Shown one piece after another: positions 1 to 64,000 of a stretch of DNA of 64,000 nucleotides. The notes beneath the pieces were generated by a model. It did no database searches and had not been told where the DNA came from. It worked only from the letters and a program-made list of their open reading frames with translations. Within the stretch, counting starts at the first letter, position 1. Every line of letters begins with the position of its first letter. This DNA comes from Octopus vulgaris (lineage: Eukaryota), in assembly GCA_951406725.2 (NCBI GenBank), contig OX597816.1, positions 153,264,001-153,328,000 on the forward strand, read 5' to 3'. A program made the translations under genes and the position numbers.

Positions 1-93
1 AAAAGTGTCTGACGAACGGGAACATGAAACTTAGTGTCACTGTTTATATGATGTCTTTGCAGCTTTATTAACAAAGTATATATATATATATAC

Positions 94-146
<53 letters not shown>

Positions 147-262
147 TGTATGTGTGTGTGTAATTCTTTATCAAGAATAGTATTGATAGTGATTTCGAAG
201 TTTCAGCCTGTCCAATGATGGCTTATCTTGCCGAAACCTAAGAATCTCTCTATCTATCTGTC

Positions 263-338
263 TATGTATGTATGTATGTATGTATGTATGTATGTATGTA
301 TGTATGTATGTATGTATGTATGTATGTATGTATGTATG
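263..338. repeat. (TATG)n microsatellite, representative of dozens of (TA)n, (CA)n, (TATG)n, (GA)n, (GATA)n, (ATT)n and (CAT)n tracts
   Basis: Direct perfect tandem repeat. The MYVC/HTHT/IYIY ORFs in the track are translations of such tracts. Confidence 0.98.
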
Positions 339-859
339 TGTGTGTATGTATATATGTATGTATGCATCTATGTAGCTATCTATCGTGTGTATATTTATGC
401 TTGCATGTATACGAGCATGCACACACACAACCACACTACATGAACACACGTACATATATAATCCACTGCTCATCACAGAAACTTCAGTCTCTCTCTTTAA
501 TATACAGTTCTGGTTTCTTGCCAAGAGGATCACTAACTTTTTGGGATCCACCCATTTGCCAGCCCTCAAGCAAATGGCTCCGTTATTAGTACCTGTAGAG
601 AAAAGTTTTTAATTAAGTCGGCTTTGGCTTCAGTTTAGAATACACACAATCAACATGACTCCTGCTAAATCTTCTCTTACAAATTTGTTAGTCTCACTTA
701 GTGTAGGAGCAAAGGAGAGAACTCTACTTGGTCACGTTACATACGAAAACTAACAGCTAAATCTCCCTTATATCACACTCTGCTTTCTCTAAAAACGACA
801 CATTGAATAACGTAACTCAAGGCGAATTATGCCAAGAAAAAGCTGGGATCGTTATGAAT

Positions 860-1097
860 AAAGGTAAACTTCTCGAGTCATGCTGACTCATAAGGGCTGG
901 TTTCCCGATTTCCATGGCGTATATACTCCCCCACCTGGACAGGACGCCGGTCCGTCACAGTATTACTCATTTTTGTCAGCTGAGTGGACTGGAGCAACGT
1001 GAAATTGCTTTGCTCAACGCATCACCCGGCTGAAGAATCGAAACAACAATCTTACGATCATCCGTCCAACACCTTAACCACTAAGCCACGCGCCTCC
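860..1097 (-). mobile_element. tRNA-derived SINE (family C) with 13-bp target-site duplication
   Basis: Minus strand begins ggaggcgcgTGGCTTAGTGG (A box) ... GTTTCGATTC (B box). Flanked by identical gatcgttatgaat at 847-859 and 1098-1110. The body resembles 36970-37274. Confidence 0.85.
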
Positions 1098-1819
1098 GAT
1101 CGTTATGAATGGAATGTCTTTGATCATAAGTCTGCTCGATCATAGCTGAACTGGGAGTTAAGTAGCAATTACATGCCAAATATGAAAGTTTCTTTGGTGG
1201 CTTCAAAGGAATAAGGTCACAACTTTGTCAGTGTCTCATCTGTTATAATTTGCATTCCTTAGGTAGCCGCAACTATTGCGAAACTCTTCAATACCAATGA
1301 TCTAGCCAGAGTTTCGGGAAAGTGTCACAGTGTAATTTATCATAATTCTCGGAAATCTCTCGGATTCAGCTAACTACTATCAATTCGCACTTACTTTTTA
1401 CATCATAAAGACCTTGGAAACTATTGTTAACACTCACCCTCTTGAATATCTTTGAGTCTCTTCATCCTCATTGTAGGGCGTTTGCAGTGCCACTTCACCT
1501 AGTGACAGGTTCGTCTAAGTCAATCCTTCACCATTGGAATCTGGTAAAATTAATGACGTTGTGCTTGGCATCAGCAATGCGTATCTGCCCGAAAATCTTC
1601 TGCCTAAGCTGTCCTGCAATCAACTTTCACCTGCTTTTTATCAGGTCATCCTGTGGGGAATTTTTCTGATTACCACTCTATTACCTTTTATACATGACAG
1701 CATCCATAAGCATTCTAGACATCTTAAGTCAAGCATGCACTGCTTCTTTTAACTGTAATCTTGACAATATTATGTTAAACGTGTGTGTGTGTGTGTGTGT
1801 CTGCGTGTGCGTAACAAAC

Positions 1820-2032
1820 AGGAAGTGGAAATTTTTTTGGTATTATTTATTCATCTTTTCAAAGTTCTACATGTTGGATCAACAAGTAAGAAATTTCCTA
1901 TTAGAAATTCTTCAGACATAAATTTCTAATAGGAAATGTTCATCCAGCATGTACAACTTTGTGATTCCTATCAGCAAATAAAACATGTGTAATGGTGAAT
2001 AAATAATGCCCCCAAATTTTCCAACTTTTTGC
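1820..2032. repeat. Palindromic (fold-back) element, copy 1, flanked by (TG)n/(CA)n
   Basis: Perfect 17-bp arms atttcctattagaaatt (1893-1909) / aatttctaataggaaat (1921-1937), with imperfect arms out to 1839/2010. A related copy lies inverted at 50761-51015. Confidence 0.8.
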
Positions 2033-2106
2033 TACACACACACACGAACACACACACACAAACACATGCGTGCGCATGCACACATACATACACACGCATA
2101 TACACA

Positions 2107-2148
<42 letters not shown>

Positions 2149-2335
2149 GGTTGCTCCCTCATCTAAAGCGGTGCTGATTCTAAACATTATGGACCACATC
2201 AAAAACAAAGCCAATGAGAAAATACCAACGTTTGGTCTTAATTGGCACTGTCTCACATTCCATTCTGCTAGTTCTAATTTTAAAGAAGTTCTTTTATAGT
2301 TACTTCCGCGTGTTTTAATATATAATGTACTTCAA

Positions 2336-2545
2336 GGCAGCGAGCTGGCAGAATCGTTAGCACACTAAGCCAAATCTTAGCGGTATTTTGTCTGTCCTTA
2401 CGTTCTGAGTTCAAATTCTGCCGAAGTCGACTTTGCCTTTTATCCCTTTCAGGGTTGATAAAATAAGCACCAGTTGCACATTGGGGTATTTGTAATGGCT
2501 TAACCCTCTCCTAGAATTTCTGACCTTGTACAAAAACTGGAATCC
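2336..2545 (+). mobile_element. tRNA-derived SINE (family A, Nin/Deu-like central domain)
   Basis: gcgagcTGGCAGAATCGttag head, GAGTTCAAATTC B box, then ctttgccttttatccctttcagggttgataaaataagcacc. Related copies at 23017, 24606 and 63240. Confidence 0.8.
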
Positions 2546-3247
2546 AATATATATATATATTGTGCTTCTTGCAATGAATGTATGAGACATGTGCGTATGT
2601 TTGCTTTTAGCTTTGTTTAAATAAACTTTGTCATCTTGGATGAAATACGTTCCATCCTTAATCATCTTTTAGTGTATATAGGAAACTACACTACCCGATA
2701 TGATCTTTTTTATAAGACAATAGGGTGTGATTTTTGGTTGCTAATTTTAGCGCCTGTCATCAGCTCATGAGCATGTGTATGTGTATCTGAATGTGCATGT
2801 ATGTAGTGTTCTAATCCTGAGATATACTGGGCTCAGACGCGCACAATGCATACCAATATAATTTGGCCTAACATTGGCAAATAGGGCATGGGCAAGTAAA
2901 TTCTCATCTCCATTGGTTGTCTAATGTATGTTCCAGATATTACTCTACAAAGTAGTGTTTCGTAGTATCGATTGCTTAAGTGTGTAACTTTTGTTGCTAA
3001 TGCACCTGGTGTTACTATCTACACACGCGCGCGCACACACATACATAATACATACATACAAATCGTAATGCCCAGAAAGGTAAATGGTCTTGGACACCAA
3101 CCGCCTATTACGACTTGTGCCATATGACAAAAAACTTGTAAGACAAAATCTGGATTTAAAAGACATATGCTAGTTCACAAAACATTCTTTCGGAATCAGA
3201 TTCAAAATGGCAAAGATATGGAAGAAACTTGAATATCTGTCACTTGT

Positions 3248-3301
3248 GTTTAAACCCTGTCAGGGTTTAAACTGACTGACAGGGTTTAAACCCTGTCAGT
3301 C
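3248..3301. repeat. Two adjacent palindromes built from the same motif
   Basis: gtttaaaccctg-t-cagggtttaaac (3248-3272) and a perfect 28-bp gactgacagggtttaaaccctgtcagtc (3274-3301). Confidence 0.9.
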
Positions 3302-6300
3302 TTAAAAGTAATCTAAGGGCTCATCAATGAAGTGATTGTGTTGTGTGCTGGGGTGTGGTGTGTGTGTTGATGGGACGGCTATCATCTATGAAGATGAAGC
3401 AATCATCATATGTATGCCGATATATATACGTATGCATACACACATCCACGCGTGTGCTAGTGTATGTATATATGTATATGTGTGCGCAAGTGAATATGTC
3501 TGTACTTGGGTGTGGATGGGCCTATCTGCGTAAGTGTGGATGATGTTTGTATTTCGTATTTATCAACGACTTGTAAGAATATTCCTTCCTCGAATCCATA
3601 AGTCCCGATGAAATTGTAAAGGTGCCATCGTGACATGCGGTGTGTCATCGGAATCTAAACCAAGCAGAGCCCATCTCCAACAGTAGCGAATTACAGAAAG
3701 AAAGAGACGAGAAGAATCAGTTTCATTATTGTAATAATACTCCAGTAATTGGTTAACATGCAGTTTACTGTCGTATAACACTGAAAGTAAATTGTCCTAA
3801 AAACCGGAAGTACCGACAATAATATACTAACAATTGATAAAAAGAACTTCGTCCCCAATTGCACACGCGAAATACTTTGGCCCATAAGGCATCAGATATT
3901 GTTAGGACCACGTTTGATATCCAATGGGGGCTTTACATGTGTCTCTCCACAACATCTATACTCACGAATTTGACAACAATTTCCTCTATTATTTTTATCA
4001 AAACGATGACAATGTCCATACTCAATCTACAGAAAGATGATGGATTCTTGCCCAGAAGAAAGTTAGGCGATTATGTGGGACTAGTGAAAATAAATTGTCC
4101 GTCATCACTTCTCGCCTTTACTTTCACTTTTTTACGACGTTAAATTGCATGTTAACCCAGTAATTGACCCCGAAGTGATGAAAGGCAAATCTGACTTTGG
4201 TGTGATTTGAGCTCAGAACACAGAGATAGAATTCAACAGTTCTCTATGACTCACTAATGACTTTGTAAGTTACGGTAATCGAATACTACAGTAATCGAGA
4301 GTTTATGAAGTATTGTTGGGAACGTGTGAGGCAGCTGCTTATATAAACAATATCTTCGTGGAGTCCCTTGCGTATTTCTAGCTTTTGTTTTCATATTATT
4401 AGGATGTTCTATCTTGTAAAGATTTCTTTAATCTTAATTGTATTCACATGGGGAAAACAAGTTCTTCACAGGCAGACGTTAGCTTTAGTGTATTTCTTGT
4501 GTATAAATGTGTATGTTCTGTGTGTGAGAGAGTCTATGGGGGATATTTCAAGTCCTTAATGTTGTGTTTCTATGGCTTGTGTTCGTACTTACGTGAGAAT
4601 GTCTTGCAATTCTGTATGCGAATATAAAGAGCGGAATGTGTAAATTTTTGTGTTTGTAAACATTTCATGCACTTCGATTAATGTGTATTGCTTCAGATTG
4701 GGTGTGTATACATATGTGCGCATACACTTCCGTATTAGTGTGATTGTATGCATGTGAAATTGTATATTTGTATGCATGAGTGTAATTGTTATATATTAAG
4801 TTTTAAGTTTGTGTTTGCGTATGTTTCGATGTCTATTTATATTTATACGCGTGATAATGCGTTTCATGATGTTGAGTGTATATGTGTGCATGTGTGTTGT
4901 ATATGCCTAAATGCGTTCTGTATCTATGTTTCTGTCACTTTATGTTTCTGTGTGTTTCGATATTTCTCAGCGTGATTAAATATCTAAGTATGTGTATGAA
5001 TGTGTATGTGTGTGTGCCTGTGTGTGTCTGTATGTGTATGTATGGGTGTGTGTTTATATACGTGTGTAAAAGTGTGAATGGCTGGGAACCTCTACGTGCC
5101 TAACCGCATGTGGCCATATATTCATTTATAATATGTTCAATACGGGTATGTAAGAATATTTTAGTGTGGTTACATGTAAGTGTACGTGCAAGATATTTTG
5201 CGAATGGATAAGTCATTTTGTACATATACATACATGAATTTCTATGTGTATTTTATGCAAACACGAATGTTTGTAAAGGCGTGCTTCTGCGTAACAAACA
5301 GATTCTGTGTATGTCCACGCCTGAGAATGAATGTTCGCATGCCTGTTTCTGTATTCTTCTGTCTCTTTCACTCTTTCTTTGAGTGTGTGTATATGTGTGT
5401 ACGTGTGTATGTGTGAGTGTGAGTGTGTGTGTTTGTGTCCGTGCATGTGCGTAAGCGTGCGCGCGTATCTTGTTCTTCAGTGAGAAAACTCCATTAGCAT
5501 GTTTTATGCTTTTGTAATCAGCTCAGGGATTGTTTTAAAGAAACACGAAAACATGATATTCAAAGCAGCTAGCTTTGCCGTTGTTTCATTTATAGGTGGA
5601 AACCAAATTATGATAAATTAGTTCTTAGATATCTTTAACGGCGTTCTTTTCTTTTCAATGTAATTCACACTGCTAGTTTTTTTTTAGTTTTTTCTCCGTT
5701 GTGTGATGCGCTCGCCATGCCTATCTGTAACTTATTAGGCATAGAGATAGATAGAAAAGAGATAAAGAGAAAGGGCGAGACCTAAGAATGATTACTGGAA
5801 CAAGTTTTTAGTTTTTTTTTATTACAAATTTGTTTACTTTTATTGTTTATATCTTATCTAACGTCTGTTTGGAATCACTCATTCAAATTTTTTATGTGTA
5901 ATTATTTCTTTAATGTTTGTCCCTTCTCTTAAATGAAGTTCTATGGTGTGTCGTCTGCTCTTTTCGATTTTTTTCTTACATTTAGATTTTTATTATTTAT
6001 ATATGTGTTTATTGTGATGTAATGGCGCCGGAGATATTAAAGCAAAATTAAATCTCATCAGCAAAACCTAGCAGACTGGACACGGAATTTATTCATATGT
6101 GCAAAGTGGTGCTCAAGCGGTAAGTTGTCAATCGCTAAAAACTCTTGATACACACACACACACACACACATGCATAGATATATAGATACATACATACATA
6201 CATACAACATATGCACACACATGCAAAGACACATACACGCATACATACACATACATACACACGCATAGGTGTATGCGTGTGTGTGTATGTGTATGCTTGT

Positions 6301-7103
6301 GCGTATGCATGAATGTGTATATATACATGTACGATGTATGTATGCATATATGTATGTATGTATGTATGTAAGTATGTATATATACACGTTTGTATATCTG
6401 TATCTATGATGTGTGCGCGTGTGTATGTGTGTGTATGCTTGTGTGTATGCATATATCTCTATGTATACATGTATGTATGTGCATATGTGTGTGTGTGTGT
6501 TTGATGTATGCCTATTGCTTTCTTTCTTTTTCTCTATTTTTCATGAAAAATCTTTCATTCATTTAGCCATCTCACTCTCTGTAGCTTTTTTTCACCCGAA
6601 TACCACACACGCAAAGACGATGGCACGCATACATGCAGATTATCAAGTATACGAACACTTACACCCACAAAGATATCCAAACAGAGAGACACACTCAAAC
6701 ACAAAACATAATAAACATATACATACCACAAACATACTTACACACATACACAACATACAGATATACAGATGAACCAGCTCACAAACATACCCAGCAACAC
6801 GTGAATACAGATTCACACATATAAATGCATATGCATACACAGCACACAGTACACACACACAACCACACACACACACACACAACTACACACACACACACAC
6901 ATACACATACGCGCGCGCTCACTAGATATAGTAAACATATACAGGAAACGCGCACGCACGCGCACGCACTCGTACGCACTATAAATTTGTATATACATTT
7001 TCTTGCACATATACACGCATATATATATATATATATATATACAACCACATACAAACACATACACACACTCACATACACACGCACGCACGCACGCACACAC
7101 ATT

Positions 7104-7144
<41 letters not shown>

Positions 7145-8055
7145 TGACATTCACATGCAGACACACAACCAGACAATATCTGCAGACTCACTGCTACTGA
7201 CGGATTGCTTTACTCGGAGACAGTTTGAAAGAAACCGAAAACAAAACAGAAAACCAAAACATCATCACCGCCATCATCATCATCACCACCACCAACAACA
7301 ACAACAGAAGCAACAATGCTAATAGTAAAAACAATAACTATAACAATAATAAATATATAAATAATTGATTGAAAGTAAAAAATGATAATAGCAATAGTAA
7401 GAACAATAATAACAATAATATTGTAAATAGTAATCCAATAAAAAAAAAAAAAGACAGCAGACGAAAGTTAAAAATACCCAACAGAATACTGGTTTCGATA
7501 AAATGATGTTAATGATGATTCTTCATTAGTAACGAACTAACCCGAACTGGCGAACTGGTCGTTCAATGAATACACATACGCGCACGCGCACACATACATA
7601 TACACACCGACACACACTAGCGCACAGACACACTCACGCACGCTCACGCAAACACACGGAGACAGACACACGCACACACGCACACACGCACAAACACAGA
7701 CACACATACACACATACACACACACATATTTATGCATAAAATAAGCTCATGCTACACTCTAATCTTTCTGTCTGTGTCACACTATCATAGACACACATCA
7801 TCGCAGCTAGATGCACTGATACACGTGAGTAAAGACGTTTCACTTTCTTCTCTCTTTTTCTTCCTCTATGTCCTCTCTCTTTCTTTTTCTTCCTTTCTCT
7901 CTCTCTCTCTCTCTCTATCTCTATCTCTATCTCTCTCTCTCTTTCTTTCGCTCCCTCTTTCTTCTCTTTCAGAAATGATGATATAACTTTCGTGGTCCTT
8001 ATACATACACATATATGTACGTACAGACACTAACTTATCCATCAGTACAAAGAAC

Positions 8056-8110
<55 letters not shown>

Positions 8111-8303
8111 TACATACATACATATGTATGCATGTATGTATGTATGTACGTATGTATGAATGTATGTATGCATATATGCATTTATGTACGTATGTCATAT
8201 TAGACACATATGTGATCGTACACACAAACATGCATGCTTTGATGCACATAAACGCATGATTATTGAGACTTGTGTATTTATAATGCGCTTGCTCTCTTGA
8301 TGC

Positions 8304-8368
<65 letters not shown>

Positions 8369-10337
8369 TGTGTGTGTATGTGTTAGCTTGTACATGTGTG
8401 AGTACGTGTGTATGTATATGTGCCTTTGTGCCTGTGTGTATGTATACCTATGAAAAGATTTGTATACTTTCAATAAGCTAAGTAAAACCCATACTTATTT
8501 GCACTTATCTTCTTATGCAAACATTTCTTTTTTTTCCTAAATACGCATTGATGCTTGCTTATACATAAAAATGCATTCACACATACACGCACTCATACAT
8601 GCACGTGCCCGAGCGTGAATACACACATAAACAAACAAAACAACAATATTTAAATATGCGTGAGAGTGTATATAGTGGATATTCTGATTTATGTAGCTGT
8701 ATATTTTCAACGTTATTGTTACCATTAATTCATAATTACATAGCAATAGAGAAATAGCAAGAACTATGTTTGATATTGTTATTGTCATAATGATGATGAG
8801 ATAATAGGAGAGAAGGGGAACGAAGAATAAAATGAGACGATGATGATGCTACTGTTGCTGATGATGATATTGATGACATTGATGATGATGATGATGATGA
8901 GGGTGGAGGAGGAGGAGTAACAGCAGAAGCAGGAGCAGGAGGAGCAGGACGATGGTTTATTGATTTATCACAGCATATAGTGTAATGCTATGTTTCTGCC
9001 AAATGAAGAAATTATTTTGCTGTTATTCTTATTCTTGTATTTAGTTATTGCTACTGCTTTTGTTGTCTACGTTCTTCTCCGCCTTAGACTTGCTTTTTGA
9101 TGCTGTGTTCTTCTTCACCGTCTTAGTATTATTATCTTTTATAATTGGAATATGAGACATCATAGATTGCCGAGCTCACACAGTTCAGGTTAAATACCAG
9201 CCCCTAACTGGGTAGCTAAATCACCTGCAACTCTTCCCTCTAAATTGATTACCTTTTAACATAAATTTCTCGGAGCTGAAATCTCAACCGTATCTACTAT
9301 GACTTTTATTCCAATTATTCATGTTGATGTTGTTTAGTTCTAGATCAACTCTGATGGAGCATAACTAAGATCAAAGGGGCTTTCAATAGAAATCATCGCG
9401 TCTTTTTCTATAATGAACTACACTGTCAAATGTATTTTCCTATAGTTAGGCCGGCATCGTGTTTTGAAGGAGATTTAGATGAATACTTACTCTGCTCAAT
9501 TAGACTTCTTAAATCTTCCATGTCCTGTCCCTCAAAATGTGTGGCATTGTATCAAAGTTAGAAAGCATATTTGTTATCACGATGTGTCCTCTATCAGTTT
9601 CAGCGATGAGCATTCAGCTGTCGATAAGAGTAACTCTCTGTCTGAATTTGAGAGGTGGAATATGTGACAAGGCTACATTTCTAAATTACTGCTACACTCC
9701 ATTTCACGGGCTTCGACGCAGTTTCGGCCTACATAACTTCACTCACAAGGCAAAGGTAGAGACACTCAGTATACTATACAGTGGAATCGAACCATTATGA
9801 TTGCGAAGTGAACCTAACTATTAAACTATGCATGTGTTCACATTTATTTATTGTTATTTGGACTGGCATGAGCAGTAGAGTGTCGGGCCGGATGTCCTAA
9901 GTATTTAGCAATGCCTAACGATCTGTCTCGAAATACTTAGCAGTATTGGACTGATAAGAGAATCGTTAAAGTTTCAGACAAAAAAACTTGCGGTATTTAG
10001 CAATGACTCATCACGCCCTGAGATCGAATCTTTCAGAAGTCAACTTTACTTAATAAGATAAAGTACCAATCAAGTATTGGATAATTCAATATTATCATTA
10101 GGCATCCTTGGTTTGAATATAGTTTTCATGGAACGGAGTTGACAGTGGCTAACGCCGTTCAGGGATCGATAAAATGAGTAGCAGTAGTAGTGGGTTTGCG
10201 TTAATTGACTATACTAATTCCCTAACAGCTACAGACTTGTGTCTGGCAAAAACGGTTCGAACGAATAGACATATAGATTGGTCGATGATTCGGGCCTTCA
10301 GTGGCCAGGATCATTTAGAATTTTCATGTTGAGTAGC

Positions 10338-10381
<44 letters not shown>

Positions 10382-10382
10382 G

Positions 10383-10413
<31 letters not shown>

Positions 10414-10596
10414 ATTATTTTTATTTTTTTTATTTTTTTATTTTTATTTTTATTATTATGTGACAGTGGGGTAAAATATACGACTACACGTCTGATAAGA
10501 GTACACCGGGCACACGCATCACAATTATATGTGCGTGCCATGGGGATCTCATCAATGCACTTATTATTATTATTGTTGTTATTATTATTATTATTC

Positions 10597-11059
10597 TATG
10601 TTTGAGTTTTGCTTTATATTTGTACAAGTTGGCTCCAAGTCTCACCCAGACACCTCAAGAGACAACAGGTTGGAAGTTCATGTCGTTGTTATGCCTAGTG
10701 TGCCATATATTTGGGGGTGGGTGGAGTTTTTGGTGTTGTACTAATGAATGTCTACAAAAAAACCCGAAAATTATGTATGTTTTAAACCTTGAAATTACAT
10801 AGAAAGTATTTTGCGTAGGATATGAGCAGTTCCCATGAGCACTATCTTTTGAATTTCTGCCATTTTGGGGTTTCCTGGTATCTGATTTAGGTAGCTATCA
10901 GCCCCTTTTGCTATCATTCCCAGGGCACCTATGACAACAGGTATTGTTTTAGTCTTCAGCTTCCACATTTTGCTGATTTCTATTTCAAGATCTTTATATT
11001 TGCTCAGTTTTTGGTAGGTCTTGACAGATACGTTTATATCGATTGGGACAGTCATATCA

Positions 11060-11062
<3 letters not shown>
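10597..11062 (-). mobile_element. 3' fragment of R4/Dong-like non-LTR retrotransposon (restriction-like endonuclease C-terminus plus 3' UTR)
   Basis: ORF 10795-11055 reads KLSKYKDLEIEISKMW...IPVVIGALG...IQKIVLMGTAHILRK. Bounded by (ATT)n tracts. Confidence 0.85.
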
Positions 11063-11125
<63 letters not shown>

Positions 11126-11126
<1 letters not shown>

Positions 11127-11680
11127 GAGTGAGCGAGCAGAGCATGCCATCAAAGTGACACTGGGGTAAAATATACGAAGCCCAGTATACCCATCATGAC
11201 TACCCGTCTGATAAGGGTACACTAGGCACATGCATCACAACCATATGTGCGCGACATGGTGATCTCATATCAAGATAAACAGCACATGACCTTGCAGGTA
11301 GAGCCCAGTTAGAATTTTCTTCAGATCGAGTAACCCATCCCGCTCAAAAGGTCCCTGAATAAGGGTTGTTTAAGGACGTTGAACGAAACACCCATGTTTC
11401 CAGAGGTGAATTATTCAAACCCCAAAGAATCCTTCTCAACACATGGCTATGATGCTCCCCCACTACTTCTGCTCGTGATCAGAGATGCACATATCGTCAG
11501 CCACTAAGGGACATGCTCAACTGGTTATGGTTAAACAACTGACAAGCAAATCTGTGGTATTGAGCAGAATATTTGCTGTAGCCCATCTTTTATACCAAGA
11601 CAAAACAATGTACATGATAACACTTCCAATCAGTTAAGATCAGAAGCCATGAGAGCCACTGCCTGGTACTGCATCAGGGC

Positions 11681-11717
<37 letters not shown>

Positions 11718-11821
11718 ATTATTTATTATTATTATTATTATTATTAGTAGTAGTAGTAGTAGTATTAATTATTATTATTATTATTATTATATCATTATTA
11801 TTATTAATATTATTATTATTA

Positions 11822-11888
<67 letters not shown>

Positions 11889-12447
11889 AATTATTGAGTG
11901 AGAGAGCAGTGCATACCATCAAAGTGACACTGGGGTAAAATATACGAAGCCCAGGATACCCTTTATGACCACCTGTCTGATATGGGTACACTAGGCACAT
12001 GCATCACAACCATGTGTGCGCGACATGGTGATCTCATATCAAGATAAACAGTGCATGACCTTGCAGGCGGGGCCCAGTTAGAATTTTCTTCTGGTCGAGT
12101 AACCCATCCCGCTTAAAAGGTCCCTGAATAAGGGTTGTTTAAGGATGTTGAACGAAAAACCCATGTTTCCAGAGGTGAATTATTCAAACCCCAAAGAATC
12201 CTTCTCAACACATGGCTATGATGCTCCCCACTATTTCTGCTCATGATCAGAGATGCACATATCGTCAGCCACTAAGGGACATGCTCAACTGGTTATGGTC
12301 AAACATATGACAAGCAAATCTGTGTTATTGAGCAGAATATTTGCTGTAGCCCATATTTTATACCAAGACAAAACAATGTACATGATAACACTTCCAATCA
12401 GTTAAGATCAGAAGCCACAAGAGCCCTGCCAGGTACTGCATCAGGGC

Positions 12448-12514
<67 letters not shown>

Positions 12515-13050
12515 GAGTACGAGAGCAGTGCATGGCACTGAGGTAAAATATACGTGCATGACATTGAGTTAAAATGTACGAAGCCCAATATAATTATCAT
12601 GTCTATTCGTCTGATAAGGGTACACTAGGCACATGCATCACAACCATATGTGTGCGACGTGTTGATTTCATATCAAGATAAACAGCACATGAACTTGCAG
12701 GTGGGGCCCAGTTAGAATTTTCTTCAGATCGAGTAACCCATTCCACCCAAAAGGTCCCTGAATAAGAGGTTGTTGAGCGAAACACCTGTGTTTCCATAGG
12801 TGAATTATCCAAACTCCCCCAAATTCCTCTCAATATATGGCTATGATGCTCCCCACGACTTCTGCTCATAATCAGAGATGGACATATCATCAGCCACTAA
12901 GGGACATGCTCAACTGGTTATGGTCAAACAAGTGACAAGCAAATCTGTGGTACTGGGCAGAATATTTGCTGTCGTTCATCTTTTATACCAAGACAAAACA
13001 TGTATATGTTAACACTTCCAATCAGTTAAGATGAGAAGTCATGATATCCA
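11126..13050 (-). repeat. Three head-to-tail copies of a ~550-bp non-coding element separated by (ATT)n; partial copy at ~10460-10560
   Basis: Units at about 11126-11683, 11895-12450 and 12514-13050 share gagtgagagagcagtgcat...gtctgataagggtacactaggcacatgcatcacaacc...cagttaagat(c/g)agaag. Confidence 0.9.
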
Positions 13051-13082
13051 CTACCGTTCTAATTATTATTATTATTATCATT

Positions 13083-13950
13083 CAGTTGTTTTATTTTTAT
13101 AGCGTGCTTTCACTTCACTACCGAGCGCAGCTCTGTGTGCCTTGGGTATGTGCTGTGATTTGTTGTGGTGCTCTGATGGTTACTGTATTGAAAGTGTTTT
13201 GCGTAGGATGTGGGCAGTGCCCAGTAGTGCAATTTTCTGTATGTTATATGTATTTGTAAGTCCTGGTGTTTTTGTTATGTATTTGTCTGAATATGTTTTA
13301 TCATGCCTAATGCACCTACTATGATAGGAATTGTTTCTGTTTTTAGATTCCACATTCTGGTTACCTCTATTTCCAGGTCTTTGTATTTTGAAAGTTTCTC
13401 CATTTCTCTTAGAGACACGTTGTCATCTGCTGGTATTGATACATCAATTAGAAAGCATTTGTTTTCTTCATGATCTCTGACAACTATATCTGGTCTGTTG
13501 GACTTAATTTCTCTATCTGTGTGTATTGGCATATCCCAGAGTATGGTTGCTTTCTCGTTTTCTGTGACCTTTTCTGGTGTGTGCCTATACCATCTTTTTT
13601 CTGTTGTTATTCCATAATGTTGGCATGTCTGTGAATATATTCCTTCTTAGCCAGGACTGGGCAGCTAGAGATAATATGATTTATTGTTTCTTGTCCATCT
13701 CCATATATTCTGCAGTTACTTGTTATGTTTCTTTTCATTATATGTTTTTGGTAATTTCTGGTGGGGAGGCTTTGGTCTTATGCTGCAATTAAAAATCCCT
13801 CCGTCACTGCTTTGAGTCCTGAGTTTCTCAACCATTGCTGGGATTTTTCTCTGTCTATTTCTTTTGCATTTAGTTTAATCCAGTATTTGCCATGAAGGGG
13901 TTTTCTTGCCATCGTTTTATCATGGTCCATTGCTGTTCTAGTTTTATTTT
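13083..13950 (-). mobile_element. 3' fragment of R4/Dong-like LINE
   Basis: ORF 13275-13532 contains RPDIVV...LIDVSIP...EKLSKYKDL (PD-D/ExK RLE endonuclease). Upstream peptide KPLHGKYW...SQQWLR. (ATT)n on both sides. Confidence 0.88.
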
Positions 13951-13954
13951 GGAT

Positions 13955-14049
<95 letters not shown>

Positions 14050-16275
14050 ATAACAATAATAATATTATTATTATTGCTTACTTTTAATTTGCAAGTTCGT
14101 TACAATCATTTGCCGAGACACACCCAGCGTCCTAAGGCGATTGAAAGATAGATGTTACTGTATGACTGAAAGCTTGAGGAGGGCAAGTGACAGGGGTAGT
14201 AGCGAAATATCGTCATGTAATACAACACAGGCGTTTAAATTGGTAAGGTTTTTCTAAGGATGCGGACAGTAGTTGTCAGCACAATCTTTTGGCTTTCTCT
14301 GAAACATGGTTCTCCTTGGACATTATCTAGATGTTTCTGGCACCCAGTTATTATCATACCTAAGACATCCACAATAACAGGAACAGTTCTCGCTTTAAGA
14401 TACCACATCATTTGTATTTCAATTTCCAGGTCTACAAGTATTTTCTTCTCTGTCTCAAATTACTATGCCAGGTCGATTAGTCTGAATCGTTCTGTCGGTT
14501 TTGACTGGAAAATCCCAGAAGATAGTGACATTTTTACTTTCAACTGCTGGCTCAGGATGATGTTCATACTAGTAAGCAAGAGCGCTGATTTTATAGTGTT
14601 TAAATATTTTCCAATGTAAATACTGTCCTACCCTATCGTGGGTGATTTTTGTATTCGCTTGGTGTCAGCACAAGACATCCCGACAAGTTAGTCTATTGTT
14701 TCCTCAAATGTATCGCAGAATCTACATTTAGGGTCAGAATCGTGTTGAAGAACGTTAACCTGGTAGTTTTTGGTAAGCAAGCTTTGATCGTGTGTCACCA
14801 ATGTGAAACCTTCAGTCCCTGTTTTCAGTCATGAACTTCTCAGCCAATGATGGGTTATTGCTTGCTCTACATCAGCATTTCGGTTTCGAAGTATATACTC
14901 TCCATACAGAGGCTTCTGGATCCACCGATCTCCAATTTGTTTCTGCCCATTCATTTTTGCAGTTTGTTTAATCCGTTTTGCTTCTTTGGTGACAGTGATT
15001 TCAAAGTCTTCATCTAATTCAGGGTTAATGCTGAGTTCCCTTGCAAATTTGCAATAGCAAGTGATCTTTTGCTGCTTTCGTGTTTGCACACAAACCGCAG
15101 CATCTCGTCTTATGTACTAGTTAAGTACTTGTCCATTGCTATCGTGGAAGTCCTATAGCACAGTTCTACCTGCATCATTCCTCTTCCCCCATTACTTCTA
15201 CGTAGGTACAGATGATCAACGTCTGCTTTTCGGTGGTGCATGTTCTTAGATGTTACTATGTTACTAGTTTTTTGCCTTCCTGTCCAGGCGTTGGCGTTCT
15301 ATAAGATTACAGTTAATGATGTTAATACTGTATTGGACAACTGGAAGTGCCAGGGTGTTAATGTCTTCGACGCGATTTTTGGAGTTGAGTTCAGTTTTTA
15401 GTATGAACCTTATTCTCCTGTAATACTTTCTTATTTCTTCCTTCATAGCAGCATGTTGTATACCATCTCCTTCGTTTATCCCCAGGTGTTTATAGCTTTC
15501 TTGCAGGTCAAGCTCGTTGATGGTAATGTCGGTTTCTAATTTAATGGAAGTTGTTTGCTTGAGCTGGCCTCATCCAAAAGTTGCTGTAGCACACTTATCA
15601 AGGCCAAAATCCATCCCAATGTAATTGCTGAACTCTTCAACAGTTGTTAAAAGCCCTACCACGTCATTTCTAGCAAACAGCTTTAGATCGGGTCTGTTGT
15701 CCATATAACAAACGGTTTATTAACTTGGTGTTAGTTCGTTTGAGAGTGGGATCAGTGCCATACAAAAGAGTAACGAGGAGAAGTTACCTTGAAAGATGCT
15801 CGTTTGATGTTGATGTTGTTAGATTGGCTCATCTCATTACTATCGTTTAGAAGAAGACGTGTATTCCACTTGGCCATGCTACCTTGTAAGAATTTGGAGA
15901 TGAAAGAAGAGATCTTATATCAAGGGCCTTGAGTAACCAATTATGTGGGACACTATCCAAAGCTTTCATGTAGTCTATCCATGCCATACTCAGGTTTTTC
16001 TTGTTGCTCCGGCAATTCTTTACAATCATTTTATTTATGAGTAATTGGTCTTTGTATCCATGACAGTTCCTTTTATAACCTTTTTGAGCTTGTGGAAGGA
16101 TAGAGATCTGTTCAAGGAAAGTGTACATTCTTTCAGTTAGTATGGATGTGAGGATCTTATAGGTGGTGTTGAGACATGTTATTGGTCCAGTTCCATATTT
16201 AAGAGATGAGAAATTATGTACATTATTTATATTATTTACAGTTGACGGATATTTGTCCTCATCTTGTTTGTTGTT

Positions 16276-16321
16276 AACACAACGTTTCGGCTGATATACC
16301 ATCAAGCCTTTATCAGGTGTC
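16276..16321 (-). ncRNA. Minimal type I hammerhead ribozyme motif in Penelope pLTR (G8 mutated; decayed sister copy at 17194-17222 +)
   Basis: gacac CUGAUaA a ggcu-loop-agcc GAAA cGUU guguu: stem I gacac/guguu, palindromic stem III AACGUU. Confidence 0.6.
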
Positions 16322-17040
16322 TTGGGGACATTTCGAATTTATTATTATTATTATTAATGATGATGATGATGATGATGAAAGGGATTGCTCAGTGACTAAA
16401 ACATCGGGCAATGAATATAAGTAGCGATCGTGATACCCACCACGAAGAAATGATCAAGCTCAGTAACAATCTATTAAGCAACAACTACCCCAAAAGCATA
16501 CTCTCCACTCCAACTATGAAGAAAAAAGGGGATGAAACCGATAAACTGTCCACAGTCTGTCTACCCTATGTGAAAGGCCTCTCCGAAAAGATACAAAATA
16601 TATGCGGTCCATATGACATCAGGACAGTATTCAAAAGTAATACAACACTTCGCAAATATCTCCTTCGAGAAAAACCACTAATAGAAGAAAATACGCTCCA
16701 TCTCATGCAGCTGTGGTAAGTTATACAAAGGCGAAACATGCCGCCTCCTCAAAATAAGGGTAGAGGAACATCGCATATCTGTGACACAGGGAGATATTAA
16801 TAAATCGGGTATAGCTGATCATGTATAGAAAAATGGAGACCTCCTCCCCCTGTGGGATGAAGTTAAAATAATACACATAGACTACTACTGGAAAATACGA
16901 AAACTAAATGAAGCAGCACATATGCTAGGACACAACAACCTCCTAAGCAGACCGAGTGCAGATATGAACAGCATATGGGAACCGGTATTAAGGAAGGATA
17001 GGAGAATATTAGATTTATAATTCACTCCATAATTGTCCAC

Positions 17041-17112
17041 GGGCATATGGTGTAGTGGTTAAGAGCGCGGTATACTAACCCCAAGATTCTGAGTTCGATT
17101 CCAGGCAGTGAC
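17041..17112 (+). promoter_or_regulatory. tRNA-like Pol III internal promoter inside the Penelope 3' region
   Basis: A box TGGTGTAGTGG and B box GAGTTCGATTCC with tRNA-like spacing. Not a complete cloverleaf. Confidence 0.65.
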
Positions 17113-18070
17113 CTGAATAATAATAATAATAATGATAACAACAACATCGAAAAATGACTTAGGAATGAGAAGCCAGGTTCGCAATTTCCCCAAGACACCC
17201 GATGAAGCCGAAATATTGTGTTAACAAACAAGATGAGGACAAATATCCGTCAGTTGTAAATAATGTAAACAATGTATGTTATTGGTCGATAGTTCTTTGA
17301 AATGTTCGTGTCCTCGGTTTTTTTTGTAGAAGGTATGTTGTTCCTTCAGTCAGCCAGGCAGTATTTACTCTGGATTCTGGACGATATGAGTGAGGGATGA
17401 AGCAAAATTTTGGTGTACTTCTCTCAAACAATGCAGCCAGAAATTAGGGATCCAGTCCAGTCCAGGGGTTTTCCATTTGTGAGACTTTCTAAGAAAACAT
17501 CTTAGCTCTTCTACTTCTATTGCCTCCCATTTCTGCTCTTCAACTTCATCCAGTCTCACTTTCTCACGTTCTATCCAGTGAGCTTCAGCATTATATTCTT
17601 TTTTGTTGCTTCTTCAAGAACTCTTCCATTTCTTCAGTCATAGGTAGCTCCTTTACTCCTATCTTTCTTTTGCCAATTCCTCCATAAAATGTTTTTGCAT
17701 CCATCTTGAATACCTTGTTGTGTCGATAAAATTTGATTCTTTTGTCATAACTTCTGAGCCTTTGGGCTTTCAGTTGTATTCGTTGTGTCACTAGTAGTTC
17801 CTTGGTTGCAGGGAGGATTATAAAATCTTTCATTTTATATTTTTGCTTGATTTTTCTAGCTTGTTTCGACTTAACATTTACTCCTCTAGCAAGTTCACCG
17901 AGGACTGATACACCCGCCCACAACAATTCGATCTCTTTTTGTATTGCTACTTTCCACTTAGGAGGTCTATTGGACGTGGTTGATCCTTTTCTCTGCCATC
18001 CTGATATTTAGTTGAGTAGTTGCAACTTTAGCAAGTGGAATAGATGAGGTTATCTAAGGTTGTTAGAGTA

Positions 18071-18350
18071 TCTGTGTATATATAAGGCAGGATGTGTGTG
18101 TGTACGTGAATGTAATTTATGCACATCCAGAAATTAGCACGCATGTCACTCAAATATTAGGAGGACATTCGTCACGATCATAGCCGTATTTTCGTCAAAT
18201 TATTTTCTCCCGAGGCACCCGCGAATAGCGGTAATTAATTTTGAGCCATAACTTCTAACAATTTTCACGGCGGAGAAATCCACTGTAGTGAAGCCATTAT
18301 TGTTTACATAAATGAGTTAAGTCCCCTTCTAGCGACGGTGTAAATAGAGG

Positions 18351-18414
<64 letters not shown>

Positions 18415-18577
18415 AGATTTTTAAAATTTCGTCTTTTTAAAGACTGAATGACAGGCAAAAAGAGACAGACAGGTGTTGTTATGTATGTATGTGTGAATGG
18501 CTTCAGTCACACACACACACACACACACGAACATGTATGCGTACAAAACACATGCATGCAATGTGTGTGTTGACCGC

Positions 18578-18608
<31 letters not shown>

Positions 18609-19762
18609 CACAATATAAACGATATTCTCCGTTTCTCCACAACTAATTTCCAAATTAGCTGAATCCGTTGCTTTACTCATAGCTATATATAGCTGGTCGT
18701 GCGTGAACATGGGAAATAGGAGAGGTTACCAGAGCAAAAGATCTACGTGTTGACTGTAGACACGCTCCTTCGCAAATGATCAGCTATTATTTTGTAAACA
18801 ATGTTTCAAAACTGTTCATGTTTTCGAAAGTAGAGATCTCACTCTCACATCTCTGCGGCAGAAGGTAGGTTTCTCTACTCCTGTTACAAAACTTATGTTT
18901 GGGTGACAAATTTGCTTCAATTGATGGTATTACTCGGGTAGGAGGTGGTGGTGGGACAGGGGCGTGCAAAAACATGTATGCAATAGGTGTATGTACGTAT
19001 ATGTTTGTGTGTGTTGCCCATATATATATATACTTAGTTGTGATCTGAACATAACCGCTTCTCGCACACAGGATCGAGGGCCCTTTTGGGCGTTCTATTA
19101 TCCTTGCTGGAAGGGTTCCCAACCCGTGGGCAAAGTAGGGTTACATGATGTGGGTGGTGTTTTCAAAAGGGTTGGCATATGCAACCTGATCACCTCTGTC
19201 GATCAAACTCCCAACCCATGCGCTCCCGTCGTGACACTGATTCTGCAGAACTGGTTTGGGTATGAAAACCAACTTTAAAGTATAAATATAGATGTTTTTG
19301 AATCAGCAATGTTCGGTTAAATCCTATTTGGGGTGAAAAATCAATAAACAGATTCCTTATGGAGTTTTCCATTTAATCAGAATAGAAAAAAAATGATAAA
19401 TCGATTCCTTATAGGACTTCCCACTAAAATTGGCTACACCCCATTTTCAACCATAACGTCTACCAATTTTGATATATTTTGTTCAAACTTGATGCCAGCA
19501 TTACTTAGGACTCATGGGATCTTTGAATGCTTTAAGTTCTCCAAAATCAAAAAAAAAAAAAAATCGATGAGTGGAAAAAATCGATAAACCTTATGGGATT
19601 TCCCAATCAAATTTTCTGCAAAATTTTAGCCAAAAGTTTACCAATTTCAACGGATTGCACTCAAATTTGACGTCGACGCTACTTAGTTTGCTTTGAAATA
19701 AAGAGCTTGATTAGCTTAATAATCCTAACTTAATCCCGAGCAAAGCCGGGCTATACTGCTAG
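18071..19762 (+). mobile_element. Non-autonomous Helitron
   Basis: Starts TC (tctgtgtatatataagg) after A and ends CTAG before T. Subterminal GC hairpin cccg-agcaaagc-cggg at 19735-19750. No TSD. LINE sequence resumes on both sides. Confidence 0.8.
18612..18712 (-). pseudogene. Helitron Pif1-type helicase C-terminal remnant
   Basis: FTHDQLYIAMSKATDSANLEI...TENIVY resembles the conserved FSHGQLYVALSR...T.NIVY end of Helitron RepHel. Confidence 0.65.
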
Positions 19763-21139
19763 TTTCCCTTATTTCTTAAGATTTTTCTAAGAGTAACATT
19801 ATATATCATGATTATGTTGTTATTTTTAAAGCTGTTTGAGAGCTTTGATTGCGATTCTCTATTGATCATGAATTCTCTCATAATATCTTCTTTTGCTTCT
19901 ATGATCTTTTAATTATTCACCTCAAATTCTGTGTCATATCTATTCTGGAGTTTTTGAGGTTGGTATACTTTCTCCTCTTTTTCTACATATTTATTCTTCG
20001 CTATTTTTTCTTCAGATTCCTCGCTGAGATGTACTGCTTGTACACTGGGTTCAGTGCATCTTTTACCTATTTCATCTGCATTGTTGCTGTTTTCATTTGG
20101 TCTATCATGATATATTTGTATCCTAATTTGGCTAATTTCAGCATCAGTTAACCTTTTATTTTTAATGATGTCTCTACGTACATTACTTAATTTACTTGCG
20201 TCTATATATCTGTGTACTTCGTTGCCCACTAAGTTTCTCCATGAAGTGTATGTTTGTACAATGAGGTTTTTGTTTGGGTTTAGCTAGGCTGCATAGAAAA
20301 CTTTCAGCACATCTCTATAATCCTCTCTAGTCCATTATATGCTTTAGATGGTGCTTTTGGAGGTTTCATTACAGGTCTAGGGTTAGGGTTATCCTGGTTC
20401 TGGTTACCAAGTAGTTCGTGTTTTTTTGAGAATTTATTCCAGCAGCAGCAACAGCAGGCTTTTCAACCCCAGTCTGGTTCGCCACTGGTTAACGTGGTCC
20501 TTGTCCTGGACGATGACCGATCCGGCATGAGTTTTGGCTCTTCGTTAAAGCATTGACGGTGACAATAGGAAACGGGTCTGTTGCTCGTAGGCTGATAGAT
20601 CGAAAATTGCTTGTTTTTTTTTTGGTAGCTATTTTTCCTGGCATAACTGTTTCATGGTGTTTTAAACTGAATGACTAACTTACTCCCTTTTATATTTGTT
20701 TGTGGGAAGTCGCATTATTTTTGTTTGGTTCGGCGTCGAACGTGACACGTGTTTTTCTTTTATTTTTATGTATGAGTATGTGTGTGTCGTGTACGAATTA
20801 TTTATGTTGCTTGTAAATACTAGCATGTGCACATGGATGCATGGGCAGTTGTGTGTGTATATAATTATTCAATTTACGTACTTACTGTGTAACTGTTGCT
20901 GGTTTCGACGTCTTGCGTATGTCACTTTTAGATATCGTGCATTTAAAAAAACTACACTGTATATAACAAAAATCTTTCCGATTTTTTAGTTCCTTTGCTT
21001 TAACAGAACTTTTCCCACAGTTATATTGCGAAGTTTTCCTTCCATTGCAGCGATGTTACTGGATTAAGTTTGTTTTGTAGAGAGAGCTTCTTAGTGTATA
21101 TCCACGTTGTTATTTAGCCCGGAGCCATTATTATTATTA

Positions 21140-22916
21140 TAGACGTCGCACAGTATACAATATCGTGAGGTTGTTGATTGAAGATATTGTATCTACTGGG
21201 GTATTGTACTGCCTGTTAAGTCATGACAAGGACCTCAGACAGACAGTACTTTACGCAATATGCGTGCAGTTCCAAGTAATGCCGACTTTTGCTATACATC
21301 TAGATTGTAGGGTATCTCTAAGGTTTTCAGATGTTTTTCTTTTCAGATTGGGTGGTATTGAACCCAATGCTCCGATGATATTTATGTACGACTCTCGTAG
21401 CTGCCACATCTTAGCGATCTCATTTATACAGTTTTCCATATTTATTAACATTTTCTCTTTCTTTCATGATATGTTGATCTCCTGGCACTGCTACGTCAAT
21501 TATTAGGCACTCTTTTATTTCCCAACCATATTGTTTTAGGTTCAATCCCATGAGAAACAAGCTTATACCACAGATCATAGTTACTCCATGCTATGTAAAA
21601 AAAAACAAAAAAAACACCCAGTACAAATGTATATCCAGCCTTCGGTGTTCTAACACTTTGTCTGTCTGAAAATCTAAATCCCAGAGGATTATTGCCTCCC
21701 CCTTTTCATCCATTACCTTTTCCAATGTATGTCGGTACCAAGCACCGTAACTTCATATCCATACTTCAGGCATAGTAGCCAGTGGTGGTTTTGGGCTACT
21801 TTGTCGTGATTACGCTTGTACTCTTTCTGTGCAAGACTTTCACAAGCACTAACAATGTGAGTCACACTTTCAACCCTCTTCCCACATATACTGCAGGGGT
21901 CCGATGTACTTGTAGGATATATATTCTTTCTCACTGAGTTGATATTCAATGCCTGGTCCTGGACCGCGATGATTTGGCTTTCAGTATTCCTTTTTAGGCC
22001 ACCCTTCTGGAGCCACCTCCATTATGCTCCCTGGTCTTTTAATTTGTTTATTTCACGGTGGAACTAACCATGTAATTCCATACGGAGTAGGGTTTCTTCT
22101 CTTTTGTTGGCTGTTCTTGTTCAGAATTTATGAGCACTCTCAAGTCCATTTTTGTTAACTCCTTCCGCACTAACAGCATACTGTAGCAAGTCTTCTTTGC
22201 TGTTTACCAAATATTCTGTCATACTTCTTCTTTCACTGTTGATGCACTCCCATAGGCTAATCAGTCCACGTCCACCTTTAGCACTCTTCATGTAGAGCTT
22301 GTGTACATTTGCCTTAGGGTGGAGAGCACCATGCATTGTCATTGTCTTTCGGGTAGTGCGATCGAGTTGGTCAATCTCCGCTTGTGTCCATCTCAGAATG
22401 GGTGCATTATAGTGGACTACAGCAACAGCCCATATGTTGATGACAGTCACAAGATTCCTTGAGTTGAGCTTTGATTTCAAGAGAAGTTTGAAGCGCTTGA
22501 AATATGCAGTGATGACTTTATATTTCATTTCTCTGTGCAAATATTGTCCAGCTCTAGGATCCCAAGGTACTTGTACCCATCATCATCCGAGTCTTCCATT
22601 CTCTCTCCGTATGGCAATTCTATGCCCCTACAATCTACTCTTTTCCCCCGCTTCAAAGTAAGCACCACACACTTCGAGATACCGAATTCCATCCCTATGT
22701 ACTTGCTGCACATTTTCAGTCTCAGCCAGCCTCTTCATTTCAGGCTTTGTTTTCGCGAACAGTTTTAAATCACCCATGAAGAGAAGGTTGTTGAGACGAG
22801 GTCCGTTCTTTCTCAGCTCATAGTGCAGGATGGTTTTACGTAGGATTACAGAAAGTGGGATCAAGGCTATAACAAATATCAGAGATGAACAAGAGTCTCC
22901 TTGAAAGATACCTCCT
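21140..22916 (-). mobile_element. 5'-truncated R4/Dong-like LINE (RT, CCHC finger, RLE endonuclease; frameshifted)
   Basis: GIFQGDS, LLFMGDLKLF, GMEFGISKC, YKYLGILE, LKSKLNSRN, GGRGL, CSICGKRVESVTHIVSAC, IIGALGSIP. Confidence 0.9.
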
Positions 22917-22922
22917 ATTATT

Positions 22923-22972
<50 letters not shown>

Positions 22973-23016
22973 TATCATCATCATCATCATCATCATCATC
23001 ATTATCATAATAATAA

Positions 23017-23215
23017 AGCTGCGAACTGGCAGAATCATTAGCACGCCTGGCAAAATGCTTAGTAGCATTTCGTCCGCCTTTATGTTCTGAGTTCAAATTT
23101 TGCTGAGACAGACTTTGCCATCCATCCTTCGGGGTCGCTAAATTTAGTACCACTGAAGTGCTGGATCGACAACCCCTTCCCCCAAATATCAGACCCTATG
23201 CCTTTTGTAGAAAGG
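23017..23215 (+). mobile_element. SINE family A copy
   Basis: gcgaactggcagaatcattagcacgcc...gagttcaaattt...gccatccatccttcggggtcgctaaatttagtacc. Confidence 0.8.
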
Positions 23216-23326
23216 CAGAAATGATTATACCTGCATTTGAATATGTACCAATGAATCACTGAGATCGATCCAATAGACTAGTCCTCTCCCACCAAATTTC
23301 AGGCCTTGTGCCTATATTAGATAGGA

Positions 23327-23383
<57 letters not shown>

Positions 23384-23385
<2 letters not shown>

Positions 23386-23990
23386 TAGTTTTATTTTAAT
23401 AGCGTGCTTTCACTTCACTACCGAACGCAGCTCTGTGTGCCTTGGGTATGTGCTGTGATTTGTTGTGATGCTCTGATGGTTATCGTATGGAAAGTGTTCT
23501 GCGTAGGATGTATGCAGTGCCTAGTAGTGCAATTTTCTGTATGTTATATGTGTTTGTAAGTCCTGGTGTTTTTGCTATGTATTTGTCTGAATATTTTTTT
23601 ATCATGCCTAATGCACCTATTATGATAGGAATTGTTTCTGTTTTTAGATTCCACATTCTGGTTACCTCTATTTCCAGGTCTTTGTATTTTGAAAGTTTCT
23701 CCATTTCTCTTAGAGACACGTTGTCATCCCCTGGTATTGATACATCAATTAGAAAACATTATTTTTCTTCATGATCTCTGACAACTATATCTGGTCTGTT
23801 GGCCTTAATTTTTCTATCTGTGTGTATTGGCATATCCCAGAGTATGGTTGCTTTCTCGTTTTCTGTGACCTTTTCTGGTGTGTGCCTATACTATCGTTTT
23901 TCTGTTGTTATTCCATAATGCTGGCATAGTTGCCAGTGTATATAGGTCCCAACTCTGTCGTATCTGTGAATATATTCCTTCTTAGTCAGT
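23384..23990 (-). mobile_element. 3' fragment of R4/Dong-like LINE, same subfamily as 13083-13950
   Basis: ORF 23480-23719 EKLSKYKDLEIEVTRMWNLKTETIPIIIGALG; 3' UTR nearly identical to 13083-13190; (ATT)n tail. Confidence 0.88.
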
Positions 23991-24261
23991 GATTGAAAAA
24001 GTTTTATAAAAGGAGAAAGGGGCTCTCTACCCCCCTTTTTGACCAGGTTCCCGTTGACTTTTATGGGTTTTTCCACCAGGAACCTTTCGAAGCGCCTCCC
24101 CCTATTGGGAGTTTTTCATTGTTAAATATTTTCGTTGTTACACTGTTTTTTACGCGGATTTTTACAAACGGACAAAACCCTTTGTAACCTTTCGTCCTGT
24201 TTTGTCCTCTTATGCTTTCTAATTATGTGTGTCAGCCCTTGTGGCCAATAAAAAGGATTAT

Positions 24262-24456
<195 letters not shown>

Positions 24457-24605
24457 GTGTACATAAGGTGGCAACATGCTGTTTAAGGCGGCGAGCTGGC
24501 ATCTAAGGTGGTGATCTGGCAGAATCATTAGTGTGTTGGACAAAATGCCATAATAATTATTAGCAATTACTTTAGCAGATTTTGCACGAAGATGGACTTA
24601 ATGCA

Positions 24606-24820
24606 AGGCAGCGAGCTAGCAGAATAGTTACTGCGCCGAAAAAAATGCTTAGCAGCATTTTGTCAGCCTTTACGTTCTGAGTTCCAATGCCGCTAAGTTC
24701 GACTTTGCCTTTCATCTTTTCGGGGTCGATAAAATAAGTACCAATTGATCTCTGGGGTCTTTCTGATCGACTTACTCCTTACCTCGAACTTACTGGCCTT
24801 GTGCCAAAATTTAAAACCAA
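24606..24820 (+). mobile_element. SINE family A copy (extra head fragment at ~24486-24548)
   Basis: ggcagcgagctagcagaatag...gactttgcctttcatcttttcggggtcgataaaataagtacc. Confidence 0.8.
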
Positions 24821-26960
24821 TATTTAATTATTTTGAATTCAGACCAGTCTTTCAATCCTGTTCAGACCAGCTTTGCCTTTCAGTATTCTGGTGTTCATAT
24901 AACAACTAGCTTTTTTTATATATATAGTGGTTATTGTTAGCTACAGATCTGCTCAGACAGAACATGTTCGTCTATTCAATAGATGATGACCATAACATCA
25001 TGACTTGGATTGACATGTAAATTAGATGTTAATAATGGGAGTTATATTTATTTACTTATTATCTCAATTCATCAACGATTGCATCATAGGTTGCAAGTTT
25101 CCGAAATGCGAATATCTGCGTTGTTGCATTTCTGATGGCGAATATGAAGGGACTACCTGTAATTCGTTGTACTTCATCCGAAGAGCTCCGGTTTTCCGCC
25201 AATGTTTGCATACTTCACCGATAAATGTTGTCCTGGGCTAGACATTAAATTGCTTCCAGTGATAAGACTTCAATTCGGAAGTTCATGGGTTCGCGATTTA
25301 CGCCTTAGTCTCCATTGCCCCCAGGCCCACTCTGAACCAGAGTGAAAGTATCTGGTCAACGGCTCCAGGTCAAATAACAGAAAATGGTCTTGTGGCAAAC
25401 AGGAGTCGGAGGAGCGTTGGCCCTTAGGCGTGTGTCACACAGGCCTACTTATATGTGGGCATGCCATGATATCAAGTCAATCAGTGCCTCTTCCTAAGAG
25501 CGAAATAGATTATATCAAATAATATTTATCTTTTAGTGGGTGTAGTACTTGTTTTGTTAATCCCACCAATAACGGAAAAGTACATTTTGTGTGTGTGTGT
25601 GTGCGTGCGTGTGCGTGTGCGTGCGTGCGTGTGCGTGCGTGTTTGTTTATGTGTATGTTATGTATGTAATCATGTCTGTATATATGTAAGAATGTATGCA
25701 CGTATGTATGTATGCCTAGCTTTGCCTTATCCTATTTCCTCCCTCAGTACTGAGGGTCAGGAATCATGGACGCACGCATTATCACTCCATTGATTCCTGC
25801 TTCTGTCTATGGTTGATGCTTTCTCCCAGAGGTCGTCCAGGAGCTTTAATTTGCTCTTGTTAAAAGCTCTGTCTTTTCAGTTAGTATTGAAATACTTTAA
25901 GGCTGATTTTGCTCCCAAGTCGTAATCTCATTTCAGAACCTCCATCCCATGATTGTTTTATGGTAATTCCTTGGCGCTGGATACTGAGGTATTCTGGTGC
26001 TTTTGTCGCTGCCATGACTTTTGTCATTTTGCATTGATATCCTACACGTTTTCACGCAATATACGGTCCTCTAATTTCAGTATCCCCACCCTTGGTGATG
26101 TTGCGATAAGTACTATATCGTTAGGAAATTGTTGATTATTGATGTTCTTTTCAGTGATGGTGATTCCTATTCAACTAAGTTCGTCAAATGACTCTTCCAT
26201 TGCATCTTCAGAATAAAAGTTGATGCACATGACTGAAGCAAGACTACCTTCACGAATTTCTTTCTTAATATAAAACCATTCTATGTTTTCTTCAGTGCAC
26301 CTGAGAATGGACGCACTATGTCTAACCACTGCCTGCAAATGCCCAGATATTCATTGACGTGACTAGATTTCTCCCAGTCAGGTTGGGTTTTAAAACCACT
26401 TTTACTCTTGCTGAATTGATGTTGTTACCGATATACGCTATGTGGCCCTTTTTTTTCTCCTCCACCCTACTCCACTTCTCTCTTATACTCTCTTATTATC
26501 TCTCTTTCTTCACCTTCTGCTCTGTTTTTCTGTCAAACCTGTCTTCATTCGTCTCCGTCTTTTTTTGTCTTGTATTTTTGCTTCAGCCTTTCTTCGCCCT
26601 GTATTTTTGCCGAATAATGCCGAGACGAATAGGACTAGCAACTTTTGTTCCTGTAATGGATTATATGCTCACGTAGTTGATGTCTGCTAATCTCATGAAA
26701 CACGTGTAAATTATTACACTCACACACGCTTCGCGCGCGCACACACACATACACATACAGACAAAATAACGCAACAGTTGTAAAGTATATCAAAATATAT
26801 TTTACATAGCTCTAACATTCAATGGGAATAGCCAAGGGCGAAAGTCGGAGAGAAGACAGTCAACTTTTGATATTCTGTGTGTGTGTGTGTGTGTGTGCGC
26901 GCTTGTGTTTATGTGTGTATGTGAAAGAGATGAGAGAAATATTTACAGAGTAATTGATAA

Positions 26961-26996
<36 letters not shown>

Positions 26997-27248
26997 CTAT
27001 ATAGGATATATAAGAGATAGAGCAAGCGTGAAAGATAGAGATGAAGAAACAGAGGATAGAGCATGCATCGACAAAGGTAGATAAACATAGAGTAGTTATG
27101 ATAAAGATAGCTTGATACATAGATAAAGAGAAGTAGAAATGGCTTTTAATGAGAGAAAATCTGTATAGAAAGGTAGAAAAAGACAAGTGAAAACGAAAGA
27201 ATATTGAGAAATATACATAGGAAGAAATACTCTGAAGCGAGGGGAAGT

Positions 27249-27284
<36 letters not shown>

Positions 27285-27445
27285 AAGAGATAGAGAGAGA
27301 AAGAGAGAGAGTGAGAGAGAGACCCTCATACATACAGGCAGACACAGAGACATAGAGACAGAGAGAGACGAGAAAGACAAGCAGGCAGACAGGCAAACAC
27401 AGAGAGATATCAGGGAGAGAGAGTTAGAAACAGAGAGAGCGAGAC

Positions 27446-27500
<55 letters not shown>

Positions 27501-28312
27501 GGCTGACAGACAGACAGACAGAGATCAGAGAGATAGATAGAGAGAGAAATAGAAGAATGAATGAAAAACAAACAACAGAGATATTGAGAACTTACAAGTA
27601 CGAATATTATAAGGTAAGAAACAGATAATGTATATAAGAGGAGTACAAGAAAGTGTAAAAGAGAGGAAGAGAGAACCAGAAGGCAACAAAGAGACAGACA
27701 GAGAGACAGAAAAAGAAAGAAAACGGATGAGTGAGTCGATAAGAAAAGCAGAACCAATAGGATTTTAATGATCCGAAGTTTAATTGCTATATTTAGCTAC
27801 AAATCCCTATTGCATTTCTCGTGCTTTGCCCTCGATCCGTATAGTCGAGACTTCTTCAATTGATATATCGAATTTATGAATCAATTTCGAGCACGTTCAC
27901 CCTCATCCACTAACGATGAGAGAACCGTAGAAATACGAATAAATTTATTCAGAAGAGATATTTAGAATTTAGCAAGCATTCAGAAGATTCGTTGCCATAG
28001 CAAGTTCTAAATAAATCAGAGAAAACAAGATAAAATACAATTTTCACAGAGGTCGCCTGATAAGATTAACCCTTTGAAGATAGTCTGTCCTTTTAAAGTT
28101 GTGAAGAAGTAATTAATTACGTGATAGATTAATTGTTTGATCAATCGATCGGGTGGTTGGTAGATTAGTTAAATTCTTCTGCTAATTAATCTTTATTTAA
28201 TAATTAATATTTCTAGGTCATGTTTTAGTTTATCAGTTGACTCGTGACATCTATCTTCTATCTTTGTAATTCTCTTTTCTCTTCATGCATACATACATAC
28301 ATAAATGCATAC

Positions 28313-28364
<52 letters not shown>

Positions 28365-28425
28365 GTATATGTGTATGTATGTACACACACACACACGCAC
28401 ACACACACACACGCACACACACACA

Positions 28426-28563
<138 letters not shown>

Positions 28564-29166
28564 CCTGTACACACACGTGCACAACACGCAAACACACACA
28601 GACAAACACACACATATATGTATGTATACTTTGGTATATACAAACTGTAGAAGGAATACTGGATAAATGCAGAAAAATATGTATTTGTTCGAAACGAAGG
28701 TTCACTTTATCAGTACTCACAGTTTCACGCTACATAAGATACTTCATACATATATGTGTGTATGTACGTGTGTGTGTTTGTGTGTGTGTGTATGTGTGTG
28801 GGTGTGTATGTGTGTATGTGTATGTGTGTGTGTGCGTGCGTGTGTGTGTGTGTGTGTGTGCATGTGTGTAGGGAAAACAAAAATATTGAAGCTCAACTTT
28901 ATATTTCTACTTATGTGAAAAAAATTATCTTCCTGCATATGTATAGACACACACACACACACATATATGTAAAGGTAAGATCCAAGGATCAAGGCGTAGG
29001 AAGTTAGTGACTTTGAAGCAATACGTAGAATAATAGTGGTTTATTGACGCAGGAAGTTGTGAATTTTTACTGTATTGAAGTACGATAAGCTGAAAAAAAG
29101 TTATGTTAATAGTTCACGGTTAGCAATAGGGGTTGTTGTATATGCGAATAAACATCCAAAAAATAG

Positions 29167-29426
29167 GGGATGGAGTAGATAAAATCCAGGTTATATATGT
29201 TTGATAGCTAGCGGAACCTCGGAAGTAGTAAATTATCCAAACCGCAAGCTGCTCGAATCTCCAACGTGTTAACACGTGATCTAACGACAATGTAAACTTC
29301 ATATAATCAAGGTATCCTTGGCCTGAAGAGTAGCTTGTAGTCTATCCTACGTTTGGATAATTTACTCCTTCTGAGGCGCCGCTAGCTATGAAACATATGT
29401 AGCCTGGACTTTATCGGTTCCATTCC
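29167..29426. mobile_element. Fold-back element with ~75-bp imperfect terminal inverted arms; related copy inverted at 40740-40975
   Basis: Arms at about 29167-29242 and 29351-29426 (e.g. gtaaattatccaaac / gtttggataatttac; atagctagcgg / ccgctagctat). Confidence 0.8.
29315..29408 (+). ncRNA. Type I hammerhead motif with long (~50 nt) loop II
   Basis: ggc CUGAAGA guagc-[50 nt]-gcuau GAAA cauauGUA gcc: intact core, 5-bp stem II, palindromic stem III ACAUAUGU, stem I ggc/gcc extended by ucc/gga. Confidence 0.65.
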
Positions 29427-31305
29427 TTAACTTCGGGATATATATATATACATACCTCTCCGTTGGAATATCTTTGTTTCTAGATCTATGTATGAATCCT
29501 GAAGACGTGCCTTAATAATTTCCTTCAGACATTATTTTTAACTATTTCTGTTTATCCACTCTAACAGTTTATATCTTCAATCATCTCAATATTTGATAAG
29601 TACTGGGAATACTATTTCACCGAAGAGGTGTAATAAGACATTTTTCCAATTGCCTCTATACTACTAAACATGAGACTCACACCTCGCTATAGGCCCTCTT
29701 TCTACTTATATTGCAATTGCATTGATTTTAAATCGGATATATCCTCTGGCTTTCTTGACTAGAATTTAATTAAGCTCAATGTAAGCTTAATGATTAATTC
29801 TGTTCAAGAAAGGCAGGTGTGATTTTAATCACTTAACTTTTTGGGGTCACTACATTAAATATGTTGTCGCCAACTTAGCTATATATAAAAATACTGCATG
29901 TGAAACAGATGAGCAATCTGAAAGAACTATCTTTTCCCATGCCACTTTCATTCACTTCTAATATGTTGTTTAATGTCAGGTTAATTCTAATGAAGCAGAC
30001 CTATGAACATCTTATCTCATTTTCTGAAAATGCATCCATGACTACAGTCTCCAATTTTTCCTTCCTCGCGTACTTCTTTTCTTTCATTTTCTTTCGTTAA
30101 GATGGCATGGGAAAGTTGGTTGCTGAGGGGAAAGTTGGTTGCTGTTTCCAGAAAGTCTGATAGCCATATTGGGGTTCCCCTCTTATACACTAGGAATATT
30201 TACAAAGTATGTTTTCTTCTTTTTCTGCTGAAATAAATGTCAGTATCTAACGATATAACCATACTCAGTCGTTGAGATTTTAGACAACTTTATTATGTAC
30301 TGTATTTGCCGTCAATAAACTAAACAGATGATATTCGAGAAATCATAGTTGTTCACTGTTCTGGTACAACATATTCGACTGAATACAATGATTTCGAGAC
30401 CTTTAATACCTTTCGTTTCTAACATTTTGAAGACTCCAGTTTTTTAAAGTGTAATCATCTCTTTATATAGATTATTTCACCATTATTGTGCTGTAGCATT
30501 TGTGAATGAAATTCATTAATATCTGCTGTGTACGTTACCTCCATTTTACAGCATTTGTTTCTCACTCCAATTTAAGTTTGTTTCCAAGTTTCTATTTAGT
30601 GTTTTACTAGTATTATTTTTTAAAGAAGTGCGCATCACTTTTTCTGTCGGGTTGGGGAGGAGGAAGAAATTCTGAATTATAAGTTATTCACCATTCGAAT
30701 TCTTGCAAAAGTGGACTTCTCTAATGCGCCCAAGGCCAGGTGGTGGGTTAAGTCTGCCACTCAATAACAAAAGTAATATATCCGACAGGTTTCCGCACTT
30801 TTTCGTCTGTACATATACTCTTAGAAGCCTTAGACTAATTCATTGCTGTGGTAGAAACACTTGTCCAGGATGCTGCGTAGTGGGTTCCTACCCAAAGCCA
30901 TCTGGCTACCAAATGAACTGTTTAACCGCACAGCAGTATCTAACGCTATATCTAACGCAAATACATTATTTACTTTAAATAATTGTGATTACATCAGCGC
31001 AATTTTTCTTCAGAGAGCATTATAATGATTTTTTGTTCTATAACAAGTATCATAGGAAGGTAATACTTTATCGACATTTTGGGGATTGAAGTGAGCAATA
31101 ACTTTTAGACGGCATTCTTTATAACCTTCTTGTGGTTCGAATGTATTACTATCTCTTATATTTATGAGCAGTTAAGATAGTTATCTACACAGCTCACAAC
31201 AACCTCTCTCTCCCTCCCTTTCACTCTGTCTCTTTCTCTCTCTCACCTTCTCTCTTTCTTACTTTCTTTCTCTCTCTCTCTCTCCCTCTTTCTCTATCTT
31301 TTGAT

Positions 31306-31417
<112 letters not shown>

Positions 31418-32099
31418 TATACTCCTTAAAAGGTTAAGCAATGTCTACATTATAAATTGTTCTTCTAACTTGTTATATATATATATATATATATAACTTC
31501 GCAAGGTTTCTATTCTGCTAATTCAACCCAATAGATTTAGGATCGAGTAAGGGTTCTGTAACAAGAATTTAGTCGGCAGAATAGTGATATTTAGCATATA
31601 CTTTACCAGATCAGAACCTCTTTCTAAATATTCTAGTGATTTATCTACTGTAAGTATATGAAGGGTGTACATTACTTATGTAGTAATCTTCACACATTCG
31701 TTTGAGAATTATATTTTCTGAGCACACAAGGGAGAAAATTTTCACAGTGTGACAGTTTTAGTATTAGAACTGCTAGAAATGGTTGGTTCAATGTCTTGAA
31801 GAAAGAAATACAGGGAGATGGCAGGAAGCAGAGAAGTGATTATAGCTAGAAGATTCGCTAAGTGTGAAGGCAGATCTTTCAAGTCCTAAAGAACGGAATA
31901 CAATATAGTGGCAACAAAAGAAACTGAGAGAGTATATATACTGCACTGATAAAAGAGTGAAGAAGATATTCAGTTAGTGAGGTTTTTATTTGTTTTTGAA
32001 AGAAGACATGACAAAAGGTTTCGTGGCTCTATGCGTATCTCGGCTTGTTCGACATATTAATAACTTCACAAGACTGTCCGAGATGCTGTGTGTGCACCA

Positions 32100-33600
32100 C
32101 GGATAGTCTAGTCTGACAGCATCTCTGTGATTAGAGACTTTTTCTTTAATCAGTAGTATCCCCTAGAAGCATTGCTTAGAATTTCTAAAAGTTACCCATC
32201 GTAATCCTTGACCCGGAAGCTCTTCGGAACAGACCAAGTAGCTTGTCCTAGTTGATGCTAATAGCTTCCTCGAACATGTCGCTATTTTCTACCACTAATC
32301 CTCTATATATTGCTAACGTGGACTCATACCAACTCCTTTGTCTAACCGGTAGAGGATAGTAAATGCTTAACATCCTAGATGCCAGGAATCTATCTTGGTC
32401 TTGGCTTGTTTTAGGGATTGCAACGCTGTGAAAGAAACAAGCGGTGAGAAGACATGCTTTTACAAACGTAGAAGAATATTTGTTGGTGGAATATTCTCAG
32501 TGCACATCAACAAACACGGAATACCGAGCTCACCTTGCAATAGGAATTGTTAGCACGTGGAGAGCTTGAGAAGAGAAATGCGTCTCTTCCACTGGACGCA
32601 GAAGGACTCCAACTTGGTCAGTTGGAAATCGGAGCAAGGCACAACTGATATAAGTTGTAATGGAGACGATGTAGGTATTCGCCACCTCAACCTAACCTTT
32701 CAGCAATACCCTCTTCTTGATCATCACTGAGCAAGTTTAGCCATCTTGCACGTAATCTAATCCTAGTTCCAGTCCCTCTGGAGATTCGGACCGAAACAAG
32801 CTCCAAGCTCCGGTTCATCTTTTCAATCCCATAGGATGCTGTCTGACCGCATTGATTTGTTTCTCCAGGTACCAAGCTGCAAGACCACCGACTTGACCAG
32901 ATTTATTTTTGCTCTGAAACACTCCTACGTTTCTAGAGGAATGTTCCAAGAAAACTCCATTTTCCCACGTTTTGTTTAGCATTGATATATTTAGGCAACA
33001 TGTTAGACATGACCTCGGATACAAAAGCTATGACAAGACAATTAAACATCTTTTGTACAAGTGCGGCACCAAGTTATAGGTTTGACATTATAACCAACTA
33101 GGAACAACCGCTACTGGCAGTACATGGATTTATCAGAAAAATAGATATGAAATTCCGACTGAAAAATGTGCTATGGATACCTTCAAGTAAGGAAAATTAA
33201 GAACTCTAATATCATGTTAAATAAACTTAGAGAAGAAAGTTAGACCAAACACAGACGTATAGGAGTCAATGAATTTGACACAGCATAACAAAACACGAAC
33301 GAAAGAAAAGATTAATACTTCAGAAAAAGCCGAAAGTTACTCAGCTTTCAATACCTTATTCTCTCTGTGAAACTTTAAGAATTTAATCATGGCTTAGTGG
33401 AAGAGGAAAAGAAGAAGGTAATGCAGTTTTCATGATGGTTACAGCCGATAGCCGCAACTATTTTACAAAAGATAAAAGCTGTTCAAAAACCTTTACAAGT
33501 CAGTAATGCTAGGCTACTGAACGAGGGTAAGAAGAAAATTCTCACTGCCTTACCCACCGGCACAGTTGACTGCTCTCCCGTGCTTGTAGAATAATGGGAG
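32100..33600 (-). mobile_element. Possible very decayed DIRS-like (tyrosine recombinase) retroelement
   Basis: Microsatellite-free block. Only weak peptide hints (GLAAWYL; RLRARWLNLL) in an order compatible with DIRS. Confidence 0.25.
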
Positions 33601-36395
33601 ACTGTCAGTAGATTAGAAGAGGTGGTTAGATAGTGCATTGCGACCGACATACTAGTGGCGAAACTGGCTATTTGCTCGACTGTTTCTGCAGGACAGTTTT
33701 CTGGATGTTGCTCGAGAGATGAACCTCACTCGGAACCCACCAACTAATTGATTTTATCGTTCTTCTTTAACGCTATAGACTACCGAACTGTGGGCACTTG
33801 GCGACATTCTTAATGTCAGTTGAGGTGGTCAGTTTTGGCCAGTGTTTGTCCTATCACCAGGTCAGTCAAAAAAAAAAAAACAGAAAAGAGAGAGCGTGCG
33901 CACACGATAGATAGATAGAGAGAGAGAGAGAGAGGCAGGGAAACAGCTATAATGAGAAGCACCTGCGAAAAGCAACTATACCTCACAATCTAAGAGTCTT
34001 TGTACATGCTGCAGTCTCATTTCATATTAGCATATCATCAGCTACGGCACACCACATCTATATCATACTCTTTTGTTTTGGCTATTTTCAATTTAATTTT
34101 TAAGCAAATACAACGATACATTGAACCTCCTTGTGCCAAATATCTGACCAAAAAATTCTTACGATCTCAATATTTGGGAGTTCACTCTTCTGATGTTCAT
34201 TGTCATTTTTCAGCTTTGGAAAATATCTTTGTTTCTGAAGAGCCTGTTTTACTTATGCTGATTAATTATTTGTTAGCAGCTAGTATTTATTAATCGTTTT
34301 GACTTTAATGTTTTTCATCTAAGAGCTTCTTCAGCAACCTGAACCCTTCAGTGTATGATGTCATAGATTTTCACTGTATATCATCTTCCAAGATCCTTAT
34401 TGAGCAGCTCAACTTGATTCTCAAATATTTTCTTTCATGAATATTTTACCCTTTTTTCGCTCGATTTCAATTCCGAGGATTTTACAGAAACAAAGTTGTA
34501 CAGTAAATGAGGTCATTTACATCTGTTATATTCTCAACGTTGATTTTCGGGAAAAGTTTATCTTGAATCTTTACTGCTCTTTGTAGTTTTTCACTTTTCA
34601 TTTCCCCCAAAGTTAGTAATTACGCTGTTTCCCTAATTTTTGTCTCATTTAAACGTTGAAGTAAGCCCCTTTTCTCTTCCCTAATACTGCTTCCCTCCAT
34701 GACGTAAAACTAGTAATCACTCTTACTATTGTTTCTTTGCTTCTGGCGATTCACTGACCTTTCTGCTCCTTGCTCAAGTCACTTTCTTATGTAGTTATAT
34801 GCTTGATATTTCAGTGTTCTGACGATCTCTTCCAGCTTCCACAAGGACAGAGGTTGTTCCCTCACGTCTTGAGTTATCTTTTATGTAGAAGTTTTTGTTA
34901 TTTGACACAGAACATGTCCCTCTCTATCCATATTTTATGGGGGGGGGGGGTTCCGTATCCTATTTTGCCAGGCTCGCACCAGCAGTAACATTCCATAAAA
35001 ATTCTGTTGTTATTTTGAGATCACCTTCTAATCTTTGCAACATTAGTTGAATAAACATTAGATCCATACTTCCGTTCAGTGGGACACTTATAATGCAACA
35101 GAAATTTACTTGAGGATTCAGTATATTAAAGTAACTATGATATAAATTTTTATCTGATATAACACTCATAAAATGAACTTTGGTGATAAGATGACCGTTG
35201 ATTTTAAGGAGTCAACGTCTTCAGGACGGCTGCCAGCCATATTTAAAAGGATTCTCTTCCCCTTGAGGCAGATTCAACTCTGTTAGGAGTTAACCCGGTT
35301 ATTTATGGTCTCGGAGTAAGTATTATTATTGTTGTTACCAGTCATTAACCAGTAGGCCATAGTTCTAAGTTAATTATGAGCAGTAATGAGCAACAACAAT
35401 AATGCAAGGCCTGGAATTTTGAGGGAAGGATCTAGTTGTTTACATCAACCCCAGTGCTCAACTGGTACGTATTTAATCGACACAAAAAAGATGAAAGGCA
35501 AGATGTTTTTCGTCTGGCAGGATTTCCAAATAAGAAAAAATGTAACCAAGTACTATCCCCACAGAGTATGCTCATCATTACAATTGTCACCATCATCCAC
35601 CACAATCATTATCATCATCGTCATCATAATTATCATCAACAATATCCTTATCATTATCACATGTATTCTTTAATACTTGCTAAGAAACGAAGATGACAAT
35701 GCCCGTCACCACGCAGTTCGATCTAACATGCATACATAAGCACACATATATACATGCACACATGCGTAGACATATATAAGCATAAACACAATCACACATA
35801 CACACCAGCACATTCAACATACATATTCTTATGTATGTGAATATATTATTGTATATATGCATGCACACTTACATACATGCATGAATACCATATGTATAGA
35901 CATATGCATATTTGTCTATACATATATATATATAACCAAACACATACATACATATATCCAAATACATATATAAACACACATATCAGTGTGCGCTTGTGCG
36001 TGTGTGTGTGAGTTCGTATATACCTGCGCATGTAATTGTAAGTTTAGATGCATACAGGCAAAAGCGTACGTAGACAAACACACATCATCATATACAGATA
36101 AAATTTAAAACCGTAAAGCTCTAAAACAGTGCACATCTTTCGACATTGATTTATCGTGCAAGTCAGTCTATTCTGGTTGTGTCGGACATTTTGCAAATAT
36201 GCTAGAGTACACAGCAAAACTCTTATTGTTTGGCCGTGCTCCAGTTTACTTATAATTTCTTTCTCGTTTAACGGACATGTCTGCAGTGTATCTACTTGTG
36301 TGTATGTGTACCTATGTGCTTCTCTATTCTCTCTCTACCACACTCCCATCTCTCTCTCGATATATATAATATGTATATATATATATATATGTATA

Positions 36396-36459
<64 letters not shown>

Positions 36460-36749
36460 TACAGACAGACACATATGTGTGTCTGTTAATATATATATAC
36501 ACATACACACACACACACACACACACTCGTATATATATATGGCTAGAAAATCTCTAGAAGAGATGAAAGTAGTAACTATACTCAGAAGTGATGTCTGTCG
36601 CCACTTCAACATGGTTGATCCGTACCAACCAACGTTACTATTATTTTTAACCCCAAGTGGGTACCTCCTCTAGCTGATTAACGATGCAATCTGCTGCCGA
36701 TATATGTTGCAAGTATGGAAGAGAATCCCCTACCATCTTCTAGCGACTG

Positions 36750-36801
36750 ATCCACCAGACCAGGTTGGTTTCGGGCTATTTTCTCATCCTCAGTGGTGGA
36801 T
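36750..36801 (-). ncRNA. Type I hammerhead motif with damaged stem II, in a ~320-bp cassette between (TA)n tracts
   Basis: auccacca CUGAGGA ugagaaaauagccc GAAA cca-acc-ugGUC ugguggau: perfect 8-bp stem I, 4-bp stem III, GUC site. Confidence 0.7.
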
Positions 36802-36939
36802 ACTTGTCCGACAGAGATAGCAGTAATTCGGTCCAGCTCGCAATATATAGAAAAATAAGTGTGTATGTGTGCGCGCGTGCGTGTATATATATATATATAC
36901 ATATCATATGTATATATATATATATTTATATATATGTGT

Positions 36940-36969
<30 letters not shown>

Positions 36970-36970
<1 letters not shown>

Positions 36971-37274
36971 GAGGCGCAATGGCCCAGTGTTTAGGGCAGC
37001 GGACTCGCGGTCGGAGGATCGCGGTTTCGATTCCCAGACCAGGCGTTGTGTGTGTTTATTGAGCGAAAACACCTAAACGCTCCACGAGGCTCCAGCAGGG
37101 GGTGGTGGCTCATCCCTGTTGTACTCTTTCGCTACAGCTTTCTCTCACTCTCTCTTCCAGTTTCTTGAGTAACGCTGCGATGGACTGGCGTCCCGTCCAG
37201 CTGGGGGGTGGGAACACATACGCCCCAGAAACCGGGCCCATGAGCCTGGTTAAGTTTAAAAAAGGCGAAAGAGG
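36970..37274 (+). mobile_element. tRNA-derived SINE (family C)
   Basis: ggaggcgcaaTGGCCCAGTG...GGTTTCGATTCC head; body gtaacgctgcgatggactggcgtcccgtccag...gaaaccgggcccatgagcc. Confidence 0.85.
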
Positions 37275-37295
37275 ATATATATATATATATATATA

Positions 37296-37407
37296 TCCTC
37301 TTTCGCCTTTTTTTAAGCCTAGCCAGGCTCATGGGCCCGGTTTCCCGGTTTCTGTGGCGTATGTGTTCCCCCCAGCTGGACAGGACGCCAGTCCATCGCA
37401 GCGTTAC
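37296..37407 (-). mobile_element. 5'-truncated family C SINE in opposite orientation, tail-to-tail with the preceding copy
   Basis: Reverse complement of 37169-37274 across a central (TA)n. Confidence 0.85.
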
Positions 37408-39018
37408 AATATATATATATATATCTATACTCACACACACACACACATTCACATGTGCGTCTGCGCGTTTCCACACATACATGCACACACAAGCACATAA
37501 ACACATATACATGTGCATGTGAGCGTATACGTATGTGTATACGTGTATCGGTACGTTTGTGTTCATAAACTATGTATCTATATAGTTGTCTAAAATGATT
37601 GCATGCATTATATGCTTATGCATCTCTATTCGATAAATAAACGTACGTATATACACGTACATGTATGCGTATGTGAATGACTATATTTGTGCTCGTATGT
37701 ATGACTGTGTGCTAGAGAGTAAGAGTGTTAAGTCTCCTGTAATAAATAATAAATGAATATATAAAAATGCATCGATGGCAATTTAGGATTTCAGAACAGC
37801 AACTAATGCCGCTGTGAATCTCACGAGCTTGTGTAGATGTAGATTAATTGACCAAGTTGTTTGGTGCTACTGATATTTGTGCAGGAGAACAAAGGTTCGG
37901 GTCTTTAGGTCTCTGGTCCTCCATGCCCTGCTCTATAGTTATGAGACTTGGAGATGATCCGGGGCCCTTAGTAACCGCCTAAACTCCTTCTGTACCAGGA
38001 CGCTTCGCAAAATTATGAGATACCATTGGTCGGGTTTTGTATCCATCAAATAAGTCTACTCAGGAACTGGGAGGCATCTTGCTAATTTTATGATTCGTGA
38101 GCGCCACTCAGACTGTTTCTTCATGCTGCTTGTTTTTCCGAGTTAGACTTGCTTACCGTTTTCTCTTCACTGAGGATCCGGCCGGTTTGAAGCCTCGTGT
38201 TCGACATGGCTAAGGAAGATTAGAAGGTATCTCACAAGATGAGGACTGACTACGATTCTGCACGACGGGTCGCCATGTAGCAATGCGCTGCACAGCTCAC
38301 GTCCCCACACTTGACCTGATTCTGATGATGAAAATTTTATTTATGTATGTATGTATGTATGTATGTATGTATGTATGTATGTATGTATGTATGTATGTAT
38401 GAAGGTAGGTAGGTAGGTAGGTAGGTAGGTAGGTAGGTAGGTAGGTAGGTATGCAGAGATGCAGACATGGCCGAGAGGTTAAAAAGTTCTCTTTTCAATA
38501 TTGAGGTCCTGGATTCAACATCAATGGATTCGAACCAAGCTTGTGAGTTAAATTGGACTGAAGGGGAACTGTTTGATGTATATTTACTGCTCACCCCGTT
38601 ATTGGGAAGGTATATTTAAATCAGAAGTGTGACTCTGCTTAAGAATAACGTTAATGCAGGTAAAAAAGTAATTTATATGCTAATTTAATGAGTATGTGGT
38701 AGTTACGTTTTCATTAACTGGAAACTTACGTTCGAAATTGGTGGAAGACCCATGTATTTGTATTCGATGTGAATGTCTTTTTAAACAGATTTTCAGGTAA
38801 ACACACACACACACATAAACACACACACACAAGCATAAGCGCTCAAACACACTTTGCGTTTACTCATTTGGAAGAAACTGATGAGTCACTGCAATGCTAA
38901 ACAGATTTCCTCGCTACTTGGATCACTCATGCGATAAAAGCGTAAATATTTTGGTTGAAAGAATGACGATCCACTCCTTGCAAGTGGAGAGGAGTTAATC
39001 TTCAAGTTCTTCTAAATA

Positions 39019-40250
39019 CCAGGGTTGTATCAAAAGAATGTGAAAGTGGGTATAACATTTTTATTAACTGACATAGGTCGCTCAATCTGCGCATGTCGGT
39101 GAAATAGATTTCTATCGTAATTCTTCTTCCTGTTCTTATCCGTTGCAGGCAACTATTGCGTTCCAAACGGAAGAATCATTGAGTTTTTGATGAAAAAGGG
39201 GGTCCAGGCCATCTGACATCAACAGATACAAGTACTTTGCATAGGGTACGACACCATTAAGTAGATCAATATGTTAGATGGAAGAAGGAGTTTAAAGAAA
39301 GGAAAACCAACATTGAAAATAAATCACACAGTAGGAGAGCTATCAATTGCGACCACATCTGAATCACCAGCGAGTGGAAGAATAAATTTGCGAGTACAGA
39401 AAAGTTGTAATGCTTTACAGAAAATCGTGGAAGACTTTCGGTATTGGAAAATATGTGCAAAATGGATATCTCAGAGGTTGACACCCAGTTTGAAAGAATG
39501 AATGGAGGAAGTCTACTATGATCAGCTGGAAATGTTTGAAGTCAATGAAGAAACGGTTTTTTTTCCGATTTGATGACAGGACGAACCGTGGCAGTATATT
39601 TATGATCTAAAAGTCCCAGTCCATAAAATTGCTTCAGACCTCTTCTTGAAAGCCTAAGAAGTTCAAGAACCTGTGATTGGCACAAAAAGTAACGGTAATT
39701 GTTTTGTGGATTAAAAACTCGTATTTTTCTTCGATTTTCTGAAACATGGGTGTATCTTGATCAGCGATCGATTCATGGAAACACTAAAACATCTCAGAGA
39801 AGCTATAAGGAGAAAGAGAACGACAAGAATCAGAAAACGATCTACATTCACCATGAAACGCAGGACCATGCATATTTTTGCCAACAAATCAAGCACTCAG
39901 TATATTGGGCTAGTCAGTGATTTCCTATCTACTTTATTCTCTGGATCTGTCGCCCGCGACTTCCAGTCTTTTGGTCATCTGAAGGACAGTTTTCGGAGAA
40001 AACAATTTCATGATATAGATGAGGTGAAAGTATTTGTAGGTGGGTACTACAGCGAACAGATGAATTTTTTAAAATAAAAGTTTTAGAGTTGCATTTTTAG
40101 ACGGCACAAATGTATCATTTGTAAGGGAAGCTATGTTGAATAGTATCTTTGTATAAAGAAAATGCTATCCTACTAACATCTACAGTTTGAACAACATACG
40201 TCAGTAAATAAAAAGTTATACCCACTTTTGTACACTTTTAATATAACTCA
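39019..40250 (+). mobile_element. Decayed mariner (Tc1/mariner) DNA transposon
   Basis: Imperfect TIRs (aaagtgggtataac...tttatt..ctgac / gtcagtaaataaaaagttatacccacttt). Transposase remnants ICAKWISQRLT (WVPHEL-like) and DFQSFGHLKDSF...FHDIDEVK (region after YSPDL). About 1.2 kb. Confidence 0.85.
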
Positions 40251-40268
40251 AGAGCTTGTGTGTGTGTT

Positions 40269-40335
<67 letters not shown>

Positions 40336-40739
40336 CTGTGTGTAGTATACTGTTCGGTGAGTAAGTAAAGCCTCTTAGTTGGCTAGTCACGTATGGAGTT
40401 TGAAGCCCAATGCCACATCATATGCAGTCAAGTGGAAAACAGTCAAAAAAGGTTCACACCATATGTCAACAGATAAAAAAATAAAATTGTAAGCTACGCG
40501 TAGCTGAAAGATCACAGATCCTTTTCGGATCTCAGGACTCCACTGCACTGCTGAATTCTAGAATTTCCGTTGCTGAAGTGGAAAATGCCATCCTCTCCGA
40601 ATTGAGCTGCTGAACCATAGAGTCAGCTTTATGAATTAACAGCCGAAGGAAACATAACTCCAATTTCTCCCCCTCTTTTCTGTTTTCTTTTTCGTTTTCC
40701 GGGGTTGCCGGGTATGCGAATAAGAGTACAAGAGTTAAC

Positions 40740-40975
40740 GAATGGATTAGATAAGATCCGGGTTACATGTTTTATAGCGAGCGGAACCTCGGAAGTGGCG
40801 AATATCCAAGTGAGATGTATACCACAGGCTACTCTTCAGGGCAAAGATATCTTGATTAAATCAAAGTTTACATTATCGCAAGGAGGTGCGGTATACACCT
40901 TGCTTGGACATTCACCACTTCTGAGGTTCCGCTCGCTATAAAACATATGCAACTCGGATCTTATCTAATCCATTC
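40740..40975. mobile_element. Fold-back element, second member of the 29167 family (inverted; HHR decayed GAAA>AAAA)
   Basis: Arms 40740-40810 / 40903-40975 (gaatggattagataagatccg / cggatcttatctaatccattc). Minus strand has CUGAAGA guagc...gcuau aaaac auGUA. Confidence 0.8.
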
Positions 40976-40976
40976 C

Positions 40977-41085
<109 letters not shown>

Positions 41086-41300
41086 TGTATGTATGTATAT
41101 GTATACATACATATATTTGTGTGTGTGTGTAAAATTAATATAAACAGCAGTTTGCAATGTTTCGTCAAAAATGAGAATTATAATTGTCACTAAATGTGAC
41201 TTGGGTGTTAGAAACGCCTACATTGCTGGAAATAAGAGCTAAAATGTAAGCATATACACAAACAGAGACCTTAATCGTCCGAAAAATCCCGATCGAGAAT

Positions 41301-41351
41301 TCTTAATATTGACGTCAGTTTCGGCAATTTTCATTGCCTCATCAGTTAAGA
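41301..41351 (-). ncRNA. Type I hammerhead ribozyme motif
   Basis: ucuuaa CUGAUGA ggcaau-GAAA-auugcc GAAA cugacgucaAUA uuaaga: 6-bp stem I, 6-bp stem II with GNRA loop, canonical core. One C-A mismatch in stem III. Confidence 0.82.
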
Positions 41352-41626
41352 CTGGCTGGAAAGTTCGACTTTTTCCAGATTGACTTGCTTGTGCACTGAC
41401 TTCAGTATTAGAGCATTTTAGCTTTCATTTCTAGCAATGTAGGTGCTTCCAACACCCTAGTCACATTTAGTGACAACTGTACTTCTGTTTGGTGAAACAT
41501 TGCAAACTGCTGTTTATATTTTATGCATACACATTAACGAATCGCTAAATCATCCATTAATTTGGATGACGAAACACATATACTAATATAGAAGCAAGTA
41601 CGAAAAAAGTCGAACTTTCGAGTCAG

Positions 41627-41676
41627 TCTGACTGATGAGGCAACGGAAATTGCCGAAACTGACGTCAGTATTCAGA
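41627..41676 (+). ncRNA. Type I hammerhead ribozyme motif (inverted paralog of 41301-41351)
   Basis: ucuga CUGAUGA ggcaa-cggaaa-uugcc GAAA cugacgucaGUA uucaga. Stem III is the perfect palindrome ACUGACGUCAGU. Confidence 0.82.
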
Positions 41677-41815
41677 ATTCTCGATCGGCATTTATCGGAC
41701 GATTAAGGACGCTGTTATTGTATATACTTACATTTATGTGCGTTGACAACAGCATTAAAGCATCTTAGGTCTTATTTCTAGCAATGTAGGAGCCAGATTT
41801 AGTGACAATTATATG

Positions 41816-41862
<47 letters not shown>

Positions 41863-41884
41863 ATGTGTGTGTATCATATGTATG

Positions 41885-41923
<39 letters not shown>

Positions 41924-42599
41924 CACTCAGGCGCGCGCTCATATATGTATGTATTTATCGGCACCGATTTTTGTGGACCGTGTCCATTTTTTCTAAACCA
42001 TGAACAATATATATATATATATAATGGTTCACGTAGTACATTTTGGAGCTACACTCTTAGATGAGCTGATGGACTGTATCATTCTTCACCAACTTTAACC
42101 ATTATTGCAAGAATTGAATTAGTATACCAGGCTACATCCACGATGTCTACACGCAAACAATCCCATTAAGAAGTAATTAAGTGCCTATGATAAAAGACAA
42201 TGTAAAATTTCTACAATAGGACAATAAATTGCAAGGGTAAATATGCATAAAGAAATTTAAAATATCCGTAGATTATTTCAAAGTCTCTCTAAGGAAGCTA
42301 ATGAGTATTATAATAAATATTTATAAAATAAACATCTACTATTCCGTCATCAATATCATTTTTAAAAATACAAACGTTAAATAAATTAATCATTCAAGTA
42401 AATTCATAGTAAGTTTCAATGTGTGTGGTATTGTGAACAATGGGAAATACAATTCAACATGACATCCGTGCGTTCAAATATGCAAATTAAATAATTTTAA
42501 TAAAAAATGTAAATTAATACTAGGAAAAATCAGACAGTTTCTTGCTTGCATTTGTGAGGCCGATAATACAAAATGGACATCAAGATTTGAGGGAGAAGA

Positions 42600-44152
42600 A
42601 AAGCAGTAAACTTTTCTAAATAGTTAGAATTAGTCTCTTCTGCAAGAGAAACATCATAATCTTCATCTATTGAAAAAGAACAACAGAAGTAAAAGGTTTT
42701 TAGGTCATTTTTTAAAATAAAAGAACCCAGGGAAGATTTTCGTAATCTATTCTTCTGGTCAGTCCAAAGTTCTATAACATTATATAAGAAAACTAGTTCC
42801 TACCTGTCTGTGTGCTCATGCCGTACATTTTTCTCCTTTTTTTTGTTTTTCTTCATTTTGCTCCTCTTCGTCAAAGTTCAGTCCTTTGCGAGAATTCACT
42901 CTTCTTGGTGTAGCTCTTTCAGGTTGTCGATGCACTGTTCTCTTTGCTTCTCAACTAAATAATTTATGTCCTCTTAATTCGCCTCCAGGTGGACTATCAC
43001 AGCATTCAGTTTTCTCCATCACAAGTCTTGTCTTAAACATTGAAGATACATCAAGTGACAATGCTTTCTAAGAAATATTTGAAGTACTCAGAAGTAAGCT
43101 CTCTTCACCACTTCACAACTAAACGCAGAGTATATGCAAAAGTGAAATGATTTTTCCGAAACACTTTTAGTGTCGTATCAGTGGGTGAAGTCGTTTCAAA
43201 ACAGGTCCTGAACAGATGTTTTGTGTATAATCTTTTAAGCATGCAGTCTCTTGGTGATCTAAGTGCTATAGAAAAGAAGTAGTATTAGGATGTAATAAAC
43301 AGACTTTGAGAAAATCAAATTCTTTCGACATTTTTTTCATGACTTTGAATGGATGTAACGGAGTATTATCCATAACAGGAACAACACTTTCAATCAGAGG
43401 TAGTCATGCACAGTGGGAGCAAATACATCAGGGAACCACGCACTAAATAGATTCTTCGTAACTCAGCCCTTCGTGTTGGAAATCTACTGAACAATAAATC
43501 TGTTCTTTATGTTTTGGAAGTTCGAGGGTTTTTTGAATTACATACTAGGAGTGATTTCATATGTAATCCCCGTGAAGCATTAGTGCAAGAAAAGCAATCT
43601 TAGCTTATCCTTTCTCACTCATGATTTGACAACTTAGCCTCTTCTTGTGTGGTGTTGGTTCTTATAAGCACGTTACAGAAGAAGGGCCGGTTTCATTCTG
43701 TCAATATCTTTGCTAGGAGTTTCGCTATGCCACTCAACAATGTGAACACTCGTATGATTGGAAGCAACACGTACTGGCTTTACACTCAACTGGTTTTCCA
43801 CCAGTGACAACAGGAGCAAGTATTTCAAGCTGCCTGTAAATAAATTTAGCTTTATTCACAGGGAACCACTAGCTAATTGCTTTTATTTTATTTTATCGGT
43901 ATCAATAATAAATTTTCTCATTTTATCTGTGCTTGAGAAATGTTATTAAGCCTGAATATGCCTTTTGATATCGTTGCACATTATAAGCTTTTTTTTCGTT
44001 AAAACGGTACAAATTGTACACTTGACTAATCCAAATTCCACACTAAATTCACTTAAACTGAAGCCAGTATCTCTCTCAGTAGTAAGTTCTGCTTTTCTTT
44101 AAAAATATATTGCTATACTAAAGTTTGTTCTTCGTGGCTTTGATTTTGTCAT
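42600..44152 (-). mobile_element. Decayed pogo/Tigger (CENP-B-like DDE) transposase
   Basis: Manual minus-strand reading gives EFGLVKCTICTVL (HTH), AISG..IK, CTNAS, VMDNTPLHP at 43350-43379 (LxxDNAPxHP motif), a TS..HLD motif and an acidic C-terminus, with many stops. Confidence 0.6.
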
Positions 44153-44777
44153 GGTGAATATTTTACTATCAAAAACGTGAACCACAGCAATCTTTTTGAT
44201 TTTGAAAAATTTCCACTGATTGAAATAAAATATAAAGAAGCAAAATGACGCTATAAATTTATCCATTTTATTCATCTAATTATTTATTTTGATATAAGAA
44301 TAGCATGAACAACAGGAAGCAACTCAAGATATCATTCGTTTCCTTCGTTTGAAAAAAAATTATCTTATTTACATGGAGATTTTTTGTTGAACTGATTTTA
44401 TTCATTGACAAAATGTTAAAAAAAGCATTCGTTACCAAAAGAAGCCACTGTATATGGGTAGAGCAAAGGAAATCAAGGGAGGAAGAGGGAGGAGAAGAGG
44501 TGGGGATTGGAGAAGAGAGAGAGGGAGAGATAAAGAGATAAGAGATAATTTATCATATCAATATTAAATGGTCAAATTCAATTTCCAAATTTTTTCTTTC
44601 ACTACATAAAATAAACTTTGTCTCTCTTCCCCCACCATACATATATATATATATATATATACTGACATTGCGTCTATCAATGGGTTTTGACGTTACATTA
44701 TTACTCACAGTTCTTCTGAAGTTGAACTCAACTGGGTTTCCTGTTGTAAGGAATTTTAAATATATATCTTTACATAA

Positions 44778-44898
<121 letters not shown>

Positions 44899-44939
44899 TT
44901 CCTCCTCTCTCTCTCTCTCTATATATATATGTATAATAT

Positions 44940-44982
<43 letters not shown>

Positions 44983-45003
44983 TTATTATGTTACATTGTA
45001 TTA

Positions 45004-45046
<43 letters not shown>

Positions 45047-45085
45047 ATATTGTATATATATTATTATGTTACATTGTATTACATC

Positions 45086-45291
<206 letters not shown>

Positions 45292-46888
45292 CTATGGGTT
45301 GCTTTGAATAGACTGCATTTATGCTTTCGAGTTACCACTGGATCTATATTTATATTAATATATATTGATTCGACTATTCGTGTTCTGTCGTCAATGAACG
45401 GATGATCACTCGTATTGACTATAGAAGAGAAGGAAGGAAAGTTGCGTCGTTCATGGTTTTGCCAAGATTATATAGAGAGTAAGTGAAGTGCGATAACATA
45501 CGAACCATACAAGCGACAGATATTACACCTTTAGAATTAAGACGCACCTATTGCAAATAACTTTGCGCATTTTGAACATCTCTGCCAACTTAATAAAGCA
45601 TATGCTGGTTTAATATATTATTCCATGTCATATTATTTTACTCCTCTTTAATTGGCTTCAGCTACTGGTCTTCTGCGATGCAGGTACACAGGGGCTTAAT
45701 TAATTATATGAATACCAGTTCTTTGTCCGCAACCTATTTCATAATTTTCACGTTTCCAGAAGATAGCAAAATAAGCATTGACAAAACAGTAGATAATTCA
45801 GTTAGTCACTATTGCCATAGGTTATTTTTGATCGAATGTACTGGTTCTCCCTACGTTGTTATACAAACATACCAACCAATAATAGTAAAATGCATCATAA
45901 TAGTAGAATACTGCCAGCGGAATCGAATCCGGAGCACATTGATGTGAGGCAAAATTCTTAACCACACAACCATGTCTACACTCAAATATGATCTTATTTT
46001 CGCAACTTCTTAAAATAAAAGTAACTTAAGGCCAAAATATTTAATCTAAGGAACTAACCAGAAATATGTATTGGGTGAGATTAGCGAGAGTTTAATAACA
46101 TATTCAGCTGTCCTGTAAATACGAGACATGTTTCAGTTTTATTCTAACTCTATCTTTCAGGCAAAATATCCACTGCACATATCGAAGTTGTGTTCAATGA
46201 ATAACGAAGTACTGGCTGAGATATGAAAATAGAATTCTTTGAAAAGTAATTCTGAGACGCCATATGCATAAATTGCCCGTAGATAAATTAGTGTTACCAT
46301 TTCTAATGCATAGAAAATAAGCCATTGGCTCTTAAACTCCTTAATGGTGTCGTAGACACGTCGTGTAACATAAGATGAGTCTTGGGCACTTATAGAGCTG
46401 GTGAAGCCCACCCCTCTCCAGATTTGACCGCAGCCGATTTATTCCAGAAGAGAAAAAAGCGCCCAGAAAGAGTTCGAAAAAGCAGAATCCTACCTACGAT
46501 AGAATTGGTACATTATTGACCCCCAAATAGGTGAAAGGTAAAATAACATCACAGGAATATGCACTCAGGGAGTAGAGAGTTAGAATGACCGCCGCAAATC
46601 AACCTATCTGACACACAGAAGCCTCTGACAATTAACCGCCCTTAGAGCATATAAGAACCAATGAATTTATATAGCAATGATGGAGAATAAGTATATTAGT
46701 AAGTAATACCAATTGACATGAGCTGACATTCAACGATTATGAATATACAAGGATTTCTTATTTAGCAATATGAATATAATTGTTGCCTTAAAAGACTGAT
46801 ATGCTATGATATCCATAGCGTCCATAGAAAACTAAACAGCGTACCGTGCTTCATAGTATTAAATATCACACACACACACACCATACTT

Positions 46889-46921
<33 letters not shown>

Positions 46922-48029
46922 GACACACACACACGCACACATACACACACACGCACACACACTGACATAGAGAGAAATGTATAGCTATAATGTATGAAAA
47001 ATGGGTGCTCAAACCCAAAATGCAACTAAGAAATCCACATAAAATATAAATATGCAGTAGATATTTATTCCTAAAATACGCAAAACCTCATTGAGGTGTG
47101 AAATCTGTTGAAGAGAGTTGGATGGTGGATTCGGGGGAACGCTAGATAAAAAGAACTTTTTTATCCAGCGTTCTAGCGATTCTACAATCCAACACTTATT
47201 TAAAAATACATATAACCAAGGCACAAGGTGACATGTTAGGATTTAAACATGTGTAGAATAGTGAGAGTACAGAGTAAGGCATTTAGTTTGGCGCACTACC
47301 AGTTTTGCCACTCCTCCTCATCTACTCTAATAAGTAACTCTTACCCAATTGGGTACTCATTGTCACTCGACCTGTTAGAAATAGCAGCGAAATCTCTCTC
47401 CTGTGACATTCAATAGTCTTTAAAGAAGGGAACAAACTGGACATGGTCCTTGATACATTGTGCAGGCAATGCATAATGTATCAAGGTTCGCATGCATTCG
47501 GTTATAGGGCAACTCGATCAGGGCTGACTTTATGGTTAAACAACAACAACACAAACTACAACTTACATAGAAACCCAAAACTCTACTCTTCCTGACATAG
47601 AGAATAACTATTTAGTGTCTGTTTCAACACTTTGGAATCTCTACTTCTTCACCGCCCCAAAACAAAGAAAACGTTGAAGAGAACTGAACTGCATTTTGTT
47701 GAAGTTGTTGTCGATTAGTTCTTATTCAAAATTGATCGAACATACCTAAAATCGACAGCATTGCATCCATGACAATCTCACTTTCTAATGTTTTAGCGAT
47801 GTAGTTAGAAGTACATTATCCAATGTGCACTTTTTATATTAACATGGTAGAATGTTATCTGAAAATAATTTTCTAGCAGGTCGGATCAGAAGCTCTTTCA
47901 TTCGATATGGAGAGTTTCTATTCACATGTACAGAGGCGCTTGATGTGTTTGTGTGTGAGCATGCGGATGTGCGTGCGTAAGCGCGCGTCATAAAAACACA
48001 CTCACTCACACACACATACACACACACAT

Positions 48030-48075
<46 letters not shown>

Positions 48076-48890
48076 CTATCCATCCACATACACACAAGAA
48101 CACACACGCACACTCACACACACATACACATACACCACACACACACACACACTTATATGTGCTTGAACGTGCGATTAAGGCAGGATTATACATGTGGATG
48201 TGTGCATGTGAGCATGTATGTGTTTGCTTGTTTGTGTGTATGTGCGTGTATGTGTGTGTATGTGATGGAATGCCGGGAAGATATTGTGCATGAGAGAGAG
48301 AGTGAGAGAGAGAGAATAGTGAGGGAATTTGTATATGACTGATTGTCTTAGTGATATCAGTTGTCTGCATGTGTCTGTGTGAATGTCTTATATGCGCGAA
48401 TGCGTAAGTAGCCTGATCAAGATGACATCAAAGAGCATAAATCATGCGTGCTACTGAAGACTTTGGCAGTGTTAATTAACTTTTAATTAGAACTAAACAT
48501 AGCGATGTTGGTTGCAATCTCAGAAGCTGCTCTTTCATTCCATTTCAGAGGCTATCACTGTTCGGAACTTGTTATTTGTGATATATTCATGCAATACAGC
48601 TATGTGATATGTCTATCTGATAGCAAGATATCAGCAAAATAAAATGCATTTATTAGAAATTAATTGCTCTCTCTGTGATTTGCATCTATGTATGTATGTA
48701 TGTATGTATGTATGTATGTATGTATGTATGTATGTATGTATGTATGTATGTATGTATGTATGTGTGTGTATGTATGTATGTACGCATGAACGGATGTATA
48801 TGTGCGTATGGATATGCATGTGTGTGTTTGTATGTATATGAATGTAAATTACATTTAGCTATACAGTCAGTACTCAATAACTAAAGCTGA

Positions 48891-48956
<66 letters not shown>

Positions 48957-49034
48957 ATATATATATATATATATTTTTAAGAAAAATAAAAACGGAAAAT
49001 ACGCACACTTACATGGTTATGGTATAATTTTTAA

Positions 49035-49071
49035 TGTATCGACTGGTTTCGCAATCGCTATTCATGATACA
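49035..49071 (-). ncRNA. Minimal hammerhead-like motif with A3-U8 core variant (left arm)
   Basis: uguauc AUGAAUA gc-gauu-gc GAAA ccaGUC gauaca: perfect 6-bp stem I. Confidence 0.6.
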
Positions 49072-49273
49072 ATGTTTAATTTATATGAAAATATATTTTT
49101 TGTTAAGAAGAAAATGGGTCCATGTTGTTTATAATGAGATTCACGAGTGAATGATTTTACAAGAATGATTTTACTTGTCAACTTGTAAAATCATTCACTC
49201 GTGAATTTCATTATAAACAACATGGACCCATTTTCTTCTTAAGAAAAAATATATTTTCATATAAATTAAACAT

Positions 49274-49310
49274 TGTATCATGAATAGCGATTGCGAAACC
49301 GGTCGATGCA
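49274..49310 (+). ncRNA. Minimal hammerhead-like motif with A3-U8 core variant (right arm)
   Basis: uguauc AUGAAUA gc-gauu-gc GAAA ccgGUC gaugca: stem III palindrome ACCGGU, GUC site. Confidence 0.62.
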
Positions 49311-49708
49311 TTAAAAATTATACTATAACCATGTAAGTGTGCGTATTTTCCGTTTTTATTTTTCTTATATACATTACAATCCACCACGTGGGGACAACCG
49401 AAGTTCCTCTTTACTGTTACTACTATATACATATATATATGTATGTATGTATGTATACATACGTACATACATACATGCATACATATATATGTATATATGT
49501 GTATGTGCATAAACACACGCACACACACACATGTGAGAGGTTTTGCTATCCAGAAGTCCCAAAAGGCAAGTACAATTATGTAAGTGCTACGGAAGGATCA
49601 CTGTTAGACTCCTGGTTCGATAATAGTATGAGTGAGGAGTCTAACGGGGGCTGTGTAAGAAAACCGAGGCAGTGTGAAATTTCTAGGACATTTATAAAGA
49701 GAAAGGTA

Positions 49709-49756
49709 GTCTTACCGCTGTTTCAGTGTTATAAAAGATATCCCATCATCAGAGAC
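49709..49756 (-). ncRNA. Degenerate type I hammerhead motif
   Basis: gucu CUGAUGA [weak stem II] GAAA c-agcg-GUA agac. Confidence 0.5.
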
Positions 49757-49860
49757 GATATGAGAGAGTTAACTGGAAGGAAATAGTAGAGTTCAATATA
49801 AGAAGTTATTTTGGAAAGGGAGAGACATAGGAAGTATAAAGGGAAATATGAGAATAAAAA

Positions 49861-50070
49861 TAAAAATAAAAATATATGCAGGATGTTATAGTTGTTCCGT
49901 TATCCAAGTAATGTGTTGTGAAGAATGGGTAAAAAAGCTTCTTGTCCATGGTATATAAATTCCGATAGGAATTCTACCATGGACAAGAAGCCTTTTTATC
50001 CATTCTACATAGTACATTGTTTGGATAACGGAGCAGCAACTTTAAAATCCAACATATATTTTTATTTTTA
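49861..50070. repeat. Imperfect inverted repeat with ~95-bp arms
   Basis: gcttcttgtccatggta / taccatggacaagaagc; tccgttatccaa / ttggataacgga; inner aattcc-gata-ggaatt. Confidence 0.9.
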
Positions 50071-50129
50071 AAAAGGCTTCGTTTTAGATAGACAGACAGA
50101 GAGACAGACAGACTGACAGACAGACAGAC

Positions 50130-50204
<75 letters not shown>

Positions 50205-50211
50205 CACACAG

Positions 50212-50263
<52 letters not shown>

Positions 50264-50299
50264 CATATATATACAAACACACACACACACACACATAAA

Positions 50300-50656
50300 T
50301 TAGTGTACATTTATGCACAAAGAGGCAAGCCTTTAACAGGTTGCCTAACATACTAGAAAGAAGAGTCAACGAGTCTAAACCACAGTTAAGAGCAATTTCG
50401 AAGGGAATAAAAAATAAAAACATTTACCATGTTTTACAGCCGGACCTCAGATTTCGAACTTTAATCAGCAAATAAAATAATTTGCAAGGCGAAGTTCTCA
50501 TCAGCGGTTACACCAAAACATTAATATATAAATTAGAGACCAAATAACACGTATCTGATCGTTATATATTATAGTTTTTCAAATCCACCGCTATTCTTTC
50601 TAGTATGTTAGGCAACCTGCTAAAGGCTTGCCTCTTTGTGTATAAATGTACACTAA
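50300..50656. mobile_element. Cassette with 63-bp terminal inverted arms enclosing a hammerhead
   Basis: 50300-50362 vs 50594-50656, 2 mismatches by eye. Follows a (TA)n(CA)n tract. Confidence 0.88.
50435..50512 (-). ncRNA. Type I hammerhead ribozyme motif with extended stem II
   Basis: uguaaccg CUGAUGA gaacuu-[cgccuu gcaaau-uauuuu-auuugc ugauua]-aaguuc GAAA uc-uga-gGUC cggcugua: canonical core, GUC site. Confidence 0.8.
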
Positions 50657-50760
50657 ATTTTATATGAAAAATATGTCTATTGAGTTTGTATACATACTAG
50701 GCCACTGGCAGAAAACAATTTCTATAATTTTTCCTACCCTATATATATATATATATATAA

Positions 50761-51015
50761 GCAAGAAGTTAGAAAAAATTAAGGGGTATTATTTATTCAA
50801 CATTACACATGTTCCATTTGCTAATGCGAATTACAAAGCTTTACATATAAGAAATTTCCTATTAGAAATTCTTTCAGTAGAAAATCAAATAATATTATTT
50901 GATTCTCTGTCTGAAGAATTTCTTATAGGAAATTCCTTACTTGTTGATCCAACATGTAGAACTTTCTAATTTCTCTTAGCAAATGGAACATGTGTAATGC
51001 TGAATTAACAATACC
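50761..51015. repeat. Palindromic element, copy 2 (family of 1820-2032, opposite orientation)
   Basis: cattacacatgttccatttgctaa / ttagcaaatggaacatgtgtaatg. The segment ttgttgatccaacatgtagaacttt is the reverse complement of 1861-1885. Confidence 0.85.
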
Positions 51016-51247
51016 TAAAAAGTGTTTCCAAATTCCTATTTTGATACGTAATAACTCTGCAAACAGGTTCAGAATTTTCAACTCTAGTACCTATATCACA
51101 TAAATACAACTACTACATAATGGATTGTAATACTGGAATACCCAGATGTGCTTCCAGAAGACACAACTCGGCTTTCCCCCTACCTACACAGTATGTATGT
51201 ATGTATGTATGTATGTATGTATGTATGTATGTATGTATGTATGTATG

Positions 51248-51278
<31 letters not shown>

Positions 51279-51572
51279 GTCGTTATTCACTTTATTTCAA
51301 AATTTCTTGCCAATAGAAAAAGAACCGGCTTGTAACCTAGATCCAAGGTTCCTTCATTGGAATTTCAACATCAACAACAGGATATTTTTGTATGTATGTA
51401 TGTATGTATGTATGTATGTATGTATGTATGTATGTATGTATGTATGTATGTATGTATGTATCTATGTATGTATGTATCTATGTATTCTCAAGCATATAGT
51501 TGCATATCTAGACATGCTCATATATATTTAAATACTGTATGTATGTATATATATATATATATATATATAGAA

Positions 51573-51642
<70 letters not shown>

Positions 51643-52108
51643 ATATGGGCTTAAAATTGTACAAGATTTGTTTAAGTAGCTACGGCTTTGTCTCGAAATC
51701 CTTTTCTAACGGAAATTTTAAAAAGCTGAAATATATATTTATAGTTTAGGCAGATCAATTGATAGAATGTTCAAGAAAAAAAAATTAATATTACATGATT
51801 GCAGTACATAAATTTGAAAATTCACTTTTATGAAAGCGAAATATAATATGTGTGTTGAAGTATTATGTTTACTTCCTTCTTTACCTATCTACCAACATAC
51901 TTATATACATACATACATATAAGCACGCATACAAATAACACACACACACAAATAACTATTAACACATACACACATGCAAGTATGCATACACATACACAAA
52001 AACATACGTACATGCATGTAAGCGTACATACGCACACATGTCTACGTATAGCGACATACGCATCATACGCATATATATATATATAAATACATACTGATAC
52101 ACATACAT

Positions 52109-52203
<95 letters not shown>

Positions 52204-52897
52204 CACGCGTATATGAAGATTAAGATTTGTGGTGACCAACATATCTTAATCTTAGTAGATACATTCTGGTTGTTATAGAACTTATGTCGACATTAACTTT
52301 GACATTGGTTTTTATGTTTCCTACATGACATGTTGAATATTGTGCATAATAATCTTGGGGAGGCAACATCCAAACAATTTGGAAAGGTTTTAGCTGGTGT
52401 CCATGTTTTAGTTCAATACATTACTGTTTTACTGCTGTTTCACTGTCTTAGAGGTCGATTTAGATATAGTTTCTATATTGTCATTTTTCTAGGTTCTGAC
52501 AGGATATTAACATTCATAAAGCTTGAGCTATATGAGCATTAATATCCTGTCCTGAGTTAGCCAGGCTTCTAGGCTCTGGAAATCTTCCACTTTTCAGTAT
52601 ATATTAAATGTGTGTGTGTGCGCGTGCGTGTATATGCATATATATATTGTAGACATCATAAGAATGTTTAAATGTCGGCAAAATGTGAAATAATTCTCTT
52701 TTGGAATAGTGACTCCTAAAAGTGTCGAAGGCAGTTTTGAATTTTGTTTTATCCAAAAGGGGTTTTCAACCCAAAATTTACATTAGCTTTATTGCGTTCT
52801 TCGAGTTTGATATGTATGTACACATAAAAGTACATGCATACATATCCACAAGTTTCTTTTAACTTTTTTTATTCTCTCTCTGTTTATTTCATCGCGT

Positions 52898-52936
52898 TCT
52901 ATTCTGTTGAAGAGCGTAAGCTCGAAACGTAAAAGA
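52898..52936 (+). ncRNA. Hammerhead-like motif with non-canonical CUGUUGA core in a pLTR-like segment before (TA)n
   Basis: ucuauu CUGUUGA a gagc-GUAA-gcuc GAAA cGUA aaaga. Confidence 0.45.
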
Positions 52937-53021
52937 CTTTCTCACCTTCCCGAGCGTCAAGCTATTACACCTGCTTGTTATTTATACACCTGTCTTCGCC
53001 TTTTGCTTTTCTGTAAATTTC

Positions 53022-53116
<95 letters not shown>

Positions 53117-53118
<2 letters not shown>

Positions 53119-53273
53119 AGGCGTAGGAGTAGTAAGTAGCTTGCTTACGAACCACATGGTACCGGGTTCAGTCCCACTGCGTGGCACTTTGGGCAAGTGT
53201 CTTCTACTATAGCCTCGGGCCAACCAAAGCCTTGTGAGTGGATTTGGTAGACGGAAACTGAAATAAGCCCGTC

Positions 53274-53317
<44 letters not shown>

Positions 53318-53550
53318 ATGTATGTATGTATGTGTGTGTGTGTGTGTGTGTATGTGTTTGTGTGTCTGTGTTTGTTTGTCCCCCCAGCATCGCTTGACAA
53401 CCTATGCTGGCATGTTTACGTCCCCGTAACTTAGCGGTTCCGCAAGAGAGACCGATAGAATAAGTACTAGGCTACAAGGAATAAGTCCTGGGGTCGATTT
53501 GCTCGAGTAAAGGCGGTGTTCCAGCATGGACTCAGTCAAATGACTGAAAC
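53117..53550 (+). mobile_element. tRNA-derived SINE (family B, CORE-like) with internal microsatellite
   Basis: gggttcagtcccactgcgtggcactttgggcaagtgtcttc...(TA)n(TG)n...tttacgtccccgtaacttagcggttc...tgactgaaac. Paralogs at 59481 and 61380. Confidence 0.85.
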
Positions 53551-53638
53551 ATATATATATATCTGCATATATATATATAAATATATATATATATATGTGT
53601 GTGTGTGTGTATGTATATATGTATATATGCATGTATAT

Positions 53639-53683
<45 letters not shown>

Positions 53684-54530
53684 TATAAAAATTATATATA
53701 AAAAGGGACAAGAACGTGAAATACACAAAGAGACGACACAAAAAACGGACGGGTCATTCGAAGCCTTTAATCTTCAGTCAGGAACCGGGTCATCATAGCA
53801 AATTTCGGCTGATTAATCCTGATATTGCTCCGAAACGGCCAGCCCCAAGGAAAAACTAAGCTGCGAGCATTAGATTTCTTGGAAAAAGGATCGAATGTAA
53901 ACGAAACAAGGACAGAAAAACGGACGAAGCCACACGAATAAAAATACAAAAAACAAAAATAAAATTAAAAACAAGAATGGTAATAACAGGACAACAGCAG
54001 GTGTCTTACGACTTTAGACAAATTTAACTTATCTAGCAGGCGTGTTTTGAAAAAATGCCTTTTCGGTGGACGAAGACAATGTTGAACCGGCAGCGGTCAC
54101 CAGCGGAATGGCTAGTTGATCAGCAGGTCACGTGAGAGTAGAGAGAGAGAGAGAAAGAGAGAGAAGGAATTAAAGAGGGTGGAAGGAAGAGGGGGGAAGA
54201 AACAGAGCGCGCATATATATATGTATATGATTGTCTGTTACAGCTCATAACACAAACGAGCTACATTGCTATATTTAACTATGAACTCAAGCAAACGCTT
54301 ATGTACTGCTTTTTTTAAATATTTCAAAAGCAGATTTAACAATATCCGCGTACAATATTTTATATAAATTTTGCATAAAAAATTAGTCATGATTGCTCCA
54401 GAAGAAAAAGGTACGTAACAAGAAAAAGGAGGAAGAAGCGATAAGTAGGAAAAAGGGAGGGTAGATAACACAGGAAAGAGAAAAAATATATGTAAGTGTA
54501 GTAAGAACGCTGAATATAAGCTCGAATGTT

Positions 54531-54607
<77 letters not shown>

Positions 54608-55009
54608 GAGAGAGAGAATGAGGGGTGGGGAGAAAAATAGAGATTAAGTGACTCGTAAGAATAAGGGAGAGGTAATCGCAGGCGGATTAGCAGACAAGCA
54701 TTTAGGTTGGAAAATGAGGAATAGAGAAGTGAAAAATGAAAGTAGAAGGAACAATAGCTTCAATATCTTATGATATTTGTTTTAGAAGAAATTCATATAT
54801 AAATATGCATAAGTACAGACGATATTTGTTTGTCATGGGCAATACAGACTACTACGTGGTTTCACAATTAACGACATTCCAACAAACACCATACTTCATA
54901 CCAGCCAAACTATATTACAGGCTAAAACAACTGACCACTGCCCCTTTTCTACGATATGGCAAATACCAGGTCCAACCGCAACGATCATAATAGTAATAAT
55001 CAGGGTGAT

Positions 55010-55612
55010 ATATCAGTGAACTATGCCCTAAAAAATTTTTTCAAGGAAAAATAACTGGCTTTGAAGTACTCTCTCAAAGTAGGTAAAATACCAACAGACA
55101 TGGTATTAAAAATTGTTAATGAAATTGGAGACGACTATTTAACACCTGTCTATATGCCTTGTCTACTACCGCAAAGCAATACATGAACGACACTCAAAAC
55201 GTAAATAAAACCAAAACAACGAAGAAAGTGCCATCATCAGTTTTTGAAGATAGAAAAAAAGATAGCTGATTTACGGAAGACTATCAGCCATGTTATGATA
55301 CTTATTGCTTGAAAGCAAGCAAATCCCTAACAAAAAGTGAAAAGGAGAAAGAAACGATGTTTGGGGTTAGCAAATTAAAAAAAATGAGAACATTCATGTA
55401 CAAACTTATCACCCTCAAACAGGAGATAAAAGTTGTCATTGAGAAACTCCATCATCTGAAGAGAATAACAGAAAGAAAAAACAATAAACAAAAAATTTAA
55501 CCCGAACCAGGCAGCAGTGTCAAGAGGCATGAGAGGAGAAGCAGAAGACATCATAGAAGCTCCTTCACGAGAAGACATAGACTCCTTTTGGAGGAAAATC
55601 TGGTGTGAAGAG
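55010..55612 (+). mobile_element. Internal fragment of R4/Dong-like LINE ORF (pre-RT region)
   Basis: KLITLKQEIKVV...HLKR followed by APSREDIDSFWRKIW, analogous to 17591-17926. Confidence 0.5.
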
Positions 55613-55749
55613 ATTACTTCTGCATTACACTCAAGACATATAGCATTGATAGAGACATCCCACTAACTGTTCTACCTGTATATAAGTATAAACTGTGGGT
55701 ATGGGTGTATGATTACCTACTACGTATACTTTCTATTTAGTACTGGGGA

Positions 55750-56815
55750 CGTTTCTTTATGAGGACGTACTCCTGTATTTGTCTGAGGGCTGGTTCCTTT
55801 GGGTGCTTGGATAAAATGCAGATGTCAAGTTGTCCTAGATTGCCTCCATGTTGGTAGCATATGGAGGACTGTTTTTGTCGTCATATTGTCTCAAATATTC
55901 GTTTAGTCTTTCCGCAATGCTCCTAGATATCTTCCCTGTGAATGTCATGTTAATGTCTTTACAAGCATCTTCTATGCATCTTATACTGTAGACTACATTT
56001 CTAGTTCTACAGTTAATGCCAGAGCTAATCCTACTTACCATGCGGTTATCATTGGTGCATAGGGTATTCTCAAGAGAGTACGTCCTACATAGTTGTGGTC
56101 TGATGGAGTTCCCTGGTTTTTCAACAATCTTAATATTCAGTTTGGTCTCCTTCAGAGCTTTCTTAAATCTACGGCCTAGTTCTCCATAGGATGTGGCCTT
56201 TACAAGTAGCACACCTAGATATTTGTCGGTTTTATACCACGTGTTCACCCTGTTTGCTTTGTCACAAGCTCTTTGTTTCCTATTCCAGTCATTGCTTCTA
56301 TATCTAGGGCAAGTACTACTGGTTTCATTACATATGATGTTATATAACTTCTTTCTAGCACCCCCGTATACTCGAACCCTATCTTCCTGATCACATCCAG
56401 AGAATTGCATGCGGTGCATGAAGTTCTGTACGTTTCTTCGTTTCATAGGGTTCGTATAGTGGGGACGCGTTGTTCATTATCCTAACTAAGTATTCTATCA
56501 GTATGTTAATTTTCATGTTGTGTGACAAAGCTGAGTTCTTGTGAACAACATATTTCGAAGCTATAGGCTTTATGTAACAGGAGTGAAGGAGCTGCACTCA
56601 GTTGTTTACAGTCTCTAACCAAAGTTCAGTGTCAAGGACGGGGAATCTATTGTTGGGGTGCCTAGTGGTGTAATCTATAGTTACCTTTATACTTTAGTGG
56701 ATGGAGTTAGCTACTTGCTGGATATTCTCCATTATGTTCTTCTCAGTTTCTACATTACCGTTACTAGAGTTGGTCTTAACTAGGATATTAATGTCGTCTA
56801 TACACCGGCTGTATC
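55750..56815 (-). mobile_element. Penelope-like element remnant (RT C-terminus plus GIY-YIG endonuclease)
   Basis: RCIDDI (YxDD remnant) near 56790; YIKPIASKYVVHKNSAL; CRTRNVVYSIRC...C...FTGKISRSIAERLNEY. Confidence 0.75.
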
Positions 56816-57149
56816 TTCCAATTAGGCATGAACAGTAGAATCATATGCACATAGTTGTTCAATATAGTGATAGACAGCATATATCTCTGTACGGTGATAA
56901 TCACGTTCTCGCATACCTACCGATGCATGCACACACACACACACACACACACACAAATGTGCGTATGTGTCTTTTGTATGTATGCATATATGTATGTATG
57001 TACGTATTATGTATGTATATCATTATTCAGGTTTATTTCAAGATTGCTTGCCAATTGAGAAAGAGCCAGTTTCTAACCTAGTGAAATTTCAACATTATTA
57101 ACTGGGTATTTTTGCATGTATGTGTGCATGTGTGCAGTATTTGAAGTCA

Positions 57150-58330
57150 GTGCATGTGCAAATCTCTCCGATTTTATTGTGTGAAAAGTAGTGGAAGGTT
57201 TTATGTCTGAAGGTCGCTTGTTCTATCGGTTATCGTTGCTTAAGGCAGAACACATGATCGGATCAGTTGTAGATTTATGGATGGCAGAGTTTGTTCTTGT
57301 GATATTGCGGTATATATTACATAAGCCTGGCACAAAATGACTTTTTGAGTGTTACCTTGTGGGAACTGATATTTTCCACTTCGATATTGGAAATTAGACA
57401 ATACTCCATGCTTTCATTGTTAAGAGATGCCATAGTTGGTTTCAGGTTCTAAAACTTTTCAGTTACACAAAGTTTAAAATTCCACGGCCTGTTAAATTAT
57501 TTGGTAGCTTATCAATGATGTTCCATGTTACTGGAAGGCATGCCAGTCTCTGGTTTCTGTGTTTCCTGATAAATTGTGACCGAATGTAGAAATTTCCTTG
57601 TTCTCATATGATTAAATGAAAATATGGAAAACGATCCTTGAAAGTGCTCATACATATTGTTCAGAGTTGCTGTGGTTGACAGGAATATGATTTTTGTTTT
57701 CGTTTAAAGAGGCAGCATCTTATGGGATGAGAGGTAAATGTATTTCAACAGTTAAAAAGTAGCAGATGAAATTGAGACCGTTTCTGGTTGTAGTATTTGC
57801 TACGGGCGGCTATGTTGTCCACATATGTAATGTTGATCTTAACATTACCATGGACTTTTAAATTAATAATATGTTGTCATGTATTGCGATGTGATGCATG
57901 AAACTTATATTGTTAGTTGGGGCACTAGTTTCTACGCTTCGGTAATTATATTGTTATTCTTGGGAGAGCTGGTGGTATATATTTTCATGTTGTTGTTAAA
58001 TGGTTGGCATATGGTGGGGCTTTGTTCGTATATGTTCTTTGTTTCGATTACACGTATATCCGCGCTCGGTGGACCCTCAGTGGATGTTACTCCTTTCCTC
58101 AAATAGAGAAGGTTGGATTTAAAATGTTCAAGCTGAAGAAGTGGTCACTATGTTAAAATGTTAGTCTCTGCAATGTTTGACTTGGTAAATTATGTTGATC
58201 ACACAGTAATAATTGTATCCCTGCGTGAATAACAAAGTTTCCGAAGTAGTATGGTATGTGCGCGTGCCTAAAAAATGATGCCTTGTTAGAGTGAAGAAAT
58301 TTCTAGACCTCTTCGTAGTGACTTCCAGAT
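57150..58330 (-). mobile_element. Possible second, highly decayed Penelope-like remnant
   Basis: Microsatellite-free block with only weak hints (VIYTAI, PFNNNMK). Confidence 0.25.
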
Positions 58331-59480
58331 TGTGTAGCAGATTAAATTACTTACTCCTTTCTTTTACTGAGTTACGTGGTACCCTATCCCTGTAAGCTAT
58401 TGTTTTCTTTTTTTTTTTTATGAAAACTATCCTAGCTACCGAATCAATATTCTAATGACTGCATTATTAAATATATTTCTGTCCGACGGTAGATTAGGGA
58501 CTTTTCTGCAACAAATCCAATTACGTGACCAGACTCAATCAGTGAGAATCGACTTTACAAGTGCCCTACGAACATAACGCCTGCCACAATTTTCCAGTTA
58601 TTTGCAGTATTGTATGGAAGATCACACGCATACACATCACGTGCCTGGGTTCAACATTTTTTTTATTTCTTTTCCTATAATTCGTCTTTTATGCTTAACG
58701 TCCATTAACCTTTTAAAACCTTCATGGTCTCATCATCTGACTCATAATAATTGGAGTACCGGAGAGCTGTTCGTGCGCTATGCGTGAACAGCTCTCCAGT
58801 ACTGAAAGGAACACGGGAATACCGTTGTACTTGATAATATCATTAACTTCATATATAGAATTACTTAACACGTAATTTCTAGCAAATTTCGTTATTTTAT
58901 GTTTATAGTATCTCTATACTTGATTTTTTGTTTCTACTTGCAGTAAATAAAGCTTCTATTGTTAATTTCGAGGTGTTTTTATTAATTCTATACAGGCTGA
59001 TTTTATTCTATTTAATTTGGCTTCGTGTCCTATTTTATAATGTATTGGAATAGCTTTTGTGGTGAATGTATGGTCAACTGACGTAATTGCGTGTCAGATG
59101 TAATAATTTTATTCATCAAGATTACAATTACATGCTTAAATTAAAATTTGCAAAGCGCATAAGTTGCGTGAAGTATGTTCCGTGATTTGCAAGTTTGTGA
59201 TTCGTTGTTCATGAAAATGCTTTTTCTTTTGTTTTTGAAATATGTTGTAATTATATTTGTAGCTGGATATGATACATATTGTGGTCTACTTTATGAGTGT
59301 TGTGGTCTGCTTTATAAGTGTTTCCATGATGTAGACGTCACTAGAAATGTGAAAGGATTTTACAAATAAGATTAAACATGAACTTAGTCTGTAAGCGACA
59401 TATTTGAGAAAAAAGCTGTTCTACACATATATACAGATACCCACGCATAGTACACACAGACACACAGTTACATATACGTA

Positions 59481-59995
<515 letters not shown>

Positions 59996-60108
59996 TATAT
60001 GTATATATATATATATTTTAATGTACTTATATATGAATAATATATGGCGTGTGCGAGAACACCGGCGATAATAATTAATTTTATTGTATCGCATTTGACT
60101 TTGTTTAC

Positions 60109-60145
<37 letters not shown>

Positions 60146-60155
60146 CATACATACA

Positions 60156-60235
<80 letters not shown>

Positions 60236-60925
60236 AAATGAAATAAAATTCAGAACAAAAAGGATGTACACATGCTTCGAGCTTTATAAAACAACTTATT
60301 CTTACATCAATGTATAATCGACATAACAGATAGTTTAAAGCCCTCTTCAACCGCATGCAATTGCTACACCAAAGACTTGTATCACATTATGAAAGGTCTG
60401 AGAAAGAACATTTGGTATTATTTATAATGGTAGGTAAAATGAGTATCACTGATATAGTATGTTTGTAAATCTTCATAATCAAATAGGTGTACAGGGTATT
60501 ATTGGATTACAAAAATCCGTCCATACCGTTTTCTCACTCAATATAGAGTGAATACTGGGTAGATTCCGGTTGGGTTCAATCCTCTTGTAAGGGAAGGAAA
60601 TAAGGAGGATTGGATGTCTTTCGTAATGTGATACAAGTCTTTGGTGTAGTATTCTTTCTTTGATCAGTGTTAGTTTCTTGTACTGCAACAAGGACCTTTT
60701 TCCATATTATGTGTGTTTATATTCAGTATTGCTTTATTGATAGTCGTGATGAGGAGACTGTGGTATTTTCATTTGATAATCTTTTTTTCTTTCTGTTCAT
60801 ATGATACGTCATGTTGACTCATGCAACAATTCCACAATTTAGCGAAACGATGGTAACTTATTGATAAGCATGATACTGCCATCTTTGTTTCTTTGATCAT
60901 TATATGTGTGTGTGTGCGTGTGTAA

Positions 60926-60970
<45 letters not shown>

Positions 60971-61024
60971 AATTTTAACGCATTTGCCAAGAATCCTACA
61001 AGTGACAGAGGTAATGCATGCATA

Positions 61025-61238
61025 AGAGGGTGCTGAAAATTTCCTGACTTTGGGTAAAAGAAACTACAGGAGGATCAGTTTATTGTGATATTACTCAACG
61101 TATTTCCCTCTCATATTCACACACTTATTGCAGCAGTCCTTCAGTTTTTCTAATCCCTGTAAAAGAACTCTGAAGGTTGACCCTCCAGCCAGGTCTTTCG
61201 TGGCATCCTTAAAGCCAGCAAGTTTTCAGCACCCCCTT
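61025..61238. mobile_element. Mariner-like MITE
   Basis: Imperfect TIRs gggtgctgaaaatttcctgacttt / aaagccagcaagttttcagcaccc. Preceded by TA; non-coding. Confidence 0.65.
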
Positions 61239-61379
61239 TTAACGGAGGAACAAAGCGAACTCCACAAATATTATCTTTTCTCACCGAGAAGGTAGTCGAA
61301 TCACTCTGTGGGAATTGGTTCCAACTCCTAATGAGTTAGAGAGGATAATCTCAAAAATCAAATTTATTTCCATAATTCA

Positions 61380-61820
61380 TAGGCGCAGCCGTGGCTCTGT
61401 GGAAAGAAGTTTGTTTCCCAACTCTATAGTTTCGAGTTTAGTCCCACTGTGTGGTACCTTAGGCAAATGTCTCCTCGAGCCGACCAATGCCTTGTGAGTG
61501 AATATGGTAAACTGAAAGAATATATATATATACACGACTCTCTGTGTGTGTGCGTGCGTGAGTGCGTGTATGCAGCGTGTATGTGTGTGTATTTGTGTCT
61601 GTGTTTGTTTCTCGGTACCACATGACAACTGGTGTTGGTGTGTTTACGTCCCTGTAACCTAGTGGTTCGGCAAAAGAAACTGACAGAATAAGTATCAGGC
61701 TTTACAAAAGAAAAAGAATGATAAGTGCTGGGGGTCGATTCGTTTGACTAAAATTCTTCAAGACGGTGCCACATCTTGGCCTCAGTCTAATGACTGAAGC
61801 AAGTGAAAGATAAAAGATTA
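61380..61820 (+). mobile_element. SINE family B copy (more diverged)
   Basis: agtcccactgtgtggtaccttaggcaaatgtc...gtgtttacgtccctgtaacctagtggttcggcaaaag...aatgactgaagcaagt. Confidence 0.8.
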
Positions 61821-62244
61821 AAGGTGCCATGAAAGAAAAGACAGATTATCTAAAGGCAAAAAGATAAACATCGACATGTGTTTCTGTCCCAGTCAGCCTA
61901 CCAATTGTCTAACCTTATCTTCAGCGGACATAGACATATTCAAAAAGAGAAAGACTAGAGCATTTTACGACCTGGGTAATTTGCATATATGAAACGAAAA
62001 TAAGCTAACAGAAATAAATCAGAGTAGCCAATCGTTTGTATTTCAACAACAAAGTCATAATTTCAATAAATCATCTTGATTTATAATCCTGTAAGTGACG
62101 ATGAAGATGATGATCATGATGATGACGACGACGACGTCGATGATGAAATTAGGATATTGATAATTAAGTTAGGATGTCTCACAGTACTTCAAGATTTATC
62201 AGGAAAACAAAACTCAATGAGAAATCAATTTATAGTTTACTCAT

Positions 62245-62302
<58 letters not shown>

Positions 62303-63239
62303 CCAATAAATTACTGAAGTGTGCTAACATTCTCAGCAAGGATGTGTAGATGACTGAGTCACCACGAATGTATTATTGTTATTTTGCTGATACTGAAAGC
62401 GTTGTCGACTCTGGAGAGATTTGAATTCGGAAATTAAATGTACGAAACTAGATGCTGTAAAACATTCGTAAATGAAGGACTCATCAGTTAGATAAATAAT
62501 AAATGTTCATATTAGTACAAGATAACAAACGCATAGGCAAACTTTACTAATTTTATTTTTTAAATATAGCGATATTACTGGTATTTTATTGGAACAGAGA
62601 AGACAAATGTCAGAATTGGCTTTCACGGAATTTGAGCAGAGAATAAGATGTTGTGTAATCATAATTAGGTTATCTAACTTCGATTTTCCAGTGTACAAAG
62701 CAATATATTATTAGGTTAGAGAAAAGAGATATTGCGATGTTTATAACATGTCAATGGAATTAACGAAAGGAAAATGGTATTCAACTGACAACTGAAACTG
62801 CATAGCGGCTATGGCTGAATCAAAATACATGTTCACTTCTCATTATGGATATGGATGGTACAACCGAAAGAGCACCGGACAAAATGATTTCATTTTATGT
62901 TTGTGATTTGAGCAATCAGAGTAAAACAAAATCCTACATAGTTTTAACATGGTCGTTGGGGAATAAAATGTTAACGCCGCTACTACTCCTATCACCACGG
63001 TCATCTCTGATGGTGATGAAGTCAACAACATCGGTCTTAACACCAGCAAACTTCATTAAAACAGCCACCTGTGCAACTACAACACTTACCATGTCCATAA
63101 GTTTCAAAGATCAACAGTAACAGAAGCAACAACGTTCGAACTACAATATTCACAACATTCATAACAACAATATTCATATCGTTCACAATATTCACAAGAA
63201 GTGCATTCACAATGACAGTCACAACAGTAATATTGGTTT

Positions 63240-63456
63240 AAAATGTTGGCACAAGGCCAACAATTTCAGAGGAAGAGGTAAGTCGATTATATCGCCCCGG
63301 TGTACAACTGGTACTTATTTTATACAAAATCCTACTTAATTTCAACATGGTTGTTAGGGAATAGAACCTCATTGGTATTTAAACTCAGAACGTTAAGTCG
63401 AAAGAAATACCGCTAAGCATTTTTCCGGTGCGGCAACGATTCTGCCAGCTTGCCAC
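63240..63456 (-). mobile_element. SINE family A copy with central segment replaced
   Basis: aactcagaacg...accgctaagcattt...aacgattctgccagct is the reverse complement of the family A head. Confidence 0.75.
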
Positions 63457-64000
63457 CTTATTCATAACAATAATGTTCGTTACTGTCATTTGTAGCAACA
63501 TTCACACTAAATTTGAATATAGGAGCACTCGATTAGGACTGACAATGAATTTAGTAACAACAATATTGATAACACCACCATTCATAAAAACACGTACAAC
63601 AGCACTTAACTACAGAAGCATTTACGCTAACAGCAACAACAGCAATAGCAGTAGCAACATTCACATGGAAAGCAGCACAATGGCACGAGTCAACAAGGCA
63701 ATCTTTAACATAGACGCTAGTGCTCATAGAAATAGTAACCGGATTTCCCATCACTCACATCCTATATATAATTTTAAATGAAAACTAGATGGTGTTTAAG
63801 ATTATAAGGACTTTATAGTATAGTATTAGATACATCATGATCCTGGAACAATGGAAGTCGGAATGGTCATGCTTAGACTACTCTGCCGTTATTATAACAG
63901 CAAGCACAGTGATAAGAACTATTTCTGCAAGAGCGACCGGCAACAGCGTCGAATACCACAGCAGCAGCAGTGGCTACATCATCAACAGAAACGGCAGCAA

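Follow-up and report, generated by a model that had tools for sequence, protein, structure and literature searches.

Introduction

Non-LTR retrozymes are described as tandem repeats of 150-450 bp with a GC content below 45%; in mussels the unit is 350-390 bp (PMC7229834). According to published accounts, the repeats are transcribed through, the RNA cleaves itself and is circularised by host ligases, and the elements are thought to be moved by the enzymes of Penelope-like elements (PLEs) (PMC7229834; 10.64898/2026.07.22.740005; PMC7761336). The mover is still argued from co-occurrence and from homology with PLE pseudo-LTRs (pLTRs) (10.64898/2026.07.22.740005; PMC7761336). PLE insertions are reported as partial tandems; often an inverted copy, truncated at its own 5' end, adjoins the 5' end of the tandem, and one end bears a tail (PMC8557442). 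Microsatellite or AT-rich DNA is given as their favoured target (PMC8557442; PMC11167929). In Schistosoma, hammerhead pairs on opposite strands and 100-700 bp apart have already been reported (PMC4209133).

Animal tandem-repeat hammerheads, palindromic helix III, dimer cleavage and opposite-strand pairs are thus all published already, so the locus described here is not a discovery of kind. Judged by titles and abstract openings, the literature yielded no octopus or cephalopod retrozyme family; one may be catalogued in Repbase, Dfam or the supplement of PMC7229834.

We analysed a window of 64,000 nt from Octopus vulgaris, in which an earlier note, made from the letters alone, had described two inverted hammerhead ribozymes. 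We consider it probable that this locus carries roughly two decayed copies of a type I hammerhead repeat that is non-coding, 347 bases long and arranged head to tail, likely a non-LTR retrozyme, placed by PLE enzymes in a single insertion into a microsatellite, with the inversion as a likely by-product. A retrozyme insertion with a PLE-type inversion and unequal ends would be mechanistic support for PLE mobilisation, and many copies make the pattern countable. If true, PLE enzymes would have left a direct footprint on a cephalopod retrozyme in this inverted, tailed insertion, and we found no such case in print.

Organization of the locus

Self-alignment shows that the whole insertion spans 41122..41813 and consists of an inverted 5'-truncated copy followed by a partial tandem of about 1.2 units of the 347-nt repeat. 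The location given in the earlier note (41138..41812) was right, but the extent is slightly wider. The period is 347 (41390 to 41737), the GC content is 36.9%, and the unit is non-coding, with longest stop-free stretches of 58 and 61 codons.

Copy 1 lies on the minus strand at 41122..41390 by self-alignment and pairwise alignments, and lacks an internal stretch of about 24 nt that is present in both plus copies. Its type I hammerhead (41301..41351, minus), found by descriptor scan and folds, has the core at 41345-41339, a stem I of 6 bp and a stem II of 6 bp; cleavage is predicted after AUA (41307). The head-to-head inversion junction at 41389..41390 is flush, with about 1 base in common, as seen by alignment and in bridging contigs.

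The plus-strand partial tandem begins with the 3' part of a unit (41390..41533), placed by self-alignment. The remainder of the unit 5' of the ribozyme (41534..41600, plus) carries a 7-bp hairpin (41550-41569); its fold has a z score of -2.5, equalled by 4 of 200 shuffles, and among the pieces listed the stretch is traversed by paralog contigs. In minimum-energy folds a long interrupted extension of stem I surrounds the second hammerhead (41601..41697, plus). This type I motif, copy 2 (41627..41676, plus), was found by self-alignment, descriptor scan and folds; its core is at 41632-41638, stem II has 5 bp, the palindrome occupies 41658-41669, and cleavage is predicted after GUA (41670). The 5' strand of its stem I has 5 nt, one base having been lost. 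The 3' part of copy 2 (41677..41813, plus) follows by self-alignment, with the second period beginning at 41737. A 15-nt deletion after 41790 is private to copy 2; among the rows listed, paralog loose ends lie behind 41790 in 25, 41 and 36 contigs.

Both flanks are microsatellite, with AC, TA and TATG on the left (40979..41116) and TA and TG on the right (41810..41921), where a target-site duplication is illegible. The window has a GC content of 29-41% per 2-kb bin and is rich in microsatellites and decayed retroelements. Three interleaved inverted arms had been claimed, and self-alignment confirmed them: 41242-41374 pairs with 41604-41735 at 89%, 41122-41246 with 41414-41533 at 83%, and 41179-41242 with 41765-41813 at 70%. 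In the self-alignment they resolve into one inverted copy (41390 to 41122) and the plus-strand partial tandem at 41390-41813.

The 347-nt repeat family

Paralogs were surveyed by aligning contigs of 4 of 24 sequencing runs at a likeness of at least 80%. The rows listed cover 40 of 170 letters, 12 of 21 indels, 15 of 386 joints, 24 of 1210 loose ends and 32 of 8384 pieces. In the DNA runs of organisms A, B and D, 2093, 2575 and 2603 contigs aligned to the repeat, most of them less than 95% alike; these contig counts and the depth gradient along the unit are not copy number. A further 156 contigs came from run X24, which is RNA by guess only and is not counted as expression.

The family is arranged head to tail, because paralog contigs keep the unit order and run into the next unit. 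Among the pieces listed, overlapping ones follow that order (41488-41790, 41427-41677 and 41572-41790). The joints listed include some that lead out of a unit's 3' end and into its successor: 41131 to 41523 in 3, 5 and 4 contigs, 41131 to 41631 in 5, 6 and 5, and 41350 back to 41131 in 0, 4 and 3. None of the pieces listed spans two hammerhead motifs; the joints imply consecutive units. Two consecutive hammerhead units on one strand, the mark of an "active" element in 10.64898/2026.07.22.740005, do not occur at this locus. Folded as a circle, the unit has only modest stability (z -2.1), matched by 1 of 100 shuffles on the plus strand and by 5 of 100 on the minus.

No third copy was found in the window with nhmmer, and a 43-nt match at 853-895 was rejected as a further copy since the core is absent. 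An exact pattern found no relatives in the metagenome contigs or in the viral contigs scanned. With a looser pattern, 4 loci in metagenomes and 3 in genomes came up; all 7 were rejected, as they show no hammerhead stems, no tandem repeat and no likeness beyond the motif.

The inversion and the number of insertion events

Among the pieces listed, each DNA run (A, B and D) has one contig that crosses the inversion junction, at a depth of 49-60. The junction contigs of A and B have no differences from the window (0 in 220 and 0 in 212 letters), and that of D has 11 differences and 4 gaps in 224. Run X1 may share the window's own source and is not independent evidence for the junction. The depth beside the junction is 86-236, against thousands elsewhere. 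Since the junction is bridged in each DNA run, the inversion is real, specific to this locus and older than the A/B/D split.

We asked whether one or two insertion events lie behind the arms, using the self-alignment and the paralog contigs, and a single event is likely on the sequence. Its support comes from the flush junction and from letters in which both arms depart from many paralogs: both have T at 41610, where 62-76% of the paralog depth has C, and both have a base at 41623 that is missing in 33-54% of paralog depth. The outer ends are offset by about 45-55 nt in unit position; the left end lies in an AC-rich patch, beyond the right end. Divergence between the arms is 18/146, 17/124 and 8/60 (12-14%), and between the two plus copies 17/83 (20%), and this unevenness counts somewhat against one event. 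It would fit two separate insertions of the same family, the second beside the first in opposite orientation, and PLEs are reported to insert into or beside earlier copies (PMC6765202). We regard two insertions as unlikely, given that the 5'-to-5' junction is flush, that the arms share minority letters and that organisms A, B and D already have the junction.

Hammerhead motifs and their lesions

A type I descriptor with a strict core was run on the whole window, with 100 block-wise dinucleotide shuffles as controls. It gave two strong matches in the window and none in any of the 100 shuffles. They are the two motifs on opposite strands that the earlier note had placed here, and its stem I strings (ucUUaa/uuAAga in copy 1, ucUGa/uuCAga in copy 2) were read correctly. 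The core CUGANGA / GAA / A15.1-U16.1 / H17 is present at 13 of 13 positions in both copies and identical between them, as had been claimed, and two differences in loop II agree with the remark that stem II differs in or beside its loop. The hammerhead position numbers used here (e.g. 15.2, 16.2 and H17) are those that we take to apply to these copies.

The Rfam Hammerhead_3 model (RF00008) agrees with both copies in core and stem II and scores them below its gathering score of 48.5, at 36.4 bits (E 4e-6) and 33.9 bits (E 2e-5); no match in the whole window reached a gathering score. In the model's alignment the upstream CAGUC serves as the substrate strand and stem I is absent, which makes type III unlikely as the working form; in that reading, which we rejected, stem I would be without a loop.

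These scores below gathering, and a hammerhead fold that is not the predicted minimum of the monomer, would suit a chance likeness within a fold-back element. Such an origin is scarcely credible when none of 100 shuffles gives a match and all core bases and three helices occur in type I order. We conclude from the sequence that both motifs are type I hammerheads by descent.

"Near-canonical", the wording of the earlier note, overstates their condition, for both copies are damaged next to the cut. In copy 1 stem I is perfect over 6 bp, and an A at 16.2 (41309) gives a C15.2·A16.2 mismatch and an AUA triplet, disrupting both the C15.2-G16.2 pair and the palindrome; the earlier note passes over this lesion. 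In copy 2 the palindrome is perfect and the triplet is GUA, and the 5' side of stem I is one base shorter. The 12-nt palindromic stem III that had been claimed is thus present in copy 2 (41658-41669) but broken in copy 1. The canonical core of copy 2 requires a bulged U, in a fold 7.9 kcal/mol above the minimum; an alternative slid helix, with an extra U past the cut site, lies 4.0 kcal/mol above it. The hammerhead fold of copy 1 is 6.7 kcal/mol above its own minimum. A stem I internal loop and a 6-nt loop II are present, and a loop 1-loop 2 contact is a candidate only.

Lesions of this kind would be expected to slow hammerhead cleavage. Neither copy has three intact helices with stem I directly after H17, and each helix is intact in one or the other copy, which weakens the case for activity here and leaves descent from a hammerhead unaffected. 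Both hammerheads at the locus are predicted to be inactive.

The upstream CAGUC (41621-41631, plus; 41357-41346, minus) could substitute for the downstream strand of helix III. In copy 1 it is followed by a palindromic UUAA, and a second, dimer-only cut site 5' of the core is conceivable on this model. A second hammerhead in the 3' part of the unit (41434-41506) was considered and rejected: there is no CUGANGA, and the paralog loose ends listed there are without GAAA. The same segment (plus) has a four-way junction fold, a frame like that of a type III hammerhead without the catalytic core. The stretch just upstream of it has the peak paralog depth and may be a recognition element.

Covariation and selection

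The two copies differ by 9 substitutions and 1 gap over 98 columns. A compensatory change in stem I had been proposed, with a U-A pair replaced by G-C; on these two sequences it is too weak to count as covariation. MAFFT aligns the gap with a U instead of an A, which leaves 0 of 21 pairs changed on both sides; with the gap placement of the earlier note there is 1 such pair, with P 0.04-0.09 under neutral decay. The G-C pair of copy 2 needs a U bulged or unpaired beside the cleavage site, and then restores a 5-bp helix. In 200,000 simulations of neutral decay a compensated pair arose in 3.8% (9.4% with a one-base slide) and an untouched core in 26%. Paired columns hold 6 of the 9 substitutions, against 5.6 expected, and most of these break pairs.

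In the four runs, A makes up 84, 90, 91 and 90% of the paralog depth at 41673; among the loose ends listed, the consensus before 41631 ends as copy 1 does in the three DNA runs. Copy 2 is therefore the derived form, since the paralogs mostly match copy 1 at both places. The remaining 9-16% of depth at 41673 may include a minor G-C subfamily. A CG insertion in 3, 4 and 5 paralog contigs keeps the palindrome and was rejected as a sign of selection, because CG slippage preserves the palindrome automatically.

Selection might keep the locus for an active pair of ribozymes or for a long hairpin of double-stranded RNA that serves the host. In favour are the identical core (13/13), a possible compensation at one pair, the hairpin predicted at about -299 kcal/mol and the inversion junction kept in organisms A, B and D. 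The stems, however, change at the neutral rate and mostly by breaking pairs, an untouched core has a P of 0.26 under neutral decay, the ortholog of organism D has 11 letter differences and 4 gaps in 224, and each ribozyme has a lesion beside its cut. Selection here is very improbable.

Dimer cleavage and a possible lock

A palindromic stem III had been said to suit dimeric cleavage, and the folds of copy 2 bear this out as far as prediction goes: the double hammerhead, in the slid register, is the predicted minimum of the dimer (-53.3 against 2 x -22.8, i.e. 7.7 kcal/mol lower). In copy 1 the double hammerhead lies 6.4 kcal/mol above the free dimer.

The predicted fold of a single copy 2 RNA has the core base-paired to the palindrome. 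The palindrome echoes the first letters of the core, and might lock the core of the monomer; in tandem units the palindromes would pair with each other and free both cores, so that cleavage would occur only in the dimer. This would be a different route to dimer-only cleavage than the known short helix III. We folded the 256 palindromes beginning with AC in two contexts, a post hoc comparison on decayed copies. In a ranking of all 256 by how well they close the monomer, the natural one comes 7th and 15th; with copy 2 as the context, 73% of the set leave the monomer hammerhead at the minimum or no more than 0.5 kcal/mol from it. Several points count against the lock. The gap is only about 4 kcal/mol, from a calculation without magnesium or tertiary contacts, and the dimer gains less over two monomers with the natural palindrome (-7.7) than with the median one (-15.7). 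Local duplication could give the likeness of palindrome and core without selection. Most hammerheads of invertebrate retrozymes are reported to cut well as monomers (PMC7761336). We rate the lock as doubtful on these models; the family offers a simple bench test of such an anti-core lock keeping monomer circles uncut.

Retrozyme or remnant of a Penelope-like element

Compared with the non-LTR retrozymes described from coral, mussel and axolotl (PMC7229834), the locus is alike in its non-coding head-to-tail unit of about 350 nt, which falls within 150-450 bp (period 347, paralog joints), in its GC content below 45%, in its multi-copy family and in having one type I hammerhead of canonical build per unit; the mussel units of 350-390 bp are a molluscan precedent. 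It differs in that helix III is longer, with 4 bp, a 4-nt loop and a 12-nt palindrome, where 1-2 bp are given as usual (PMC4209133), and in being a decayed copy with a 5' inversion, known from DNA alone. The earlier note had not assigned the motifs to a tandem family of this sort.

The form of the insertion is that of PLEs (PMC8557442; PMC11167929): a partial tandem with an inverted, 5'-truncated copy joined to its 5' end, two unequal ends, and AT-rich or microsatellite DNA as the target. Unlike an autonomous PLE the locus has no RT or GIY-YIG ORF, and its end offset of about 45-55 nt is longer than the published tail of 30-40 nt. Minimal hammerheads of PLE pseudo-LTRs are described as type I motifs with a palindromic helix III and a dimer model, as here (PMC4209133). 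In contrast to those motifs, the hammerheads of this locus have no extra base after A9 (between 9 and 10.1), a real helix III where theirs is near-absent, a stem I of 6 bp with a long extension and a stem II of 5-6 bp.

For comparison, the window contains a remnant at 16219-17276 which we take, from its motifs, to belong to the Penelope-like clade. It has the same inverted-arm geometry as the cassette, with arms of 74 nt at 88% and an ORF fragment between them (16396-16719, plus) without a Pfam match. The left arm carries a minimal hammerhead at 16316 (minus) with one core change, and the right arm a hammerhead copy missing most of stem II. No sequence link from the repeat to an autonomous PLE was found in the window.

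The sequence might then be the pseudo-LTR remnant of an autonomous PLE whose ORF was lost through 5' truncation. Beyond the shared insertion architecture (PMC8557442), retrozymes and pLTRs are reported to be homologous (10.64898/2026.07.22.740005), and among the loose ends listed one before 41397 (median 105 nt, 4 reads) leads into unrecognised sequence. But the unit closes on itself in the window and in the paralogs, leaving no room for an ORF, and the motif has the canonical build, with a 6-bp stem I, a 4-bp helix III and nothing inserted after A9, in contrast to both the minimal PLE consensus (PMC4209133) and the minimal motif at 16316. A pLTR remnant is quite improbable.

A retrozyme remains the preferred reading. 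The unit, its period, the tandem order of the family, the single-locus inversion and the lesions were read directly; it counts against the retrozyme reading that the RNA, the circle and the cleavage are all taken by analogy from published retrozymes, and that among the short contigs listed there is no intact source array. In the life cycle that we propose, tandem source copies would be transcribed through, as in published retrozymes, and the RNA would be cut at one site in every unit; in this family the cut would probably be made by a double hammerhead, in which two neighbouring palindromes form a 12-bp helix III. By the same analogy a host ligase would close the cut RNAs into circles of about 350 nt, and these would be reverse-transcribed over more than one unit. 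PLE enzymes would insert the copy into a microsatellite in one event, the inverted copy being a likely by-product.

After insertion both arms would drift neutrally, and read-through RNA of the locus would fold into a long sense-antisense duplex that hides the ribozyme. The duplex is predicted at about -296 to -299 kcal/mol on either strand; in it 48 of 50 and 46 of 51 ribozyme bases are predicted to pair with the other arm, with a stem II probability of 0.0. The motifs face apart, so no single transcript has two sense ribozymes; each holds one sense motif and one antisense, as the earlier note had it. Because the duplex would take up most ribozyme bases, the locus is likely inert as a ribozyme. 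The inverted layout that had been read as a ribozyme cassette does exist, but as a likely by-product of insertion at one locus, where it is predicted to silence cleavage.

Other elements in the window

A fold-back element of 244 bp at 40736-40979 lies 140 bp left of the cassette. It is MITE-like, with arms of about 100 bp, and has no sequence kinship with the cassette. At 55838-56473 (minus) there is a decayed ORF with a GIY-YIG-like end, probably another PLE. In one weak match, 44 of its residues agree at 75% with the tail of a UniRef "cadherin domain-containing protein" of Octopus bimaculoides; this entry is possibly a gene model that absorbed a transposon fragment. Several broken ORF pieces of non-LTR retrotransposons lie at 13275-24000, with one Pfam RVT_1 match (15850-16338, E 1e-6). 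A mariner-like transposase fragment at 39715-40077 (plus) has a weak match to Pfam Transposase_1 (E 0.0045).

Follow-up and report, generated by a model that had tools for sequence, protein, structure and literature searches.

The palindrome at positions 48978–49367 of the window (the whole 64,000-nt stretch of Octopus vulgaris DNA that was analysed) has arms at 48978–49163 and 49182–49367 that are reverse complements with 5 mismatches in 186 positions, separated by an 18-nt spacer, which bears out the 186-bp-arm palindrome of the preliminary description. The region folds in prediction as a single RNA hairpin (−292 kcal/mol, z = −46). A (TA)n/(TG)n microsatellite target lies to its left (48890–48977). 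The element extends beyond the palindrome to about 49424 as a 57-nt 3′ tail (49368–49424, + strand) that is common to many copies of the family and absent from the left arm; (TA)n-type repeats also occur after 49424, so that a target-site duplication is unreadable. Alignment of the arms and comparison of copies identify the left arm (48978–49163, − strand) as an inverted copy of the 3′ pLTR of a Penelope-like retroelement (PLE), ending at the short 3′ end of the family without a tail, and the right arm plus part of the spacer as a 5′-truncated sense pLTR copy (49169–49367, + strand). The turn-around junction (49164–49174, + strand) repeats 11 nt of the arm (49150–49160) and shows ∼6 nt of microhomology to the sense copy, in which homology to a longer copy begins at 49169; we infer a template slip or switch at this point. 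The palindrome is a 5′-truncated, head-to-head insertion of a PLE end with a one-sided tail, in (TA)n.

A search of the genome (2.8 Gb, microsatellite-rich) with the arm returned 1,369 candidates, 40 of which were scored, with identities of up to 99%. One longer copy (locus L032) encodes a reverse transcriptase (RT) followed by a C-terminal GIY-YIG endonuclease (EN), with Pfam RVT_1 and GIY-YIG above cut-off; no piece of the PLE ORF was found in the window itself. Translations contain a C-x4-C-x2-C linker between RT and EN that fits the CX2-5CxxC of Neptune/Nematis, and the microsatellite target with its (TA)n flanks is likewise as in Neptune/Nematis, a likeness in linker and target. The 3′ end is the same from copy to copy; 5′ truncation varies in extent and can reach into the RT-EN coding sequence, and the spacers vary too. 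An inverted second copy occurs within 1.5 kb in 7 of the 30 best loci (two of the seven being the same element), and some other inverted copies stand 2.3 kb apart. In partial tandems the tail runs on into the 5′ UTR and ORF start of the next unit, the ORF starting ∼175 nt past the core, and no element with both pLTRs was found among the 8 regions checked. This organization fits the published form of PLE insertion, comprising an inverted pLTR, a one-sided tail, microhomology and a microsatellite target (Arkhipova et al. 2013, PMC3846280; Craig et al. 2021, PMC8557442), so the palindrome itself is ordinary and its arms, both derived from one insertion event, are not independent evidence. As the setting for a ribozyme, the palindrome of the preliminary description is real but is this routine inverted-pLTR form, with the motif trapped in double-stranded RNA. 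Unrelated palindromes of 180–600 bp with arm identities of 76–88% also occur near the elements (L031:6758–7361; L032:8058–8234; L033:8770–8986). Many of the GIY-YIG matches found genome-wide also score identically and lie in open frames of 781 aa, a pattern suggestive of a very young and possibly active PLE family other than the one considered here.

Each arm carries a minimal hammerhead, set out towards its outer end as a 6-bp stem I, the core, a 2-bp stem II, GAAA and a GUC site. The right-arm motif (49274–49310, + strand) is of type I and comprises stem I (49274–49279/49305–49310, 6 bp), the core at 49280–49286 with A3 at 49280 and U8 at 49285, an 8-nt stem-loop II of 2 bp (49287–49294), GAA (49295–49297), the palindromic stem III half (49298–49303) and C17 (49304), with the cut predicted between 49304 and 49305. 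The left-arm motif occupies 49035–49071 on the − strand, with A3 at 49065 and U8 at 49060. Core positions 3–9 read ATGAATA in both arms (+ 49280–49286; − 49065–49059), in agreement with the preliminary description, which gave AUGAAUA with changes at exactly positions 3 and 8; A3 and U8 stand in place of the canonical C3 and G8. Watson-Crick complementarity between positions 3 and 8 is present, as A-U here and as U-A and C-G in related families, and the rest of the hammerhead core is intact (U4 G5 A6, A9, G12 A13 A14, A15.1-U16.1, NUH, G10.1-C11.1). The description of the motif as well formed holds for stem I, GAAA, the GUC site and the 2-bp stem II, but the ACCGGU palindrome is found in the right arm only, the left arm reading ACCAGU with a substitution at 49044 by which it has lost the dimer palindrome, and the right-arm stem I has one G-U pair (49308) where the family has A-U. 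A3-U4-G5 also forms an upstream AUG with an 18-codon frame (49280–49336, + strand) that is not the main ORF start. The expectation that canonical searches would miss the variant is borne out: Rfam returned no match for the whole window at the gathering score, and for 49200–49400 with E up to 10 it returned no hammerhead and three chance matches at E 8–10. A separate hammerhead-like motif in the window (36752–36799, − strand) has the canonical C3-G8, an 8-bp stem I and a weak stem II, and similarity to the RT/EN of the A3-U8 family was not found in the 6 kb around it.

The A3-U8 state is a family trait, present in ∼1,000 copies, and across the family the motif greatly exceeds chance expectation. 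An exact 25-mer search of the genome gave 174 matches against 0 in a reversed-pattern control, and forcing position 3 to C, G or T with positions 7–8 free gave 2, both G3-U8. A loose descriptor recovered 1,013 A3-U8 matches against 4 in the control, 144 C3-G8 matches against 0 and 1,931 K3-M8 matches against 40; 98 of the first 100 listed of these last are U3-A8 and 2 are G3-A8, from which a U3-A8 total of about 1,900 is extrapolated. With the same descriptor, A3 with non-U8 gave 74 matches (24 in the control; about 40 belonging to the A3-U8 clade, by eye) and non-A3 with U8 gave 70 (24 in the control; about 35 of the clade, by eye), and these off-state clade copies are spread across all subfamilies, as decay after insertion would give. 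As a guard against circularity, the motif was also read in 60 loci chosen by ORF homology alone, yielding 30 alignments and 24 distinct read-outs: 19 are A3-U8, 2 A3-G8 (from overlapping loci, probably one place), 1 C3-U8 and 1 A3-C8, and 1 is gapped at a junction. Fixation of A3-U8 in the family, a point that the preliminary description had singled out for checking, is upheld by these counts. Its word “rare” suits the variant in print and not in this genome, where it is common. In all four sequencing runs, labelled as four organisms, no variant reaches 10% at any core position among reads of at least 80% likeness, the only ones counted; loop II, stem I and the flanks do vary in those runs.

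The A3-U8 elements form one clade with UFBoot 100 in a second protein tree that kept 25 of 27 loci (L127 and L128 fell below the 150-aa cut) and left out L117, L033, L103, L107 and L108. The clade has FastTree support of 0.998 in the first tree, apart from L117, which groups there with U3-A8 elements. In L117 the distance between the EN end and the A3-U8 motif is 946 nt, versus ∼290 nt in family copies; the motif is for this reason taken as probably a nested insertion, so that L117 is set aside as an A3-U8 member outside the clade. U3-A8 is the state of the neighboring families UA1–UA4, and C3-G8 that of an outgroup family, whose motif was read in L128 and which the tree represents by L152 (same family by EN motif). 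Because the closest relatives are U3-A8, UA1 also sharing the 2-bp stem II and CCGG, comparison of these sequences indicates that A3-U8 likely arose via U-A → A-U, at a UFBoot of 51 for the branching order among clades; the C-G → A-U change of the preliminary description keeps its end point and probably not its start.

No amplified family fixed for a 3-8 mismatch was found among the genome matches and loci examined. The preliminary description named paralogs with a canonical or unpaired 3/8 combination as a contrary case: no family fixed in an unpaired state appeared, the related families being U3-A8 or, in the outgroup, the canonical C3-G8. What looked like a U3-U8 family (by eye, 25 of the 70 non-A3/U8 matches) was discarded, being a repeat unit without stem I in the 3′ UTR of another PLE, ∼400 nt upstream of the real, terminal U3-A8 motif of that family; the unit is possibly a decayed second motif. 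It is one of the tandem degenerate units in the 3′ UTR of that family (L118–L123, L129, L147, L148, L153 and L154; e.g., L120:3430–3770). In a related PLE family (L140 and L146, both copies read) the motif lies 730–900 nt after the EN match and has U3-A8 together with GCAA for GAAA (A13C).

The Watson-Crick pair between positions 3 and 8 of the hammerhead positions the 2′-OH of residue 8. Przybilski and Hammann reportedly found in 2007 that any Watson-Crick 3-8 pair kept cleavage in two type III ribozymes, one of which preferred Y3-R8, and Lunse, Weinberg and Breaker are said to have described, in 2016/17, about 150,000 stem-III-diminished PLE motifs cleaving as dimers. Within the hairpin of the window the probability of stem I is ∼1e-43 and, with the motifs on opposite strands, each transcript strand has only one sense motif; held in the 186-bp hairpin, this copy is predicted not to cut. 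Isolated 57-mers have stem I probabilities of 0.67–0.92, against 0.05 (right arm alone) and at most 0.01 (a 5′ pLTR) in longer contexts. The double hammerhead is the best predicted dimer in 4 of 11 sequences (three copies of other A3-U8 subfamilies and one U3-A8 copy), lies within 2.5 kcal/mol of the best in 4 more, including the right arm of the window, and is far from the best in the remaining 3; the left arm and a canonical C3-G8 control are among these, and with the control failing the dimer test discriminates weakly. In the subfamily of the window alone, stem-loop II (49287–49294) is self-complementary, and the double hammerhead loses by 2.5 kcal/mol to a misfolded dimer in which A3 pairs with U16.1.

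Constraint on the core was assessed between subfamilies. The two most distant of these show 0 differences in 16 core positions against 46 in 152 other pLTR positions (Fisher p 0.0045), and the second and third subfamily pairs show 0/16 against 34/206 (p 0.063) and 29/148 (p 0.038), the subfamilies having been picked partly by core pattern, with the same majority among copies found by ORF homology. Near the motif, subfamilies differ at N7 (A/U), in loop II and in stem I, where two changes are compensatory. An 11-row alignment, built of related rows that also supplied the structure, has 7 of 9 pairs changing on both sides and 85.9% of its cells paired, compared with 0 of 500 shuffles that match it and at most 40% in slid controls. 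Two-sided changes affect all six pairs of stem I; one pair of stem II is invariant and the other has a one-sided change. The roughly estimated, post hoc chance that two changes fall on a paired couple among the 16 core positions and yield a Watson-Crick pair is 0.3–1%, and the A-U state, having arisen once, counts as a single evolutionary event. What survives of the selected double compensatory change of the preliminary description is a conserved, covarying minimal hammerhead with family-wide A3-U8; the agreement of the two arms does not count, since they stem from one event.

We considered several other origins for these observations. Long, near-perfect inverted arms are what a MITE or foldback DNA transposon, or a dedicated double-ribozyme hairpin element, would present, a reading to which we attach almost no credence and which we regard as refuted by the PLE structure of the copies, the RT and GIY-YIG domains and the hairpin fold: a fixed 3′ end, variable 5′ truncation into RT-EN, variable spacers and a one-sided tail speak against the transposon, and the double-ribozyme element would be left with one motif per transcript, paired with its own antisense. 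The pair could also be neutral, two changes carried along by a successful master element once its ribozyme no longer mattered. A single origin is in keeping with this, as is the decay seen in individual copies, from which core positions are no more spared than others, but the absence of any core change between subfamilies that differ by 17–30% elsewhere in the pLTR, the compensatory changes of stem I and the low chance of a paired Watson-Crick double change make hitch-hiking improbable. Retention of A3 for the sake of A3-U4-G5, as an AUG start codon or a regulatory upstream ORF, is more improbable still. The 18-codon frame does end at a donor-like site in two subfamilies, and some published PLE ORFs are described as beginning inside the pLTR, but the frame spans anything between 3 and more than 30 codons depending on the copy, subfamily changes in the frame are mostly non-synonymous and U8 is left unexplained. 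The main ORF begins ∼175 nt further downstream, where the sister family also has its start; the core AUG is accordingly rejected as the main start and is at most an upstream AUG that cleavage would remove.

A more substantial rival, though still an unlikely one, is that the motif has ceased to cut and is conserved as a signal, recognized by its fold or its sequence, that might for instance bind RT-EN or initiate reverse transcription; A3-U8 would then preserve shape and not catalysis. Hammerhead mutants of PAc, an Anolis PLE hammerhead, are reported to leave insertion unaffected (Frangieh et al. 2024, PMC11167929). Minimal PLE hammerheads reportedly cut weakly in vitro, and only as multimers (Cervera and De la Pena 2014, PMC4209133), and in a full pairwise mutational scan at 3-8 the G-C swap is given as the only one rescued, A-U not being so (PMC9901934). 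The related family with GCAA for GAAA, which nonetheless keeps U3-A8, points the same way. Against a pure signal, the subfamilies do not differ at G12 or the NUH triplet (residues of catalysis and of the cut site) or in the dimer palindrome, and variation is confined to positions known to be free in hammerheads. We consider it somewhat more probable than all other readings together that the family carries an A3-U8 hammerhead under selection in its master elements, predicted to be a slow cutter that acts as a dimer or with the help of protein, the copy in the window excepted. In its favor are the fixation of A3-U8, the constraint on the core, the three Watson-Crick states that positions 3 and 8 take in the genome (C-G, U-A and A-U) and the double hammerhead as predicted best dimer of the three copies from other A3-U8 subfamilies. 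Against it stand the mutational scan in which A-U was not rescued, the weakness of stem I in longer contexts, the misfold of the subfamily in the window, the single origin of A-U and the want of a two-pLTR element in 8 regions. Cleavage is also reported to be dispensable for insertion in vitro, and RNA-seq read ends to be missing from the cut site of the Anolis element (Frangieh et al. 2024, PMC11167929), while Naiads are described as spreading without hammerheads (Craig et al. 2021, PMC8557442). PAc gives a precedent for assistance by protein, since it is reported to cut only with its protein and to be rescued by a 3-8 swap (PMC11167929).

Under the selected-hammerhead reading, A3-U8 would retain the 3-8 Watson-Crick pair that positions the 2′-OH of residue 8, and two pLTR motifs would pair via ACCGGU to form a double hammerhead. 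A cut after C17 would process tandem read-through RNA at a site ∼150 nt before the ORF start, taking away the upstream AUG created by A3; in the copy of the window, the 186-bp hairpin would silence the motif. A bolder version, which we put forward tentatively as a minority possibility, is a natural C-G/U-A/A-U series across related Penelope families in which A3-U8 is an active, amplified class (∼1,000 copies in several related organisms), nearly dead in in vitro scans, that is enabled by dimerization or by its own protein and whose cut removes the AUG made by A3.

Of the Watson-Crick states that the core pair can take, A-U is the least reported, and the family offers a natural case of it that is high in copy number, can be traced phylogenetically and comes with its own controls, the U3-A8 and C3-G8 relatives of the same genome. 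It makes testable both selection for catalysis in the minimal hammerheads of PLEs and relaxation of the Y3-R8 preference by a protein or dimer context. It also exposes a blind spot of canonical descriptors, in that one descriptor finds 144 C3-G8 motifs against about 2,900 that are U3-A8 or A3-U8. If an active A3-U8 class is real, entire families of ribozymes escape censuses based on CUGANGA, and the label ribozyme-less may be wrong for some PLEs.

U3-A8 is already published for PLEs, and A3-U8 is a rarely reported natural variant. Our literature search, whose coverage excludes Lunse 2016/17, Przybilski 2007 and part of the Cervera supplement, found no report of a natural A3-U8, and it found PLE hammerheads of this taxon nowhere beyond Craig 2021. 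A U3-A8 core family has been described in Schistosoma PLEs (Cervera and De la Pena 2014, PMC4209133), and A3-U8 is absent from the rows of Figure S3 examined in that paper, which are C3-G8, two U3-A8 and one U3-G8.

As an insertion, the element is like the EN+ Penelope insertions (Arkhipova et al. 2013, PMC3846280; Craig et al. 2021, PMC8557442) in its 5′ truncation, inverted 5′ copy, one-sided tail, microhomology junction, microsatellite target and Neptune/Nematis-type C-x4-C-x2-C linker, and its tail of ∼57 nt compares with the 30–40 nt described there. A non-LTR retrozyme was rejected as an identification, given that such elements consist of 150–450 bp units in head-to-tail tandem and bear a canonical type I hammerhead, whereas the arrangement here is head-to-head and PLE-derived. 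The genome does hold a separate retrozyme-like family of ∼359-bp tandem units, often with an inverted block and in both C3-G8 and U3-A8 forms (L038–L067, e.g., G000:C1:20002278–20004542; L035:5967–7592; L078).

As a ribozyme, the motif resembles the pLTR hammerheads described for PLEs (Cervera and De la Pena 2014, PMC4209133) in its type I topology, its pLTR position, its palindromic stem III, the opposite-strand pairs 100–700 bp apart and the retained G10.1-C11.1; with a 2-bp stem II and no extra nucleotide after A9, it is closest to the insect and rotifer variants with a short palindromic helix III. PAc, from a Poseidon element of Anolis (Frangieh et al. 2024, PMC11167929), is likewise a PLE hammerhead, and its activity is reported to require the 3-8 pair; it has the canonical C3-G8 and its ORF starts inside the ribozyme, unlike the ORF here. 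The natural U3-A8 examples of Perreault et al. (2011, PMC3088659), where a 2-bp stem II and a weak stem III are also reported as natural, have the same compensated 3-8 pair, and the present motif differs from them in placing a purine at position 3 and a pyrimidine at position 8, and in forming a family of ∼1,000 copies rather than scattered examples.
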